From NCBI GenBank assembly GCA_965218585.1, contig CBDCLE010000002.1:384001-448000 (forward strand): a DNA stretch of 64,000 nucleotides, read 5' to 3'. Below, piece after piece: positions 1-64,000 of the stretch (the first letter of the stretch is position 1; each line of letters begins with the position of its first letter). The notes beneath the pieces were generated by a model. It was not told the DNA's origin. It did no database searches and was given only the letters and a program-made list of their open reading frames with translations. This DNA comes from Terriglobia bacterium (GTDB lineage: Bacteria; Acidobacteriota; Terriglobia; 20CM-2-55-15). The translations under genes were made by a program, and so were the position numbers.

Positions 1-959
1 ATCATCCGGTCCCAGTCCCGCAACAGCGTCTCACCCGCTTTGGGATAGTTCTTCTCATATCGGCGGACGAACTGATCCCGCTTTCGTTCGCAGGCCGCGC
101 GGGAGTTCGCGAAGGCCATCCCATGAAGCAGCTGTCTGGCCGCGGGCTGCTCGGTCTTCGGCAGATGATCGACCACGTTGATCGACTTGTGGTTCCAGCA
201 GCGTTGTTCCTGGCCCTGGGGCTGTTGCTCGGCCAGCGCGGACCAGATGCCCAGGTGACCGTCCGCGACAGTCAGTCGTCCCAGCTTCAGGCCCCGTCTC
301 TGGAGATTGCGCAGAATGCGGCTCCAGGACTCCTTGCTTTCCCGCTGCCCGCTCTCACAGGCCAACACCACTTTGCGCCCGTCTGACAAGGCTCCGATGA
401 TCACCAGCAATGCCGCTCGCTCTTTCGCGATCCCCGCTTTCACGTACAAGCCGTCTGCCCACTGGTACACGACCTCGAGGCCGGACAGGTCCTGCTGGAC
501 CCACTCGTCATACTCCAACTGCCAGGTCGATTTCAGTCGTTGGATCGATGCTCGCGACAACGGAGCGCCAGCGCCAAGCAGTCCGCGCATGGCCTGCTCG
601 AAGTCCCCTGTGGCCAGACCGTGGAGGTAGAGATCGGGAAATAGCTCGCCCAGCTGTTTCGATTTCCGTCGAAAATACGGCAGGATCTGACTCTCGAACC
701 GCTCGGCGGTGTTTCGAACCCGAGGTCGTCGAACCTCCATCGTACCGTTCATCATTGCGAAGCGTCGCGGCTTCCCGTGACCGTTCCGGTATCCTCGTCG
801 ATTCGGACTCCGCTCCGACTTTTCCCGACCCAGAAATTGAGTGACTTCGTCCTCGAGCAGCTCCTGTAGCCAGACTTGGACCCGGGATCGCGCCCAGTCC
901 TCCAAACCTTCATACGCGTTCGTTGACGCCACTGATGCCGGTATGTTCTTCTTCTTCAT
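1..959 (-). CDS. IS256-family (Mutator-type DDE) transposase, 3' part outside the window
   Basis: Manual translation (not in the ORF track): MKKKNIPAS...GYRNGHGKPR...RRPRVR...LYLHGLATGDF...WADGLYVK...GQRESKESW...VADGHLGIW...QRCWNHK; RBS GGAGAAAGG upstream. Confidence 0.92.
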   Translation of the reverse strand, partial: MKKKNIPASVASTNAYEGLEDWARSRVQVWLQELLEDEVTQFLGREKSERSPNRRGYRNGHGKPRRFAMMNGTMEVRRPRVRNTAERFESQILPYFRRKSKQLGELFPDLYLHGLATGDFEQAMRGLLGAGAPLSRASIQRLKSTWQLEYDEWVQQDLSGLEVVYQWADGLYVKAGIAKERAALLVIIGALSDGRKVVLACESGQRESKESWSRILRNLQRRGLKLGRLTVADGHLGIWSALAEQQPQGQEQRCWNHKSINVVDHLPKTEQPAARQLLHGMAFANSRAACERKRDQFVRRYEKNYPKAGETLLRDWDRM

Positions 960-1064
960 GGGTGGTGTACCTTTCTCCCGATTGCTGCCGGGATTGCTTA
1001 CGGTTTCGAATTCACCAAAAGCGTACACCGCCTTCTCTTTTTACACACCGATTGGAACGACCTC
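1..1064 (-). mobile_element. IS256-family insertion sequence (runs off the window start), inserted in the 5' end of the flagellin gene
   Basis: The end on the minus strand reads GAGGTCGTTCCAATCGGTGTGTAAAAAG (IS256-like terminus) and directly abuts in-frame flagellin codons at 1065; it encodes the transposase below. Confidence 0.88.
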
Positions 1065-1877
1065 GTAACCAACCTTTCTTCAATCAACGCCCAAGCAACG
1101 TTGAACCAAACCAGCACCGGACTCCAGAGAACTCTGGCTCGTCTGACTTCTGGATTTCGGATCAACAGCGCCTCTGACGACGCTGCCGGCCTGGCCGTCG
1201 CGAACCGTCATAAACTGGATAACACCGGTCTCACCATCGGTATCCGGAGTGCGAACGACGCGATCAGCAAGCTGCAGATCGAAGACGGAGCATTGAACAA
1301 CATCTCTTCGCTGCTTGATCGAGCCCTGACTCTGGCCAGCCAGGCCGCATCGGACACCTTCACGGGTTCCAGAGCGACTCTGGACGCCGAGTTCCAGTCG
1401 GTTCTGTCTGAAATCAGCAGAAACGCCCAGGCTGCCGGCATCGAAACCAGCAACGCAAACCTGAACGCCCGTTCGGTCTTCGTTGGAAACACGACGACCA
1501 ACACTTCAGCGAGCGTCACCTACGTTTCGTTCGCTCTGACCACGGCAGTAGATGCTGAGGGTCTTGGCATCAGCACGCAGAGCATCACCAGCCAGGCGAA
1601 TGCTGCCACCGCGATCTCGAATATCCAGACCGCGATCGGCACGCTGGGTACAGTCCAGGGCCGCGTGGGTGCTGCGATGAACCGGCTGAGCTTCGCGATC
1701 TCGCAGGCGCAGACGATGTCTGTCAGTGTGAAGGCTTCGGAGTCCCGGATCCGGGATGCGAACATAGCTGAGGAAGCGGCTCAGTTGACGAAGTTCAACA
1801 TCCTGACCCAGTCCGGTTTGGCCGCACTGTCTCAGGCGAACCAGTCTTCGCAGTCGGTGCTTCAGCTGCTCCGGTAG
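1065..1877 (+). pseudogene. fliC: Flagellin, separated from its start codon and promoter by IS256
   Basis: The frame from 1065 reads VTNLSSINAQATLNQT...RLTSGFRINSASDDAAGLA...SESRIRDANIAEE...QANQSSQSVLQLLR. The first few codons are missing; the TTG at 1101 is internal. Confidence 0.9.
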
Positions 1878-1975
1878 TTCTTGAAATTCAACGGGGGGCG
1901 ATAGCCGTCCCTGGCCATACGATCAAACAGTAGGATCGCTCCCGGATCATAGACCAGCTGACAACGAAACCCATA

Positions 1976-2005
1976 GAAAAAGCCCGGCTTCTGCCGGGCT
2001 TTTTC
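1976..2005. terminator. Bidirectional Rho-independent terminator
   Basis: GAAAAAGCCCGGC-TTCT-GCCGGGCTTTTTC between convergent genes. Confidence 0.9.
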
Positions 2006-2022
2006 ACGTTGACGACTTCTGA

Positions 2023-4127
2023 CTAACTCGCAGCTTCATCGTCTTTCAAACGAGACAGCTCCTCTTCGGCCTCTGCGAGTCGGTCTCTCTTCGTCGAGAG
2101 TTCCTTATAAACGCCTGACAGGCGTTGGCGTTCGGTCGCGAGTTCCCGCTCCAGCGTCCCCAGCCGTTCTCTTTCGAGGGACAACTCCTGCTTCAGTTCT
2201 TCGAGCCTGACGTTCACGTTCTTTAGGGACGTTTCTCCTTCGGGCAGTCCGACGTCTTCAAACGACTCTTTCCGGGATTGACCGGTTTTCGCCCTGAACG
2301 TAGCCTCAAGAAATTCTCTCCCGAAGCTCTGGTCCGGCTCCAGATAGCAACCTTCCGCCCATTCGTTCCAGGCGTTGATGAAAACAAATCTCTCCTCTCG
2401 GGGAAAATCTCGAATCGTTCTGCGAATGGATTCCGCAAGCCAGAATTCGTAATTCGAAGGGGTAGGGTTCAGCGTCAGGAAGGAACGTGGGCCCACGCGC
2501 GGTGTCTGGTCCCAGGAAGGAGAAACCGTACGAAACACATTCGCTGGCTCGTATTCGCGGTCGAGATAGGACTCGGCGAGTGTTTCGTACTCCACAACGT
2601 TACCGTGGAAAGGTGTATAGAAATCGATCAGTTCGTTGATGTTCTGGCAATTGTTATTGTGCGGCGGAAACTGAACTCCGCTGTCAAAGCCGAACTTCGC
2701 ATAATTCTCATTCTCATTGGTAAGTGCGGCACAAAGGTGGATCGGACCAATCCCGATGTTTTCGCAATGCTCTCGCCAGATCTTCGCGCTGTTAGGCGGG
2801 TTCAGAAGGCGTTGTGGTTCGTAAACGATCAGGAAGGGTTTGCCGTCGAGTCTGATGTAGCGCGAATCATTGAAAAACGGAATCACGCTCTCAATAAAAT
2901 CCAGGTCATCAGTCGGCAGATGCTTTTGCCCGATAAGAATCTCGTCGTCAGCTCCGTCCCACCGTCGGGTCCAATTCTCATTGGCCCAGCAGAGGCAGAA
3001 GGGCATTCGCTGGCCCGATCACCCAGCATCTCGTCAAGGGGGCCATTTAAAATCCGAGTGCCGGAAAACCAATAGTAGTGGTAGCAAAATCCGTCAATGC
3101 CGTACTCCCTGGCGAGTGCGATCTGCTCGTGACGCACCTGGCGCACCCTCAGATCGTAAAAACCCAGATCGGCCGGCAGGCGAGGTTGGTAGTGGCTTTC
3201 AAATAGGGGTTCGGCCTTAGTCACATTCGTCCATTCGGTGAAACCCTTTCCCCACCAACGGTCGTTTTCGGGGATGGGATGAAATTGCGGCAGGTAAAAC
3301 GCGATCAGCCGGGTCGGATCGCCATGTGGCCAGACTTCCGGCGATTCTTCTGAAACGGGGTATGCCGCCACCTCCCTTTCCCGCCCGGCATCCTCTTCAG
3401 GCTTTCCTTGGCCCGACAAGGCAAGCAGGGATATACCAGGCCTGTCCGACGTCTTCGGAACTACCTTTGCGACGACCTGATAGACCCGGCCAAAGCGATT
3501 CTCCAGAAGCGCAGTTCTTTTCGTGGGAGCAGTTCTCGCCCACACTTCGGCGAACTCAGTGTCTTCAGGAAAAGGAGTTACAAATCTTACATCCACAATA
3601 GCGAGATTCGCACCGTCGAAGAGCGTCTGAATATTCTTCATTCCAAAAAAACGAATGTGCCCTTCATCCAGCAGACCGGCATCCCGGTATTCCAGATCAT
3701 CGTCCAAGAGGCTGGCGAGCATTCCGACGTATCCGGCATGAGGAATGGAAACGACGATCGCACCATCATCGTGGATCAGGCCTGGTATCTGTTGGAGAAC
3801 AGACCATGGATCGTAGAGGTGCTCCAGCACATCGGCGGCAACCACCGCATCAAAGGCGGCCTCTCCTTCCAGAGCCTCCGGCCACGACGCGTCGTTCAGA
3901 TCGATCCGATACACCTTGTCGCAGGCCGTTTCCAGACGAGAGAGAACTTCCTCGTCAAGCTCCACAGCTGTGACTCGACAGTTGTAAGCTTCCTTCAGGA
4001 CACGCGATATTGAACCGGGTCCAGCCCCGAGCTCGAGCACGCGCTGGCCCTCGCCCACCATTTTGACGACGTGCGCGGGCGCGGAATCATCGTCGACGTC
4101 GATCACGTAATCGTATTTGTGGCCCAT
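2023..4127 (-). pseudogene. SAM methyltransferase + WbsX/GH99-like glycan domain + coiled-coil tail, frameshifted at ~3006
   Basis: VLELGAGPG and DVLEHL motifs; [28 protein letters not shown] continues as [12 protein letters not shown]...FINAWNEWAEG in another frame. One A is missing in GAA-ATG (length 3n-1). Confidence 0.8.
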
Positions 4128-4152
4128 TCTGAAAGCTCGAAGCAGAGCGGGA

Positions 4153-4941
4153 TCAGCTCAAGGTTTTTTGCCAGAAAACACCGACGCCGTCGATTTCCTG
4201 GAGTTGGGGCGAAATGTTTCTGTCCGCAAGGAAATCTCCGATCGCATCCCTGCATCCCTCAACGACGTGGTAGTCATCCACGATCACATAGCCTCCTACG
4301 GAGAGCTTATCGTAAAGGGAATCCATGGCGACGACTGTAGACTCATACAGGTCTCCGTCCAACCGCAAGAGAGCCAGCGTTTCAATAGGTGCAGTGGGCA
4401 AGGTGTCCTTGAACCAGCCCTTCAGAAAAACGACCTGGTCGTCAAGGAGCCCGTACTTTGCGATGTTTTCACGAACGATCTCGAAGGAAACAGAAAGCTC
4501 TTCAAACGTGTGGTAATCGGAGCTGGCGTCCGAAGGGTAACGCTGGGCGTCGGGAACCGGCAGGCCTTCGAAGGAGTCGGCCACCCAGACGCGACGGTCT
4601 GTCACGTTGTAGGCGCTCAACACCGCCCGCATCAGAATACAAGCGCCTCCCCGCCAGACACCCGTCTCTATAAGATCGCCGGGAATCTCGTTTTGAATGA
4701 CATCTTCGGCAAGCTGGCGCAAATTGGCCAGTCTCTTGACGCCGATCATCGTGTGGGCCAAGGAGGGCCAGTCACGTCCGACTTCTCGAAGCGCAGGATC
4801 GTATACCGTTGTACCCAGGGCCTCCAGGGGCTTGTCTTCGTAGATCGTACCGGTCAAACATTTTTCGATCAGCGACAGATAGCGATCACGCAGGTGATCG
4901 ACTTCGTCCGTAGGGGGGGGGCCTTTTCGTAATTCTTTCAT
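4153..4941 (-). CDS. TylF/MycF/NovP-family sugar O-methyltransferase
   Basis: [52 protein letters not shown]. Confidence 0.92.
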
Positions 4942-4970
4942 TCGTCTCTTGGGTACAAGCCTTCGACTTA

Positions 4971-5609
4971 CTACTTCACTTTCCTGAGATAGCCTTTCGG
5001 ATTCCAGGTAATGCAATAGTCCTCCCGTTCCCGATCGACCACAAAGTCTTCATTCGCGTCAACAAACGTCTCGGCGGCTTCGTATGGTCCTGGTTGAGGT
5101 CCCATGTCCAGTCCGTGATGGCATATTCCATCCTCAACGATAAAGTACTGACCGACACCCACAAGAGGTGCATATGCTTTGAGAACTTTCAGCGTGTTCT
5201 CGAAGGTGTGGGCACTGTCTTCGATGATCATCACCTGGTCACTCTTCTTGAGTGAACCCTCGACCTCTGAAAGCATCGTCCGTGCGTCTCCGGTAAACAA
5301 TGTTATTCGCGGATGACCCCTGACCTCGGGAACTACCTTTTCGCCGTCGCTGTCCACGCCGATAACCCGTCCCTGCCCTATGGCATCAAACGTGTGTGCA
5401 AGTGCCAGCGTGCTACCGCCACAGAAATTGCCAATCTCGATCACGACATCCGGGCGGGCTTCCCACATGATTTCCTGATACATCCAGAAATCCAGAGGAT
5501 TTTTCAGCGTAGGTATCCCATGGTAGGTCGAGCGTTCCATAATTCGTTCCTGTAGGACAGGCAGGACTCTAGACAAAGGCCAGTCCAACGACTCTTCCAT
5601 AAACGGCAT
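4971..5609 (-). CDS. CmcI/cephalosporin hydroxylase-family (rhamnosyl O-)methyltransferase
   Basis: KNPLDFWMYQEIMWEARPDVVIEIG, EDSAHT, YFIVEDG, TWNPKGYL; RBS AAGGAG. Confidence 0.88.
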   Translation of the reverse strand: MPFMEESLDWPLSRVLPVLQERIMERSTYHGIPTLKNPLDFWMYQEIMWEARPDVVIEIGNFCGGSTLALAHTFDAIGQGRVIGVDSDGEKVVPEVRGHPRITLFTGDARTMLSEVEGSLKKSDQVMIIEDSAHTFENTLKVLKAYAPLVGVGQYFIVEDGICHHGLDMGPQPGPYEAAETFVDANEDFVVDREREDYCITWNPKGYLRKVK

Positions 5610-5788
5610 CCGCGATTCACTCCTTATCCCTATCCTAGGGCAGCTGTCCGAGCGGCAGCCATCAGCCTGGGCCACCACCCGATTTGGCCGAAACCCGAAG
5701 CCAGTTTATCATTGTCGGCGAGCGAACTATCGTAGCCCACGAAGGGGTTCATGTCCTCTTCCGGGTGCCATAGGGCCCGTCCAAAACT

Positions 5789-7105
5789 ATGATTCGTGCA
5801 AGCAAAATCTCCAAGTGTTACCGAATATACCAACGTCCCCTCGATCACCTAAAGGAAGCTCTGACTTTCGGCCGAAAGCAATTCCATGAACCTTTCTGGG
5901 CTCTGAGAGATGTGGACCTGGAAGTTCCGCGTGGTTGCTGCCTTGGAATCATAGGCGAAAACGGATCGGGCAAGAGCACACTGCTTCGAATCATTGCGGG
6001 TGTCGCCAAGCCCACTTCAGGCAATATCGCGGTCGACGGACGGGTCTCAGCCCTGCTCGAACTGGGCGCCGGTTTCAACCCGGAGTTCACTGGCCGGGAC
6101 AATGTCCTCCTGAACGCATCCATTCTCGGATTCACCGATTCCGAAACGCGGGCCCGCATGCCATCCATTGAGAAGTTCGCCGAAATCGGTGAGTTCGTGG
6201 ACCGGCCCGTCAAGACGTATTCGAGCGGGATGTTTGTTCGGCTTGCCTTTGCCGTGGCCATTCACATGGATCCGGATATTCTCGTCGTCGATGAGGCCCT
6301 CTCTGTGGGTGATCTCTATTTTCAGCAACGCTGCATCCGTCGCATTCAACATCTCAAGCAGCAGGGTGTCACAATCGTCTTTGTTTCCCACGATCTGGAA
6401 GCTCAGCGTAGTCTTGCCGACCGGGCACTGTGGGTAGATCACGGCCGCGTGGTCCTCGAAGGCCGACCTGACGACGTCGCTTCCAGATACGCGGCAGCCA
6501 TGATGGCGCGAGGCGATAAAGAGATGATGGCAGACGAAGAACTCGGCAGAGGCCTCCGGGTTTCCGATGAACTGGCGATCTCGGAAGAGGCGCTCTCGAG
6601 AATCCCGCCGTTTGTGACCTCGATCCCGAACGTCGATCATCGCCACGGCAACCGTAAGGCCCGAATCGAAGGGATCGGAGTTTACGGGGGAGAAGGTCAT
6701 CCGGTAACCAGCGTCGGACAGGGTGACCGCCTCTCGATCCGGATTTCGGTGGAATTCGCCGAAGACGTGGACAAACCCAATGTCGGTTTCATGTTGCGCA
6801 ACAGATTGGGCGAGGACGTGACCGGGACAAACGTGATGTTTGAGGGGGAAAGGCTCCCACCGGCTCGCGCCGGCGATCAGATGTCGGTCGACTTCGTCAT
6901 GGATCTGCCTCTCCTGCAGGGAGGCTTCTATCACTTCTCGCCCGCCGTTGCGGAGGGAACTCTCAACGAATACGAAATGTGCGACTGGGTTGAGAACGCT
7001 TACGCCGTAGAAGTGGTGCAGCGCACGACCACACACGGGCACATGCGGATTCCGATGCGTGTTCGGGCGGTTACGCTCCCAGGCGAGACCTCAGAAGTCC
7101 AATAA
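5789..7105 (+). CDS. wzt: Polysaccharide ABC exporter ATPase with C-terminal carbohydrate-binding domain (Wzt)
   Basis: GENGSGKST, YSSGMFVRLAF, VVDEALSVGD, plus a C-terminal Wzt_C-like beta domain (HRHGNRKARI...). Confidence 0.9.
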   Translation: MIRASKISKCYRIYQRPLDHLKEALTFGRKQFHEPFWALRDVDLEVPRGCCLGIIGENGSGKSTLLRIIAGVAKPTSGNIAVDGRVSALLELGAGFNPEFTGRDNVLLNASILGFTDSETRARMPSIEKFAEIGEFVDRPVKTYSSGMFVRLAFAVAIHMDPDILVVDEALSVGDLYFQQRCIRRIQHLKQQGVTIVFVSHDLEAQRSLADRALWVDHGRVVLEGRPDDVASRYAAAMMARGDKEMMADEELGRGLRVSDELAISEEALSRIPPFVTSIPNVDHRHGNRKARIEGIGVYGGEGHPVTSVGQGDRLSIRISVEFAEDVDKPNVGFMLRNRLGEDVTGTNVMFEGERLPPARAGDQMSVDFVMDLPLLQGGFYHFSPAVAEGTLNEYEMCDWVENAYAVEVVQRTTTHGHMRIPMRVRAVTLPGETSEVQ

Positions 7106-7658
7106 CTTTTTCGTAGATGGCGCGGCCGGACGTTCCCTCGGGCAGGGCTCTGTCCCGGAACCGCCGGAATTGCTCGAGCATCTTCCAGCCCGTACTCTCG
7201 CGGATCAGATTGAGCTCGGACCTCATGTCACGGAGTTGGTCCGAAACAGTATCGTGTTTCGCCTGGAGATAAGCCAGGTCTCCTTGCAGCTGCTCAGCTT
7301 GCTTCCTCCGCCATTCCAGAGCTTCGTCCTTCGAAGCAGAGGCCTTCTCCAGCTCTTCGACCTGCTCCGCCCGCCAGGCCAGAGCTTCGTCGTTTGAAGT
7401 AATCGTCCGATGGAGCCGTTCGATCTCCTCCTCAAGATAAGCTTGAGCCTTGTCGAGAGCCTTGACCTGCCTCTCGCGCCAGGCAACAGCCTCCTGCAGT
7501 GAAGCGTTGGTCACTTTCAACTTCGACAACTGAGCTTCCTGCCATTTCAGCGTCTCAGCTTGATATGTCCCGGTCTCAGGCCGACTCTGGGCGGACCTTC
7601 CGGGCGTCTCCCCGTCTTTATGCAGAGCCCCTCCTGCATTTGGGCGGCTTTTCTTCAT
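7071..7658 (-). CDS. Coiled-coil protein resembling glycan chain-length ruler segments
   Basis: Heptad-rich, with repeated (D/Q)EA(L/V)xWR units and an ending IRESTGWKML...R typical of coiled-coil tails of polysaccharide enzymes. Confidence 0.6.
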   Translation of the reverse strand: MKKSRPNAGGALHKDGETPGRSAQSRPETGTYQAETLKWQEAQLSKLKVTNASLQEAVAWRERQVKALDKAQAYLEEEIERLHRTITSNDEALAWRAEQVEELEKASASKDEALEWRRKQAEQLQGDLAYLQAKHDTVSDQLRDMRSELNLIRESTGWKMLEQFRRFRDRALPEGTSGRAIYEKVIGLLRSRLGA

Positions 7659-9173
7659 AGGCCAACCCCAAAGAGCTGGATCACCTCGCCTGTCGGAAGA
7701 GCAAAAGAGTCAATGACGCGGAACGAATTCGGATCACCGAGCATGTGCTCAACAATAAGCTGGCGATCCGGAGAGAACAAGAACGAACCGGGAACGCCGT
7801 AGTTGCCCTCCGAAACCAGAATGAAGTCATTGTCGGCGATCGCGGCTTCGTCAAACGCCCACAATCGATTTATCGTAACGTCCTCTTCCCTGAGAGCAAT
7901 GTAAAGCTCGAAAGCCCGTGGATCGAAGCGCGCTATGTCGGGCACGATCCCGAGCCGCACCGCGCTGCCATCCCCAGACTGGACCGCATCGAGTACCTGT
8001 TCAATCTTCCAGTCCTCGCTGGCGGGGCGGCCCCAAAGCCCAAAGTAGCTTTGGGCATAGACATTCCAATTGTACGAGAGTGGCCCCCGGACACCCTCCA
8101 TCAACACGACTCTCTCCGGCAGGCTGCGAATCCCAAAGGAAACCAGGTAATGCTGAAAAACGAGAAACGGCACCAGAACGGCAAGCAGGATCTGTTTCTT
8201 CTCAAAAACCTTGGCGGTTATCAAAGCCACTGCCGGCAGGAGAGGCACGCTATAACGAGGATCCTTGTTTTGAAAGAGCATCAGACCGAACCATCCACTG
8301 AGAATCCAGAAACCAATCGGCGCCCATCGAGGGTCGAAGCGCCGCGCTACCAGCACCGCTCCGGCGATAAAGACAATGAAGAGGGGCAAAAACACTTGAT
8401 AGCCTTCAAGGGCCCGGACGTAGAACACCACCGCCTGAAAGCTGATTCGGGGAGGATCGCCTTCTCCCACACCGTCGTTCGTATTCAGGGCAAGGAACTC
8501 GGTCAGTGAGGTCAGCTGGGGGAGATACCAATAGGCCGCCACGATCAGTGCAGCGCCCGCACTTATCGCAGCGTTCTTTACGTTTTTGCGGGCAAACCAG
8601 ATGAACGGGAAGGCAAGGAAAAATGCGAACGTCCACTTTGTCAGCATGCCGAGCCCGCAGACGACGCCGAAAATCATGGACCAGTTCCGATTGTCTAGGC
8701 CTTTCGACACAAGCAGCCACATTGCGAGCGCCACCATGCTCGTCAGCCAGTAGTCCATCATCGCTTCTCTGGACAGCCACAGCATGAGTGGGTAAAAGCT
8801 CACGAGGACGGCCGCACTTGCAGCTCCAATTGGGGAAAGGACGGTCTTGCCAATTCCGTACGTCGCGATCATGAGAAGAAGGATCGCTGGCAAATTCGCC
8901 CACAGGGCCGCATCGACGCTTCTGCCAAAGACGCTATAAAAGAGCGCCACGATCGACTGATACAGCGGGGGGGTAATAACCTGTAAGTCCGCCCCCAACC
9001 GATGCCATGGCGTCGATCACAGAAGTGGTCCGGAACGCCTCGTAGATCCTGAGCGCCGCGCTCTGGTGGGCCGCCATATCCCAGAAAGGCGGCCGCGTAT
9101 CGTAGGCGATCCAAACCAGGTTGGTCGCGATCAAATACGCTCCAGAAAGAAACAGCAGCATTTGATGTCGCAT
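7655..9173 (-). pseudogene. GT-C (ArnT/PMT, GT39/83-like) membrane glycosyltransferase, +1 frameshift in a G7 run at 8967-8973
   Basis: PPFWDMAAH...GYYPP joins PPLYQ...LGMLTKWTF...KDPRYSVPLLP; multiple TM segments; length 3n+1. Confidence 0.8.
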
Positions 9174-9221
9174 ATGGCTCAATCCATTGATGATAGCTCT
9201 ACGGAAGTCAAAAGTTAACAG

Positions 9222-9375
9222 CTAACCCGCTTTTCTCACCGGTTGTCGTCGCGAAGCGTCGCAGACCCCGTCAGGACAAGGCGCGCGCCGGGAGGGCGAC
9301 CGAGACCAAGCACAACCGAGTCATGGCGGATGTATCCGGCGCTGTAGCAGACCACTGGTGAGAAATGCGGGCTGA
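9222..9375. mobile_element. Putative MITE / non-autonomous element with imperfect terminal inverted repeats
   Basis: AACCCGCTTTTCTCACCGGT versus the reverse complement of the right end, AGCCCGCATTTCTCACCAGT (17/20); no ORF. Confidence 0.55.
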
Positions 9376-9486
9376 CTAAGAGTCCAGAGTCAACTCTCAG
9401 GCGCCGAGGTCAGGAGCATCCCTCCAGAACGGTTCTCCGCGCCTATGTAGTTGATCTGTGGTTAGTAGGGAAGGAAAAAGAAGGAT

Positions 9487-9738
9487 CTACTCAGCCTTTG
9501 GTTCAGGCTTGAGGTCTTCGGCGATCTTCTCGAGCATGTCCTTGTCCGGGATCTGGGACTCGACCGCCGAGACGTTCTGGTTCTTGATCGCTTCGTAGAT
9601 TTCGTATCTGTAGATGGAGATGTGGGCAGGAGCCTTGATACCGAGACGGACGTTGTCGCGACCGATTCTCAGAACTTGAATCTCGATCTCGTTTCCGATG
9701 ATCAGCCGTTCATCTTTCTTTCGGGTGACAACGAGCAT
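9487..9738 (-). CDS. csrA: Carbon storage regulator CsrA
   Basis: MLVVTRKKDERLIIGNEIEIQVL...VRLGIKAPAHISIYRYEIY. Confidence 0.95.
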   Translation of the reverse strand: MLVVTRKKDERLIIGNEIEIQVLRIGRDNVRLGIKAPAHISIYRYEIYEAIKNQNVSAVESQIPDKDMLEKIAEDLKPEPKAE

Positions 9739-9933
9739 CCCTGGTCGGTCGAGCCGCTTCGAGCGGGGGTCGGTAACCGCCTCCTTGCGCGACGCCTCCG
9801 GCGCCATCGTAATTGCTACACTGGCGGCATGATATCGTCAAAGCCCCCTCGTAGCAAGTCGTTCTTAGCCAGACGCTTGTCGTCGCGCACCTCTAGAGGG
9901 CGCGCCCGTAGCTTGCCCAAGAAGGACAGGCTA

Positions 9934-10362
9934 CTAGACGAGCGGCTGACGAACCGAGAAGTCGGAGTCGGTCAGGATAATCTGCTTGCCGATCATTTCC
10001 TTGTGGTTGACCAGCAGCGGCGCCTGGAAGTTGCCCGTGCTCTTCTCCGCCGTCGGACCCAGAATCACGGTAACGAAAGCCAACCGGTCATTGCGATCGA
10101 TTACACCGATGGACTCCCATTCCCGCTTCGGGATCAGATGGCAGTATTCGGGAACGCGGTTGGTCGGATCCAGCACCAGGAACCCTACGTCGGAGGAATC
10201 GACGGCACGAAGCAGCCGGAAAGGCGCAAGGTAGTCGTTCTCCAACAGGTTGAAGTTCTTAAAGTCTGAGAAACCGATCAATCCTTCCTCAAAATGGATG
10301 ATGGTCTCCTGACCCTGAATGTCTGACTGACTGATGTTTTCGGGTGTTTCAATGACTCTCAT
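9934..10362 (-). CDS. fliW: Flagellar assembly factor FliW
   Basis: IHFEEGLIGF...FLVLDP...STGNFQAPLLVN...GKQIIL; located between flgL and csrA. Confidence 0.92.
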   Translation of the reverse strand: MRVIETPENISQSDIQGQETIIHFEEGLIGFSDFKNFNLLENDYLAPFRLLRAVDSSDVGFLVLDPTNRVPEYCHLIPKREWESIGVIDRNDRLAFVTVILGPTAEKSTGNFQAPLLVNHKEMIGKQIILTDSDFSVRQPLV

Positions 10363-10368
10363 GGTTTC

Positions 10369-11247
10369 CTACCTCAAATAATCAAGCAGCGTCAGCTGCG
10401 AAATCCTGGCTCCAACCGCCAGGGTGGACTGCAAAGCGTTTTGATAAGATTGAAACTCGGTCAGCGTCTGCGTGAGATCGGCCGATTCCAGGTCGACCAG
10501 ACTGGCCTCTCTTGCCAGAGCCAGCGCGCTCATTTCCTGTGAAAGAGAATCCGCCACATTAATCAGGCTGCCAACGCGGCTTCGGCTGACCGAAAGACCC
10601 TCCCATGCGGCCTCGATGGGTTTCAAGGCAGCATCGATATTGCTCTTCGCGCCGGATTTCATCGCGGTAATCAGGTCGGTCATCGCCTTGAAGGCATCGT
10701 TACCTGTACCAAACAACTCGTTCCCCGGAATCTGCGTCTGAAGTGATGTAACGCGCCCTACCTGCACCTTGACAACGTCGGAATTACCCTGATACGTAAC
10801 CACTCCTGCGCCGTCCTTCAGGAAAGGCAGCGTGTCGCCGTCGCTGCCCCAAAAAATAAATCGTCCCTGGAACGAGGTGCTCGCCGTCCCCAGGATCTGC
10901 TCCCGCAAGCCTTCGACTTCGGCAACAAAGGCGTCACTATTCGTCTCGGCTCCAATGGCCGAGAGCGCCAGTGATCGGACACGCTCGACCATGCTCTGAA
11001 GGCTTTCCAGCGCTGTATCGGTGAAGTCCAGACGCGACTTGCCGAACTCGAGATTTCTCTCGTACTGCTCGGCTTCGCTCTTGTCTGCACTGAGGCGAAG
11101 AATGTCGGAGAGACCGCGCGGGTCATCTGACGGACGCAGGATGGCGCGTCCCGTCGACACCTTGTTCTGCGCATCGAGCATCTTGGATTGTGCGCCCTGG
11201 ATATCACGCAGGAAATCGCGAAGCGCCATGCTTTGAGTAACTCTCAT
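10369..11247 (-). CDS. flgL: Hook-associated protein FlgL
   Basis: MRVTQSM...STGRAILRPSDDP...LTLLDYLR. Confidence 0.92.
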   Translation of the reverse strand: MRVTQSMALRDFLRDIQGAQSKMLDAQNKVSTGRAILRPSDDPRGLSDILRLSADKSEAEQYERNLEFGKSRLDFTDTALESLQSMVERVRSLALSAIGAETNSDAFVAEVEGLREQILGTASTSFQGRFIFWGSDGDTLPFLKDGAGVVTYQGNSDVVKVQVGRVTSLQTQIPGNELFGTGNDAFKAMTDLITAMKSGAKSNIDAALKPIEAAWEGLSVSRSRVGSLINVADSLSQEMSALALAREASLVDLESADLTQTLTEFQSYQNALQSTLAVGARISQLTLLDYLR

Positions 11248-12617
11248 CGTCCTATCATCAAAACCGTTTGGAGCAATTCATCAACGATGGCAATCAGGCT
11301 GGCCGACGCCTGAAAGGATCGCTGGAACTGAAGGATCTTCATCGTCTCTTCGTCAATCGAAACCCCGGATGTGGCATCGCGTTGATTCTCGAGCTGGTGG
11401 AGCAGGGCCGAAGCCTGTTCCGATCGTCCCGAAGCGTTGGTCGTGTCCGTTCCCACCGTGAACACCAGACTGCGGTATTGATCCACTACCGAACCGCCCG
11501 TGAACACTTGCTTGTGAAGCAGGTTCCCTATGTCGGTTGCGGCATCATTGTCGGTGCCGGCCACCAGTTTGGCCGTAGCGATCTTGGTCAGGTCCGTTGA
11601 AATCGCAGAGTTCAACTTCATTTTCCGGGCGGCGTCGCTGGCCGAGGTCAGAGGATCGAAAAAGTTGACACCTGTGTTGCCGCTCCGGTCGTAGGAAACC
11701 GAATGGATCGCGTTGACCTGCTGTGTGATTTCGTACGCAAATTGATCCAGTTTCGTCAGATAGTCGGGAACAAATTTGTCCCGAGCCTGCTGCTGGGCAT
11801 AGATCCGGCCCGACGTCAGGGTGCTTCCGATGTCCATGGACCCCAGCTTCACCGCGACGAAGCCACTGGCTCCGGACGAGTCTGCGATTAGGGGAGAGGT
11901 ACGACCATCGAAAACAAGCAGGGTGCCACCGACTGCGAGTTGATAGTCCTGGCCGCTGGTCATCTCCCTTACGCTGATGTACTTGGCGATCTCTTTGACC
12001 AACTGGCCGCGCCGGGTTCGCAGGTCGTGAGCCGTGTGCCCCCCCGCCTCCTGAATCCGAATCTCGCCCGACAAGCTCGCGACCTGTTCCGCCAGGACAT
12101 TGATCGTGTTGATGTTATCGATAATTGTCTGGTCTGCAAGGCTCTGAACCCGCCTCAGTTCTTCTCCCCGAACCGTGAAACTCCGGCTAAGGTCGGCGGC
12201 GGCGCCCCGAACCTGTTCCCTGAAGTTGGTCGAGGAAGGATCCAATGCGAGGGACTGGAACGAGTTGAAGAAATCGGTGATCGCCGGCAACATGCCCGTG
12301 TCGGCCACGTCGTTGAATAGTATTTCAATCTCTCGAAGTGTCGTATGCAACGCATCATCGCCTGAAAAGTTGGAAAATTCCTGCTGTAGCCGCGTTTCCA
12401 GCAACCGGTCTCGCATGGATTCGACCCTGACCGTTTCAACGCCGCTGCCGGAGAGAAACTTATCGCCCTGGTTCAACGAGGGCTGAACAACGAGACGCTG
12501 CTTGGCATAGCCGGGAGTCGTCTCGTTCGCGATGTTGTTCGACGCAACGTTCAGCGACTGCTGCGCCGCTTCCATCGAACTCAAGGCCGAATGAAGTACT
12601 GAGGTGATTCCGGACAT
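11244..12617 (-). CDS. flgK: Hook-associated protein FlgK
   Basis: SNNIANETTPGYAKQR...SGVSIDEETMKILQFQRSFQASA. Confidence 0.95.
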   Translation of the reverse strand: MSGITSVLHSALSSMEAAQQSLNVASNNIANETTPGYAKQRLVVQPSLNQGDKFLSGSGVETVRVESMRDRLLETRLQQEFSNFSGDDALHTTLREIEILFNDVADTGMLPAITDFFNSFQSLALDPSSTNFREQVRGAAADLSRSFTVRGEELRRVQSLADQTIIDNINTINVLAEQVASLSGEIRIQEAGGHTAHDLRTRRGQLVKEIAKYISVREMTSGQDYQLAVGGTLLVFDGRTSPLIADSSGASGFVAVKLGSMDIGSTLTSGRIYAQQQARDKFVPDYLTKLDQFAYEITQQVNAIHSVSYDRSGNTGVNFFDPLTSASDAARKMKLNSAISTDLTKIATAKLVAGTDNDAATDIGNLLHKQVFTGGSVVDQYRSLVFTVGTDTTNASGRSEQASALLHQLENQRDATSGVSIDEETMKILQFQRSFQASASLIAIVDELLQTVLMIGR

Positions 12618-12621
12618 TTCT

Positions 12622-12957
12622 CTATCCCTGCACCGTCAGGCGCTGCTTCGGGCCGTCTTCACTAACGCCCTCTGCGGTATAGCCTTGCTCGATCAGTGCA
12701 AAGTAAGGTGAAATCGAGATGAGATTGAGAAGAAGAGCGAAATTGAGTTGCGTTTTCTGTGCAAGGGCAACAACACTCTCACGCGACAACGAGGATTTTT
12801 CCAGGGTTCCCAGAGAAACCAGATGCGTCTGTTCGGCGGCGGCTGTCTCGTAAGAGTCTGCGTCGAACTCGAGCAGAGCTACGTTTTTTACCGCTTCCAG
12901 CTCGAGCAATCGTTCAAGCAGCTCGTTCCCTGAAAGGGGAGCGGAAGGTTCATTCAT
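12622..12957 (-). CDS. Probable FlgN-like export chaperone
   Basis: Helical 111 aa ORF between flgM and flgK (synteny), with a C-terminal GY motif. Confidence 0.55.
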   Translation of the reverse strand: MNEPSAPLSGNELLERLLELEAVKNVALLEFDADSYETAAAEQTHLVSLGTLEKSSLSRESVVALAQKTQLNFALLLNLISISPYFALIEQGYTAEGVSEDGPKQRLTVQG

Positions 12958-13100
12958 CTCAGTTCTCTCTTCGGTCCAGGCATCGGAGCGGTGGGTGATC
13001 CACTCTATTCCAATGCCATATCTCGTACCGCCCTCGGGCGGACTCACTCGTTAAGGTCGTTCCTAAAGCTGTTCACTGTCGGGAAGGGGCGATCTCCCAA

Positions 13101-13406
13101 CTATTTCTTATGCGCCCCGATAATCTTGTTCGCTATGTCTTCTCCCGATACTCTGTAAGTCCCGTTCTGAATGGCCTCTCGAACCTGGTTTATCCGAGCG
13201 GCGCGATCTCCGGTCTGGCCAGCCAACTGGGAAAGGCGCCCGATCTCCCTGGCTTTCGATGACAGGGCTACCGAGTCGTCCCGGGTCGGCGTTGAAGTTC
13301 CGTCTGGTCTGACGGCTCCGTCCTTGCCACGCGCTTCCTGCGCCTTGTCCAAGGAGGGATGATTGTCTATCCCGTGATTGGTGACACTAATTCGGTCAAT
13401 ACTCAT
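13101..13406 (-). CDS. flgM: Anti-sigma-28 factor FlgM
   Basis: DSVALSSKA...RAARINQVREAIQNGTYRVSGEDIANKI. Confidence 0.92.
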   Translation of the reverse strand: MSIDRISVTNHGIDNHPSLDKAQEARGKDGAVRPDGTSTPTRDDSVALSSKAREIGRLSQLAGQTGDRAARINQVREAIQNGTYRVSGEDIANKIIGAHKK

Positions 13407-13548
13407 AACAAGCTCCTGGCCAATTACTTATGGCCGTGTCTTAGCTGACCAAACCGCTTCGTACGCGATTGGTCGACCCTCCATGGAAGCTCTATTGGGT
13501 CGAAACGTCCTTGTTCCGAACCTCGGGCATAATCTGCCTCTACGTATC

Positions 13549-13576
13549 TGATCGGCAAAAGGGCCAAACATCTTTA
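13549..13576 (-). promoter_or_regulatory. Sigma-28 (FliA) promoter upstream of flgM
   Basis: TAAA-N16-GCCGATCA on the minus strand. Confidence 0.8.
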
Positions 13577-13597
13577 GCAATTCCGGTGAGGAAGTCG

Positions 13598-14254
13598 TCA
13601 TTCCGTCACCTCAAAATGAACGTGCGGCCCCGTAGATCGGCCGGTCGACCCGACCTGGGCGATGACCTCACCCTGCCGGACACGGTCACCGACCTTTACA
13701 TGATTCACCAAGTTGTGTGCATAGAGCATCTTACGTCCGTCATCGACCTCGACCACAACCGCGTTCCCATAACCGCCTTTCTTGCCGCTTTCGACGACCC
13801 GTCCGCTGCTCACGGCCTGAATCGGAGTTCCGTTGGGAGCGGCGATGTCAGTTCCCCGGTGGTATCGCACTTCACCCGTAATCGGATCCCGTCGCCATCC
13901 CTCCGGTGAACTCACCCGGCCGTTAACGGGAAGCGATCTCGCACTGGTGCTCTCGGCGACAGGCACAGCTGTCGCAGCGGTAGCCGACCGTTCCCGGATC
14001 GCCTTCTCCAGTTCCTGGACCAGCGGACCGTCCAGATCGTTGGACATGGCAATGGCCAGTTCCTGTCTCAGCATGCCTCTGTAAATGTCTGAAGTGGAAG
14101 AATCTCCGTAGAGACCGCCTTCGGCCTCGACGCTGTCTTCCATGGTCTTGAGCAGCACCTCCATGAACATCGCCTGGACCTGACTGGCAATCTCCTTAGG
14201 GCCCATCTCCCCGGCTTGAACCTGGTTGGTTATGCTGCTGATATCAAGGTCCAT
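13598..14254 (-). CDS. flgJ: FlgJ-type rod-binding domain fused to an M23 peptidase
   Basis: N-terminal QAMFMEVLLKTM...IYRGML; C-terminal HRGTD...YAHN...GRSTGPHVHFEV; directly downstream of flgI. Confidence 0.8.
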   Translation of the reverse strand: MDLDISSITNQVQAGEMGPKEIASQVQAMFMEVLLKTMEDSVEAEGGLYGDSSTSDIYRGMLRQELAIAMSNDLDGPLVQELEKAIRERSATAATAVPVAESTSARSLPVNGRVSSPEGWRRDPITGEVRYHRGTDIAAPNGTPIQAVSSGRVVESGKKGGYGNAVVVEVDDGRKMLYAHNLVNHVKVGDRVRQGEVIAQVGSTGRSTGPHVHFEVTE

Positions 14255-14272
14255 AGCTTCCTACGCTTTCAG

Positions 14273-17200
14273 CTAAATGATCTCCAGAGCGGCCTGAAGT
14301 GCGCCCGCCGCCTTGAGAGCTTCAAGGATGGCGATGGTGTCACGCGGCGTAACTCCCAGTGCGTTCAGGGCTCCAATCAAATCGTCTACGGTGGCACCGT
14401 CGGAAAGCGTTACGAATCCGCTCTGTTCTTCCTCAACGGTAATCTGCTGCTGCGGCGTAATTACCGTCTGGCCCTGTGAAAACCCTTGTGGTTGAGACAC
14501 ATCGAACTGCGTCTCAATCTGAATACTCAGGTTCCCGTGAGCAATGGACACTGGCGAAATACGAACCTCACTGCCGATTACAACCGTTCCTGTTCTCTCG
14601 TTGACCACGACTCGCGCTTCAGTGTCAATCTCGACCGTAACAGCTTCAATCGCTGTAGAGTCGAAAGTGGTCGGGCAGAGCCGCCCTTCCACCGTCCGCT
14701 CAATCAAACGGCTCGTGCAGTTTTCCCGCAAGCCGCTTTCCTCAGTTGCTCCTCGCTCGAAGTCACCGGTCCACAAGACCGGGGATCAGATGCGTCAGTC
14801 GGACCAAACCAAACTCCCGAATCAGTCGTCGTGCCGGATAGCGGCGCCACATCGTATTGCGCCACCGTTTCGCGAGAAACGAGTGGATACGGCGCTCGAT
14901 CCAACGGTCCAACTGGTTAAAGAGTCGGCGCACCCGCGCTTTGCGGTAGTAGTTCCCCCAACCACGAATCACTGGGTTGAGCTGGTCGATGACTTCGCCC
15001 AGCGTGAGGGGAGCCTTTCGGCGCGAGAGGTGTCGGATTTGCGTCCGGAACCTCTCCACCGACTTTTCCCGTGGAATGGCGTACAGGTTATAGGGATGCA
15101 TTCCGCGACCCTGCCTCTGTGTATCGGACAGGCGCAGGCCTTTCCCTTGCTTCACCTTGTACCCCAAGAACTCGAAGCCCTGTCGGACGTGTACAATCCG
15201 CGTCTTCTTCGGATGGAGCCGAACTCCAAGTGCCTCCCAGAGAAACCGCTCTGCACATGCGAGTGCCTGCCGGGCTTCCGACGGTGTCCTGCAGACCACC
15301 ACGAAGTCGTCCGCCCAGCGTGTGAGTCTGTAACCTTGTCGGGTCATCTCACGGTCAAACGGCGTCAGAAAGATGTTTGACCACAACGGACTGGCCACTC
15401 CCCCTTGGGGAACTCCCGTCCGCGTGGGTTGCCAGCAACCTCCGTCCAACACCCCCGAACCCAGGATGACCCGGATCAGTCCCAGTACTCGGCCGTCGCT
15501 GATCTCTTCGGCAATTAAGTCGAGGAGCTTCTCCTGGTCAATCGTGTCGAAGAACTGCCGCAAGTCGGCATCAACTACCCATAGGTCTCCCTCGCCCAGA
15601 GCTCTACCCATACTTTCCGCATCGCATCGTGAGGCGAACGCCCCTTGCGATACCCGAATGAGCAGTCCAGAAACAGCGGCTCGAAGATCGGTTCCATCCG
15701 CTGGACCAGTGCCTGCTGACATACCCGATCCATCACGGCCGGTATCCCCAGCTTTCGCACTCCTCCGTCGGACTTCCCGATCTCGACTCGCTTAACCGGC
15801 TTGGGGCGATAACTGCCATCTCGCAGTCTTTGATGCAACAAGGCCAGATATTCCTCCTTGCGCGTTTCAAACTGCTCAACGGTCACCTTGTCGATGCCCG
15901 CACTACCTCGGTTCCGCTTCACCTTCTCCCAGGCCAACTCCAGATTCTTGCGACTAAACACCTTGTCGATCAGCGAGTGGACCTTTCGCTTCTTTCCCTG
16001 TTTGCTTTCCAATGTCGCTGTGTGGTGACGGGCGGCGGCTTCGTCCGAATCGCGTTTGGGTCTTTCACTAAGGGAACTGTCCAAGGTCACGATACCTCCG
16101 CCTTTCCCTCGCTCGCACAATCACAACTGAGTACAGGGACTTCCCCCTCCAACGGGCCTTTTGAACCCGCCAGCGCCGCTGCTTGAAGCAACGATCCGAG
16201 ACCTTATGTTCGGTGTCTCGTTCCTGAGTACTATTCCCTGATCCGATTCCTGGCACCGCGTCGGCCGGAACTTCGCTCTCGCTTATATCCGCACCTACCT
16301 TGCGGGGCTCTAGGTCGATGTTTGTCTTCTCCGTTGCCCGCCCTTTCGTCTGCGGGTGCCACACCATCTCGACCTTACCTTCCGCCCGGACAATACCAGG
16401 CCTCCCTGGGTCACTCGTGTCTCTTCTCCACCGTGTCGCCCGCACACACCTTGGTGCGATGGGGGGGAACCAATGTGCCTTCGCCCCCATAGTGCGGGCT
16501 CGACCATTCCCCATCTTTGGCCGACCGGTTCATCCTCGGGATCGCTCCCGTCGATTACGACCCGGTGGTTCTCCTCATGCCCTTCAGACCCCACCTCGCG
16601 GTGGGCGCCCTGCCCTCCAAAGTTTCCGTAGGTGAATCCAGCTCTGTCTTGGCCGTATCCGGCTTTCGCCTTCGTGCCCGTTTAGGCATTTGCATACCCG
16701 CCTACACTTCGGCCAGTGAGGCATTACCCCCACTTATTGGATATCGACCCGTGGCCTCGGGCCGAGCAGGACTTTAACCCGCCGGAAACGCGTGCTGCCA
16801 GGCACGCGCTATGAATTCGATCGGCCGGCGCTGAAAATCAGCCGGAACTGCCAAGCGGACCGAACGCGAATCTAATGGTTGTGCAATTGGTCCGCCAAAG
16901 GCGGTGTTGACCGCTTCGGTAACCCGAGTGGCATTGGTAAAGTCCGCCCTGTCAAGGATCAACTCCAGTGTTTGCACCACTTCGGGCATCCCCGTAACGA
17001 CTGTCTGTTCGACCGTCGCACCGTTCGGAATCCGCCCGACTGTCGGATGATTGACACTGACGCTGTTGTTGTCGTTGCCGGCAGAGAAACCACCCAGAAC
17101 GAGCGGGCCCTGCGACATCGCATAGACGTTGCCGTCCGGACCGAGTAGCGGAGTCTGAAGCAAAATGCCACCCTGAAGGCTTTCGGCATCGCCAATAGAA

Positions 17201-17547
17201 GAAACGGTGACGTCGATCTGCGAACCCGTCCTGGAAAAAGCTGGCAAGTCGGACGTGACCATGACCGCGGCGATGTTCTGAACCCGAATCGCCGAGTTAT
17301 TCATCGTCAATCCAAACCGTTCGAGCATGTTGATCAGGGTCTGGTTCGTGAAGAAAGTCTGCTGCCGATCACCCGTCCCGTTCAGGCCGATAACCAGGCC
17401 ATAGCCGATCAGAGAGTTGCCTCTGACACCGGCGATATGGCTGATGTCCTTCAGCCGCGAGGTCGCCGCTGGGGCTGGGCCGGCAAAACTCAGCAAGAGA
17501 ACAGCCGCGATAATCCGTGCCCACATCTGTTGACGCTTTACTTTCAT
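14273..17547 (-). CDS. flgI: Flagellar P-ring protein FlgI, split by a group II intron (exons 17547-16808 and 14654-14273; 373 aa if spliced)
   Basis: RLKDI...GVRGNSLIGYGLVIGLNGTGD in exon 1; ARVVVNERTGTVVIG...LEALKAAGALQA in exon 2; the junction restores ...IEFIA-AIEAV in frame. Confidence 0.92.
14655..16807 (-). mobile_element. Group II intron (~2153 nt)
   Basis: 5' GCGTG; domain V AAGCGGCTTGCGGGAAAACTGCACGAGCCGTTT (14705-14738) with AGC triad; domain VI ending CGACTCTAC; internal RT/maturase; removal restores the flgI frame. Confidence 0.92.
14763..16090 (-). pseudogene. ltrA: Group II intron reverse transcriptase/maturase, +2 frameshift near 15600, no endonuclease domain
   Basis: AWEKVKRNRGSAGID, RKLGIPAVMDR, SFGYRKGRS | WVVDADLRQFFD, GVPQGGVASP, RWADDF, FEFLGY, LNPVIRGWGNYY; extra CT in GAGCTCTGGGC. 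Confidence 0.88.
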
Positions 17548-17563
17548 AATTAGAGACCCCTAG

Positions 17564-19113
17564 GAGCCTGCGCCGTAGGACGATTTTCGACTCGGCGAAT
17601 TTCGCGATATGGCGATTGATCGGTATCGGTGACCGGGGAATGGGCGTTTTGGACGACGAGGCGCCGATGGGTGCGCCACGGGTGCTTGAATCGACCCTCG
17701 TTCGGCCTGATTTGCGGGCGGTATCCCTGTCATCAGGCTGCCTGAAGCCCCTGCATCCGCTTGACGTTCAATGCCAGACACACCAAGTTCCACTCGCCCT
17801 GGACCTTGTTCAGGCCGCGCAGGCTGAATCGGCGGAAGCCGAGCACCTCCTTGATCCACCCGTTGGGCGCCTCCGACAGCCATTTGCGCTGGGCGTACTG
17901 CACCCGTCCCGCCTCCATCGACAGCTTCTCGGCCATGCGGGCCTTCGCCGGATGCCTGGCGGCGTCTACCGCGACCGCGCGCCGGCCCTCCCGGCCCAAG
18001 GCCACATAGCCGTCCACGCCGCGCGCCTCCAGCGCCTCCAGGTCGTCCTCGTTGCAGTAGCCCGCATCCGCCAGCACCGTCTCGGGCCGTTCCCCATGGG
18101 TGGCCTCCACCTCGTCCACCAACGGGACCAGCCGACCCTGGTCGCTGGCGTTCGACGACACCTCGGTGGCGACGATCAACTGCTTCTCTCCCTCCACCGC
18201 CACCTGCGCGTTGTAGCACTGCTGAAAACCCTCCGATGAGGTCTTCATGATCCGGCTTTCGGGATCGGTGAAGTTGTCCTGCGCCTTCTCGTCCGGCTCG
18301 CCGTATTCCCGCTTGTAGGGCCGCCCGCTCTTCCGGTTGCGCTTCGAACCGGGCTCGCGTCCCCGCGCCTCGTCGGCCTCCCGTTGCCTGGCCTCCAATC
18401 GCGCCCTGGCCGCCCGGATCGCCGCCAGCCGATCCTCCCGGCGGCGCAACTCCTCGGGTAACTCATCGCCGCGATGCGCCTCCCCGAAACGCGCGTCCTC
18501 CGCCGCATCGGTCTCCCGCGCGCGCGACAGCAACGCTTCGATCTCGCCCTCCAGGCGCCGCTCCTCCTCCTGCATCCGACCGTAACTCATCGCCTTGCGC
18601 TTGCTGGCATTGGCTCGAACCTTCGTCCCGTCGATCGACAACTTGCCGAAGTTCCCAACCCCGGTCTCGCGCGCCAGACCGACCACCTCCACAAACAGCG
18701 CCTTGAAATCCGACAAATGACGCCGGCGAAACTCGCAAATCGTCCGATGGCTCGGAAAATTCCCCGCCGCCAACACCCGAAATGCCACGTCCTCCTCCAG
18801 CTTCCGCGCCAGCCCTCGGGACGAAAACACCCCCGTCGCGTACCCGTAGATCAGCACCTTCGCCATCATCCGCGGCTCATACGGCGACTTGCGACGACCG
18901 TCCCCCTCGTAAGGCGCGTAAAACGCCGTCAAGTCCAATCCGTCCACCAGATCGCTCACATGGTGTGCCAAGTGCCCCTCCGGCAACCAATCCCGTATAT
19001 CCGGCGCCAGCAGCAACCCCTGCTCCGGCTGGTACGGGCGAAACGTCGTCGGCATCGCATTCTCCTCCTAACTGCGACACTATTATCTCATTCACTTCCT
19101 ACGGCGCAGGCTC
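17564..19113 (-). mobile_element. IS1182-family element with 17 bp perfect TIRs and a CTAG duplication
   Basis: GAGCCTGCGCCGTAGGA (17564-17580) / TCCTACGGCGCAGGCTC (19097-19113); CTAG at 17560-17563 and 19114-19117. Confidence 0.93.
17733..19055 (-). CDS. IS1182-family transposase
   Basis: DWLPEGHLAH, YEPRMMAKVLIYGY...SSRGL, IDGTKVRANAS, NFTDPESRIMK, YNAQVAV, ADAGY, GFRRFSLRGL. Confidence 0.93.
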   Translation of the reverse strand: MPTTFRPYQPEQGLLLAPDIRDWLPEGHLAHHVSDLVDGLDLTAFYAPYEGDGRRKSPYEPRMMAKVLIYGYATGVFSSRGLARKLEEDVAFRVLAAGNFPSHRTICEFRRRHLSDFKALFVEVVGLARETGVGNFGKLSIDGTKVRANASKRKAMSYGRMQEEERRLEGEIEALLSRARETDAAEDARFGEAHRGDELPEELRRREDRLAAIRAARARLEARQREADEARGREPGSKRNRKSGRPYKREYGEPDEKAQDNFTDPESRIMKTSSEGFQQCYNAQVAVEGEKQLIVATEVSSNASDQGRLVPLVDEVEATHGERPETVLADAGYCNEDDLEALEARGVDGYVALGREGRRAVAVDAARHPAKARMAEKLSMEAGRVQYAQRKWLSEAPNGWIKEVLGFRRFSLRGLNKVQGEWNLVCLALNVKRMQGLQAA

Positions 19114-19812
19114 CTAGAACGGCGAAATCAGTTGGAACAGTTTGTAGAAGAAGCCGGGTTCGTTGGCGTCTGTCACAACACCCTGTCCGTCGAACTTGAC
19201 CTCCATATGGGCGATCGAACTGGACAGCACGATGTTATAAGGACTCACGTCGCGTGACCGGACCACCCCGCGGAGAGTCAGGTTGTGACTTTCCTGGTTG
19301 ATCGTCACCTGCTTGGTGCCTTCGAGCACCAGGTCGCCGTTCGGCAGCCGTTCCACAACCCGCGCCGAAAGGGACGCGGTCAGCGTTCCGCTGCGTGAGG
19401 TCGTCCCCTGACCGGAGAATGACAGATCGGAAAGACCCTGAAGAATACTGGCGAAATTCAGGGCCGACGCACCGCCCTCCAGTCCGAAGAACGAAGGTGC
19501 CGAAGCGTTGGTTTCCCCGTTTTGATCCGTCGACGTATTTGCCGAATTCGACGCCGATGCGCTCTCAAGAATCTGAATCGTCACGATGTCGTTGACGTTC
19601 CGAGCTTTCACATCGACAAAGAGAAACAGGTTCGAGGCCGAGTGCGAAAACAGCGACGGGCCGACGGCTGCCGGCTCCCTTCCACCTGCCCTTGCCTGTC
19701 TCAGATACTCTTCAAGAGGAGAAATTTTGAAATCCTCGTCATAGCCCTGACCGGCGACTTGCATCGGCAACGCCAGAACAAGGAGCAGCATTGCGATCAT
19801 GATTTGCTTCAT
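19114..19812 (-). CDS. flgH: Flagellar L-ring protein FlgH
   Basis: DVKARNVNDIVTIQI...LPNGDLVLEGTK...GVVRSRDV...ISPF. Confidence 0.93.
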   Translation of the reverse strand: MKQIMIAMLLLVLALPMQVAGQGYDEDFKISPLEEYLRQARAGGREPAAVGPSLFSHSASNLFLFVDVKARNVNDIVTIQILESASASNSANTSTDQNGETNASAPSFFGLEGGASALNFASILQGLSDLSFSGQGTTSRSGTLTASLSARVVERLPNGDLVLEGTKQVTINQESHNLTLRGVVRSRDVSPYNIVLSSSIAHMEVKFDGQGVVTDANEPGFFYKLFQLISPF

Positions 19813-20705
19813 TGGCGTCCCCCCACGAGCGCTTCAACCCGGCCCTGGCCCGTAACCCGGGCCGCCGCCTGACCAGTTCCATTAAGGTGTTCGACAATAA
19901 TCGTTTCTCCATACTCGCCAGCCGAGCGTGCCTTCATCATCGCTGAGATGGTGATGCCACCGACCGAAGCTACAACGGTAACTGCGTCGCCGCGGCGGAC
20001 CAGTACCGGCGAATAGAGCTGCCGCGAAGTCAGGACCTGTCCCGCCTCGAGATCCTGTTTGGCGAGCATGCCGCGAATCTGATCGAGTGACCCGACAGGC
20101 CCAACAGCGCCATCCAGCGCAGCAAACTGCCACTTCACGTCGTTCTCAAGTATCGAAGAGTGCGCCCGCACCGGGCGTTGCAATATCGGTTGAGGAATCT
20201 CGATCTCTACTCGTGTCTGCACATAGATCGAGCGGGCAAAGCCGTTGCCGCGAACGTCGAGCCGTGCTGAAATCCGACCGTTTGGATTGATGTTCACCGG
20301 GAGTGAACCGGACAGAGCAACCTCACCCGTCGAAGTCTCCATCGGCGGAATGATCATTTCCTGAATCTCGATCCGGCCTTCCGGAAAACGGCGTTCGAAG
20401 AGTTCCCGGACGAAAAGCCTGACGCGCCGGGCATCCAACTGGGCCGACTCGCGTCGGATAAGAACAGAATCCGGAAGGTTCAGATCTTCCGTTCTCAAAC
20501 CACTGACCCGCAGCTTACCCAGAATTTCATAGTCGTGAATCCGCCGTGCCAAGCCCGGATTCGGAGCCTGTCCAAGCAGAACGGTAGAGCGCAGGTCACC
20601 TTCAGCGAACTCAATGAGATCTCCAAGAAGGATCGTATCTTTGTCGAGACTCAGTTCTGCCGGCGCAGTCAAGCAACAGAGAAGGGTCAATGCAAATGCA
20701 ATCAT
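19809..20705 (-). CDS. flgA: P-ring chaperone FlgA
   Basis: Signal peptide and SAF-like C-terminus LVRRGDAVTV...GEYGETI; synteny flgG-flgA-flgH. Confidence 0.85.
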   Translation of the reverse strand: MIAFALTLLCCLTAPAELSLDKDTILLGDLIEFAEGDLRSTVLLGQAPNPGLARRIHDYEILGKLRVSGLRTEDLNLPDSVLIRRESAQLDARRVRLFVRELFERRFPEGRIEIQEMIIPPMETSTGEVALSGSLPVNINPNGRISARLDVRGNGFARSIYVQTRVEIEIPQPILQRPVRAHSSILENDVKWQFAALDGAVGPVGSLDQIRGMLAKQDLEAGQVLTSRQLYSPVLVRRGDAVTVVASVGGITISAMMKARSAGEYGETIIVEHLNGTGQAAARVTGQGRVEALVGGRQ

Positions 20706-20722
20706 CTCAAATCTCCATTCAA

Positions 20723-21511
20723 CTACCGAACGAGGTTGTTGACCTGCTGCAGCATGTCGTCGGCAACCCGAACTGCCCGGGAGTTCACTTCATAGGCCCG
20801 CTGCGCAATGATCATGTTCACCATCTCCTCAACGACGTTCACATTGGATTGTTCCAGAGCGCCTTGGCTGAGCGTTCCGAGTCCGTTGGTTCCAGGCGTT
20901 CCAGTCGTCGCCAGACCTGACGCCGTGGATGGCATCAGAAGGTTGCGGCCAATCGCGTTCAATCCAGCCGCGTTCTGAAAATTCGAAATCTGAATCGTTC
21001 CGACGGGCGTCGCCGCAGCTTGATTCGCCTGCGTCACCGAAACGGTGCCATCCGAGCCGATTACGATCCCCTGGGCGTCGGCTGGAATCGAGATAGCGGG
21101 TGACAAGGGATTACCGTCGGCGGTAACAACGGTTCCTGCCTGATCGAGATGGAAAGACCCATCCCGCGTGTAAGCAGTCTCACCACTGGGCAGCGTTATC
21201 TGAAAGAACCCTTTGCCGGAGATGACGACGTCGAGCGGATTATCGGTTTGACGAAAATCACCTTGAGAATAATCCCTGGCAGTCGCTACGGGCATCGTTC
21301 CAAGGCCGAGTTGTAAACCGGTCGGGTATTCGGTCGAGGATGAAGACGCCGTGCCGGCCGGTCGCAGATCCTGATAAAGAAGGTCCTGAAATTCTGCACG
21401 GGCTTGTTTGAATCCCGTCGTATTCACGTTCGCGATGTTGTTCGCGATCGTGTCGATGTTGATTTGCTGCGCCTGCATTCCCGTCGCGGCCGTGTGTAAC
21501 GCTCTTAACAT
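20723..21511 (-). CDS. flgG: Distal rod protein FlgG
   Basis: MLRALHTAATGM...ANNIANVNTTGFK...YTRDGSF...LEQSNVNVVEEMVNMIIAQRAYE. Confidence 0.97.
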   Translation of the reverse strand: MLRALHTAATGMQAQQINIDTIANNIANVNTTGFKQARAEFQDLLYQDLRPAGTASSSSTEYPTGLQLGLGTMPVATARDYSQGDFRQTDNPLDVVISGKGFFQITLPSGETAYTRDGSFHLDQAGTVVTADGNPLSPAISIPADAQGIVIGSDGTVSVTQANQAAATPVGTIQISNFQNAAGLNAIGRNLLMPSTASGLATTGTPGTNGLGTLSQGALEQSNVNVVEEMVNMIIAQRAYEVNSRAVRVADDMLQQVNNLVR

Positions 21512-21528
21512 GCCAACTCCTTAATCCT

Positions 21529-22239
21529 TTAAGTCAAATCTGCCAGCTCGGCCAGCAGTTGCTTATCCATGTCGGTCGTAATCGACCTTAATGTCTGTGC
21601 TACCGACTCAAACTCACGAAACGCCCCCATCAACTCGACCATTTCAGTGATCGAATTGACGTTGGACTTCTCCAGGTGACCACCTTTTACTCTGGGTTCG
21701 AGTGTGTCGGTCACACCGGTGGGATCACCGATCCATTCGTAACGAAACATTCCTTCTTTTCTCAGGAACCGGGGATCGTCGAAATCGACGATGCGCAACG
21801 TTCCAACTACGTTGCCGTCAACAGCGATGTCGCCTCCGTCCTGAACCTGTACCTGTCCCTGACCAACAAAGATCGGAACATCTCCGTCTCCGAGAACCCT
21901 GAGGCCGTCTTTCAGAACGAGTTCACCTTCGGAGCTAACGTTGAAGCTCCCGTTGCGCGTGTAGCGGGTTCCATTGTCGGTGTCGATTACGAAGAAGCCC
22001 GATCCGTCGATTGCGGCATCCAACTCACGACCCGTAGTGACGAGAACACCGGGTGTCAGGTCGACCTGACTGACCACTTCCACGTTGACTTCGGTCTCAG
22101 AAACGACTTCTTCAAGAACCTGTCCGAAGTCGCGCTTGAAACCGGTCGTCTGAACATTGGCAAGGTTGTTGGCGATGATGTCCACCATCTTCATCCTTGC
22201 TTCCAGGGCTTCGTACGCTGCAAAAATCGCGTCACTCAT
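21529..22239 (-). CDS. flgF: Rod protein FlgF
   Basis: IANNLANVQTTGFK...YTRNGSF...LEKSNVN; upstream of flgG. Confidence 0.88.
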   Translation of the reverse strand: MSDAIFAAYEALEARMKMVDIIANNLANVQTTGFKRDFGQVLEEVVSETEVNVEVVSQVDLTPGVLVTTGRELDAAIDGSGFFVIDTDNGTRYTRNGSFNVSSEGELVLKDGLRVLGDGDVPIFVGQGQVQVQDGGDIAVDGNVVGTLRIVDFDDPRFLRKEGMFRYEWIGDPTGVTDTLEPRVKGGHLEKSNVNSITEMVELMGAFREFESVAQTLRSITTDMDKQLLAELADLT

Positions 22240-22292
22240 AAGAAATACTCAATTCAGGGTTCCATCCAAAAACAAGTTCCCCGTCTTATATC

Positions 22293-22308
22293 TGCAAGAT
22301 GTGCTCCA
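22293..22308 (-). promoter_or_regulatory. Putative sigma-54 promoter upstream of flgF
   Basis: TGGAGCACATCTTGCA (GG-N10-GC). Confidence 0.55.
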
Positions 22309-22403
22309 GAGGAGACCGAGATCGGGCCGAACCCGCTGGATCTCGATAACCCACAGACCTGTTAGCACTTCGGAAATCGGGCCGTACCCTTCGTGATTTC
22401 CTC

Positions 22404-22431
22404 TAAAGAACTCTTCCAAACCTGCCGATAG
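22404..22431 (+). promoter_or_regulatory. Sigma-28-like promoter oriented antisense to the fliA-fliM-fliN operon
   Basis: TAAA-N16-GCCGATAG on the plus strand, with the same spacing as the flgM promoter. Confidence 0.6.
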
Positions 22432-22451
22432 GAAGAAAAGGCCAGGGCTGG

Positions 22452-22835
22452 CTACTTTTTCCCACCTTCGACGCGAGACATACCCAGCAACACGCTGACT
22501 TCCGCCTCACTGAGTCCGGCTGTGTGCGCAATCTCGTCTGCAGTCGCACCGCTCTTGCCCATTGCACTGACCTGATTTCTCAGTCCGAAGCTGATTTCTC
22601 CGTTCGGCTCAGGCCGGCTCACTCGAGGGGACGGCTCAGAATCGAGGCTGCCGATCTGCTGTTGGGCTGCCTCGGCAATCTTGAAGAACCGGGCCTGGGC
22701 ATCTTCCCATTCCCTGTTCAATGTCGTCAGCGCGCTGCTCGCCCGCACGAACTTGCGTTGTACGTGAAGCGCGAGAAAAATAATCGACAAGCCGCAGAGG
22801 CCCAGCGCCAGATAGATCCCGATCCCCTCAGGCAT
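22452..22835 (-). CDS. Single-TM flagellar-operon protein (DUF2802-like)
   Basis: N-terminal TM; C-terminal HTH-like ADEIAHTAGLSEAEVSVLL; start overlaps the end of fliN. Confidence 0.6.
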   Translation of the reverse strand: MPEGIGIYLALGLCGLSIIFLALHVQRKFVRASSALTTLNREWEDAQARFFKIAEAAQQQIGSLDSEPSPRVSRPEPNGEISFGLRNQVSAMGKSGATADEIAHTAGLSEAEVSVLLGMSRVEGGKK

Positions 22836-23130
22836 CGAGGGTAAGAAGACGTTTGTCAGCACCGCACAACTCCGTGATTCTGATTCCATAAAATCCATCA
22901 ACGACAACCACCTCGCCTCGCGCGAGCGCTCGGCCGTTGACGACGAGATCGACCGGTTCGTCGATACTCGAATTGAGCTCAATCACTGATCCAACTCCCA
23001 ACTTGATCGCATCCTCCAGGAGCATCTCGGTCTCACCAAATCGAATGGAAGCGGCCAACTGGAGGTCCATAAAGACATCCATGCTGTCGTCCACAGCGTT
23101 CGGTGCGTTCTCTTCAGGTACGATTTCCAT
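22828..23130 (-). CDS. fliN: Motor switch protein FliN
   Basis: GSVIELNSSIDEPVDLVVNG...ARGEVVVVDGFYGIRIT. Confidence 0.93.
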   Translation of the reverse strand: MEIVPEENAPNAVDDSMDVFMDLQLAASIRFGETEMLLEDAIKLGVGSVIELNSSIDEPVDLVVNGRALARGEVVVVDGFYGIRITELCGADKRLLTLDA

Positions 23131-23285
23131 TTACGATCCCCCTATGACGGCTGTAGCGGTTTCTACTATCTCGAACGATTTCCGGCTTGCTTCGAGTCGG
23201 GCAGTGGCTTTCATTTTGTCTTTGCCCCCGACTCGGAGTACGACCGGCAGATCTTTGAACCGCCCCGGGAATCCCGGAGACCGTT

Positions 23286-24514
<1,229 letters not shown>

Positions 24515-25333
24515 GATGACTCCCATCCTCTCAAGAAATGGAGTCTCCGGAAAACCCGGGGCGGTTCACTTTCCTCTGTTCCAGCACCAGAGTGTCACCC
24601 TCCTGCAAGGAAAGTATCGATCGCATCGGATAGAACGTTTCCCCGGTCTCGATCGCAACATTCACAGGAACTTTGTCTATGTTGTGCACCAGACTTGAAC
24701 CTGCGGCCGCCTTCTTCCGTCCCGACAATTCCTTATCGAAGATGTGAATGATCGGCTCGAGCACGAGAGTAGGGAACGCGAGGCTGATCCTGGCGCTCGT
24801 AATATCGCGGGTACGCATCTGGAACTTGAAGACGACGACCATTTCGTTGGGCGAAACAATCTGAACCATGTGGGGGTGCGTCTCCGTCGCAAGGATGTCA
24901 AACTTGATCGGATAGATCTGCCTCCAGGCCTCACGCAAATTGTCCACGACCAGCTTGAGGATACGCTGGATAACGTTCTGCTCGATTTCCGTCATCGGGC
25001 GTTCCAGGCTCAGCGGCGTTCCGACACCCCCGAGCAACCGGTCGAGAATGGAAAATACAGCGTCCGGCGCGATTTCCAATGCAGCGGATCCTTCCAACGG
25101 CTTCAGAGATACCGATGAATAGCAGGTCGGATCGGAGGCCGATGAAAGGAATTCGGCGTAGGTAATCTGTTCGATGCTGTCGAGGTTGATCTCCACGACC
25201 TTCCGCAGGAACGCGGAAACTGCTGAGGAGATGTTCCTTGCAAATCGATCGTGAACGAAGTGCAACGAACGGAGCTGGTTTTTCGAGATACGGTCAGGAC
25301 GTTTGTAGTTGTATGGCTGTATTTTCTGTTCCA

Positions 25334-26083
25334 TTACTCACTCAGAAGTTGAAAAGCCGATTCGACGCCGGGCGATACTTTTTTCATTTTGGAACGGAGC
25401 CTCAACATGGCCTTGGTGCGAATCTGCGACACGCGCGACTCGTTCACTCCCAACATGGCTCCGATCTCTTTCATCGTGAACTCTTCGTAGTAGTAGAGCG
25501 AAAGAACAAGACGCTCTCTCTCGGGCAGTGTGTCAATGACTCCGCCCAGCATCTTGGCCAACTCATCCCTCTCGAATTGTGCGTAGGGATCGTTGTCGCC
25601 GTCGTCGGGGTAGTAATTGATGAAGCTCTCGCCGGAATCGTCTTCACGGCTGTCACCGATGTCTTCAAACGAACCGATCGAGAGTCCATGGAGCTGGTCG
25701 ACGAGCGCATGGAATTCCTCCATGTCCCCACCCAGTTCGTTGCAAACCTCTTCGTCGGTTGCCGGGCGGCCAAGACGTTGTTCCAGACCCTGATAGATCT
25801 TCTCCAGATCCTTGCTCTTTTTCCTGAGCGAACGGGGCGCCCAGTCCAAGTCACGCAAGCTGTCCAGCATGGCGCCTCGAATTCGCAATTCCGCATACGT
25901 CTTGAACTTGACGCCGCGTTCGGGGTCGAACTTCTCGACAGCGTCCAGAAGCCCTATAACACCGGCGTTTACGAGGTCACGAATCTCAACGTTGGGAGGC
26001 AAGCGGACGGCCACCCTGTGCGCGATATGATTGATCAACGGCAGAGACTCGCTGATCAGGTCTTCTCTTTCGACTGTCGTCAT
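25334..26083 (-). CDS. fliA: Flagellar sigma factor FliA (sigma-28)
   Basis: DLVNAGVIGLLDAVEKFDP...FKTYAELRIRGAMLDSLR...LYYYEEFTMKEIG...ESRVSQ; start MTTVER. Confidence 0.96.
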   Translation of the reverse strand: MTTVEREDLISESLPLINHIAHRVAVRLPPNVEIRDLVNAGVIGLLDAVEKFDPERGVKFKTYAELRIRGAMLDSLRDLDWAPRSLRKKSKDLEKIYQGLEQRLGRPATDEEVCNELGGDMEEFHALVDQLHGLSIGSFEDIGDSREDDSGESFINYYPDDGDNDPYAQFERDELAKMLGGVIDTLPERERLVLSLYYYEEFTMKEIGAMLGVNESRVSQIRTKAMLRLRSKMKKVSPGVESAFQLLSE

Positions 26084-26126
26084 AGCAACATCCTGCTGGT
26101 GTTTCCGGTCATTCTTCTCCCGGTGT

Positions 26127-27362
26127 TCAATGAATCGGAAGCATGAGCCGTGCCAGCTCAGCTCCGTTCGGAAGCAGAAGGTCTTCCGGAACATGCTGCC
26201 CTTCAGTGATATACGAAACAGGCAACAGGAACCGGAGTAGTTCCCCGACGATCGACCCCCTGGTCTCGGTTTCGTCCATCTTCGTGAGGACAACCGACCG
26301 GGGTGAGAGCCGGTGAAAACGCTTGTAAATCTTGGAGACGTCTTCGGACTTTGTCGTGGCGCTGAGGACAAGCCTGACCCGTGCTCCGAGGCCATCCAGT
26401 CCGCTTTCGAGCTTACCCAGCCGCGCCCGGTCTGATGGACTGCAGCCCGCCGTGTCAACGAGAACAAGATCGTATTCGTCCAGCGACTCGACCAATTCTT
26501 TCAGCTGTGCCGTGTCGGAACATTTGAACGTTGTTATCCCGAGCAACTGTCCGTATCGGTAAAGTTGCTCTTGACCGGTCACCCTCTGGCCATCGGTTGA
26601 AATCAGAGCGACTTTCTTCCCGTGGCGAACCGCTGCATGTCCCGCAATCTTGGCGATAGTCGTCGTCTTACCAACTCCTGTGGGTCCAACGAACACACTG
26701 ACGACGCGCTCATTTGACGACAACTCATCCGGTGCTTCGATCGAAAACATCTCTCCAAGCAACGCACGTACGGCGTCTCGGGTCTTGCCCGACTTTGGAT
26801 TCAGCCTGGCGGCGCTTGCAAGGAGGTTCTCCACAAACTCCGGATCCACCCCCTGACCCACAAGCTCGCTGTAGATATCACCGTGCCGCCCTTCCCTCTG
26901 AGGAATGGCCTGTCCAAGCAGTCGGACGGACCTCTTGAGTTCATCAATCTCTTCGAGAACTTCTTCGATTCGGGCCTCAGCCTTGCGAATAAGACGCGAC
27001 GGCGCTTCGAACTCCGACATAGCTGCACCGGACACATCCGTCGACCGAACTACCCGATCCACATCAACGTTGGTCCGGACAGGCGGGTCCACCAGTTTCT
27101 CAGTGGTTCGCACGACCTCGGGCGAAATAGATACCGAATCGGGAACGTCAGCAGCGATCTTATCGATGGGGCTTTCAGTCACCGCCGTTTCGGTCGCTTC
27201 CTTGGCTCCTGCGGTCACCTCCCATCTCTGGCGCCGAATGCCCCAGGGCTTGCGAGTGGTCACGGGCCGCGTGCCGAGGATCATCGCGTCGGGACCGAAA
27301 TCGCGCTTGATATGCTCGACCGCTTCCTTGATCGACCGTGTTTGATACGTTTTCACCTTCAT
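26127..27362 (-). CDS. flhF: SRP-type GTPase FlhF
   Basis: MKVKTY...GPDAMIL; GPTGVGKTTT, DTAG, TKMDE, GQHVPEDL. Confidence 0.93.
   Translation of the reverse strand: MKVKTYQTRSIKEAVEHIKRDFGPDAMILGTRPVTTRKPWGIRRQRWEVTAGAKEATETAVTESPIDKIAADVPDSVSISPEVVRTTEKLVDPPVRTNVDVDRVVRSTDVSGAAMSEFEAPSRLIRKAEARIEEVLEEIDELKRSVRLLGQAIPQREGRHGDIYSELVGQGVDPEFVENLLASAARLNPKSGKTRDAVRALLGEMFSIEAPDELSSNERVVSVFVGPTGVGKTTTIAKIAGHAAVRHGKKVALISTDGQRVTGQEQLYRYGQLLGITTFKCSDTAQLKELVESLDEYDLVLVDTAGCSPSDRARLGKLESGLDGLGARVRLVLSATTKSEDVSKIYKRFHRLSPRSVVLTKMDETETRGSIVGELLRFLLPVSYITEGQHVPEDLLLPNGAELARLMLPIH
26140..26156 (-). promoter_or_regulatory. Putative sigma-54 promoter for fliA, inside the 3' end of flhF
   Basis: CTGGCACGGCTCATGCT (GG-N10-GC), ~57 nt upstream of the fliA start. 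Confidence 0.65.
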
Positions 27363-29393
27363 TGTCCAACAACTCCTTGCGACACAATCTGCAGGTTCGG
27401 TGGGATGTCATTCGGAGAAACAATCGTCAACTGGGGGATGAACCTTTCAATCAGCTTCCTCAGGTGGTAGCGGATGGTGCTCGAGCACAGTAAGGTCCAC
27501 TGAGACGTTGTCAACGTCTGACAGGTTGTACCGAGTTCCTGAACCAGATCTTCAAATCCCTTGGAATTCAGCGCCAGATATGCTCCCGACTCGTCCTGGA
27601 TAAGGGAATCCTTCAGCCTTGCTTCCCAGTCCGGGGACAGCGAAATAACAGGTAGCGCACCAGTTTCGTTCAGCAATGGTTTTGTGATCGACCGGCTCAG
27701 CGAAGCACGGACCGCTTCGGTTAACGTCGCGGGATCTTTCGTGCGAACACCGTAATCGGCAAGCGCTTCGAAGATCGTCACCAGATCGCGGATCGATACT
27801 TTTTCACGGAGGGGACTCTGCAGAACCTTCTGAACTTCACCAACCGAAAGTGTCGTGGGTACAAGTTCTTCAACGAGCTTCGGATAGGTTTCGCCAACGT
27901 GGTCGATCAGGGTCTTGACTTCCTGGCGGCCCAGCAGTTCGTGGGCATGCGACCGAATCATCTCGGTGAGGTGCGTGGCCAGGATCGTGGAAGCGTCCAC
28001 GACCGTGTAGTTCATCAGTTGCGCCCGTTCTTTGTTTTCTTTAGTTATCCAGAACGCGGGCAATCCAAACGTCGGCTCCTTGGTGGGCGTGCCTTCGATC
28101 GTTCCAGTGGTGCTCCCCGGATCGATTGCCATCAGGCGGTCCATCATCAACTCTGCCCGACCAATCTCGGAACCCTTGAGAAGAATGGAGTATTCCCGGG
28201 AACCCATCTTGAGGTTGTCAGTGATGTTGACGGGAGGCACAATCATGCCCAATTCTTGCACCAGTTGTTTTCGGATCGAGCGGATGCGGCTGAGGAAGTC
28301 TCCTCCGACCTGAGTGTCGACCAGACCCACGAGTCCATAGCCGATCTCCACGGCCAGACTGTCGATCTTGAGGAACGCAGTCGCCCGCTCTACGGTTCCC
28401 TCTTCAGGAGGTGGAGCTTCGAGGACGGGTTCTTCTGCGCGTTGCCTTGCCAGGCTCGACGCTGTCCAGGCAACACCACCCAGAACGGCTCCCAGAGCAA
28501 GAAATCCTACTGTCGGTAAACCCGGCACCAGTCCCAGACCGGTGACGATCGCGCATGCGAAAAAGACCGGCTTGGGATCTTCGAAAAGCTGACCCGCAAC
28601 GTCCTCACCCAGACTCCTTTCCGCAGCAGCGCGGGTCGTGATGAGGCCGCCACCGATAGAAATCAGGAGCGAGGGAATCGCGGTGACCAGACCATCACCA
28701 ATGGTGAGGATCGTGAAGGTCTCGAGCGCAACCAGAGCGTCCATGCCGTTCTGGAACATACCAATGAACAGGCCGCCAACGATGTTGATCAGAGTGATAA
28801 GAATGGATGCCATCGCGTCACGCTGTGTGAATCGAATGGCACCGTCCGTCGCTCCGTAGAAGTCAGCTTCCCGGCCAACTTCAGCTCGACGGTCGCGGGC
28901 CTCATCCTGATCGATGATTCCCGCATTGAGGTCAGCGTCGATCGACAACTGCTTTCCGGGCAGGGCGTCCAGGGTGAATCGTGCCGTGACTTCTGAAATA
29001 CGCACGGCACCGTGGTTGATAACGACGTACTGGATGATGATCAGGACGAGGAAAATGATCAGACCTACGGCGTAATTCCCCCCCGACGACGAATTGTCCG
29101 AAGGCACCGATGACGTTTCCGGCGGCGCCGAAACCCTCCCCTCCGTTGAGAAGAATGAGCCGGGTGGAGGCAATGTTCAGTGAAAGTCGAAACAACGTCG
29201 TCAGCAACAGGATGGACGGAAATGCTGAAAACTGGACCGGCTTTATCACGTAGAGGGCTGCGAGCAGAACGACGACAGACAGCGAAATGTTGGTCGAAAT
29301 CAGGAGATCCAGGAAGACCGGCGGCAGAGGCACCAATAGCGCTGTCAAAATAACGATGACAACCGCAGGCATGGCTACCTGTGCTTTGACCAT
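27359..29393 (-). pseudogene. flhA: Export gate protein FlhA, +1 frameshift in a C7 run at 29078-29084
   Basis: FPSILLLTTLFRLSLNIASTRLIL...FVVGG | NYAVG...EVTARFTLDALPGKQ...GDGLV; length 3n+1. Confidence 0.9.
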
Positions 29394-29420
29394 ATTCTTA
29401 CTGCCTCAAACCGTCGTTAG

Positions 29421-29437
29421 AGCAACCGGAATGCCAA
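29421..29437 (-). promoter_or_regulatory. Putative sigma-54 promoter upstream of flhA
   Basis: TTGGCATTCCGGTTGCT (GG-N10-GC), ~28 nt before the start codon. Confidence 0.7.
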
Positions 29438-29520
29438 GTTGGGAACTCGCTGGGAACGACTCGTCCGAGGCTCTTCCAACAAGGGGGAATACACCCGCAA
29501 ACTCTGGCCCGGCCACCCAT

Positions 29521-30588
29521 TTAACCCCTTCTCTTCATGCGTTTACGTACCTTGAAGACGTAAGCCAGGACCTCGGCCACAGCCTTGTACAGATTGAGTG
29601 GAATTTCCTGGCCAACGTCCACGCTCCAGTACAGAGACCGGGCCAAGGGGACGTTTTCCACGCGTGGGATGTCATATTCCCGACCCGCCTCTTTAATCCG
29701 CTCGGCCAGAAAATCCTGCCCCTTGGCGATAACCCTGGGGGCGCCCATCAAATCCGGTTTGTACTCGAGGGCAACGGCAAAGTGCGTGGGGTTCGTGATG
29801 ATGACGTCCGCATCCTGAACAGCGGCCATCATTCTCTGCTTGGCCCGTTCGCGCTGGATGGATTTGATCTTTCCCTTCACCTGGGGGTTGCCGTCCATCT
29901 GCTTGTTGTCTTCCTTGACTTCGGACTTGGATTGCTTGAGGTTCTTCTCAAACTGGTACTTCTGGTAGAAAAAATCTATGACCGCTAATACGATCAGCGT
30001 GAGCACGATGTAAGTGAGAACCCGAATGAAAATTTCCCTCAGCAGAGCGTTCCCGGCTTCGATCGGTACTCCGGGGGAGCGCATCAGTTCGTCCCAATTG
30101 CCTCCCAGGGTTTGCCAGATTCCAACAACCAGCGCAGTCAAAAGGACAAAGAAGCGGGCCCATTCGGCCGGATTGGCCTTGGTCTTGAGTTTCTCCAGAC
30201 CCTTGGCCGGATTCAATTTTTCCCATTTCGGCTTGAACGCCTTCGTAGCGATGTTCGGAAGTCCCTGAACAAGGCTGCCCGCGAGGGCTCCGACCCATGC
30301 ACCGGCCAGAATGGGTGCCACCAGCAACAGGAAGTACGTCCCCGTTTCGTTGATCACCGCCAGCATGGCAGACTCGGAGAGATCGTCGAGAATTCCCGTC
30401 TCGAGTACCCGCGACATCAGACCGCGAAATCCCCCCCGATAGCTGAGGACCCAGGCCAGGGCGACGACAGCGAAGGCAAGTGAGGCCGTCGAGGAAACCT
30501 GTTGGGATTGAGCAACCTGTCTTTCTTCACGCGCCTTACGGCGCCTTATAGAAGTCGGTTTCTCTGTCTTGTCGTCTTTTCCAGCCAT
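29521..30588 (-). CDS. flhB: Export switch protein FlhB
   Basis: KTEKPT...DGNPQVK...ITNPTHFAVAL...ENVPLARSL...AVAEVLAYV. Confidence 0.95.
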   Translation of the reverse strand: MAGKDDKTEKPTSIRRRKAREERQVAQSQQVSSTASLAFAVVALAWVLSYRGGFRGLMSRVLETGILDDLSESAMLAVINETGTYFLLLVAPILAGAWVGALAGSLVQGLPNIATKAFKPKWEKLNPAKGLEKLKTKANPAEWARFFVLLTALVVGIWQTLGGNWDELMRSPGVPIEAGNALLREIFIRVLTYIVLTLIVLAVIDFFYQKYQFEKNLKQSKSEVKEDNKQMDGNPQVKGKIKSIQRERAKQRMMAAVQDADVIITNPTHFAVALEYKPDLMGAPRVIAKGQDFLAERIKEAGREYDIPRVENVPLARSLYWSVDVGQEIPLNLYKAVAEVLAYVFKVRKRMKRRG

Positions 30589-30589
30589 G

Positions 30590-31339
30590 TCATCTCAGGA
30601 CTACGAAACCGGCCACCTCACGCATGATGGCCGGGAATACGACCAGGGATGCGCCCAGCGTGACGAGTCCCACAAGCACCTTGATCGGTAGAGCCAGGAT
30701 GATCGCGTTGAACTGAGGTTGCATCCGGGCGAGGAAACCAACAGCCATGTCACTGAGCAGAACAACAACGAACAAGGGGAAGCCGATCTTCCAGCCCACC
30801 ACAAAGATGTTGCCCGCGGTGGTCATGAGGAGATCGAACCAGTCGGCGATTGCGGGAACACCGCCAATCGGAAAACTCTCGTAGCTGAACTGCATTGCAC
30901 GGATGAATTCGTGATATTGATCGGCGGCCAGAAACACCGCATAGCCAATCAGCGTGAAGTAGCCGGACATGAGTGAGGATCGATTCTGAGTCTGCGGGTC
31001 AATGGCCTGGACGGCGGAAAAACCCATGCTGAAGCCGACGAGCTGGCCGGCAAAGTGCAGTACCGCAAAGGCAATGCGGATCCCCATCCCGAGCAGGAGA
31101 CCTACAAAGAACTCGCCTGGCAGGACGAGTTCGGGATGCTCCATCGCGGCCTCATTGAAAGGAATGATGGGAGCCACCCCCGCTGCGGTGACAAAGATCA
31201 GGAGCATGCGCACCTGACTCGGTATACCCGGATTGCCCCATATGGGGGAGAACGCCAGCATCGCTCCGATCCGGACTGCGACGATCAGGACGTGGATTAT
31301 GTAGAGGTATGGAATCTGGACTTCGAAGATCTCGCCCAT
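30590..31339 (-). CDS. fliR: Export apparatus protein FliR
   Basis: RIGAMLAFSPIWG...AGQLVGFSMG...LARMQPQFN...LPIK. Confidence 0.93.
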   Translation of the reverse strand: MGEIFEVQIPYLYIIHVLIVAVRIGAMLAFSPIWGNPGIPSQVRMLLIFVTAAGVAPIIPFNEAAMEHPELVLPGEFFVGLLLGMGIRIAFAVLHFAGQLVGFSMGFSAVQAIDPQTQNRSSLMSGYFTLIGYAVFLAADQYHEFIRAMQFSYESFPIGGVPAIADWFDLLMTTAGNIFVVGWKIGFPLFVVVLLSDMAVGFLARMQPQFNAIILALPIKVLVGLVTLGASLVVFPAIMREVAGFVVLR

Positions 31340-31346
31340 GAGGGAA

Positions 31347-31457
31347 TCACCCTACGTACGGTTCGAACGAGCCCAGCAACGTCTCGGTGAAAGAGATCAT
31401 GTATCCCATCATCCAGGGGAAGATGACCAAAAAGACCAGGAAGGTCACAACGATACG
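31347..31457 (-). pseudogene. fliQ: 3' remnant of fliQ truncated by IS110
   Basis: RIVVTFLVFLVIFPWMMGYMISFT matches the FliQ C-terminus, directly upstream of fliR; the 5' half is absent from the window. Confidence 0.8.
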
Positions 31458-31599
31458 CGTTTCTATGGAAGGGGCTGTCAAGAGAAACACGTCCCCGCCG
31501 AGCGGACCACCGGACCCAACACTGTCGTGGCAGCCAGCCCCTGTCTCCGTTGAGACGAACTGTTGATCCGGCATCGCAGAGAAGTCGATCACTCATCAC

Positions 31600-31845
31600 A
31601 ACGTGGTGTGGTTTCGAGAAACTGAAAAGCGCAAAGGGGTCGTGATTGCCGACCACGGTTCTATCTGAGCCTCGAGGGCTATCGCTTTTCCAGGTCGTGC
31701 GAGGGGGGATAGAGTATTACATGGGCCTTCAGCAAGCGCTGTGTGCCAACCGCGTATCGGATCCTCACCCTCGACCCTACCGTTCCGACGCCTCACCGAC
31801 GACGAGCGGTCGAATGCCTCGCGCTGTCGGCAGAAGTCTGGAAAC
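31600..31845 (-). ncRNA. Candidate bridge RNA / seekRNA of the IS110 element (boundaries approximate)
   Basis: Contains CGATACGCG (reverse complement of core + right target) and ATAGAACCG (8/9 match to left donor + core), the latter in an internal loop closed by GAAAAGCG/CGCTTTTC. Confidence 0.6.
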
Positions 31846-31847
31846 GG

Positions 31848-32909
31848 CTATGTCGCCAAGTTCAGTTTCTTTGCGTTAAACGTGTCTCCTTTCTTCCACA
31901 TCTTCAGTGCGGTCGCTGCAATCTTCCTCGCCAGTGTCAGCCGAGCCATCTCCTTACGCTTGCCGTCTTTCTGGAGCCCCTCCAGGTAGCTTTTCCAAGG
32001 TTCGGCCCCCATGCCTCCGGTCGCCGCCCCGATGAACACATCTTTCAAACGTCGGTTGCCGTTGCGGTTCAGTCCCCGCGTGGCGATCGGCTTTCGACGA
32101 CGTACCACACGACTCCCTTCCTGCTCATACTCCGCACTCATGTGCATTGCCACGGCCAGACCGCTGTAGTTCCAGAGCTGGCGTTTGGTTCGAAATCGAT
32201 GCGGGGTGTCCCCCGTCGCTACAATCAAGGCGCAACGTATCGGTCCCAACTGGGGAATCGTCTGCAATATCCCCACCGCACGATGCTTGCGGCTCTCGGT
32301 TAACATCGCCAGCTTCGCTTTTTTTCTTAACCCTCTCAGATGATCCAGCTCCTCATACAACCATCCGGTACGCCGCCGTGCACCGGTATTGGCGAGCTGT
32401 TCGATCCAGTGTTCCCGCTGCGATGGGAGGTAGACGCCGTGGCCCGGCGTCCGGATCCCACGTCCTCGATACATTGCCTTGATCCGAACCATCGTCCGCT
32501 GCGTATCCAGGGTCAAGGTCTCATATCCGCGGACCAGTTCTTTCAACGTCCGCGTCGCATCGTGCCCGTGGTAGACCGACCGCAGCCATCCGGCCCGGAG
32601 CAGCTCGGCCAGTTTCAGGGCATCCACCCGGTCGGTCTTGGACCCGTCACTGAGCAGTTTGTTCCGTCTGGGATCACACACGATCACTTCGCTCACATAT
32701 CCCCGGACCACGTTGTAGAGCCATTCGGCCTGCGTGGTTTCTTCAAACGTCACGTGCAGCTCACCACTCAGACTCTCCAGCAAATCAATGATTGGCCCGG
32801 CCTGGGTCTCTACGATCTTTTCCCAGACCAGTTTGCCGTCTGCGTTTAAGACCATCACCACCGTCGTTGCCTGGTGCACATCCATGCCGATATACTTGGC
32901 CTGTTTCAT
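31848..32909 (-). CDS. IS110-family DEDD recombinase/transposase
   Basis: YIGMDVH, TFEE, KTDRVDA, TIPQLGP, YSGL...SA, LARKIA. Confidence 0.95.
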   Translation of the reverse strand: MKQAKYIGMDVHQATTVVMVLNADGKLVWEKIVETQAGPIIDLLESLSGELHVTFEETTQAEWLYNVVRGYVSEVIVCDPRRNKLLSDGSKTDRVDALKLAELLRAGWLRSVYHGHDATRTLKELVRGYETLTLDTQRTMVRIKAMYRGRGIRTPGHGVYLPSQREHWIEQLANTGARRRTGWLYEELDHLRGLRKKAKLAMLTESRKHRAVGILQTIPQLGPIRCALIVATGDTPHRFRTKRQLWNYSGLAVAMHMSAEYEQEGSRVVRRRKPIATRGLNRNGNRRLKDVFIGAATGGMGAEPWKSYLEGLQKDGKRKEMARLTLARKIAATALKMWKKGDTFNAKKLNLAT

Positions 32910-33017
32910 TTACGTGCTCCTTTGTCTTTGAATTCAACGCAGCTACGTTGAATGGGTTGTTGTCGGGAGATTTTCCTCCTGGCAACAGCCGACAAAGGGG
33001 CGTCCTTCCTTATAGCG

Positions 33018-33141
33018 TGTTGCTGTGCCAAGAGCCACCGAAGAAAAGATTCAATTCGAGATCTCCCGACCCCTGAGACAGGGCGGGACGGGCGGTGAGG
33101 AGCAATCCGATCAAGAGGACACCTAAAGAGAGCCTACGCAT
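33018..33141 (-). pseudogene. 5' fragment of a secreted, probably outer-membrane beta-barrel gene cut by IS110
   Basis: RBS GAGG then MRRLSLGVLLIGLLLTARPALSQGSGDLELNLFFGGSWHSNT, ending at the IS junction. Confidence 0.6.
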
Positions 33142-33307
33142 GCGTGAACCTCAACCCTGCGCAGATAGCCTGCACACGGTTCTCCAGGCGCGCTCGACCG
33201 AAAACGACCTTATGGTTCCTGAAACAGTAACGGAAAGGACTCGCTAAAGTCAAACAAACTTAGGGCTTATGGCCGTTTGAGAGGGTTCGACCCGGATGCC
33301 CCTTTTG

Positions 33308-33337
33308 TTGACACCGTGTCTGGGGTTCATTTAGAAT
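33308..33337 (+). promoter_or_regulatory. Sigma-70 promoter for the S55 peptidase operon
   Basis: TTGACA-N18-TAGAAT. Confidence 0.7.
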
Positions 33338-33469
33338 TCAAATGCCGCTTTTTATTTGAAAATATTGGGCTTATGAGGCTTGCTCGACATTTCATGCGGA
33401 GTTTTTCCCAGAGCCTCGGCGACCTCGAACCAGGGGTCGGGCGGCCGAACAAGTGAGTGACGTAAGATC

Positions 33470-35353
33470 ATGACGCGATGGACCATGTTAGTTCCTGTCT
33501 TGGCGGCTTTTTCTCTACTGGCCGTCCCGCTGGCGAACGCCCAGAGTGGGGAGGAGGTCGAATTCTTCCCCGTCGACGAGCTTCGGGAAGGAATGCGGGG
33601 GGTTGGGCTTACGGTTTTCCACGGGACGACGATCGAGGAGTTCGACGTCGAGATCCTCGGCGTACTTAAGAATTCATCACCGAAGCAGGACATGGTTCTG
33701 GCACGCCTTTCAGGTGGTCCCCTGGCCCAGACCGGCGTAATGCAGGGGATGAGCGGAAGTCCGGTCTACATCGATGGCCGTCTCCTGGGCGCCGTAGCTT
33801 TCGGCTTCGTCTCGTCGATGGAACCGATCGCTGGCATCCAGCCCATATCCCAGATGGTCAACATTCTCGACCAGCCCGACGATCTCCAGAACGCAGAAGC
33901 CGCCGCTGGTCGGTTTCCAGCTGTGGCGGGGACGCTTCCCGCAGAGGGCGTCCGAAGTTATATGAATCGCGCGATGACGGGCCCGGACTCGAGTGACTTC
34001 TCCAGCAGCTATTTGCTGCCGCAATCCTGGACCGAGTCCGCAGCAGCAGCGTCGATGCGATCTACAGGACTTCAGCCGATCCGCACTCCGTTGTTCTTCT
34101 CTGGCGTATCGCCTGTTGCGGTTGCCGAGTTCGCCGGTGTGTTTGAAGCCTTTGGCTTCACGTCGGTCCAGGGCGGCGGAGCAGGAAGTGCCAGCTCTAT
34201 CCAGGGAGTTGAGGGTGGCGAGATACTGCCGGGCGCATCGATTAACGCGGAACTTGTTCGCGGAGACATCAACGTCAGTGCGAATGGCACGGTCACGCAC
34301 GTAGACGGCGACAAAGTGTACGCGTTTGGGCACCCCTTCCAGTCTACGGGTCCCACCGATCTGCCCATGTCTCGGGGATACGTGATTTCGTTGCTGCCGA
34401 ACCGGACGACTTCTTTCAAGCTTGCCGTTCCCATGGATGTTGTCGGGAACTTCCAGCAGGATCGGTCTACCGGTATTTTTGGCCGTCTCGGTGGCTCGGC
34501 GAGCATGATCCCGGTCACAGTAGAACTCCAGACGTCACGTAACGGGGTCGAGCGTTACGAATATGAGGTTATCGATGACCGGTTCATGACGCCGCTCATG
34601 ATGAACATGACTCTATTCAACCTGATCCTGGCGACGGAGCGGAGTCTTGGAGATTTGACGCTGGAGGTCAGTGGGACGATCAATCTGGAGAGCGGAGAGC
34701 AGATCGCAGTCAATAGTGCCTTCGCAGGCGAGGCCAACGCGCCGGTTCAGGCGACGCTGGCAACGGTCGCACCCCTGAGTTACTTGTTGTCGGGAGGGTT
34801 TGAATCGCTGGAGATTGAGTCTGTCGAACTCACAGTCAGATCTACCGATAGCCGAAGGAGCGCTCGTTTGGATGCGGTCAGCGTTGACCGGACCGAGGTT
34901 CGAGCCGGTGACCTGGTTACGCTTGAGGCGACGCTCAGAACGCTGGATGGGAATGAAGTCGTGCAGCAGTATCCGATCGTGATCCCCGAAGGCCTGGCTC
35001 CGGGTCGCGTGCAACTGCTGGTTGGTGACGGTGTTGCCATCACGACCTCCGACCTCCTTCGCGCGCCGTCGGCTCCACCTCGCGATTTGGGACAGGTAAT
35101 CCGGGAACTGAACGAGCTCAGAAAGAGAGACCGGCTGTACGTCAAGCTGTTGAGCACGAATCCCGGTGCCGTTATCGACGGAGAGGAACTGCCGTCGCTG
35201 CCGCCATCCATGATGGCAATGCTCGACACAGAGCGCTCTTCGAGCACTCACACTTCCGGAACGCGAGTTTCTCCGGTTAGTGAGTTCGAGTTGAGACCAT
35301 CGGACCTGGTCATTCAAGGGCAACGGTCGCTCGTTTTGACGATCATCCCGTAA
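33470..35353 (+). CDS. Secreted SpoIVB-like S55 peptidase domain protein
   Basis: Signal peptide; GVMQGMSGSPVYIDGRLLGAV; AFGHPF. Confidence 0.88.
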   Translation: MTRWTMLVPVLAAFSLLAVPLANAQSGEEVEFFPVDELREGMRGVGLTVFHGTTIEEFDVEILGVLKNSSPKQDMVLARLSGGPLAQTGVMQGMSGSPVYIDGRLLGAVAFGFVSSMEPIAGIQPISQMVNILDQPDDLQNAEAAAGRFPAVAGTLPAEGVRSYMNRAMTGPDSSDFSSSYLLPQSWTESAAAASMRSTGLQPIRTPLFFSGVSPVAVAEFAGVFEAFGFTSVQGGGAGSASSIQGVEGGEILPGASINAELVRGDINVSANGTVTHVDGDKVYAFGHPFQSTGPTDLPMSRGYVISLLPNRTTSFKLAVPMDVVGNFQQDRSTGIFGRLGGSASMIPVTVELQTSRNGVERYEYEVIDDRFMTPLMMNMTLFNLILATERSLGDLTLEVSGTINLESGEQIAVNSAFAGEANAPVQATLATVAPLSYLLSGGFESLEIESVELTVRSTDSRRSARLDAVSVDRTEVRAGDLVTLEATLRTLDGNEVVQQYPIVIPEGLAPGRVQLLVGDGVAITTSDLLRAPSAPPRDLGQVIRELNELRKRDRLYVKLLSTNPGAVIDGEELPSLPPSMMAMLDTERSSSTHTSGTRVSPVSEFELRPSDLVIQGQRSLVLTIIP

Positions 35354-35381
35354 TAACTGTTTGGATCATAGAAAGGGATCG

Positions 35382-37586
35382 ATGAAGAAAATCCTCTGGC
35401 TGCTGCCGTTAGTGCTTGCCCTTCCCGCGCTTGCCGTCATTCCACAGTTCTGGGAAACTCGGACGTACGACGCGTTTCGAAGAGGCGAATTGGACGGGTT
35501 GTCGGTTACCGGAGAAGGTCAGTTGGTACTGGCGCCGAGTTTCGACGCAGTTTTCGAGACCCCGGATCCGATCATCTTCAGCGCCGCCACAGATCGGGAC
35601 GGGAACGTTTACCTGGGTACGGGTCACGATGGCAAGGTTTATAGAGTGGACGGTGACGGAAACGGAAGTGTCATAGCAGATCTGGACGAGTTGGACGTTC
35701 TGGCGGTTGCTGTCAGCGAGGACGATACCGTGTTCGCTGCCACCTCTCCCAACGGCAAAGTCTACCGGATTACCACCGACGGGAACACCGAGGTCTTCTT
35801 TGAGCCTGAGGCCCGCTACATCTGGTCGATGGTGTTCGATCAGGAAGGCAGAATGCTCGTGGCCACCGGAGACGAGGGCGTGATCTACCGTGTCGATGAT
35901 AACGGGCAGAGCGAGGTCTTCTACGACAGCGAAGAAACGCACATCATAACGATGGCGATGGACGGATCCGGCAACGTGATTGCAGGCGGGGACCCCAAGG
36001 GATACGTCTACAGAATTTCCGATAGGGGCCAGCCATTCGTTCTCTACGACTCCGGGATGAGGGAAGTGCGCTCGGTGAGAGTCGCCACCGACGGAACGAT
36101 CTATGCCGCAGCGCTCAATTCACCAAGCGGACCGGGTCTTGCTGGCCCGAATCCTGCTGTAACCAGCGGACCGGGGGAAGGTGCCACGGTATCGGTCACG
36201 GTCGGAGCGGGTCAGAGCACATTCGCTGCCCAGAACAGCAACGTAAATGGAGGACAGGCAGGTGGGGCAGGACGTGGCCGGGGCGGCGCGCAGGGTCGAG
36301 GTGGCGACCGAGGTCCGGCTTCCCAGAGCGTCATTCTCGAGATCACGTCGGACGGTGCGGTGACACGCGTCTGGGAGTCCGGCGACGAGATGGTGTTCGC
36401 CCTGCTACCACGTGACGGTGAGCTTCTCTTTTCGACAGGCACGCGAGGGCGCATTTATTCCCTGGAACCCCCCGAACGCGCAACGCTGCTGCTCGAGTCC
36501 ACCGAAGAGCAGACCACGCGTCTGCTGGCTTACGGCGACCGCATTCTCGCGACGTCGTCCAACGCCGGAAAGCTCTTCGAAGTCGGCGACACGGCCGGGG
36601 CTTCGGGAGCTTACGAATCCATTGTCAGGAATACCGGAGCCACTTCGAGTTGGGGCAAGGCCCTGTGGTCGGGTAATGGCGTTGAGGTTCTTACCCGCAG
36701 CGGCAACACTGGGAGTCCAGATCAAACATGGTCTGACTGGGCTGCGGTAGCAGACGATGGTGGCGTCCGAAGTCCCAGGGCTCGCTTCGTGCAGTGGCGC
36801 GCCATTTTGAGCGACGACGGGGGCGATTCTCCGATGCTGTCATCAGTTACGCTGCCTTATCTGCAGCAGAATTTCCGTCCCGAGATCCGTGGGGTTAACG
36901 TCTTGCGTCCCGGAATCGCCTTACAGGCTCTACCGGCGGCGAACAATAACGCGGGCGGCGGAAACGCACTCAACCGAGGCGGTACCTCGGGCAGAGTCTT
37001 GCCGACCACGCCTGCGGCGCAGGCCAGGACCATCGTGCGTACAGGAGCTCAATCCCTGAGATGGACCGCCCAGGACCAGAACAATGACGCGTTGATCTAT
37101 TCCATCTTGTACCGCGCCGGAAACGAAGGAGAGTGGAAGCAACTCGTAGCCGGAATCAAGGATACCTATTACACCATCGAGCCGGACACGCTGCCTGACG
37201 GGATGTACGTTTTTCGGGTTGTTACAAGTGATATCGGATCGAATCCAGCAGAAATGGCCCTGACAGGACAGATGGATACGCAGCCGTTTGCGATCGACGG
37301 CACACCCCCGGGTGTTACGGTAGAGCAGCGGGGCGTGGCAGGACGCGCGGTGAACCTCTACGTCGACGCCAACGATGAAACCTCGACGCTGAAACAAGCT
37401 GAGGTGTCGGTGGATGCAGGGCAATGGCGCCCTGTCTTTCCTGTCGACGGCATTGTCGATTCCCAATCGGAGGTATTCGAGTTTTCTTCCCTGGAATTGG
37501 ATTCGGGCGAGCATGTCGTAGCGTTCCGAATCTACGATCAGAACGAAAATGTAGGCATCGGGAAGACGATCGTGCAGATTCCGTGA
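35382..37586 (+). CDS. Secreted beta-propeller protein with C-terminal Ig/FN3-like domains
   Basis: Signal peptide; repeated TG/TS-xxGK(V/I)YR blades; PDGMYVFRVV, PVDGIVDS. Confidence 0.75.
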   Translation: MKKILWLLPLVLALPALAVIPQFWETRTYDAFRRGELDGLSVTGEGQLVLAPSFDAVFETPDPIIFSAATDRDGNVYLGTGHDGKVYRVDGDGNGSVIADLDELDVLAVAVSEDDTVFAATSPNGKVYRITTDGNTEVFFEPEARYIWSMVFDQEGRMLVATGDEGVIYRVDDNGQSEVFYDSEETHIITMAMDGSGNVIAGGDPKGYVYRISDRGQPFVLYDSGMREVRSVRVATDGTIYAAALNSPSGPGLAGPNPAVTSGPGEGATVSVTVGAGQSTFAAQNSNVNGGQAGGAGRGRGGAQGRGGDRGPASQSVILEITSDGAVTRVWESGDEMVFALLPRDGELLFSTGTRGRIYSLEPPERATLLLESTEEQTTRLLAYGDRILATSSNAGKLFEVGDTAGASGAYESIVRNTGATSSWGKALWSGNGVEVLTRSGNTGSPDQTWSDWAAVADDGGVRSPRARFVQWRAILSDDGGDSPMLSSVTLPYLQQNFRPEIRGVNVLRPGIALQALPAANNNAGGGNALNRGGTSGRVLPTTPAAQARTIVRTGAQSLRWTAQDQNNDALIYSILYRAGNEGEWKQLVAGIKDTYYTIEPDTLPDGMYVFRVVTSDIGSNPAEMALTGQMDTQPFAIDGTPPGVTVEQRGVAGRAVNLYVDANDETSTLKQAEVSVDAGQWRPVFPVDGIVDSQSEVFEFSSLELDSGEHVVAFRIYDQNENVGIGKTIVQIP

Positions 37587-37642
37587 AGACGAATCCGAGA
37601 TTGGACGTCTAATGCTCGTATGTCTTTCGAGAGCGAGGAGCC

Positions 37643-39652
37643 ATGAGGAATCTTAAAGCCGTTCTGGTTTGTTTTTTGTTGGCCTTACCGGGCACTGGCC
37701 TGGCACAGGTACCGACATCAGTTGATTCGGATCGTCCCCTGATAGACGTCGAATCCTATTCCATCCAAGCGACGATCGATCCCTTCGAGAGGGAACTGGT
37801 CGCCTCGGCCGTGATTCGGTTCATCCAACAGGACCGGCAGAATTTTGCGGTGTTCGATCTGGACCGGAACATGAGGGTGATCGACGTCTATCTAGGAGAA
37901 GAGGAACCGCTTCCGGTCCGCTTCCGCCAGTTCGATATCGATTCCACCCTGGAAGTCGACCTGAGCGATCTGGGGCAGTTTGATCAGCCCGTGGTCCGGG
38001 TCGAGTATGCGGGTGTGTTCAACCCTCAAGAAGGCCGTCGGGAACCCATACTGGCTCGGATCGGGGCGGACTCGGCTTTCCTCCTTAACGAAGCCAAGTG
38101 GTATCCCATGAACGGAGTTGGCCAGGATGCCGCCATCATGGATCTTCAGCTGACCGTGCCTTCGGACTGGGAGGTGGCCAGCGCACTTACGATTGTCGAT
38201 TCCCAACCTGATTTTGTTGTCGGAGGGGTTCAGCTGTCTCTTTCCGGAGCAGAACCCGCGTTCTGGGGAACGTTGGCCGCAGGTCCGTATGAATCGGTGT
38301 CGGTCCCGGCGTCAGTTCCGTCAGGGGGTGGTCCCAGAGTCGAAGCTCTAGTCTACGAAGATTCGGTCGAGGCCGCCCGGGATATGAGTGGAGCGGCGGC
38401 GGAAGCGTTCAGCTTTTACACAGAGACATTCGGTGAGGCGGTGGCGCCGTCGTTCCGAATCGTGGAGATCGACGGCGCGAATTGGGTGTCCAGGTCGGTG
38501 CCCGGTATGCTTCTGCTACCGGGAGCGGCGATTCGAGCCGATTTCGATCCGTGGGAACTGGCGCAGTATGTGGCGAACCAGTGGTTCCCGCTCAAGTACA
38601 CGGTTGTCGATCCCGAAGCTGATGCCTGGTTGGGTGAAGGCCTCGCGGTTTTTGCGAGCCTCTTCTATTTCGAAGAGACTCTGCCCGTCGGTGATGCAGA
38701 TGAATTCGTGGAAAGAACGCTCGTAAAGGCGCTCAGCTATGAAGATGGCTTGCCACTGAATGAGGTGGGCAGCCTTGCCCAAGATTCGGCCGAGTACCGG
38801 GCCATCGCAGGCTTCAAGGGGGGATTTGTATTCCGGATGCTTCGAGACGTGATGGGCGACGATGTCTTCCGCAGAATGCTTGACGATTTTTCTGTGACGT
38901 TCACTGAAAGCGGATTGTCTACCCAGAACCTATTGGAGGTTGCATCCCAGGCAGCCGGCGAAGATTTGACCTATTTCTTCGACCAGTGGGTCAACAGTGC
39001 TGGAATTCCGGAATTCACCCGCGAATACACGGTTTTCCGTACGACGGAAGGCTACAAGATCATGGGGCAGATCAATCAGGATCTGGACCTGTTCCGAATG
39101 CCGGTCGAAGTCGAAGTCCAGACCGATGGCGAGTTTGAATACCGTCAGACCTGGGTGTCCGGTCCGTCCAGCGATCTCGATCTCATTACCGAGCGGAAGC
39201 CTGGACTGATTGTTATTGATCCGGAGATGAGAATCCTGAGGCTGTCCCCGGAAATCCGGGTGTCGGTGAGCATCAGCCGTGGCGAGGATTTCGCAAATTC
39301 GGGCGACTACAACCGAGCCATCGACGAGTACCAGGACGCGATAGATGAAGATCGGCTGAGTTCGCTTGCCTACTTCAGAATGGGTGAGGCCCTGTTCGAG
39401 TTGGGCAACCTGCAGGCGGCGGCGAACGTATTTCGGGAAACGCTGAACGGTGATTTAGAGCCACGCTGGGTCGAAGTCTGGGCTTACGTCAACTTGGGTA
39501 AGATTTACGACATCCGCGGTCAGCGGGAGCGCGCCGTTACCGAGTACCAGAAGGCCGTCAACACCAGTGACGATGCATACGGTGCGCAGGGTGAGGCCGA
39601 ACAGTACATCGAAGAACCCTTCCGTCGAGCCGGTGGGCCCACAATCGGCTGA
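37643..39652 (+). CDS. M1 aminopeptidase-like protein lacking HEXXH, with C-terminal TPRs
   Basis: AQYVANQWF...WLGEGLA...KGGFVFRMLR...DLTYFFDQWV; TPRs AYFRMGEAL, AYVNLGKIY. Confidence 0.75.
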   Translation: MRNLKAVLVCFLLALPGTGLAQVPTSVDSDRPLIDVESYSIQATIDPFERELVASAVIRFIQQDRQNFAVFDLDRNMRVIDVYLGEEEPLPVRFRQFDIDSTLEVDLSDLGQFDQPVVRVEYAGVFNPQEGRREPILARIGADSAFLLNEAKWYPMNGVGQDAAIMDLQLTVPSDWEVASALTIVDSQPDFVVGGVQLSLSGAEPAFWGTLAAGPYESVSVPASVPSGGGPRVEALVYEDSVEAARDMSGAAAEAFSFYTETFGEAVAPSFRIVEIDGANWVSRSVPGMLLLPGAAIRADFDPWELAQYVANQWFPLKYTVVDPEADAWLGEGLAVFASLFYFEETLPVGDADEFVERTLVKALSYEDGLPLNEVGSLAQDSAEYRAIAGFKGGFVFRMLRDVMGDDVFRRMLDDFSVTFTESGLSTQNLLEVASQAAGEDLTYFFDQWVNSAGIPEFTREYTVFRTTEGYKIMGQINQDLDLFRMPVEVEVQTDGEFEYRQTWVSGPSSDLDLITERKPGLIVIDPEMRILRLSPEIRVSVSISRGEDFANSGDYNRAIDEYQDAIDEDRLSSLAYFRMGEALFELGNLQAAANVFRETLNGDLEPRWVEVWAYVNLGKIYDIRGQRERAVTEYQKAVNTSDDAYGAQGEAEQYIEEPFRRAGGPTIG

Positions 39653-39654
39653 TA

Positions 39655-39710
39655 GTTAAAAAGGGGACAGTGAGCAATTTCTTTATATTGCTCACTGTCC
39701 CCTTTTTAAC
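39655..39710. repeat. Long palindrome (24 bp arms), REP-like and probably a bidirectional terminator
   Basis: GTTAAAAAGGGGACAGTGAGCAAT-N8-ATTGCTCACTGTCCCCTTTTTAAC between convergent genes. Confidence 0.8.
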
Positions 39711-39729
39711 TGTTCTGTCCCTTTTTAAC

Positions 39730-41190
39730 CTACTCCATCTGATAATTCGGGGCTTCCTTCGTGATGAACACGTCATGGACGTGGCTTTCCTTCAATGACG
39801 CGTCGGTGATCTTCATGAACTGGCTCTTCGTCTGGAGTTCTTCGATCGTGCCGCAACCGGAGTAGCCCATACCCGAGCGAAGGCCTCCGACAAGTTGATG
39901 CACCATTGAAGAAAGCGGCCCTTTGTGGGTGACGCGTCCTTCGACACCTTCGGGGACCAGCTTTCCCGGCTGCTCCTTTTCCTGCGCATAGCGGTCGCCG
40001 CTGCCTTCCTGCATTGCGCCGATCGAACCCATGCCGCGGTACGACTTGTACGTCCGGCCCTGGTAGAGAATGACTTCACCCGGACTTTCGTCCGTGCCGG
40101 CAAAGAGTGACCCGATCATGACCGTATCGGCCCCGGCTGCGATGGCCTTGGCGACATCTCCCGAGAACTTGACGCCTCCGTCCGCGATAAGCGGGATCTT
40201 GTGCTTCTCGCAAACAGTGCGGCATTCCATGATGGCGCTGATCTGTGGCACACCGGCGCCGCTGACGACGCGGGTTGTGCAGATCGATCCCGGACCGATC
40301 CCGATCTTGACAGCGTCCACCCCGGCATCGATGAGGTCCGTTGCCGCCTCTGCCGAAGCGATGTTGCCAGCGATAAGATCTGTATCCGGATACGCCTTTT
40401 TGACCTCCTTCACCGCTGCCAGCACCCGGGACGAATGCCCATGGGCTGTGTCGACAACGATGACGTCGACCTTGGCGCCAATCAGCGCGGCCGCCCGTTC
40501 CAGGTAGTCGCCCGTCGCCCCTATCGCCGCTCCCACACGAAGTCGACCGTGTTCGTCTTTGGCCGAAGACGGATATTTGATCTTCTTGGTGATGTCCTTG
40601 ACCGTGATCAGTCCTTTCAGATTCTGATTCTTATCTACGACCAGTAGTTTTTCGATGCGATGTTTGTGGAGGAGTCGTTGTGCCTCATCCAGCGTCGTAC
40701 CAACCGGCACGGTCACGAGGTTTTCTTTAGTCATCACCTCCCGGATCGGCAGTTGAAAGCGGTCTTCAAAGCGCAGGTCCCTGTTGGTCAAGATTCCTAC
40801 CAGACGTCCCCGTTCGGTTATCGGAACGCCCGATATTTTGTAATGCGCCATCAGGTCGACCGCTTCCTGAATCTTGTGGTCGGGAGACATCGTGATCGGA
40901 TCGACGATCATTCCACTCTCCGACCTCTTCACCTTGTCGACCTCGGAAGCCTGCTGGCCGATCTCCATGTTCCGGTGCATGATACCGATGCCGCCCTGTT
41001 GGGCGAGAGCGATGGCCAGACGTGACTCCGTGACCGTGTCCATGGCCGCGCTCGCAATAGGAATGTTCAGCGTAACGCGGCTGGTTAATCGCGTACGGGT
41101 CTGGACTTCGCTGGGCAGGACGTCCGATTTCATGGGCATGATCAGGACGTCGTCAAAGGTATAGGCTTCTGGAAATTTCTGTTCGTTCAA
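39730..41190 (-). CDS. guaB: IMP dehydrogenase
   Basis: [19 protein letters not shown] pair, [17 protein letters not shown]; TTG start overlaps the secA stop. Confidence 0.97.
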
Positions 41191-43847
41191 ACTGCCACCC
41201 CACAGCATTTCTTGTATTTCTTGCCGCTTCCACACGGGCAAGGGTCGTTCCGGCCAACCTTGGCGCCGTCCCGTTTGACCGGTTTCTTAGGACCGGTCTT
41301 GCCACCCTGATTGGACGTTACGAATCGTTGTCGCTTTCGGCGCCGCTCCATCTGCTCGGCCTGCTTCTGTTGATCGACGGGTTGGAGAAGGAACAGGAAC
41401 CGGATGGCGTCTTCCTCGATCCGGTCCATCAGTTCTTGAAAAAGCTCGAAAGATTCCTTCTTGTACTCGATGAGAGGATTCCGTTGGCCATACCCACGCA
41501 GTCCGATGCCTTCCTTCAGATGGTCCATGGCCAGCAGATGGTCTTTCCACTGAGAATCTACTATCTGCAGCATGAGCATCCGTTCGTGGAATCGCATTGC
41601 TTCGGGAGTAATGAGCTGTTCCTTTTCGTCGTACTTGCGGTGAGCGATTCCAAGGAGTGCTTCTTCCAGTTCTTCGGAATTCAAATCGTCCGGATTGATG
41701 TCCTCCGCCTTGTAGTCGAATCCGTACTGGCGCAGCATGGCCTGGCGGAGACCATCCAGATCCCATTCTCCCGGATGGATGTCTTCGGATGCGAACTGCG
41801 ACACCAGCGACTCTAGAATTTCGTCCGAGGTAGTACGGATATAGTCCTTCTGGTCGGGGTCTTCGAGCAGCTGCTTGCGCAGGCCGTAGATCGCCTCACG
41901 CTGCTTGTTCATCACGTCGTCATATTCGAGAACGTGTTTGCGCGCTGCGAAGTGTTGGCCTTCCACACGCTTTTGTGCCCCTTCGATCTGTTTGGAAACC
42001 ATCCTGGATTCGATCGGGATGCCCTCGTCCATTCCAAGTTTCTGCATGATTCCCGAAATCCGATCCGCGGCGAAGATGCGCATAAGGTCGTCTTCGAGAG
42101 AAACAAAGAAGCGCGAGGATCCAGGATCTCCCTGGCGGCCGGAGCGTCCACGTAGCTGGTTGTCGATCCGGCGTGCCTCATGGCGTTCGGTTCCGATGAT
42201 GTGGAGTCCACCCAGTTCTACGACCTCTTCATGCTCCGTCTGTATTTTCGGGCGGACCTGATCGAGGGCTTCCTCCATTTGCTCGGGTGTGGCCTCGTCG
42301 GGATTTACGTTCGCTTTTCGCAAAGCATTCCGTGCAAGGAAATCGGGATTGCCGCCCAATAAGATATCCGTTCCGCGGCCCGCCATGTTTGTGGCGATCG
42401 TCACGGCGCCCTTGCGTCCCGCCTGAGCGACGATTTCAGCCTCCTTCGCGTGGTACTTGGCGTTCAGGACGACGTGCTTGATCCCTTTTCGCTTGAGCAT
42501 CGAGCTCAGCTTTTCGGATTTGTCGATGGAGATCGTGCCCACCAGCGTGGGCTGCCCGAGCTCATTGAGCTGCTTGATTTCCTCGGCCACCGCGTTGAAC
42601 TTCTCTCGCTCAGTCCGATAAATGACATCGGAGTACTCGATGCGCCCGAGTTCACGGTTGGTTGGGATGACGAGGACATCGAGGTTGTAGATGTTGCCGA
42701 ATTCCTCGGCTTCGGTTTCCGCCGTTCCAGTCATCCCGGCCAGTTTGTCGTACATCCGGAAATAATTCTGGAACGTGATCGACGCGAGGGTTTGATTTTC
42801 CTGCTGAATCTTCAGTCCTTCTTTTGCTTCCACTGCCTGGTGTAATCCGTCGCTCCACCGGCGTCCCGGCATGAGCCGCCCGGTAAACTCGTCGACGATC
42901 TGGACCTCGCCGTCTTTGACCATGTAGTCGACGTCGCGTTTGAACAGCGTGTGTGCCTTCAGGCTCTGGTTGATGTGGTGGAGGATCTCCATGTTGGCAG
43001 GATCGTAGAGGTTCTCGACGGACATCAACCCCTCGGCGCGTCCTACACCTTCTTCGGTGAGCGTTGCCGTGCGGTGCTCCTCATCGGTCTGGAAATCAAT
43101 GTCCCTACGCAGTCGGGGGATGATCTTGTCGATCTTGTAGTACTTGTCGGTGGCTTCGTCGCTTGGTCCGGAGATGATCAACGGCGTTCGGGCTTCGTCG
43201 ACGAGTATCGAGTCGACTTCGTCAACGACCGCGAAATTGTGATTCCGCTGAACCAGGTGGCCAACATCAAACTTCATGTTGTCGCGCAGGTAGTCGAATC
43301 CGAACTCGTTGTTGGTTCCGTAGGTAATGCCCGCCGCGTAAGCCTCCCGGCGCTCCTTCTCGTCCATTCCGTGCTGAATGACGCCGACTTCGAGGCCAAG
43401 GAATCGGTAGACGCGTCCCATCCAGTCCGCATCCCGGTGAGCCAGATAGTCGTTGACGGTGACGACATGGATGCCTTTACCACCCAGACCATTCAGATAG
43501 GCGGGGAGAGTTGCCACCAGAGTCTTACCTTCACCCGTCTTCATCTCGGCAATGCGGCCGGTGTGAAGCGCGTAGCCCCCGATCAGCTGGACGTCGTAGT
43601 GACGCATGTCCAGAACGCGCTTGCCCGCTTCGCGCCCAACGGCGAAAGCTTCAGGAAGGAGATCGTCCAGAGGTTCACCCTGATCAATTCTTTCCCGGAA
43701 TTCTGATGTTTTAGCCTGGAGTTGCTCGTCGGTCAGACCCGACAGGGAAGGTTCCAGTTCGTTGACGGCGGCAACGAGGGGTTGGATCTTTTTCAGCTCG
43801 CGGTCGTTTCTAGAACCGACGACTTTCTTAACAATACTGTCGAGCAT
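41187..43847 (-). CDS. secA: Preprotein translocase SecA
   Basis: [47 protein letters not shown] motif [13 protein letters not shown]. Confidence 0.98.
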
Positions 43848-43953
43848 CCTTAAGGATAGCCTGAATCGAAATCGTAGGGTAGAGGGGGAACGAACTAAAC
43901 GGGGAGATATCCTGAAAAATTCGTTAGAGGAAGCGATCTGTTGACCACGTGGT

Positions 43954-44140
43954 CCGACTCATGTGGGCGGTTGATGGAGACGAAGACTTGCAGCCCTCGC
44001 TCAAGCGGTCATCCTGACCGAGCGAGGTTCGCCGCACGCAGTCTCCCGACTGCGCGCCCGTTTGCTTACCTAATACTGTCGTCCTCTTCTATAGGACCCG
44101 CACGGTTCGTCCGTGCGGGTAATCAACGAGGCGGAGCCGA
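43954..44140 (-). ncRNA. Candidate structured RNA upstream of secA
   Basis: Closing stems and three internal hairpins, including a GGGA tetraloop; starts just downstream of TTCGCA-N17-TACACT. Confidence 0.5.
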
Positions 44141-44146
44141 GGCGAT

Positions 44147-44175
44147 AGTGTAAGGAGATGACGGATCAATGCGAA
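44147..44175 (-). promoter_or_regulatory. Putative sigma-70 promoter for the structured RNA / secA leader
   Basis: TTCGCA-N17-TACACT. Confidence 0.5.
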
Positions 44176-44189
44176 AGGCCAGGAACGGA

Positions 44190-45113
44190 CTAGTCCGCGA
44201 TCGCGGACGTTGCAACCGGCAGATAGTTTCGGGGATTGAGCGGCCGGTCGTTCAGGCGGACCTCATAGTGGAGATGGGGTCCTGTACTGCGGCCCGAGTT
44301 GCCAACATATCCGATTACATTGCCCTTTAACACTTTCTCGCCGACCCCGGCCTCGAAGCGGGAAAGGTGGCCGAAGCGTGTCGTGACCCCTCCACCGTGA
44401 TCGACGACGACCAGGTTGCCGTAAAGGGCCTGACGGCCTACGTAGATGATTTCTCCATCTGCCGGCGTACGGACGACGGTTCCATAGAGTGCACCGATGT
44501 CCAGCGCCCGGTGTTGTTCAGTGGCTCCCGTAAACGGATCGCGTCGCCGGCCATATGAACTTCGGATCGGTCCAGTGACCGGCCACATGGAAGGTGTCGA
44601 CAGGAGTTTGCCCGCCCGCAATTCCGCGACCTGTTCGACGAAACGGAACTGGTCTTCCAGGTCCAAGGTCCGATCACGAGCGACGTCGATGCTGTCGCGC
44701 GGGGTGAGGCTGGCAATCATGGCTGCCGTGGGGTAGTCTTCCAGCGTTCCTCCGATACCGCCACCTTCGAGCAGCCCGAACCGTTGGTTCCAGGTATCGG
44801 TCAGCATCATCTCCTGGATCCGGACGGACAGATCTTCCAGTCTCTCAATCTTTGTATTGAGCTGACGGGTCGCGACCTCGAAGTTCTTGTTTTCTACTTT
44901 GAGTTCCGTGTTTTCGGTACGAAGCTGGTTGTAGTCGGCAGTCTGGAGTGCCATTCGCGCGTAGTTGAATCCCAGACCTACGATGACGAAGAAGCCGACC
45001 AACAGAATCAGGGAAACCGTGTAAAGTGCGGCCAGAGGAATGCGGAGTTTGTGAAGCCCCGAACTGGCGTTCGGGACGATTATTAACGTATAAGAATTCT
45101 TGCCCATCGGCAC
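44190..45113 (-). CDS. M23-family peptidoglycan endopeptidase with TM and coiled coil
   Basis: TPSMWPV, HRALDI, FGHL, GRSTGPHLHYEV. Confidence 0.92.
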   Translation of the reverse strand: MPMGKNSYTLIIVPNASSGLHKLRIPLAALYTVSLILLVGFFVIVGLGFNYARMALQTADYNQLRTENTELKVENKNFEVATRQLNTKIERLEDLSVRIQEMMLTDTWNQRFGLLEGGGIGGTLEDYPTAAMIASLTPRDSIDVARDRTLDLEDQFRFVEQVAELRAGKLLSTPSMWPVTGPIRSSYGRRRDPFTGATEQHRALDIGALYGTVVRTPADGEIIYVGRQALYGNLVVVDHGGGVTTRFGHLSRFEAGVGEKVLKGNVIGYVGNSGRSTGPHLHYEVRLNDRPLNPRNYLPVATSAIAD

Positions 45114-45218
45114 CTTGATCAGCCCTGGAGAGCGCAGCTATAGAATTGGAACTTCCGAGGCGCTGTCTATTTCTATGATTTTCAATAACTTATCCGCAAG
45201 AAAGGCGAATTGTAGCAA

Positions 45219-46253
45219 ATGGCCAAAGGCAGGGTCAAGTTAAAATTTATCAAGCGTTTGTCTCTTGGCATGGCTCTGCTGGCTGGCGTCTCCTTGATTC
45301 TCTCCCTCCTGGGCTGGATTCCGGGGGGTCTGGTTGAGAGTCTTTACGCCAGAAGGGTTTATCCGCTTGCATCTTCTTTGATGAGCATCCTTGCTCCTCC
45401 CGTAGCGATTTCCTGGATCGACATCCTTTTGCCCGCTTCGTTGTTTGGTGTCATCTATCTCGCCTGGCGGCGGAAATTCCTCGAGATATTGGGCCTGATC
45501 TCGTTTGGATACCTGATTTTCTTCTGGACCTGGGGGCTGAACTACCACAGGCCACCATTGGCGACGAAGCTGGACTTCAGTACAGACCGCATCGACGCTG
45601 AATCGGTGGCGGCCCTGACCCAGGAGACCGCAGCCGCTCTGAATGCTCTGTACCCGGAACGAACCACGGTGTTTTTCAATGATTCGGGTCTGGCCGCTGA
45701 GGCAGACCGGCGTGTGAGGGCAGTTGTCGCGGAGTTGGATGGCACTTCCTGGTCGGTGGGTTCACGCATGAAGTCTTCTCGGGTACTCAATCCGTTTTTT
45801 CGCGCGGCCGGCGTCGACGGGATGTTCAACCCGTTCGGGCACGAGGCAATTGTCACGCGGGGCCTGCTGCCCTTCGAGATGCCCATGATCGTCTCGCACG
45901 AAGTGGCGCACGTCCGTGGTTACCCCGACGAAGGTGATGCGAACTTCGTCGCCCTGATGGCGGCCCTGCACTCGTCGAATCCCGCGTTTCGGTACAGTGG
46001 CTGGCTGACCTTGTGGCTCTACCTCAGGACGTCCGAATTGGACGTGCTGCTCGATGAGGGCCCCAGCAGTGACGTCGAAGCCGTGTACGCCCGGGTCGCC
46101 GACGGACGCATCGAATGGGTCGGTCGGACGCAGACGAGGAGTCTGGATTTGTTCCTGAGGGCCAACCAGGTCGAGGGCGGCATCCGAAGCTATGCCGAGA
46201 TCATCAATCTTGCGGTTGGAACCCGCCCCTTCTGGGACCGCTTTGCAGAATGA
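45219..46253 (+). CDS. DUF3810-family membrane zincin-like protein
   Basis: WGLNYHR, GMFNPFGHEA, HEVAH...DEGDANF, RYSG. Confidence 0.8.
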   Translation: MAKGRVKLKFIKRLSLGMALLAGVSLILSLLGWIPGGLVESLYARRVYPLASSLMSILAPPVAISWIDILLPASLFGVIYLAWRRKFLEILGLISFGYLIFFWTWGLNYHRPPLATKLDFSTDRIDAESVAALTQETAAALNALYPERTTVFFNDSGLAAEADRRVRAVVAELDGTSWSVGSRMKSSRVLNPFFRAAGVDGMFNPFGHEAIVTRGLLPFEMPMIVSHEVAHVRGYPDEGDANFVALMAALHSSNPAFRYSGWLTLWLYLRTSELDVLLDEGPSSDVEAVYARVADGRIEWVGRTQTRSLDLFLRANQVEGGIRSYAEIINLAVGTRPFWDRFAE

Positions 46254-46289
46254 GGGCTGCTCGCTCGGGGCTGGCAGCTGGCGGTTTCA

Positions 46290-48053
46290 TCACCAGAATC
46301 GTCGTTCGACGTAACCGTAAAAGTTGTTTTCTTTCCCGTTCGTGTTTCGTCCGTACAGGACGGTGAACGAAGCGGTCGGTGTCTCGAAGCGGAGTCCGGC
46401 GCCGACATCGTTGAGCCATTCTCCCTGACGGAAAATCCGTTGACGGTCGAACGTTTTCGCGGAATCGAAGAACCCCATGGCTTTGACTTCGATGAAGGGA
46501 ATACTCAGCGTATTAAACAGCGGGATCGTGACCAACCGATGCTCGATATCCGTGTTGAGAAGAACGAAGTCTGTGCCCATCGGAGCTCTTCCGTAGCGCC
46601 CGCTGTCGGCCGCTATATGGCCCCTGAGGCGGTGGTCGGTCAGACTCGTCAACCCCAAAAGGAAATAGTGATCCACAGGGATGTCCCCCCGGGACGTACC
46701 GCCGGTCACCGACCAGTCGAAGACCGTGCGTGCGTCTTTGGTGATGTGAAAACGGTTCGCAATCTCGATCGTTCCACCGCTGAAGTCGAAATCGCCGATC
46801 AAAGACTCGCGTGCGAGAAATCCGTTGACCTTCAGTCGGTTGTTGTATCGGCCTTCCAGCGTCGTGAGTACCATCCCGAAATCGAGCGTTCCAGAATTTC
46901 TCTCGTCCATCCCTAACGCGGCGATGCTTCCCACAGCGTCGCGGTTCCTGTATTCGAAGCCGACGTCTATTTCGACCTGATGAACGGGTGTCAGCTTGAG
47001 AACTGCTTCCACACTGTTGACCTTATAGTGGAACTCAGCCTCGGACCCGAAAACGTCCCGAATCGACGGAGACAGGTTCCATCGTTCCGACCGCCAAGTG
47101 TCCCGAAATTCGACAACAGGCAGCGAGGACAAGGGGAGGGGAACGATCAGTTCGCCCCGAAGCCTTCGGCGGTCCTCATCCCACCGAAAACTGGATCTCC
47201 AGCTGATTCCGGAAAAACCGATATCCCAGATGTCCAGGTAGGTCGTTTCTACCGGCAACCCGCGGACAAGATCGATCAGGATTTCCGTCGGTGTGTTGGT
47301 CCGGTTGGATGTTCGGACTATCGCGTTATAAAGGTCTTCTCCTCCTGAGGGTTCGACGTCGAGTCCGACGTTGGAAAATAGTCGGCTCCTGAACAGGCGT
47401 GACTGGGTCGTTTTCCATTCTTCGTACGTGAGCGTGTCCCCGGACCCGAACGTCAATGCCTGTGGGACCGCCCAATGGATAAAGCCGGGAGAGAAATTTT
47501 CAAACACGTCGTCGATCTGAGGTCTGCCGACCCGGTTCCAGATCGCCAGCGCCTCCTCCACATCGCCTTCAGAAAGGCGAATTGAAGCCAGTAGATCAGA
47601 AGCGTATGCATCGTCGGGATCGATGGCGAGGGCGCGATTGAGAGCCGCTACAGCAGCTTCAACGTCGCTATCGGCTAGATAAACTCCGGCTGTTTCATTG
47701 TGAAATCGTGTGTTGGCCGGATAGAGCCGGGCAGCCTGTTCAAAAAGTTCGAGAGCGCGATCGTATTGGGTAAGGTTGGCATGTGCCAGGCCCAGATACA
47801 GATAGGCATCCGGTGTGGGATTCTCCTCGACAACGGGCGTCAGGATTTCTATGGCTTCGAGGTGTTCTTCGTTAGCAATCGCTTCGCGTGCTTCTTCGAC
47901 CTGAGAGAAAGCCGTTTGTCCCATCAGCATGAGGCATACCAGGAGACCGGCACTCATCTGCGGGGCTACCCGCAATCTTCCAACGAAGCCGTTCTCCTGT
48001 GCCGGGGACCAGGCGCCGGCCGGGCGACGTCCATTGCTGCTGTCCTTATTCAT
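46290..48053 (-). CDS. TPR protein with a C-terminal outer-membrane beta-barrel-like region (start uncertain)
   Basis: AYLYLGLA TPRs; C-terminal FFDSA...DVGAGLRF...YVERRFW, reminiscent of Omp85-type barrels. Confidence 0.65.
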   Translation of the reverse strand: MNKDSSNGRRPAGAWSPAQENGFVGRLRVAPQMSAGLLVCLMLMGQTAFSQVEEAREAIANEEHLEAIEILTPVVEENPTPDAYLYLGLAHANLTQYDRALELFEQAARLYPANTRFHNETAGVYLADSDVEAAVAALNRALAIDPDDAYASDLLASIRLSEGDVEEALAIWNRVGRPQIDDVFENFSPGFIHWAVPQALTFGSGDTLTYEEWKTTQSRLFRSRLFSNVGLDVEPSGGEDLYNAIVRTSNRTNTPTEILIDLVRGLPVETTYLDIWDIGFSGISWRSSFRWDEDRRRLRGELIVPLPLSSLPVVEFRDTWRSERWNLSPSIRDVFGSEAEFHYKVNSVEAVLKLTPVHQVEIDVGFEYRNRDAVGSIAALGMDERNSGTLDFGMVLTTLEGRYNNRLKVNGFLARESLIGDFDFSGGTIEIANRFHITKDARTVFDWSVTGGTSRGDIPVDHYFLLGLTSLTDHRLRGHIAADSGRYGRAPMGTDFVLLNTDIEHRLVTIPLFNTLSIPFIEVKAMGFFDSAKTFDRQRIFRQGEWLNDVGAGLRFETPTASFTVLYGRNTNGKENNFYGYVERRFW

Positions 48054-48074
48054 GCGAATGATTATAATTTCTCG

Positions 48075-48614
48075 ATGAAGTACTTCTCGTGTTTTCTTCT
48101 CATGCTGGCTTCAGTGACTCCTCTCCACGCGGGTGACTTCACTCTTTTCGGTGGATTCAATCGTCCGGGCCAGATAACGCTGGGACAGAGCTCGACCGCA
48201 GTCTCGGGTACGACAGGGCAACTCCTGACGGACGCCAAAGACTTCGGTGTTTTCGGCGCACGCCTCTACCGGTCCAATGCACCTGTCGGGTTCGAACATA
48301 CCCTGGCTTTCAGTCCGAACTTCGTGGACAGTCGGGCAAGCGCTGTGATCTACAACACCAACCTGCGGGTTCACCTTCCGGCCGCCACCGTTCGACCTTA
48401 CGGGACGGTTGGAATCGGCCTGGTTCGGGCGGGCGGGAGCGGCCCTGCTTCTTTCGGCACCAAGTTCAGCATCAACTACGGTGTGGGTGTGATGGCATCC
48501 GTTTTCGGACCAGTGGGTGTCCGTGTGGATGTCCGGGGGTATTCGATCCGGGGCGTGGAGGATCAGACGCTCAGTGTCCTGGAGTCGAGTGTTGGTCTGG
48601 TCTTCGCTTTCTAG
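48075..48614 (+). CDS. Small outer-membrane beta-barrel protein
   Basis: Signal peptide; RPYGTVGIG, NYGVGV, GVRVDVR; terminal F. Confidence 0.8.
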   Translation: MKYFSCFLLMLASVTPLHAGDFTLFGGFNRPGQITLGQSSTAVSGTTGQLLTDAKDFGVFGARLYRSNAPVGFEHTLAFSPNFVDSRASAVIYNTNLRVHLPAATVRPYGTVGIGLVRAGGSGPASFGTKFSINYGVGVMASVFGPVGVRVDVRGYSIRGVEDQTLSVLESSVGLVFAF

Positions 48615-48623
48615 GTTCGCATC

Positions 48624-49817
48624 ATGATGAGAGGCTCCTCCTTCAAATGGCTTGCTGCCCTCGCTCTGACGGCTTCCATGTCGGTCGGGGCGTTGTCTCC
48701 CCTACGCATCGAAACGACCGTTCGGTGGCTGTCCGATTCCATGCGGGAAGGGCGGGCCTCAGCCAGCGATGGAGCGGATGCAACCGGAGACTACCTTCTG
48801 GAGCAGTTTCTCGAAATGGGCCTTGAGGCCGAGTTCCAGAATATCGATTTGGAGAGGCGAAACGTTGTTGGACGGCTGGGTACCTCCCTGCGGCATATCG
48901 TCATCGGCGCACATTACGACGGGCAGGGAAGAGGGTTTCCTTCCGCAAGCGACAACGCGGCCGGCGTGGCGGTGATGTTGGAACTGGCGCGCGAGCTGGC
49001 GGACGCGGAGTTGGGCGCGTCTTTGTTATTTGTCGCCTTCGATGACGAAGAGCGAGGACTCAACGGATCCCGGCACTATGTCGCCAACCCGATTCTGCCG
49101 CTGGACGATGCGCTTGGCGTCATCATCATGGACACGATGGGCCGCAGCTTCATCGATCTGGAGCGCTGGACTCTGATCGTTCTCGGCGCAGAGTTCGCAC
49201 CTCGGCTGGGAGAGATCGTCGGTTCCCACGGCGGGGAAGAGCTCACGCTCCTCGGCACCGATCTGGTGGGACCGCGAAGTGATTTTGCACCCTTTGCTGC
49301 TGCCGGGGTGCCCTACCTGTTTTTCTCGAACGCGACCCACGCCGACTACCACGGCCGGGGCGATACGCCCGATCGATTGAACTATTCGCGCCTGGACTCT
49401 GATGGCGAGACGATCCGGCAGGTCGTACTGGACATCGCGAGGCTCGATACGCGCCCGGAGTACCTGGCGTCACCCATATATCCGGAGAACGAAGCGTCTC
49501 GGCTCGTTCAGTTGATGGGGACAATCGAGATCGAGCGGAGTGAGGTGGCCGCTCGGTACGGGGTATTGTTTGATGACCTGAGAGAGCGGTTGATGGATCA
49601 GCCGACGCGCCAGGAATTGCGGTTGGCCACCTCGGTCCTGTTGGCCGTTGCAACCCCAAGTGTGTCTTCGTTCTCGTTATCGTCTCTGATCGGACCCTTC
49701 TATGAGGCGGAGGGGAAGTCCGATCAGGCCTTGGCTGCCTACAGGGAAGCTCTTCGTTCGACAAGCAACCCCTTCGCACGGGGAACGTTGGAAGACAAGA
49801 TCCGATCCCTGGATTGA
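48624..49817 (+). CDS. M28-family peptidase
   Basis: GAHYD, ASDNAAG, DDEERGL, RSDFAPF, DYHGRGD. Confidence 0.9.
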   Translation: MMRGSSFKWLAALALTASMSVGALSPLRIETTVRWLSDSMREGRASASDGADATGDYLLEQFLEMGLEAEFQNIDLERRNVVGRLGTSLRHIVIGAHYDGQGRGFPSASDNAAGVAVMLELARELADAELGASLLFVAFDDEERGLNGSRHYVANPILPLDDALGVIIMDTMGRSFIDLERWTLIVLGAEFAPRLGEIVGSHGGEELTLLGTDLVGPRSDFAPFAAAGVPYLFFSNATHADYHGRGDTPDRLNYSRLDSDGETIRQVVLDIARLDTRPEYLASPIYPENEASRLVQLMGTIEIERSEVAARYGVLFDDLRERLMDQPTRQELRLATSVLLAVATPSVSSFSLSSLIGPFYEAEGKSDQALAAYREALRSTSNPFARGTLEDKIRSLD

Positions 49818-49983
49818 GACCTTCACGCAAATTTTGCGCAGTTAACAGGCCCATCCGCGGTTCTGCCTGCCCATAAAATGGGCCAAATCGAGCCCATTAC
49901 TCCCGAGTTTCTCCACGAAAAAGTAATTTTTTATGTTTGTAAAGCATTGAAATAATTATATGTTTGTAAATGTCAAGCGAATT

Positions 49984-50001
49984 TTCAATCATTCGCTTGA
50001 A
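49984..50001. promoter_or_regulatory. Putative TetR operator palindrome
   Basis: TTCAA-N8-TTGAA in an AT-rich region just upstream of the tetR gene. Confidence 0.5.
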
Positions 50002-50036
50002 TTACTTGTTTGAATTCTGCTACGTTCATAACTGTT

Positions 50037-50711
50037 ATGGCTGATACCAAAGAACAGATTCTCGCCGCCGCCGAATCGCTGTTCGCCGAGCACGGTATTG
50101 AGGCAGTACCGCTGAGACGAATCATCGCGGAAGCGGGCGTCAACTCCGCTGCGATCCACTACCACTTCGGTTCGAAAGAAGAACTCGTTCGTGCAGTCTT
50201 CGCTCGTCGGTTCGACCCGATCAACCGGGCTCGGCTGGATCTGCTGACCGCGGCTGAAGAGAAAGCGGTCGACGGACGCCCGTCGGTCGAGGACGTCCTC
50301 TACGCGATGGTCGCACCACCGTTTCAATCAGAGCCGAGAGAAAAGGGGTGCGCACAGTACAGTCGTCTTGCCGGTCGTCTTTTCACAGAGCGTTCCGGTT
50401 ATCTGGAGGCCATATTCAACGACCTCTTCAGGGAAGTGGAATTGCGTTTTAACGAAACCATCACGAAAGCACTACCAGAATTTCCCGACGACGAGAGAGC
50501 CTGGCGCATGTTCATGGCCATGGGTTCGATGATTTTTGTGCTGAGAGAGCAGGAGTGGATCTGTAAGGCAAGTAATGGCTTGTGCGATTTCAAAGACACG
50601 GGCAAGGCCATCGAACGAGTTGTTCAATTTATGGCAGCTGGACTCAGAGCACCGATTCGGGATGCCGAAGGCGTTGACGACTTTGTTCCCGTAGAGAGGA
50701 GTTCTCGATGA
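50037..50711 (+). CDS. TetR-family regulator (PsrA-like)
   Basis: TKEQILAAAESLFAEHG...AGVNSAAIHYHFGSKEEL. Confidence 0.93.
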   Translation: MADTKEQILAAAESLFAEHGIEAVPLRRIIAEAGVNSAAIHYHFGSKEELVRAVFARRFDPINRARLDLLTAAEEKAVDGRPSVEDVLYAMVAPPFQSEPREKGCAQYSRLAGRLFTERSGYLEAIFNDLFREVELRFNETITKALPEFPDDERAWRMFMAMGSMIFVLREQEWICKASNGLCDFKDTGKAIERVVQFMAAGLRAPIRDAEGVDDFVPVERSSR

Positions 50712-52174
50712 AGCGATGGCAGGCACTTGTTTTTCCGGTCGTGATGATTGTGGCCGTGGGATGCGCGAAGAGCATTCCGACCCCTCAGCACAACCTCAGC
50801 ATTGCGGCACCGGAGGAGTGGACCGGCGGCGGGTTGGAGACGGGAACCCTCGACCAGGATTGGTGGATCTACTTTGAAGATGCCGACCTGAACCGGGCGA
50901 TTTCCGAGGCTCTTGAGGGAAACCACGACCTTCGCGCGGCTGCGGCGAGAATCGAAACGGCCCGTGCGGATGCTCTTATCGCGGGGGCCCCATTGCTGCC
51001 TGATACGAACTTAACGGTGGGGCGTAGTCAGCAGCGGCAGAACTTCATCGGCTTTCCGATTCCGGGAAGCGAATCGAACGTTTTGAGTACGACGTCCACG
51101 AACTACACCCTACGACTGAACGCAAGCTGGGAGCCTGATCTATGGGGGCGGATCCTCTCCGGTGAGCTTGGGGCGGTGACCAACACTCGAATCCGATATG
51201 CCGATCTCGCAGCTGCCCGCCTCTCTTTAACGGGTCAGGTTGCGAAAGCCTGGTTTGCCGCGGTCGAGGCCCAGCGGCAGGTCGAACTCGCGGAGATCTC
51301 GCTCGCCAGCTATCGGGTTTCTGCGGACAGGGTTCAGGCGCGTTTCCAGAGTGGCTTACGACCGTCGCTGGATTTGAGGCTGTCGCTGACAGAAGCGGCG
51401 ACGGCAGAAGCGACACTTGAGCAGCGGCTCGAGCAGCGCGATCGTGCCGAGAGGCAGCTCGAGACATTGATGGGTCGATACCCGTCGGGAGATTACGCTC
51501 TGGTTTCGGACCTGCCCGATCTGCCGACTTCGATTCCCGGGGGACTTCCATCCGAGTTGGTGCATCGCCGTCCCGATCTGGTTTCGGCTGAACTACAGGT
51601 TCTGGTCGCCGATACGCGAATCGCACAGGCCCAGGCTGATCTGCGCCCGCGATTCAGCCTCACTTCGGGAACAGGGACGTCGAGTGGCGACCTGCTTGAC
51701 CTGGTTGATAGCGACCTCTTCGTCTGGAACCTCGTAGGGAACATTGTTCAACCCCTATTCAATAACGGACGTCTGAAGGCGACCGTAGAACGGAATCAGA
51801 GTACGGTCGACGAACTGATGGCCAACTATGAGAGCCGGATTCTCCAGTCGTATCGGGAAGTCGAATCCGCTCTGGCCTCGGAGGAACTTCTCCTCCGCCG
51901 GGAGCAGGCCATAGCCGAGGCCGTACGCCAGTCGGTAGCCGCTCAGGAATTAGCCGAAGAACGTTACCGGTTGGGTCTGGCCGACATCATCACTGTGCTT
52001 TCCGCACAACGCACGGCGTACAACTCGGAAAGCCAGTTGCTGACGTTGAGGCGAACGCGACTGGACAATCGAGTCGATCTTCATCTGGCGCTCGGGGGTG
52101 GTTTCGATGGGGGGGATGTGCCCTCCGCCCTCGACCTCTTGGCCTCAGGCAATTTTGAAGGTGAATCCAATTGA
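50708..52174 (+). CDS. RND outer-membrane factor lipoprotein (NodT/OprM family)
   Basis: Lipobox AVGC; ASWEPDLWGR; LPSELVHRRPDL; LHLALGGG. Confidence 0.93.
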   Translation: MKRWQALVFPVVMIVAVGCAKSIPTPQHNLSIAAPEEWTGGGLETGTLDQDWWIYFEDADLNRAISEALEGNHDLRAAAARIETARADALIAGAPLLPDTNLTVGRSQQRQNFIGFPIPGSESNVLSTTSTNYTLRLNASWEPDLWGRILSGELGAVTNTRIRYADLAAARLSLTGQVAKAWFAAVEAQRQVELAEISLASYRVSADRVQARFQSGLRPSLDLRLSLTEAATAEATLEQRLEQRDRAERQLETLMGRYPSGDYALVSDLPDLPTSIPGGLPSELVHRRPDLVSAELQVLVADTRIAQAQADLRPRFSLTSGTGTSSGDLLDLVDSDLFVWNLVGNIVQPLFNNGRLKATVERNQSTVDELMANYESRILQSYREVESALASEELLLRREQAIAEAVRQSVAAQELAEERYRLGLADIITVLSAQRTAYNSESQLLTLRRTRLDNRVDLHLALGGGFDGGDVPSALDLLASGNFEGESN

Positions 52175-53406
52175 TCAAGCTATCGCTCAGAATATTCTTG
52201 CCGATCGCGGTAGTTGCCGGTGCTGGCTATGCGGCGATGACGATGATTCAGAACCGACCGGTACCCGAGACCCGAATCGCCGAAGTAACCCTTCCGTTGG
52301 TCGAGACCATGGAAGTGGGCTATTCCAATATCCGGCTCCTTGTGGCAGCCGAAGGCACGGTTGCTCCCCGGACAGAAACCGAGCTCGTTCCTGAGGTTTC
52401 CGGGCGTGTGATGACAGTGTCTCCCTCAGTAGCTGTTGGCGGCTTCTTTGAAGAGGGAGATGTCCTGCTCGAGCTAGACCGACGGGAGTACGAGTTAGCT
52501 GTGACGCGCTCCAGGGCGGCAATCGCCCAGGCGGAGTTACGGCTCGAAACCGAACGTCAGGAAGCCGCCGTGGCCTTGGAGGAATGGGAACTGCTGGGTG
52601 CGGGCCGACCTACACCGCTAGCGTTGCGGGAACCTCAGATCGCGGAAGCCCAGGCTTCGCTGGCGTCCGCGGAAGCCAACCTCCAGCAGGCGGAGTATGA
52701 CCTGGAACGAACCGTCGTCCGCGCCCCGTTTGCCGGCCGTGTTCGTTCAGAGCGCGTCGACGTGGGCCAGTTCGTGCAGCGGGGAAATTCTGTAGCCACC
52801 CTGTACGCCGTGGATGCGGCTGAAGTCCGTCTCCCTATTCCGGACGTTGAATTGCAATTTGTGGATCTTCCGCTCGGGTATCGGGGTGACGGTGGATTCG
52901 AGTCTGTGAGCGGACCCGACGTTGTTCTGCGCTCGGAATTCGCCGGAAACCGATACGAGTGGCGCGGAAAGATTGTCCGGACCGAAGGCGAAATCGATCC
53001 ACGGACCCGCATGGTGCATGCGATCGCCCGCATTGAAGATCCTTACGCCCGAAGCGGACGTAGCGGTCGTCCTCCCCTGGCGGTGGGCATGTTTGTGGAA
53101 GCCGAGATCCAGGGACGGTCTTCGGGAGAGATTGTCGTTCTTCCGCGATCCGTTCTGAGAGGTGCGGACCAGGTCCTGGTCGTGAACGAAAGGGACGAGT
53201 TGCGTTTCCAGCAGGTAGAGATCTTCCGCTTGGAGCGGGATCGTGTCCTGGTGCGATCCGGCCTTGAGGAAGGCGAACAGATAGTGGTTTCCCCCTTGGA
53301 GAACGCCGTGAATGGAATGAAGGTTCGCATCAACACGTATCCTCCGATCGGACAGATCTCGTCCAAAACGTCCGGGACCGCGGGCACGGAACACACAGGG
53401 GAGTAG
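52171..53406 (+). CDS. RND periplasmic adaptor (MFP)
   Basis: PEVSGRV, RAPFAGRV, GEIDPRTR, GMFVEAEI. Confidence 0.92.
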   Translation: MIKLSLRIFLPIAVVAGAGYAAMTMIQNRPVPETRIAEVTLPLVETMEVGYSNIRLLVAAEGTVAPRTETELVPEVSGRVMTVSPSVAVGGFFEEGDVLLELDRREYELAVTRSRAAIAQAELRLETERQEAAVALEEWELLGAGRPTPLALREPQIAEAQASLASAEANLQQAEYDLERTVVRAPFAGRVRSERVDVGQFVQRGNSVATLYAVDAAEVRLPIPDVELQFVDLPLGYRGDGGFESVSGPDVVLRSEFAGNRYEWRGKIVRTEGEIDPRTRMVHAIARIEDPYARSGRSGRPPLAVGMFVEAEIQGRSSGEIVVLPRSVLRGADQVLVVNERDELRFQQVEIFRLERDRVLVRSGLEEGEQIVVSPLENAVNGMKVRINTYPPIGQISSKTSGTAGTEHTGE

Positions 53407-53409
53407 TGG

Positions 53410-56400
53410 ATGAAGTCGCTGATCGCATGGTTCGCAAATAACGGTGTCGTTGCTAATCTTCTGATGCTCATCATCATCGCACTGGGTGTGATGGCGGTGT
53501 TCTCCGTAAATCAGGAAGTTTTTCCCGAGTTTGAAGCCGAAACGATCTCGGTTTCGGTGCCCTATCGAGGGGCTGCGCCGGAAGAAGTTGAAGAAGCGGT
53601 TTCGGTTCGAATCGAGGAATCGATTCAGGGACTGGAAGGTGTCAAGCGGATCACCTCGACGTCTTCCGAAGGCGCCGCGTCGGTCATGGTCGAGGTCGAG
53701 ACAGGCTATGACACGCGCGAGCTTCTTGACGATGTCAAGGCCCGCGTAGATGCCATTTCTACGTTCCCGCTCGAGACCGAGGAACCTGTCGTCCAGGAAA
53801 TGCTGATCCGGATGCAGGTGATCAACGTGTCACTGTACGGGGACACGGATGAACTGACCCTTAGACTTCTCGGCGAGCGTGTCCGGGATGAAATTGTGGC
53901 GCTGGATGGTATCAGTCAGGCCGATCTGAAAAGCATTCGTCCTTACGAGATCGCGATCGAGGTGTCGGAGGACGTTCTTAGACGCTATGGTCTGACGTTC
54001 GACGATGTGGCGCAAGCAGTCAGGCGTTCATCGATAGACCTCCCCGGAGGGTCGGTCAATTCCGATTCCGGAGAAATCCTTCTGCGCACCGAAGGGCAGG
54101 CTTACAGAGGCGAAGAGTATGAAGACCTCACTCTGTTGACCCGACCCGATGGCACTCGCCTGCGTCTGGCCGATGTGGGGACGGTAATTGACGGTTTTGA
54201 GGAGACGGACCAGTGGTCCAGGTTCGACGGCCAACCTGCGGTTATGGTCCAGGTATTTCGCGTGGGAGACGAAAACGCTCCGGACGTCTCCGAGACGGTT
54301 CGAAGCTACGTCGCGGAAGCTGGCGACCGACTGCCTCCTGGCATTTCGATCGCCACCTGGCAGGATACCTCCGTGTTGCTGGAAGACCGTACCAACATGC
54401 TCCTGCGCAACGGCTTCACCGGGCTGATCCTGGTCTTCATCGTGTTGACGCTTTTCTTGCGAATGCGGTTGGCGATCTGGGTTGCCATCGGTATTCCCGT
54501 CGCGTTCCTGGGTGCGATGTCGACGATGCCGTTCACAGGTCAGACAATCAACATGATGACGTTGTTTTCGTTCATCCTCGTTCTGGGCATCGTCGTCGAC
54601 GACGCCATTATCATTGCCGAACGGATCCACTACCGCCAGGATGAACTCGGGGAGGGGCTAAGGGGGGCGATCCTGGGAACGCAGGAGGTCGCGATCCCGA
54701 TCATATTCGGAGTTCTGACGACGGTCGCAGCCTTTTCTCCTTTCATGATGGTTCCCGGCATGATGGGGAACTTCTCTCGTGCGATCCCGTTGATAGTCGT
54801 TCCGGTCCTGCTGTTTTCCCTCGTCGAATCCCAACTCGTGTTGCCCTACCACCTTTCGCATCACACAGAGAAGAAAAGGGAAAAGAAACCGAACATACTG
54901 GCCCGGGCGTGGAACGGTTTCTTCGACGGATTCACTCATATGCTGGAGTGGCTCGTCCACCAGGTCTATACCCCCGTCCTGCGGCGTGCCATCGGCTGGC
55001 GTTACCTGACCGCATCGATTGCCATCGCGTCGCTCGTGCTGACCGTGGGTCTTATATATGGAGGGATGATCGATTACGTGTTCATGCCCAATATGGATTC
55101 GGACAACGTCATTGTGACGCTGACGATGCCGGAGGAAACTCCCGCTGAGATTACTGCCCAGGCGATCGAAAACATCGAGGATGCGGCAATCGAGTTGAGT
55201 GGAGACCTGGAAGCTGAGTACGGCTATCCGCTCTTCCAACATGTGCTCTCGAGCGTCGGAGAGCAGCCGTCGGCGGGTCTGAACCCCATGGCGGGTGGTG
55301 TGACCCCATCGCAGGCCTACCTTGGAGAGGTCAACATCGAGCTTATCCCTGGAGACACACGTCCACTTTCGAGTACCCAAATCGGCAACCGGCTTCGAGC
55401 GCGTGTCGATCCGATTCCCGGCGTCGTCGAACTGGATTACCTGACGGACCTGATGATGGCGGGCAAGCCCATCGACATCCAGTTGGCGGGGCCCGACATC
55501 GATGAATTGCGCGTGGTCGCGGCCGAAGTCCGAGCTCGACTCGAGGAATATCCGGGAGTGATCGACATCACGGATTCCTTCCGTAGCGGCAAACCTGAAA
55601 TCGAATTGACCATACAACCGAGCGCGGAACCGCTCGGCCTCTCCCTCCAGGATCTGGGCCGGCAGGTCCGTCAGGGTTTCTTTGGCGAAGAAGCTCAGAG
55701 GATCCAACGGGGCCGGGATGATGTCCGGGTCATGGTCCGCTATCCCGCCGAAGAGCGTGAGTCGATTGGCGACCTGGAATACATGAGGGTCCGAACCCCG
55801 GACGGGGGACAGGTTCCATTCGGTACGGTTGCGGAAGCCGAGATTGGGCGGGGGTTCTCCAGTATCCGGCGTGTGGATCGTCAGCGAGCGATCAACGTGA
55901 CGGCTGGAGTGGACGCGGACGTGGGAAACGCAGCCATGATCCTCTTCGACTTTACGGCCAGCCAGATGCCCGAAGTCCTGGCCGCCCATCCCCAGGTGAC
56001 GTACTCCTTTGAAGGAGAGCAGCAGATGGAGGAAGAGTTTACGGGTGGTTTGACGCGGGGTTTCCTGATTGCGCTCTTCGTGATATTTGCATTGCTGGCC
56101 ATTCCCTTGAAGTCCTATCTACAGCCGTTGATCGTCATGTCTGCCGTTCCCTTCGGCCTGGTCGGTGCCGTGATCGGCCATGTCGTTTTCGGAGTTACCC
56201 TCAACTTCATGTCGATGATGGGCATGGTTGCCGTCGCCGGTGTGGTCGTCAATGACAGTCTTGTGCTGGTCCATTTCATCAATCGGGGAATCAGCAAACA
56301 TGGGTCTTTGATAGACGCTGTTGTTCAGGCAGGCTCGGCTCGATTCCGTCCCATTCTACTGACGTCTCTGACTACGACCGCCGGCGTGACACCGTTGATG

Positions 56401-56592
56401 CTGGAAACCAGTCTTCAGGCCCAGTTCATGATCCCGATGGCTGTGGCGATGGCTTCCGGAGTTCTGTTTGCTACCACGATCACCTTGCTTCTGGTGCCAT
56501 CGGTCTACCTGATCCTGGAAGATGTCAGGAGCCTCTTTGGTCTTCGGAACCACTTCGTACCCGAACCGGCGCCATCAAGTGTTCAACCCTGA
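53410..56592 (+). CDS. RND efflux permease (AcrB family)
   Basis: 1060 aa; LGIVVDDAII, GVVVNDS, ARFRPILLTSLTT. Confidence 0.95.
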   Translation: MKSLIAWFANNGVVANLLMLIIIALGVMAVFSVNQEVFPEFEAETISVSVPYRGAAPEEVEEAVSVRIEESIQGLEGVKRITSTSSEGAASVMVEVETGYDTRELLDDVKARVDAISTFPLETEEPVVQEMLIRMQVINVSLYGDTDELTLRLLGERVRDEIVALDGISQADLKSIRPYEIAIEVSEDVLRRYGLTFDDVAQAVRRSSIDLPGGSVNSDSGEILLRTEGQAYRGEEYEDLTLLTRPDGTRLRLADVGTVIDGFEETDQWSRFDGQPAVMVQVFRVGDENAPDVSETVRSYVAEAGDRLPPGISIATWQDTSVLLEDRTNMLLRNGFTGLILVFIVLTLFLRMRLAIWVAIGIPVAFLGAMSTMPFTGQTINMMTLFSFILVLGIVVDDAIIIAERIHYRQDELGEGLRGAILGTQEVAIPIIFGVLTTVAAFSPFMMVPGMMGNFSRAIPLIVVPVLLFSLVESQLVLPYHLSHHTEKKREKKPNILARAWNGFFDGFTHMLEWLVHQVYTPVLRRAIGWRYLTASIAIASLVLTVGLIYGGMIDYVFMPNMDSDNVIVTLTMPEETPAEITAQAIENIEDAAIELSGDLEAEYGYPLFQHVLSSVGEQPSAGLNPMAGGVTPSQAYLGEVNIELIPGDTRPLSSTQIGNRLRARVDPIPGVVELDYLTDLMMAGKPIDIQLAGPDIDELRVVAAEVRARLEEYPGVIDITDSFRSGKPEIELTIQPSAEPLGLSLQDLGRQVRQGFFGEEAQRIQRGRDDVRVMVRYPAEERESIGDLEYMRVRTPDGGQVPFGTVAEAEIGRGFSSIRRVDRQRAINVTAGVDADVGNAAMILFDFTASQMPEVLAAHPQVTYSFEGEQQMEEEFTGGLTRGFLIALFVIFALLAIPLKSYLQPLIVMSAVPFGLVGAVIGHVVFGVTLNFMSMMGMVAVAGVVVNDSLVLVHFINRGISKHGSLIDAVVQAGSARFRPILLTSLTTTAGVTPLMLETSLQAQFMIPMAVAMASGVLFATTITLLLVPSVYLILEDVRSLFGLRNHFVPEPAPSSVQP

Positions 56593-56629
56593 TCGCATCA
56601 AGCGCACTCGATAATGGAGAATAACCACG

Positions 56630-57076
56630 ATGACTAAACGAATATCCCTCCTGGAAGACTCTCCGAGCAAGAGCCTCTTGAGAATTGCCGGCAACCGAGC
56701 GTGCGGGATTCTGGCAACTATGCGGTTCGACGGGCATTGTGTCAGCGCGCCTGATGACACAAGAAACAACAGAAGAGCGGAGCATCAGTTCGAGCGCTAT
56801 GCCTTCGAAGCTTTCAAGCCAGAACTCAAGGATCGCCTCCCCCAGCTTGTCAGCCTGCTCAATGAACAGGGCCTCGGGGAGCCAGACCGAAAACGAAAAG
56901 GTTTCTACAACCTCCAGGACCAAGAGCACTGGTACTACGTTCATGTTCACGAGGCACTGCGGAAGATATATCTGGTTGGTTATCGCCGAAACGAATCGGC
57001 CCAGGCGACACAGTGGTCAGATTGCTTTGGAAACGCTGCCGGGCAGGATCTGGACCGATCGACGTGCGCATGTTGA
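56630..57076 (+). CDS. Hypothetical protein
   Basis: ORF with RBS GGAG filling the gap between the permease and the amidase. Confidence 0.5.
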   Translation: MTKRISLLEDSPSKSLLRIAGNRACGILATMRFDGHCVSAPDDTRNNRRAEHQFERYAFEAFKPELKDRLPQLVSLLNEQGLGEPDRKRKGFYNLQDQEHWYYVHVHEALRKIYLVGYRRNESAQATQWSDCFGNAAGQDLDRSTCAC

Positions 57077-57102
57077 CCACGCTGTTGCGGCACTGATCGA
57101 AC

Positions 57103-57167
57103 TGTTTGTGCGCTCTGTGAGCGCACAAACAATTTTAAGAGCGTGCGGTCATAGACCGCACCTACAG
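57103..57167. repeat. Hairpin plus GTAG-type REP element
   Basis: TGTTTGTGCGCTC-TGT-GAGCGCACAAACA; the minus strand then has CTGTAGGTGCGGTCTATGACCGCAC. Confidence 0.65.
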
Positions 57168-57176
57168 AAGAACGGA

Positions 57177-58760
57177 ATGATTGGTCGTACATCAGCGCGT
57201 CACAGAATCAGCTTCGTTATTGGTTTCGCGCTGTTCCTGTCTGCCTGCGCTTCCGATCCCGGCCCCACGCCACCGACAGAAACATTTGATCTGGCTGAGG
57301 CAACCATCGCCGAGATCGAGTCGGCATTTCTCTCTGAAGAAGTGACCTGTGTCGAGTTGATCTCGGGCTACCTTGCCCGAATCGAGGCTTACGACGGCCG
57401 GGGCCCCGAACTGAACGTGATCATTACACTGAATCCCAGAGCCCTCGACGTTGCTGCCGACCTGGACGCACAGTACGCCGCGTCACCCGATGATGTTGGA
57501 CCTCTCCACTGTATCCCTGTAATCGTGAAGGACAACTTCGACACCTCGGATCTGCCGACGACAGGCGGATCCGTGACGTTTGCAGCGTCGTATCCGCCCG
57601 ATGATGCGTTCATGGTCCGGCGTCTGCGTGATGCCGGCGCGATAGTGCTCGCCAAGTCCAACCTGACTGAAATGGCCAGGGGCGGCCTGACGGCCAGTTC
57701 ATTGGGCGGCCAGACCCGCAATCCCTATGACCTGACGCGAACACCCGGAGGGTCGAGTGGCGGGACGGGTGCCGCGATTGCCGCGGGTTTCGGAGTCCTG
57801 GGAACAGGGAGCGATACCGGTCAGTCGATCCGCTCGCCGGCATCGGCGCAGAGTTTGGTCGGTCTGCGGTCGACCCGTGGCCTGGTGAGCCGCGACGGTG
57901 TCATTCCCAACAGCGTGACACAGGACGAGGTTGGCCCGATCACACGAACCGTAGAGGATGCAGCCCGGATGATGGACGTCATTGCGGGGTATGATCCTGC
58001 CGACCCCATCACAGCCTTCGGTGTCAGTCATATCCCCAATAGCTACACAGAAACGCTCGATCCGGATGGCTTAAACGGTGCTCGGATCGGCGTCGTGATG
58101 GATGTCTTCGGTACCGAAGCCGTTCATGAAGCAGTCAACGCCGTAACCGAGGATGCAATAGCCCAAATGGAGGTGGCGGGCGCAACGCTGGTCCGGATCC
58201 GCATTCCGGATTTCGCCAATACGGTGAGCGAGGTCGCTGTCGCTTCGTTCGAAGGCAAGATCGTATTTGAGCAGTACCTGGCTGACCTTGGGGCGAATGC
58301 GCCTGTCCGGAGCTTAACCGAGTTCGTCGAGCGTGGAGAATTTCATGAAACCATCCGGGCCGACCTCGAGCTGACAGTGGGCATCGAGGACGGCATGAAC
58401 GATCCGGAATACCGACGTCGTCTGTTTCGACGCGAAAACCTCCGACGGGCATTGATGAAGGTCATGGCAGACAACGACCTCGACGCTTTGCTCTATCCGC
58501 ACCAGCGCCGGCTGGTGGCCGCGATTGGAGAGGCACAACTCGAACGTAACGGCGTTCTTTCGAACGCGACGGGTTTCCCGGCGTTGACGATTCCCGGAGG
58601 ATTCTCCTCGCCAACGGAATCGGCGCCATTGGGCGTGCCGGTCGGGATCGAACTCCTTGGACCGGACTGGAGCGAGCCGACGCTCCTGAGGTTGGCCTTT
58701 GCTTTCGAACAAGCGCCAATGATTCGCAGGTCCCCGGTTACGACACCGTCGATTAATTGA
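57177..58760 (+). CDS. Amidase-signature family lipoprotein
   Basis: Lipobox LSAC; VKDNFD, GGSSGG, GSDTGQSIR. Confidence 0.92.
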   Translation: MIGRTSARHRISFVIGFALFLSACASDPGPTPPTETFDLAEATIAEIESAFLSEEVTCVELISGYLARIEAYDGRGPELNVIITLNPRALDVAADLDAQYAASPDDVGPLHCIPVIVKDNFDTSDLPTTGGSVTFAASYPPDDAFMVRRLRDAGAIVLAKSNLTEMARGGLTASSLGGQTRNPYDLTRTPGGSSGGTGAAIAAGFGVLGTGSDTGQSIRSPASAQSLVGLRSTRGLVSRDGVIPNSVTQDEVGPITRTVEDAARMMDVIAGYDPADPITAFGVSHIPNSYTETLDPDGLNGARIGVVMDVFGTEAVHEAVNAVTEDAIAQMEVAGATLVRIRIPDFANTVSEVAVASFEGKIVFEQYLADLGANAPVRSLTEFVERGEFHETIRADLELTVGIEDGMNDPEYRRRLFRRENLRRALMKVMADNDLDALLYPHQRRLVAAIGEAQLERNGVLSNATGFPALTIPGGFSSPTESAPLGVPVGIELLGPDWSEPTLLRLAFAFEQAPMIRRSPVTTPSIN

Positions 58761-58789
58761 AGAGCTCGTTATTCATCGGAGGAGATTCA

Positions 58790-59608
58790 ATGAAACTGCA
58801 ACTACTGCCAGTGACTTTACTGCTTGTTCTGGTCAACGGCGCTGTGGCCCAAAACGAAGCCGTGGCTCAGCAGGTGGATACGGTGTTTCTCGAAGAACTC
58901 ACGACAGTCGAAGTCCAGGATGCGATCGAGAACGGCACGACCACCATTATCCTGCCTACAGCAGGGACGGAACAGAACGGCCCTCACCTGGTGCTGGGCA
59001 AACACAAGTACATCGTCAATTACGCGTCGGACGAGATCGCGCGCCGTTTGGGCAATACACTGGTCGCACCGGTCGTGACGTACGTGCCGGAAGGCGCCGT
59101 CGATCCGCTTTCAGGACACATGCGTTTCGCGGGAACGATTACGCTGCCGAACGAATTCTTCATGAAGCTTGTCGAATACGCCGCACGGAGTTTCCAAGCC
59201 CATGGTTTTACGAACATCGTGTTCCTCGCCGACAGTGGTGGGAACCTGAACGGCATGCGGGCGGTTGCCGACCAGCTCAACGAGGAGTGGTCAGGCGACG
59301 CTGCGCGCGTCCACTTCGCCGACGATTACTATTCCGACAACGGTTGGAGCGAGTGGTTGATCGAGCAGGGCGAAACAGAAGAATCTATTGGTGGCCACGC
59401 GGGCCTCGACACGACATCGGAGCTTCTGTTTGTTGCGCCCCAACATGTCCGTCAGGACCAGTTGATACCTGAGAGTGAAGCAGATTCGAGTCGCTATAGT
59501 TTTTCAGGCGATCCTACCCGCACTTCGGTCGAATATGGCCGGAATGGACTCGAACTAAAGATTGGGGCCGCGGTTCGACAGATCCGGGCGTTGATCAACG
59601 CGAGGTAA
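58790..59608 (+). CDS. Secreted creatininase-family protein
   Basis: Signal peptide; GTEQNGPHL, FAGTITL, DSGGN, GHAG. Confidence 0.85.
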   Translation: MKLQLLPVTLLLVLVNGAVAQNEAVAQQVDTVFLEELTTVEVQDAIENGTTTIILPTAGTEQNGPHLVLGKHKYIVNYASDEIARRLGNTLVAPVVTYVPEGAVDPLSGHMRFAGTITLPNEFFMKLVEYAARSFQAHGFTNIVFLADSGGNLNGMRAVADQLNEEWSGDAARVHFADDYYSDNGWSEWLIEQGETEESIGGHAGLDTTSELLFVAPQHVRQDQLIPESEADSSRYSFSGDPTRTSVEYGRNGLELKIGAAVRQIRALINAR

Positions 59609-59637
59609 AATAGGGACATAGGTGTCTGACCCCATTT

Positions 59638-60432
59638 TTACGGGCCGGTCTCGTACTCCACTTCCACTTCCAGAAAACCGGCATTCGCAGGGTTCGCGAC
59701 TTCAGGCAGGAATCCGTTCGAGAGAAATTCGTAGTCGCCAGCAGGTACCGTTCTTGCTGCTCCACGACTGAGGTAGTAAGTCCGGTCAGCACCAACCAGC
59801 ATCGCCTCACCCTGGGGAAACCACGAAGCGTTGTCCGATTTCCTCGCAGTGACCAATCGGACATATCCCGACTCCCCGACCCGAATCTGCGTGTTCTCAG
59901 GCGTCAAGGTAGCTGAACTGGGCTGGCCGGCCAGCCGGACGCGCATCGCGTGGAGGGCTTGCGATTCGTTTCCGTATTCGAGCGTGAAGAAGTTGCCTTC
60001 GTCGGGAAAGATACCGTCCCATTCCAGTTGGACGGCAACGAATATTTCCTCCGATTCGTTCGGTGGGTCTCCAAAGGAAGATCCGGTGTGCGAGATTTCG
60101 ATGTCCCCTCTTGGTCGGCCTTGCCAGACAAGAACTGCACCGGGGAAACCGCACGGCTCTTCATCCTCGCGCCGAGTCAGTGTCTCAAGCGTGCACACAC
60201 TGACACGGGTCAGGACATCAAGGTTGACCGGGTCCATCGGTACGCGGATAGCCCGTCCATTCGGAACGCGACACCAGTAACGTGCGGGTGGAGATTCTGT
60301 GAATCGGATGCTTGAACTGCAATTGCCGCTGTAGTTGGAGCGGAAAGTCGTCCGTGAGGTGTCCTGGGACCACGCTTGGAGAGGTCCCAGGACAAACGCC
60401 ATTACGAGGAATAGAGTTCCGGGTTTCGACAT
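59638..60432 (-). CDS. Secreted hypothetical protein
   Basis: Signal peptide (AWS-Q), beta-rich, four Cys. Confidence 0.6.
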   Translation of the reverse strand: MSKPGTLFLVMAFVLGPLQAWSQDTSRTTFRSNYSGNCSSSIRFTESPPARYWCRVPNGRAIRVPMDPVNLDVLTRVSVCTLETLTRREDEEPCGFPGAVLVWQGRPRGDIEISHTGSSFGDPPNESEEIFVAVQLEWDGIFPDEGNFFTLEYGNESQALHAMRVRLAGQPSSATLTPENTQIRVGESGYVRLVTARKSDNASWFPQGEAMLVGADRTYYLSRGAARTVPAGDYEFLSNGFLPEVANPANAGFLEVEVEYETGP

Positions 60433-60447
60433 AGCCAGATCGAGAGT

Positions 60448-61767
60448 CTAACCGCCCGTATAGCTGATCCGCCAGATCCGGCCACCCGAGTCATCTGACA
60501 CATACAGCGTTCCGTCGGGGCCGAGGGCCAGTCCGGTTGGACGGTGAACCGCATCTTGCGGATTCATGAGAGGCGATACGCCCGCAAAACCGTCCGCGAA
60601 CGTCTCATAGTCGCCAGTAGGTTGACCATCAGCCATCGGGACGAAAGCTACCTGATATCCACCCTGCGGCAGAGGGGCGCGGTTCCAGGAACCGTGGAAC
60701 GCGATGAACGCGCCGTTCTGATAGGGGGTGGGGAACTGATCGCCCGTGTAAAAGATCACGTCGTTGGGTCCCCAATGTCCAGGGAACGCAACCAACGGTT
60801 GCCCGTAGTCGGCGCAATCTCCGACTTGCTGGCCGTCACCGCCGTACTCGGGCATAACGAGTTTCGTGTCCTGCATCCAGTCGTGATAGCAGTAGGGCCA
60901 ACCGAAATCTGCGCCCTCTTCCAGCCTGAAGAATTCCTCCGACGGCAATTCTGCACTGGCCTGTTCGTCGAAATAGTCCGAGTAGAGTGTAGCCAGCTGA
61001 TCCCGCCCGTGCTGGGCGGCGTACACGCCCTGACTTGCCGGATCCCAAGTCAGAGCCACTATGTTGCGGGTGCCGGTAATAAAATTGGAGCCATCGGCCA
61101 CCTGGTCCTGCCCAACGGTGTTTGCGTCGAAGCGCCAGACACCGGCCTGTTGTTCAAGGAGAGGGCAGGGTTGCATTCCCGGAGAACCTTCCGTTCTGTC
61201 CATTTCCTGGCACGCGTTCGACGGGGCGCCGACGTTGACGTAGAGCCCGCCGGCGTTGTCGAGTGTGAACGCTTTCGCTGCATGCGAACCTTGTTCGGGG
61301 AACCCGCCTACGATAACTTCAGGCTCTCCTTCCGGAACTAATTGGCCGGGTGTCAACTCGTAACGCAACACCGCCAGATCGGTCGAAACATAGAGGTTGT
61401 TTCCATCGAGCTGAAGCCCCGTGCCGAAGTGATCACCGAACCACTCCTGGATTTCCGCGCGTCCATCGCCGTCCGCATCACGCAGGGCGACGATGCCTCC
61501 CGCCGGTTCTTCAGCATCAGGTTGAGCTCCGCGGATTCGGACGTAAAGGGTGCCGTCATCGGCGACATCAAAATGCCGCGCCCTTCCGAGATTGTCTGCC
61601 ACAACCGTGGCGCAAAATCCGACCGGCAGGGTCAAACCTCCGTTGTCGGGATCGCAGTCGGCGGGATCGGCCAAGTTCAGTTGCGCTTCCGGTTGTTCTT
61701 CTTCGGTGCCGCCCGCGCAGGCCACCAGGGCGCTGAGCGCAACGGTCACAACAAACAGGCGTGTCAT
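60448..61767 (-). CDS. PQQ-dependent sugar / L-sorbosone dehydrogenase-family lipoprotein
   Basis: Lipobox LVAC; GAPSNACQ, GTRN, DFGWPYCY, FHGSWNR, LYVSDD. Confidence 0.88.
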   Translation of the reverse strand: MTRLFVVTVALSALVACAGGTEEEQPEAQLNLADPADCDPDNGGLTLPVGFCATVVADNLGRARHFDVADDGTLYVRIRGAQPDAEEPAGGIVALRDADGDGRAEIQEWFGDHFGTGLQLDGNNLYVSTDLAVLRYELTPGQLVPEGEPEVIVGGFPEQGSHAAKAFTLDNAGGLYVNVGAPSNACQEMDRTEGSPGMQPCPLLEQQAGVWRFDANTVGQDQVADGSNFITGTRNIVALTWDPASQGVYAAQHGRDQLATLYSDYFDEQASAELPSEEFFRLEEGADFGWPYCYHDWMQDTKLVMPEYGGDGQQVGDCADYGQPLVAFPGHWGPNDVIFYTGDQFPTPYQNGAFIAFHGSWNRAPLPQGGYQVAFVPMADGQPTGDYETFADGFAGVSPLMNPQDAVHRPTGLALGPDGTLYVSDDSGGRIWRISYTGG

Positions 61768-61977
61768 GGGACCTCCTCGCGAAACAGATCGAGTCAAGAT
61801 GCGATTCACACTCGCTTGTGCCGCCATCGGCACCATTCCGTTCTATCGAGACGCGAGTATATCAAAGGGCATATGGGAATGGATGGTAGGGTTTAAGCTC
61901 TAACCAAGACGCAAGATAGACTCAGGGCGGACACGGAATAGCGTCGGAGTCGAGATCTCGAGGTGAGGAGCAAAAAG

Positions 61978-62664
61978 ATGAGTGAAATATCGTATCCAAA
62001 TGAAAGCCTGGAATATCGGTCGGCACGCGACAAATTGCTGAAGGCCGAACTTGATTTGCGGGAGCACGTTGAACGTGTCGCCCAACAACGTCGCGACCTG
62101 CCGCCTGGAGGCCTTGTCAGGGAAGACTATGTCTTCGACGAACAACTCGGCGGGAAAGTTGCCGAGACGCGATTATCCGACCTGTTTGGCGAAGGGAAGG
62201 ATACAGTTTTTCTCTATAGTTTCATGTATGCGCCCGACATGGACTCGGCGTGTCCGATGTGTACCGCCATGCTGGATGGTCTGAACGGACAGATCGTCCA
62301 TCTGGATCAGCGAATCAGCGTTGCCGTTGTCGCGAAACATTCCGTTGAGCGCATTTCTGAACACGCGCGCAATCGCGGCTGGTCGAACTTTCGACTTCTT
62401 TCTTCAGCCCGTAACAGCTACAACTCCGACTATTTCGGACAGATCGACGGCAAACAGATCCCGAACGCGAACGTGTTTGTCCGGGAGGATGGGGAAATCA
62501 GGCACTTCTGGGGAGCCGAAATGGTGATGGGGCCGATGATCAAAGGTGGCAACATGCGTCATATGGATCTCATCTGGCCGTTATGGAACGTACTGGACAT
62601 GACACAGAGCGGCCGCGGGGAGTGGTATCCCAAACTCTCCTATACGGATCCCTCTGGCGTATGA
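61978..62664 (+). CDS. DUF899-family thioredoxin-like protein
   Basis: RRDLPPG, RLSDLF, CPMC, WNVLDMT..GR. Confidence 0.88.
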   Translation: MSEISYPNESLEYRSARDKLLKAELDLREHVERVAQQRRDLPPGGLVREDYVFDEQLGGKVAETRLSDLFGEGKDTVFLYSFMYAPDMDSACPMCTAMLDGLNGQIVHLDQRISVAVVAKHSVERISEHARNRGWSNFRLLSSARNSYNSDYFGQIDGKQIPNANVFVREDGEIRHFWGAEMVMGPMIKGGNMRHMDLIWPLWNVLDMTQSGRGEWYPKLSYTDPSGV

Positions 62665-62706
62665 TAATCGGGGACACCATTCAAGCCCTCGTTCGAGGGT
62701 AGAAAT

Positions 62707-63243
62707 ATGGGAGATACGAACCACTTGATCTTGACAGCGACCGGGGCAGACCGCGTCGGCCTGGTCGAAGCGATATCGCAGTTTATCTCCAGAAACGATT
62801 GCAACATCGAAGACAGCAAGATGGCGGTTTTTTGCGGTGAGTTTGCCATTATTGTCCTGCTCAGCGGTGACGATTCCGATCTTAGCAAGATCAGCGGCGG
62901 CTATCAGGAGATCGAAGCCTCGACCGGTCTCACGATCACTATAAAGACGCCTGCGACCAGGACAGCAGGGGAATTTCTACTGCCATACAAACTCACGGCT
63001 TCGTGTATGGACCATCCCGGAGTCGTCCATCTCATCAGCGGCATCCTTAGCGGTATGGGTGTCAACATCGACTCGATGGAAACCAAGGCCTATTCCGCCC
63101 CGGTCAGTGGCACGCCGCTTTTCCAACTCGAAGCGGACGTAGCGATACCCGAGGGAGCGAACATCGGCGAACTGCGTGAACGCTTTGCCGCGCTTCAGAG
63201 AGAACAGAACATCGATATCGAGTTCACAGCGGTAAAGATTTAA
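62707..63243 (+). CDS. GcvR-like tandem ACT-domain protein
   Basis: TGADRVGLV...NIEDSKM; DHPGVV...SAPVSGTPLF. Confidence 0.85.
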   Translation: MGDTNHLILTATGADRVGLVEAISQFISRNDCNIEDSKMAVFCGEFAIIVLLSGDDSDLSKISGGYQEIEASTGLTITIKTPATRTAGEFLLPYKLTASCMDHPGVVHLISGILSGMGVNIDSMETKAYSAPVSGTPLFQLEADVAIPEGANIGELRERFAALQREQNIDIEFTAVKI

Positions 63244-63291
63244 TTAGGGGGCAGTGAGCAAATTCGGAATTTGCTCGCTGCCCCCTAATTA
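63241..63291. repeat. Palindrome related to the 39655 element, between convergent genes
   Basis: TAATTAGGGGGCAGTGAGCAAATT-CGG-AATTTGCTCGCTGCCCCCTAATTA. Confidence 0.75.
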
Positions 63292-64000
63292 AACTGTCCC
63301 TCTCTCCAACATCAGTGTTACAGGAGCGTGATCCGATGACCCGGCACGCGTCCGTTCCTCGACGTCTATATCCACCGATCTGATCCCCTCCCCGAGCGTT
63401 CGGTGAACGAGATGATGGTCCACGCGAAGGCCGCGGTTCCGTTCGACCGCCCCAACGCGATGGCTCCACCAGGTATATAGACCCGCTTCATCCGTGACGG
63501 CGCGCAGGGCGTCGATGAAAGTTCCGTCTCTCACAAGCGCGGTGAATCCCATGCGTTCGCGTGTGCTGCAGATCAGTTTTTCGTGCCGGGCAAGCGGATC
63601 GTAGACGTCGCGGTCATCAGGTGCAACGTTGAAGTCCCCGCACACGATGCGGGGCTCACTCACGGCAAGAGTATTTCCAAGACTTTCCAGCCACTTGAGT
63701 TTCGCCTCGTACTTCTCGCTGCCCACTTCCGCGCCGTGCGGCACGTAGACGTTGAGTACGCGAATCCCTTCAATCGTGGCCGCTATGGAGCGTGCTTCTG
63801 TGCTGTCTGTCTCGAGAGGTTCTCTGTCCACGTCCGTCTGCGGCGAACGGGACAGAATCGCGACGCCGTTATAGCCGGGTTGGCCGACAACCGAGGCTGT
63901 GTAACCCAACCCCAAGAAACCGATCCACGGGAACTTATCCTCCGTGCACTTGGTTTCTTGAAGACAGAGGACATCAGGTTGTTTCGCCTCGATCCACCGA
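63289..64000 (-). CDS. xth: Exodeoxyribonuclease III (5' end outside the window)
   Basis: PDVLCLQETK, YNGVAILSR, GDFN, YTWW, GLRVDH, SDHAPV. Confidence 0.93.
   Translation of the reverse strand, partial: RWIEAKQPDVLCLQETKCTEDKFPWIGFLGLGYTASVVGQPGYNGVAILSRSPQTDVDREPLETDSTEARSIAATIEGIRVLNVYVPHGAEVGSEKYEAKLKWLESLGNTLAVSEPRIVCGDFNVAPDDRDVYDPLARHEKLICSTRERMGFTALVRDGTFIDALRAVTDEAGLYTWWSHRVGAVERNRGLRVDHHLVHRTLGEGIRSVDIDVEERTRAGSSDHAPVTLMLERGTV

Follow-up and report, generated by a model that had tools for sequence, protein, structure and literature searches.

RNA-guided recombination by IS110/IS1111 elements was shown in 2024 (PMC11187229, PMC11208160). The available part of the first of these papers describes the IS1111 layout as subterminal inverted repeats combined with a long non-coding stretch 3' of the transposase gene. 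The available part of the second states that for 93.0% of the IS1111s in ISfinder a bridge RNA is predicted within the right end, with many IS1111 bridge RNAs carrying their donor-binding bases in a multi-loop. An element of this layout lies in a 64,000-nucleotide stretch of Terriglobia bacterium DNA (contig CBDCLE010000002.1, positions 384,001–448,000; hereafter the window). Its 3' non-coding region very probably encodes a seekRNA/bridge RNA, the whole having, on sequence grounds, the appearance of an active RNA-guided recombinase system of the IS1111 type. The initial annotation of the window had already proposed an RNA-guided IS110/IS1111 recombinase with target and donor guides in its 3' region, and this proposal is now backed by covariation between guides and flanks in relatives. 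The anatomy of the region, the target logo, the core register, and the guide–flank and stem covariation described below were all established in the present analysis.

The element, a 1555-nt IS110-family insertion sequence of the IS1111 type, occupies positions 31462–33016 on the minus strand, the strand on which all features given below lie unless stated otherwise. Its ends were fixed by alignment of the flank pairs of 16 near-identical copies in the window's own genome (G000; 26 contigs, 95.5% complete), which in transposase orientation are laid out as left target, AC, GCTATAAGGAAGG, transposase gene, 386-nt non-coding region, CCCCTTCCATAGA, two bases, and right target. The core dinucleotide at the left junction (33017–33018) is AC in all 16 copies, and uninterrupted orthologous sites carry a single AC or GC. 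Next to it, the right donor sequence and left subterminal inverted repeat GCTATAAGGAAGG (33004–33016) is identical in 16 of 16 copies and recurs in the same layout in relatives; a reading of the sequence finds a −10-like hexamer, TATAAG (33014–33009), inside the right donor region. Together with the remaining positions 32910–33003 this makes up a short 5' non-coding end of 107 nt (32910–33016), followed by the gene for a 353-aa transposase (31848–32909). The non-coding region downstream of the gene, put at about 390 nt in the initial annotation, is 386 nt long, beginning at the stop codon and reaching the end of the element (31462–31847), compared with the 107 nt upstream. It includes an outward-facing TTGACA (31476–31481), recognized by sequence reading and conserved in relatives, and ends in the left donor sequence and right subterminal inverted repeat CCCCTTCCATAGA (31462–31474), placed by the copy alignment. 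The subterminal inverted repeats themselves, on the left CTATAAGGAAGG, two bases inside the end, and on the right CCTTCCATAG, followed by A, are present in all 16 copies. Beyond the element lie the right-junction core position (31460–31461), AA in the window copy, and a 3' remnant of fliQ (31347–31459), recognized by a weak PF01313 match below the cut-off, of which the first nine bases are the right target CGCGTATCG (31451–31459).

The transposase is identified by its Pfam domains, by alignments to recombinases of solved structure, and by a frame that is open in 16 of 16 copies. An N-terminal DEDD (RuvC-like) domain (PF01548 DEDD_Tnp_IS110, E 3.4e-17, residues 7–146) is joined to a C-terminal Transposase_20 domain (PF02371, E 3.9e-9), and the protein aligns over both domains with the recombinases of ISCro4 (9t56) and IS621 (8wt6, E 4.2e-7), the DEDD region alignment spanning residues 4–139. 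In this alignment Ser258, within GLAVAMHMSA, falls on the serine of GLTPRRYES in IS621 and is the probable catalytic serine, although relative to G(L)xPxxxxS(G) the motif has valine in place of proline and alanine in place of glycine. Of the 1556 columns in the alignment of the 16 copies only 5 are variable, and the near-identity of the copies and their open frames indicate recent activity and an element that is probably still active.

All 16 insertion sites fit one logo, in a single orientation relative to it. Over left-target positions −5 to −1 the counts are G11, T9, A13, A8, T10, and over right-target positions +1 to +7 they are C15, G13, C14, G14, T13, A10, T11 (n = 16 copies in both cases), while positions +8 and +9 are unselected. 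Judged from these counts, the preferred insertion site is GTAAT-AC-CGCGTAT, and only seven of the nine matched right-flank bases are under selection, RT+1 to RT+7 being kept in 10–15 of the 16 copies. A long target duplication is absent, and only the 2-nt core is found at both junctions. The initial annotation had assigned the core to CG, in the register LT-A-CG-CGTAT, but this is contradicted by uninterrupted orthologous sites in related genomes, in which exactly two bases separate left and right target. The site of copy L015 reads ..ACCGTCAT-GC-CGCCGATG.. (..CGTCAT-GC-CGCCGATG..) in G001, G003 and G004, and that of copy L007 reads ..CCCACT-AC-CATTTATTCGC.. in G002. Since these sites carry only two bases in place of the AC of the left junction and the two bases of the right one, the core is AC rather than CG, and therefore CGCGTATCG belongs wholly to the right target. 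The CG register was rejected also because the left-donor and left-target guides share their final dinucleotide in 110 of 111 distinct insertions among the matches listed. Comparison of open reading frames spanning the sites gave a much longer frame in the AC register at L004, L007, L010, L011 and L015, and at L003 a longer one on the other strand; L005 favours the shorter register, and the other copies were uninformative.

The non-coding region folds into two modules preceded by a possible 5' stem-loop. This stem-loop, just 3' of the stop codon (CCGUUUCC ... GGAACGG, 31780–31847), is weakly predicted from a minimum free energy fold, and CCGTTT and GGAA(A)CGG ends recur in relatives. The first module presents the target guides. 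The 5' strand of its outer stem, UCGAGGGUGAGGAUC (31760–31774), contributes 10 pairs with 100% of cells paired over 98 sequences, a figure mostly fixed by the search pattern, and the 3' strand, UCUAUCCCCCCUCG (31700–31713), was placed by structural alignment. Within this stem an inner hairpin (31722–31748), variable in sequence yet conserved in fold as judged from z-scores in relatives and from the centroid fold, is flanked by the two guides, whose target matches overlap on the core AC. On its 5' side lies the right-target guide CGAUACGCGGU (31749–31759). The initial annotation had matched the 9-mer CGATACGCG at 31451–31459 (plus strand) to 31751–31759 (minus strand), and the match stands, the window as a whole having five exact matches to the 9-mer where 0.57 are expected from 100 shuffles (0 of 100 reach five). 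Two refinements apply: the guide's first two bases (CG) match only the flank of the window copy, and pairing of AUACGCG (from 31757) with RT+7 to RT+1 continues through GU (to 31749), which pairs with the core AC. On the 3' side of the hairpin, UGUAAUAC (31714–31721; UGUAAU plus AC) reads in the sense of the consensus left target GTAAT and core AC, and thus pairs with the bottom strand. It serves as the left-target guide, as indicated by the left-target logo and by covariation in 23 distinct loops among the matches listed, whereas the initial annotation had found no convincing guide for this side. It was missed because the left target of the window copy, with three identities and two G:U-type wobbles out of six, is a poor match that comes from another locus.

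Relatives were collected in several ways. A protein search of genomes gave matches in 16 of 61, G000 included; an exact-pattern scan of genome contigs found 25 stretches, all in Terriglobia/Acidobacteriota metagenome-assembled genomes (MAGs), and a looser pattern scan of metagenome contigs found at least 120, of which 80 had flanks. A related-locus search of genome contigs with the single protein produced 18 pattern matches, none of them confirmed. Among the matches listed, the scaffold is present in 205 of 212 loci as 206 matches, for which the right end was called in 140, the left end in 94, and both ends in 85. Its common form is UCGAGGG-N-RAG-N-AUC, a loop of about 12 nt, a variable hairpin, a loop of about 9 nt, YNUAUSCCCYCUCG, and then the second module. 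The initial annotation had looked to covariation of guide and target among homologues, and this is what the collection reveals on both sides. For the right target, one site (the first listed) was taken for each distinct loop, yielding 70 loops from 114 distinct loop–site pairs among the matches listed; the longest complementary run with core and right flank averages 6.91 nt in these loops, as against a mean of 3.08 and a maximum of 3.54 in 1000 permuted pairings, none of which reaches the observed value. For the left target, rows with a left end misregistered by the pattern were dropped, and the 23 distinct loops left among the matches listed have a mean run of 5.35 nt, compared with 3.11 when permuted (largest 4.09; 0 of 1000 reaching the observed mean). 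The G007 element, at 82% amino acid identity, illustrates the effect: its guide is GAUAAGCGGU and its flank AC-CGCUUAUC (also read as AC-CGCTTATC), while the window element has guide GAUACGCGGU and flank AC-CGCGUAUC.

The fold itself also varies in a concerted manner. A structural alignment of 98 of the 135 distinct sequences among the matches listed was scored over 20 pairs in four helices, with the proviso that most of helices 1 and 2 is fixed by the search pattern, so that their invariance carries no weight. Paired cells amount to 93.1% compared with 88.4% after shuffling (0 of 500 shuffles reach the observed value), cells changed on both sides number 63 compared with 16.8, and the covariation score is 0.140 compared with 0.051, while in slid controls 29–54% of cells are paired. 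Pair 18/104, in the outer stem of the target module, is UG in 67 of the 98 sequences, GC in 20 and CG in 11, and pair 137/148 is GU in 42, GC in 29, CG in 21, AU in 3 and UA in 3; the G:U pairs (UG 67, GU 42) fit only the transposase-sense strand. The inner hairpins, too variable for MAFFT, were folded sequence by sequence, and the 137 distinct segments among the matches listed have a mean z of −1.77 relative to shuffles, 98 lying below −1 and five above 0. An alternative account would ascribe the complementarity to chance or composition, and would take the region for an unspecialised 3' UTR, a terminator, or a group of DNA sites bound by protein. It could point to the composition of the GC-rich window, which holds three further copies of the 9-mer, at 9094, 49445 and 51610. 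It could point also to an unremarkable folding energy, no better than that of shuffled sequences (z = +1.54 for 396 nt, +0.20 for the 167 nt of 31620–31786). An Rfam 15 scan of 31200–33300 (E up to 10) returned no family, only a chance match to the snoRNA sR46, which scored 16.1 bits where the cut-off is 50. However, the three other 9-mers are unoccupied sites that have neither AC core nor left-target match; guides and flanks vary together in 70 and 23 independent loop types (among the matches listed) to a degree that no permutation attains; and the stems stay paired through two-sided changes, with strand-specific G:U pairs. Against this evidence, the alternative account is extremely improbable.

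The second module is more intricate, and in relatives has the order outer stem, hairpin A, a single-stranded ..AUAG-R-NN.., hairpin B, and outer stem. In the window element the 5' strand of the outer stem is GGAAAAGCG (31683–31691), identified in the centroid fold, with 77.5% of cells paired and A-U to C-G double changes at 127/215; GAAAAGC/GCUUUUC in G000 appears as GAAACAGC/GCUGUUC in G001. The 3' strand is CGCUUUUC (31624–31631), from the centroid fold and the structural alignment. Hairpin A (AGCC CUCGA GGCU, 31668–31680) is paired in 99.2% of cells, with variation at pair 137/148, and hairpin B, GGUCGGCAAUCACGACC (31638–31654), is a centroid-fold element with a variable-sequence hairpin at the same place in relatives. 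Two stems named in the initial annotation, GAAAAGCG/CGCUUUUC (31683–31691/31624–31631) and GGUCG/CGACC (within 31638–31654), thus both reappear in the centroid fold of 31620–31786. Between the hairpins lies the left-donor guide GAUAGAAC (31658–31665), in which AUAGA of the right end is followed by the core AC (AUAGAAC, 31658–31664), and which is identified by its agreement with the right junction. The motif ATAGAACCG reported earlier at 31656–31664 is indeed there, GATAGAAC corresponding to 31658–31665. Of the associated proposal, that AUAGAACCG matches the element end ATAGAAACG at eight of nine positions, the donor match is real, but the guide is properly AUAGA plus AC. The match is not a full one because the window copy is among the 5 of 16 with AA rather than AC at the right junction.

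Among the matches listed, the left-donor guide equals the last left-donor base plus the two right-junction bases in 99 of 111 distinct insertions, an agreement spanning five states (AAC, ATC, GAC, GAT, AGC). With only these five states among relatives, shared descent may inflate the figure. The core of this guide is identical to the two final bases of the left-target loop (AC, TC, AT, GC) in 110 of the 111 insertions listed. No counterpart was recognized for the other donor end: the 5' segment of the donor module and the stretch after hairpin B were compared by eye with six right-donor variants, and a right-donor guide was not found; the initial annotation had noted a match of only about 3 nt. 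The only pairing with the right donor possible in this element is AUAGC/GCTAT, for which relatives give no covariation, and the 5' segment of the module (GC-NN-UAG) does not track the right-donor variants in relatives. These observations bear on an alternative in which the RNA guides the target only, the second module is a scaffold or processing element, and the ends are read mainly by protein through the subterminal inverted repeats; the AUAGA-AC match would then reflect shared descent, not pairing. Consistent with it are the missing right-donor guide, the mere five states of the left-donor match, and two contigs from RNA libraries of one study that end, as a weak indication, at 31688, 3' of the first module. 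The available text of PMC11187229 adds that the short RNA (target module) was sufficient for ISEc11 movement, and leaves end recognition open. Yet the left-donor guide core and the left-target loop core change together in 110 of 111 insertions and the base preceding the core agrees with the element end in all 111 (both among the matches listed), and donor-matching bases are reported in the multi-loops of IS1111 bridge RNAs in the available part of PMC11208160. A purely target-guiding RNA is therefore considered unlikely, and the two-module reading, with guides to target and left donor, is the one followed here.

The two junctions of the element behave differently with respect to the core. At the left junction the core equals that of the guide in 57 of 62 insertions, the five misses being register errors of the search pattern, and as far as these sequences indicate it never departs from the guide-specified dinucleotide. 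The right junction is less constant: its core is unlike that of the guide in 12 of 111 distinct insertions among the matches listed, and across the 16 copies of G000 it is AC in 10, AA in 5 and GC in 1, the variants being spread over three SNP haplotypes; the AA copies themselves fall in three haplotypes, and thus do not form one lineage. The AA of the window copy is probably not derived from its target, because intact fliQ in G001 carries AC at the corresponding place (..TTCGT-AC-CGCGCATCG..). Inheritance of AA from the target was also considered for two other copies: at L011 conservation of the flank stops short of the junction, and the L003 site in G007 has AC at the equivalent place, but its other flank fails to align. 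Inspection of the L011, L003 and fliQ sites and of the copy haplotypes yielded no explanation for the source of AA. The departure of the right core in about one of nine insertions, taken with the missing RNA match to the right donor end, prompts a tentative and rather doubtful suggestion, namely that the two junctions are non-equivalent in this IS1111 clade, the donor being read half by RNA and half by protein, with asymmetric strand exchange. If so, the core of one strand would be fixed by the recombinase and that of the other filled or repaired, unlike the symmetric scheme of IS621.

The window copy itself is not a simple insertion. Comparison with related genomes indicates that it sits at a rearrangement breakpoint and that its two flanks do not make up a single target: the fliQ-side flank (flhB, fliR and 3' fliQ) and the opposite flank are separated by 256 kb in G002 and by over 1 Mb in G007, and in G001 they fall on different contigs. 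A reading of the flanks as fliP' fused to 'fliQ was rejected, the flank opposite fliQ being an unrelated locus in relatives. The FliP family was not found in the G000 genome. Either fliP and the 5' part of fliQ were lost through recombination between two copies, or two copies were fused in the assembly. Contigs assembled from short reads are interrupted at the ends of the element. These interruptions, and the different loci at which the window copy's flanks are found in relatives, would suit a view in which the element is defunct and the window copy a false join made in assembly across a repeat, with nothing functional in it. Such a view is very unlikely given 16 copies that vary in at most five columns, have open frames throughout, and occupy 16 different sites sharing a single logo, and a chimeric join at a single copy would leave the RNA reading unaffected. 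Whatever formed this junction, the element appears to be reshaping the G000 genome, with 16 copies, one of them at a breakpoint where part of the flagellar export operon has apparently been lost.

A mechanism for such an element can be sketched by combining this anatomy with published work on ISEc11 and IS621, which supplies the binding of RNA to protein, the circular form, the promoter and the reaction chemistry. By analogy with these two systems the element would excise as a circle, with a predicted junction ...CCATAGA-AC-GCTATAAGG, in which GCTATAAGG is the right donor sequence. The joined ends would place TTGACA (31481–31476) 18 nt upstream of TATAAG (33014–33009), presumably creating a junction promoter from which the transposase gene and the 3' non-coding region would be co-transcribed, the RNA then being processed into a bipartite guide RNA. 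In the first module (31700–31774), modelled as an internal loop closed by the conserved outer stem and the variable inner hairpin, the 5' side AUACGCG-GU would pair with the top strand of right target and core, and the 3' side UGUAAU-AC with the bottom strand of left target and core. In the second (31624–31691), a putative multi-loop, the single-stranded AUAGA-AC would match the right end of the element and the core. Held by this RNA, the DEDD/Ser recombinase would recombine circle and target by strand exchange at the AC core, leaving AC at the left junction and a core position again at the right. Read data are a weak hint that the region is expressed. Contigs of a variant 95–99% identical to the element, from two RNA libraries of one study (out of four runs), cover 31688–31860 and 31688–32001, both stopping just 3' of the target module; they could be DNA carry-over, and they come from a variant. 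Positions 31556–31683 were not covered in the RNA libraries. Neither a circle junction nor an empty site was found among the contigs of the four runs, and contigs cannot show absence.

In principle little of this is new, the mechanism being known and bridge RNAs already predicted for most IS1111s, and the element is an ordinary member of the mechanism described in 2024, from a lineage that may already be catalogued in the published supplements. Its value is rather as a data set, in which a single scaffold from Acidobacteriota and soil metagenomes occurs with at least 70 naturally reprogrammed right-target guides together with their flanks. This makes it a set of naturally occurring specificities for a system of the IS1111 type, far less studied than IS621. 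The precise guide positions and the AC core also allow off-target and activity predictions in the G000 genome.

Compared with the elements ISEc11, ISPa11, ISKpn4 and ISPst6 as described in the available part of PMC11187229, the present one shares a DEDD transposase of about 340–350 aa, subterminal inverted repeats, and a long downstream non-coding region. It also shares with the IS1111 seekRNAs of that account the order of the guides: the match to the top strand comes first, on the 5' side, the match to the bottom strand second, and they overlap where insertion takes place. The dimensions are comparable, the target module spanning about 75–80 nt here against 82–96 nt for the published short seekRNA, and the two modules together about 150–165 nt against 145–172 nt for the published long form, and natural retargeting between relatives is found here as it is in the IS1111 seekRNA elements of the same source. 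Going by the descriptions, the element is set apart from the ISEc11 group by its occurrence in Terriglobia/Acidobacteriota MAGs and soil metagenomes and by its target, GTAAT-AC-CGCGTAT, and its serine motif is GLAV....SA where the seekRNA elements of PMC11187229, in the part available, have GL-P----S(T)G. With IS621, as presented in the available part of PMC11208160 and in structures 8wt6–8wt9, it has in common a two-module RNA with target and donor loops that reads both strands around a 2-nt core. It differs from the IS621 of that account in that the RNA lies 3' of the transposase gene rather than 5', with the order of strand matches reversed, in a donor module that is a multi-loop with two hairpins where IS621 has a simple internal loop, and in a core of AC instead of CT, long inverted repeats, and a right-donor guide that is not recognised here. 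It resembles the IS1111 bridge RNAs predicted in the available text of PMC11208160, which describes a right-end RNA with its donor bases in a multi-loop, as in the present element.

The guide core, the dinucleotide specified by the guide RNA, was present at the left junction of every insertion, and departures from it were confined to the right. Across the compared loci (L001–L212) the right-junction dinucleotide differed from the guide core in 12 of 111 insertions, and among the 16 near-identical copies in the window's own genome (L001–L016) the right-junction bases, 31460–31461 at the window copy, departed from the guide-specified AC in six, reading AA in five and GC in one. Three SNP haplotypes are represented among the AA copies. 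In the related genome G001, AC stands at the orthologous fliQ site.

The window copy (31462–33016, minus strand) itself lies at a breakpoint, its flanks (31347–31459 and 33019–33142) belonging to separate loci in relatives: in G002, 256 kb separates the left-flank locus, containing the 3' part of fliQ with fliR and flhB, from the right-flank locus, and in G007 the distance exceeds 1 Mb. Of fliQ itself the window keeps just the last ~37 codons, and no member of the FliP family was found anywhere in this genome assembly (95.5% complete). The breakpoint may be an assembly join across the repeat. Nearby, flhA (27359–29393, minus strand) is divided between two overlapping minus-strand frames, an N-terminal ORF of 153 aa (28932–29393) that leaves the frame after ..FGQFVVGG and a 604-aa ORF covering the remainder (27359–29173), an apparent frameshift that may be due either to a sequencing error or to genuine decay of the genes for flagellar export.

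The right-target 9-mer CGCGTATCG has five exact matches in the window, where 0.57 would be expected. The three of these that lie away from the element and its flank (9094–9102, 49445–49453 and 51610–51618) have neither the AC core nor a left-target match, and all three are unoccupied by the element.

Two metatranscriptome libraries from a single study (runs X16 and X17) contain contigs 95–99% identical to the element, and in both these stop at 31688, ~12 nt beyond the 3' end of the target module (module 1, 31700–31774); this is compatible with the 3' end of a short seekRNA, the published guide form that module 1 matches in size, but does not prove it. In some relatives similarity is lost within or just 3' of hairpin A or B of the donor module (module 2, 31624–31691), for example after GGTCGGTACTAGCC in L052 and after hairpin A in L145 and L158; such copies are truncated or recombined and retain module 1 only.

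Adjoining element copy L015 is a stretch of ~960 nt (L015 bases 1–960, contig C25 of the window's own genome) with dozens of matches of 82–85% identity in G002, G003, G004 and G007; it is a separate high-copy repeat or insertion sequence of the genus, unrelated to the IS1111-type element.

In G001 the element's relative, which shares 64% aa identity (L024, L038 and L047–L051), is inserted in a repeated sequence, ..TCAAGTCCTGATAAA-TC-ATCTTGTCGGACGTTGAGAAT.., that is kept on both sides in five or six of seven copies. Its target is apparently a dispersed repeat, much as ISPa11 targets REP sequences.
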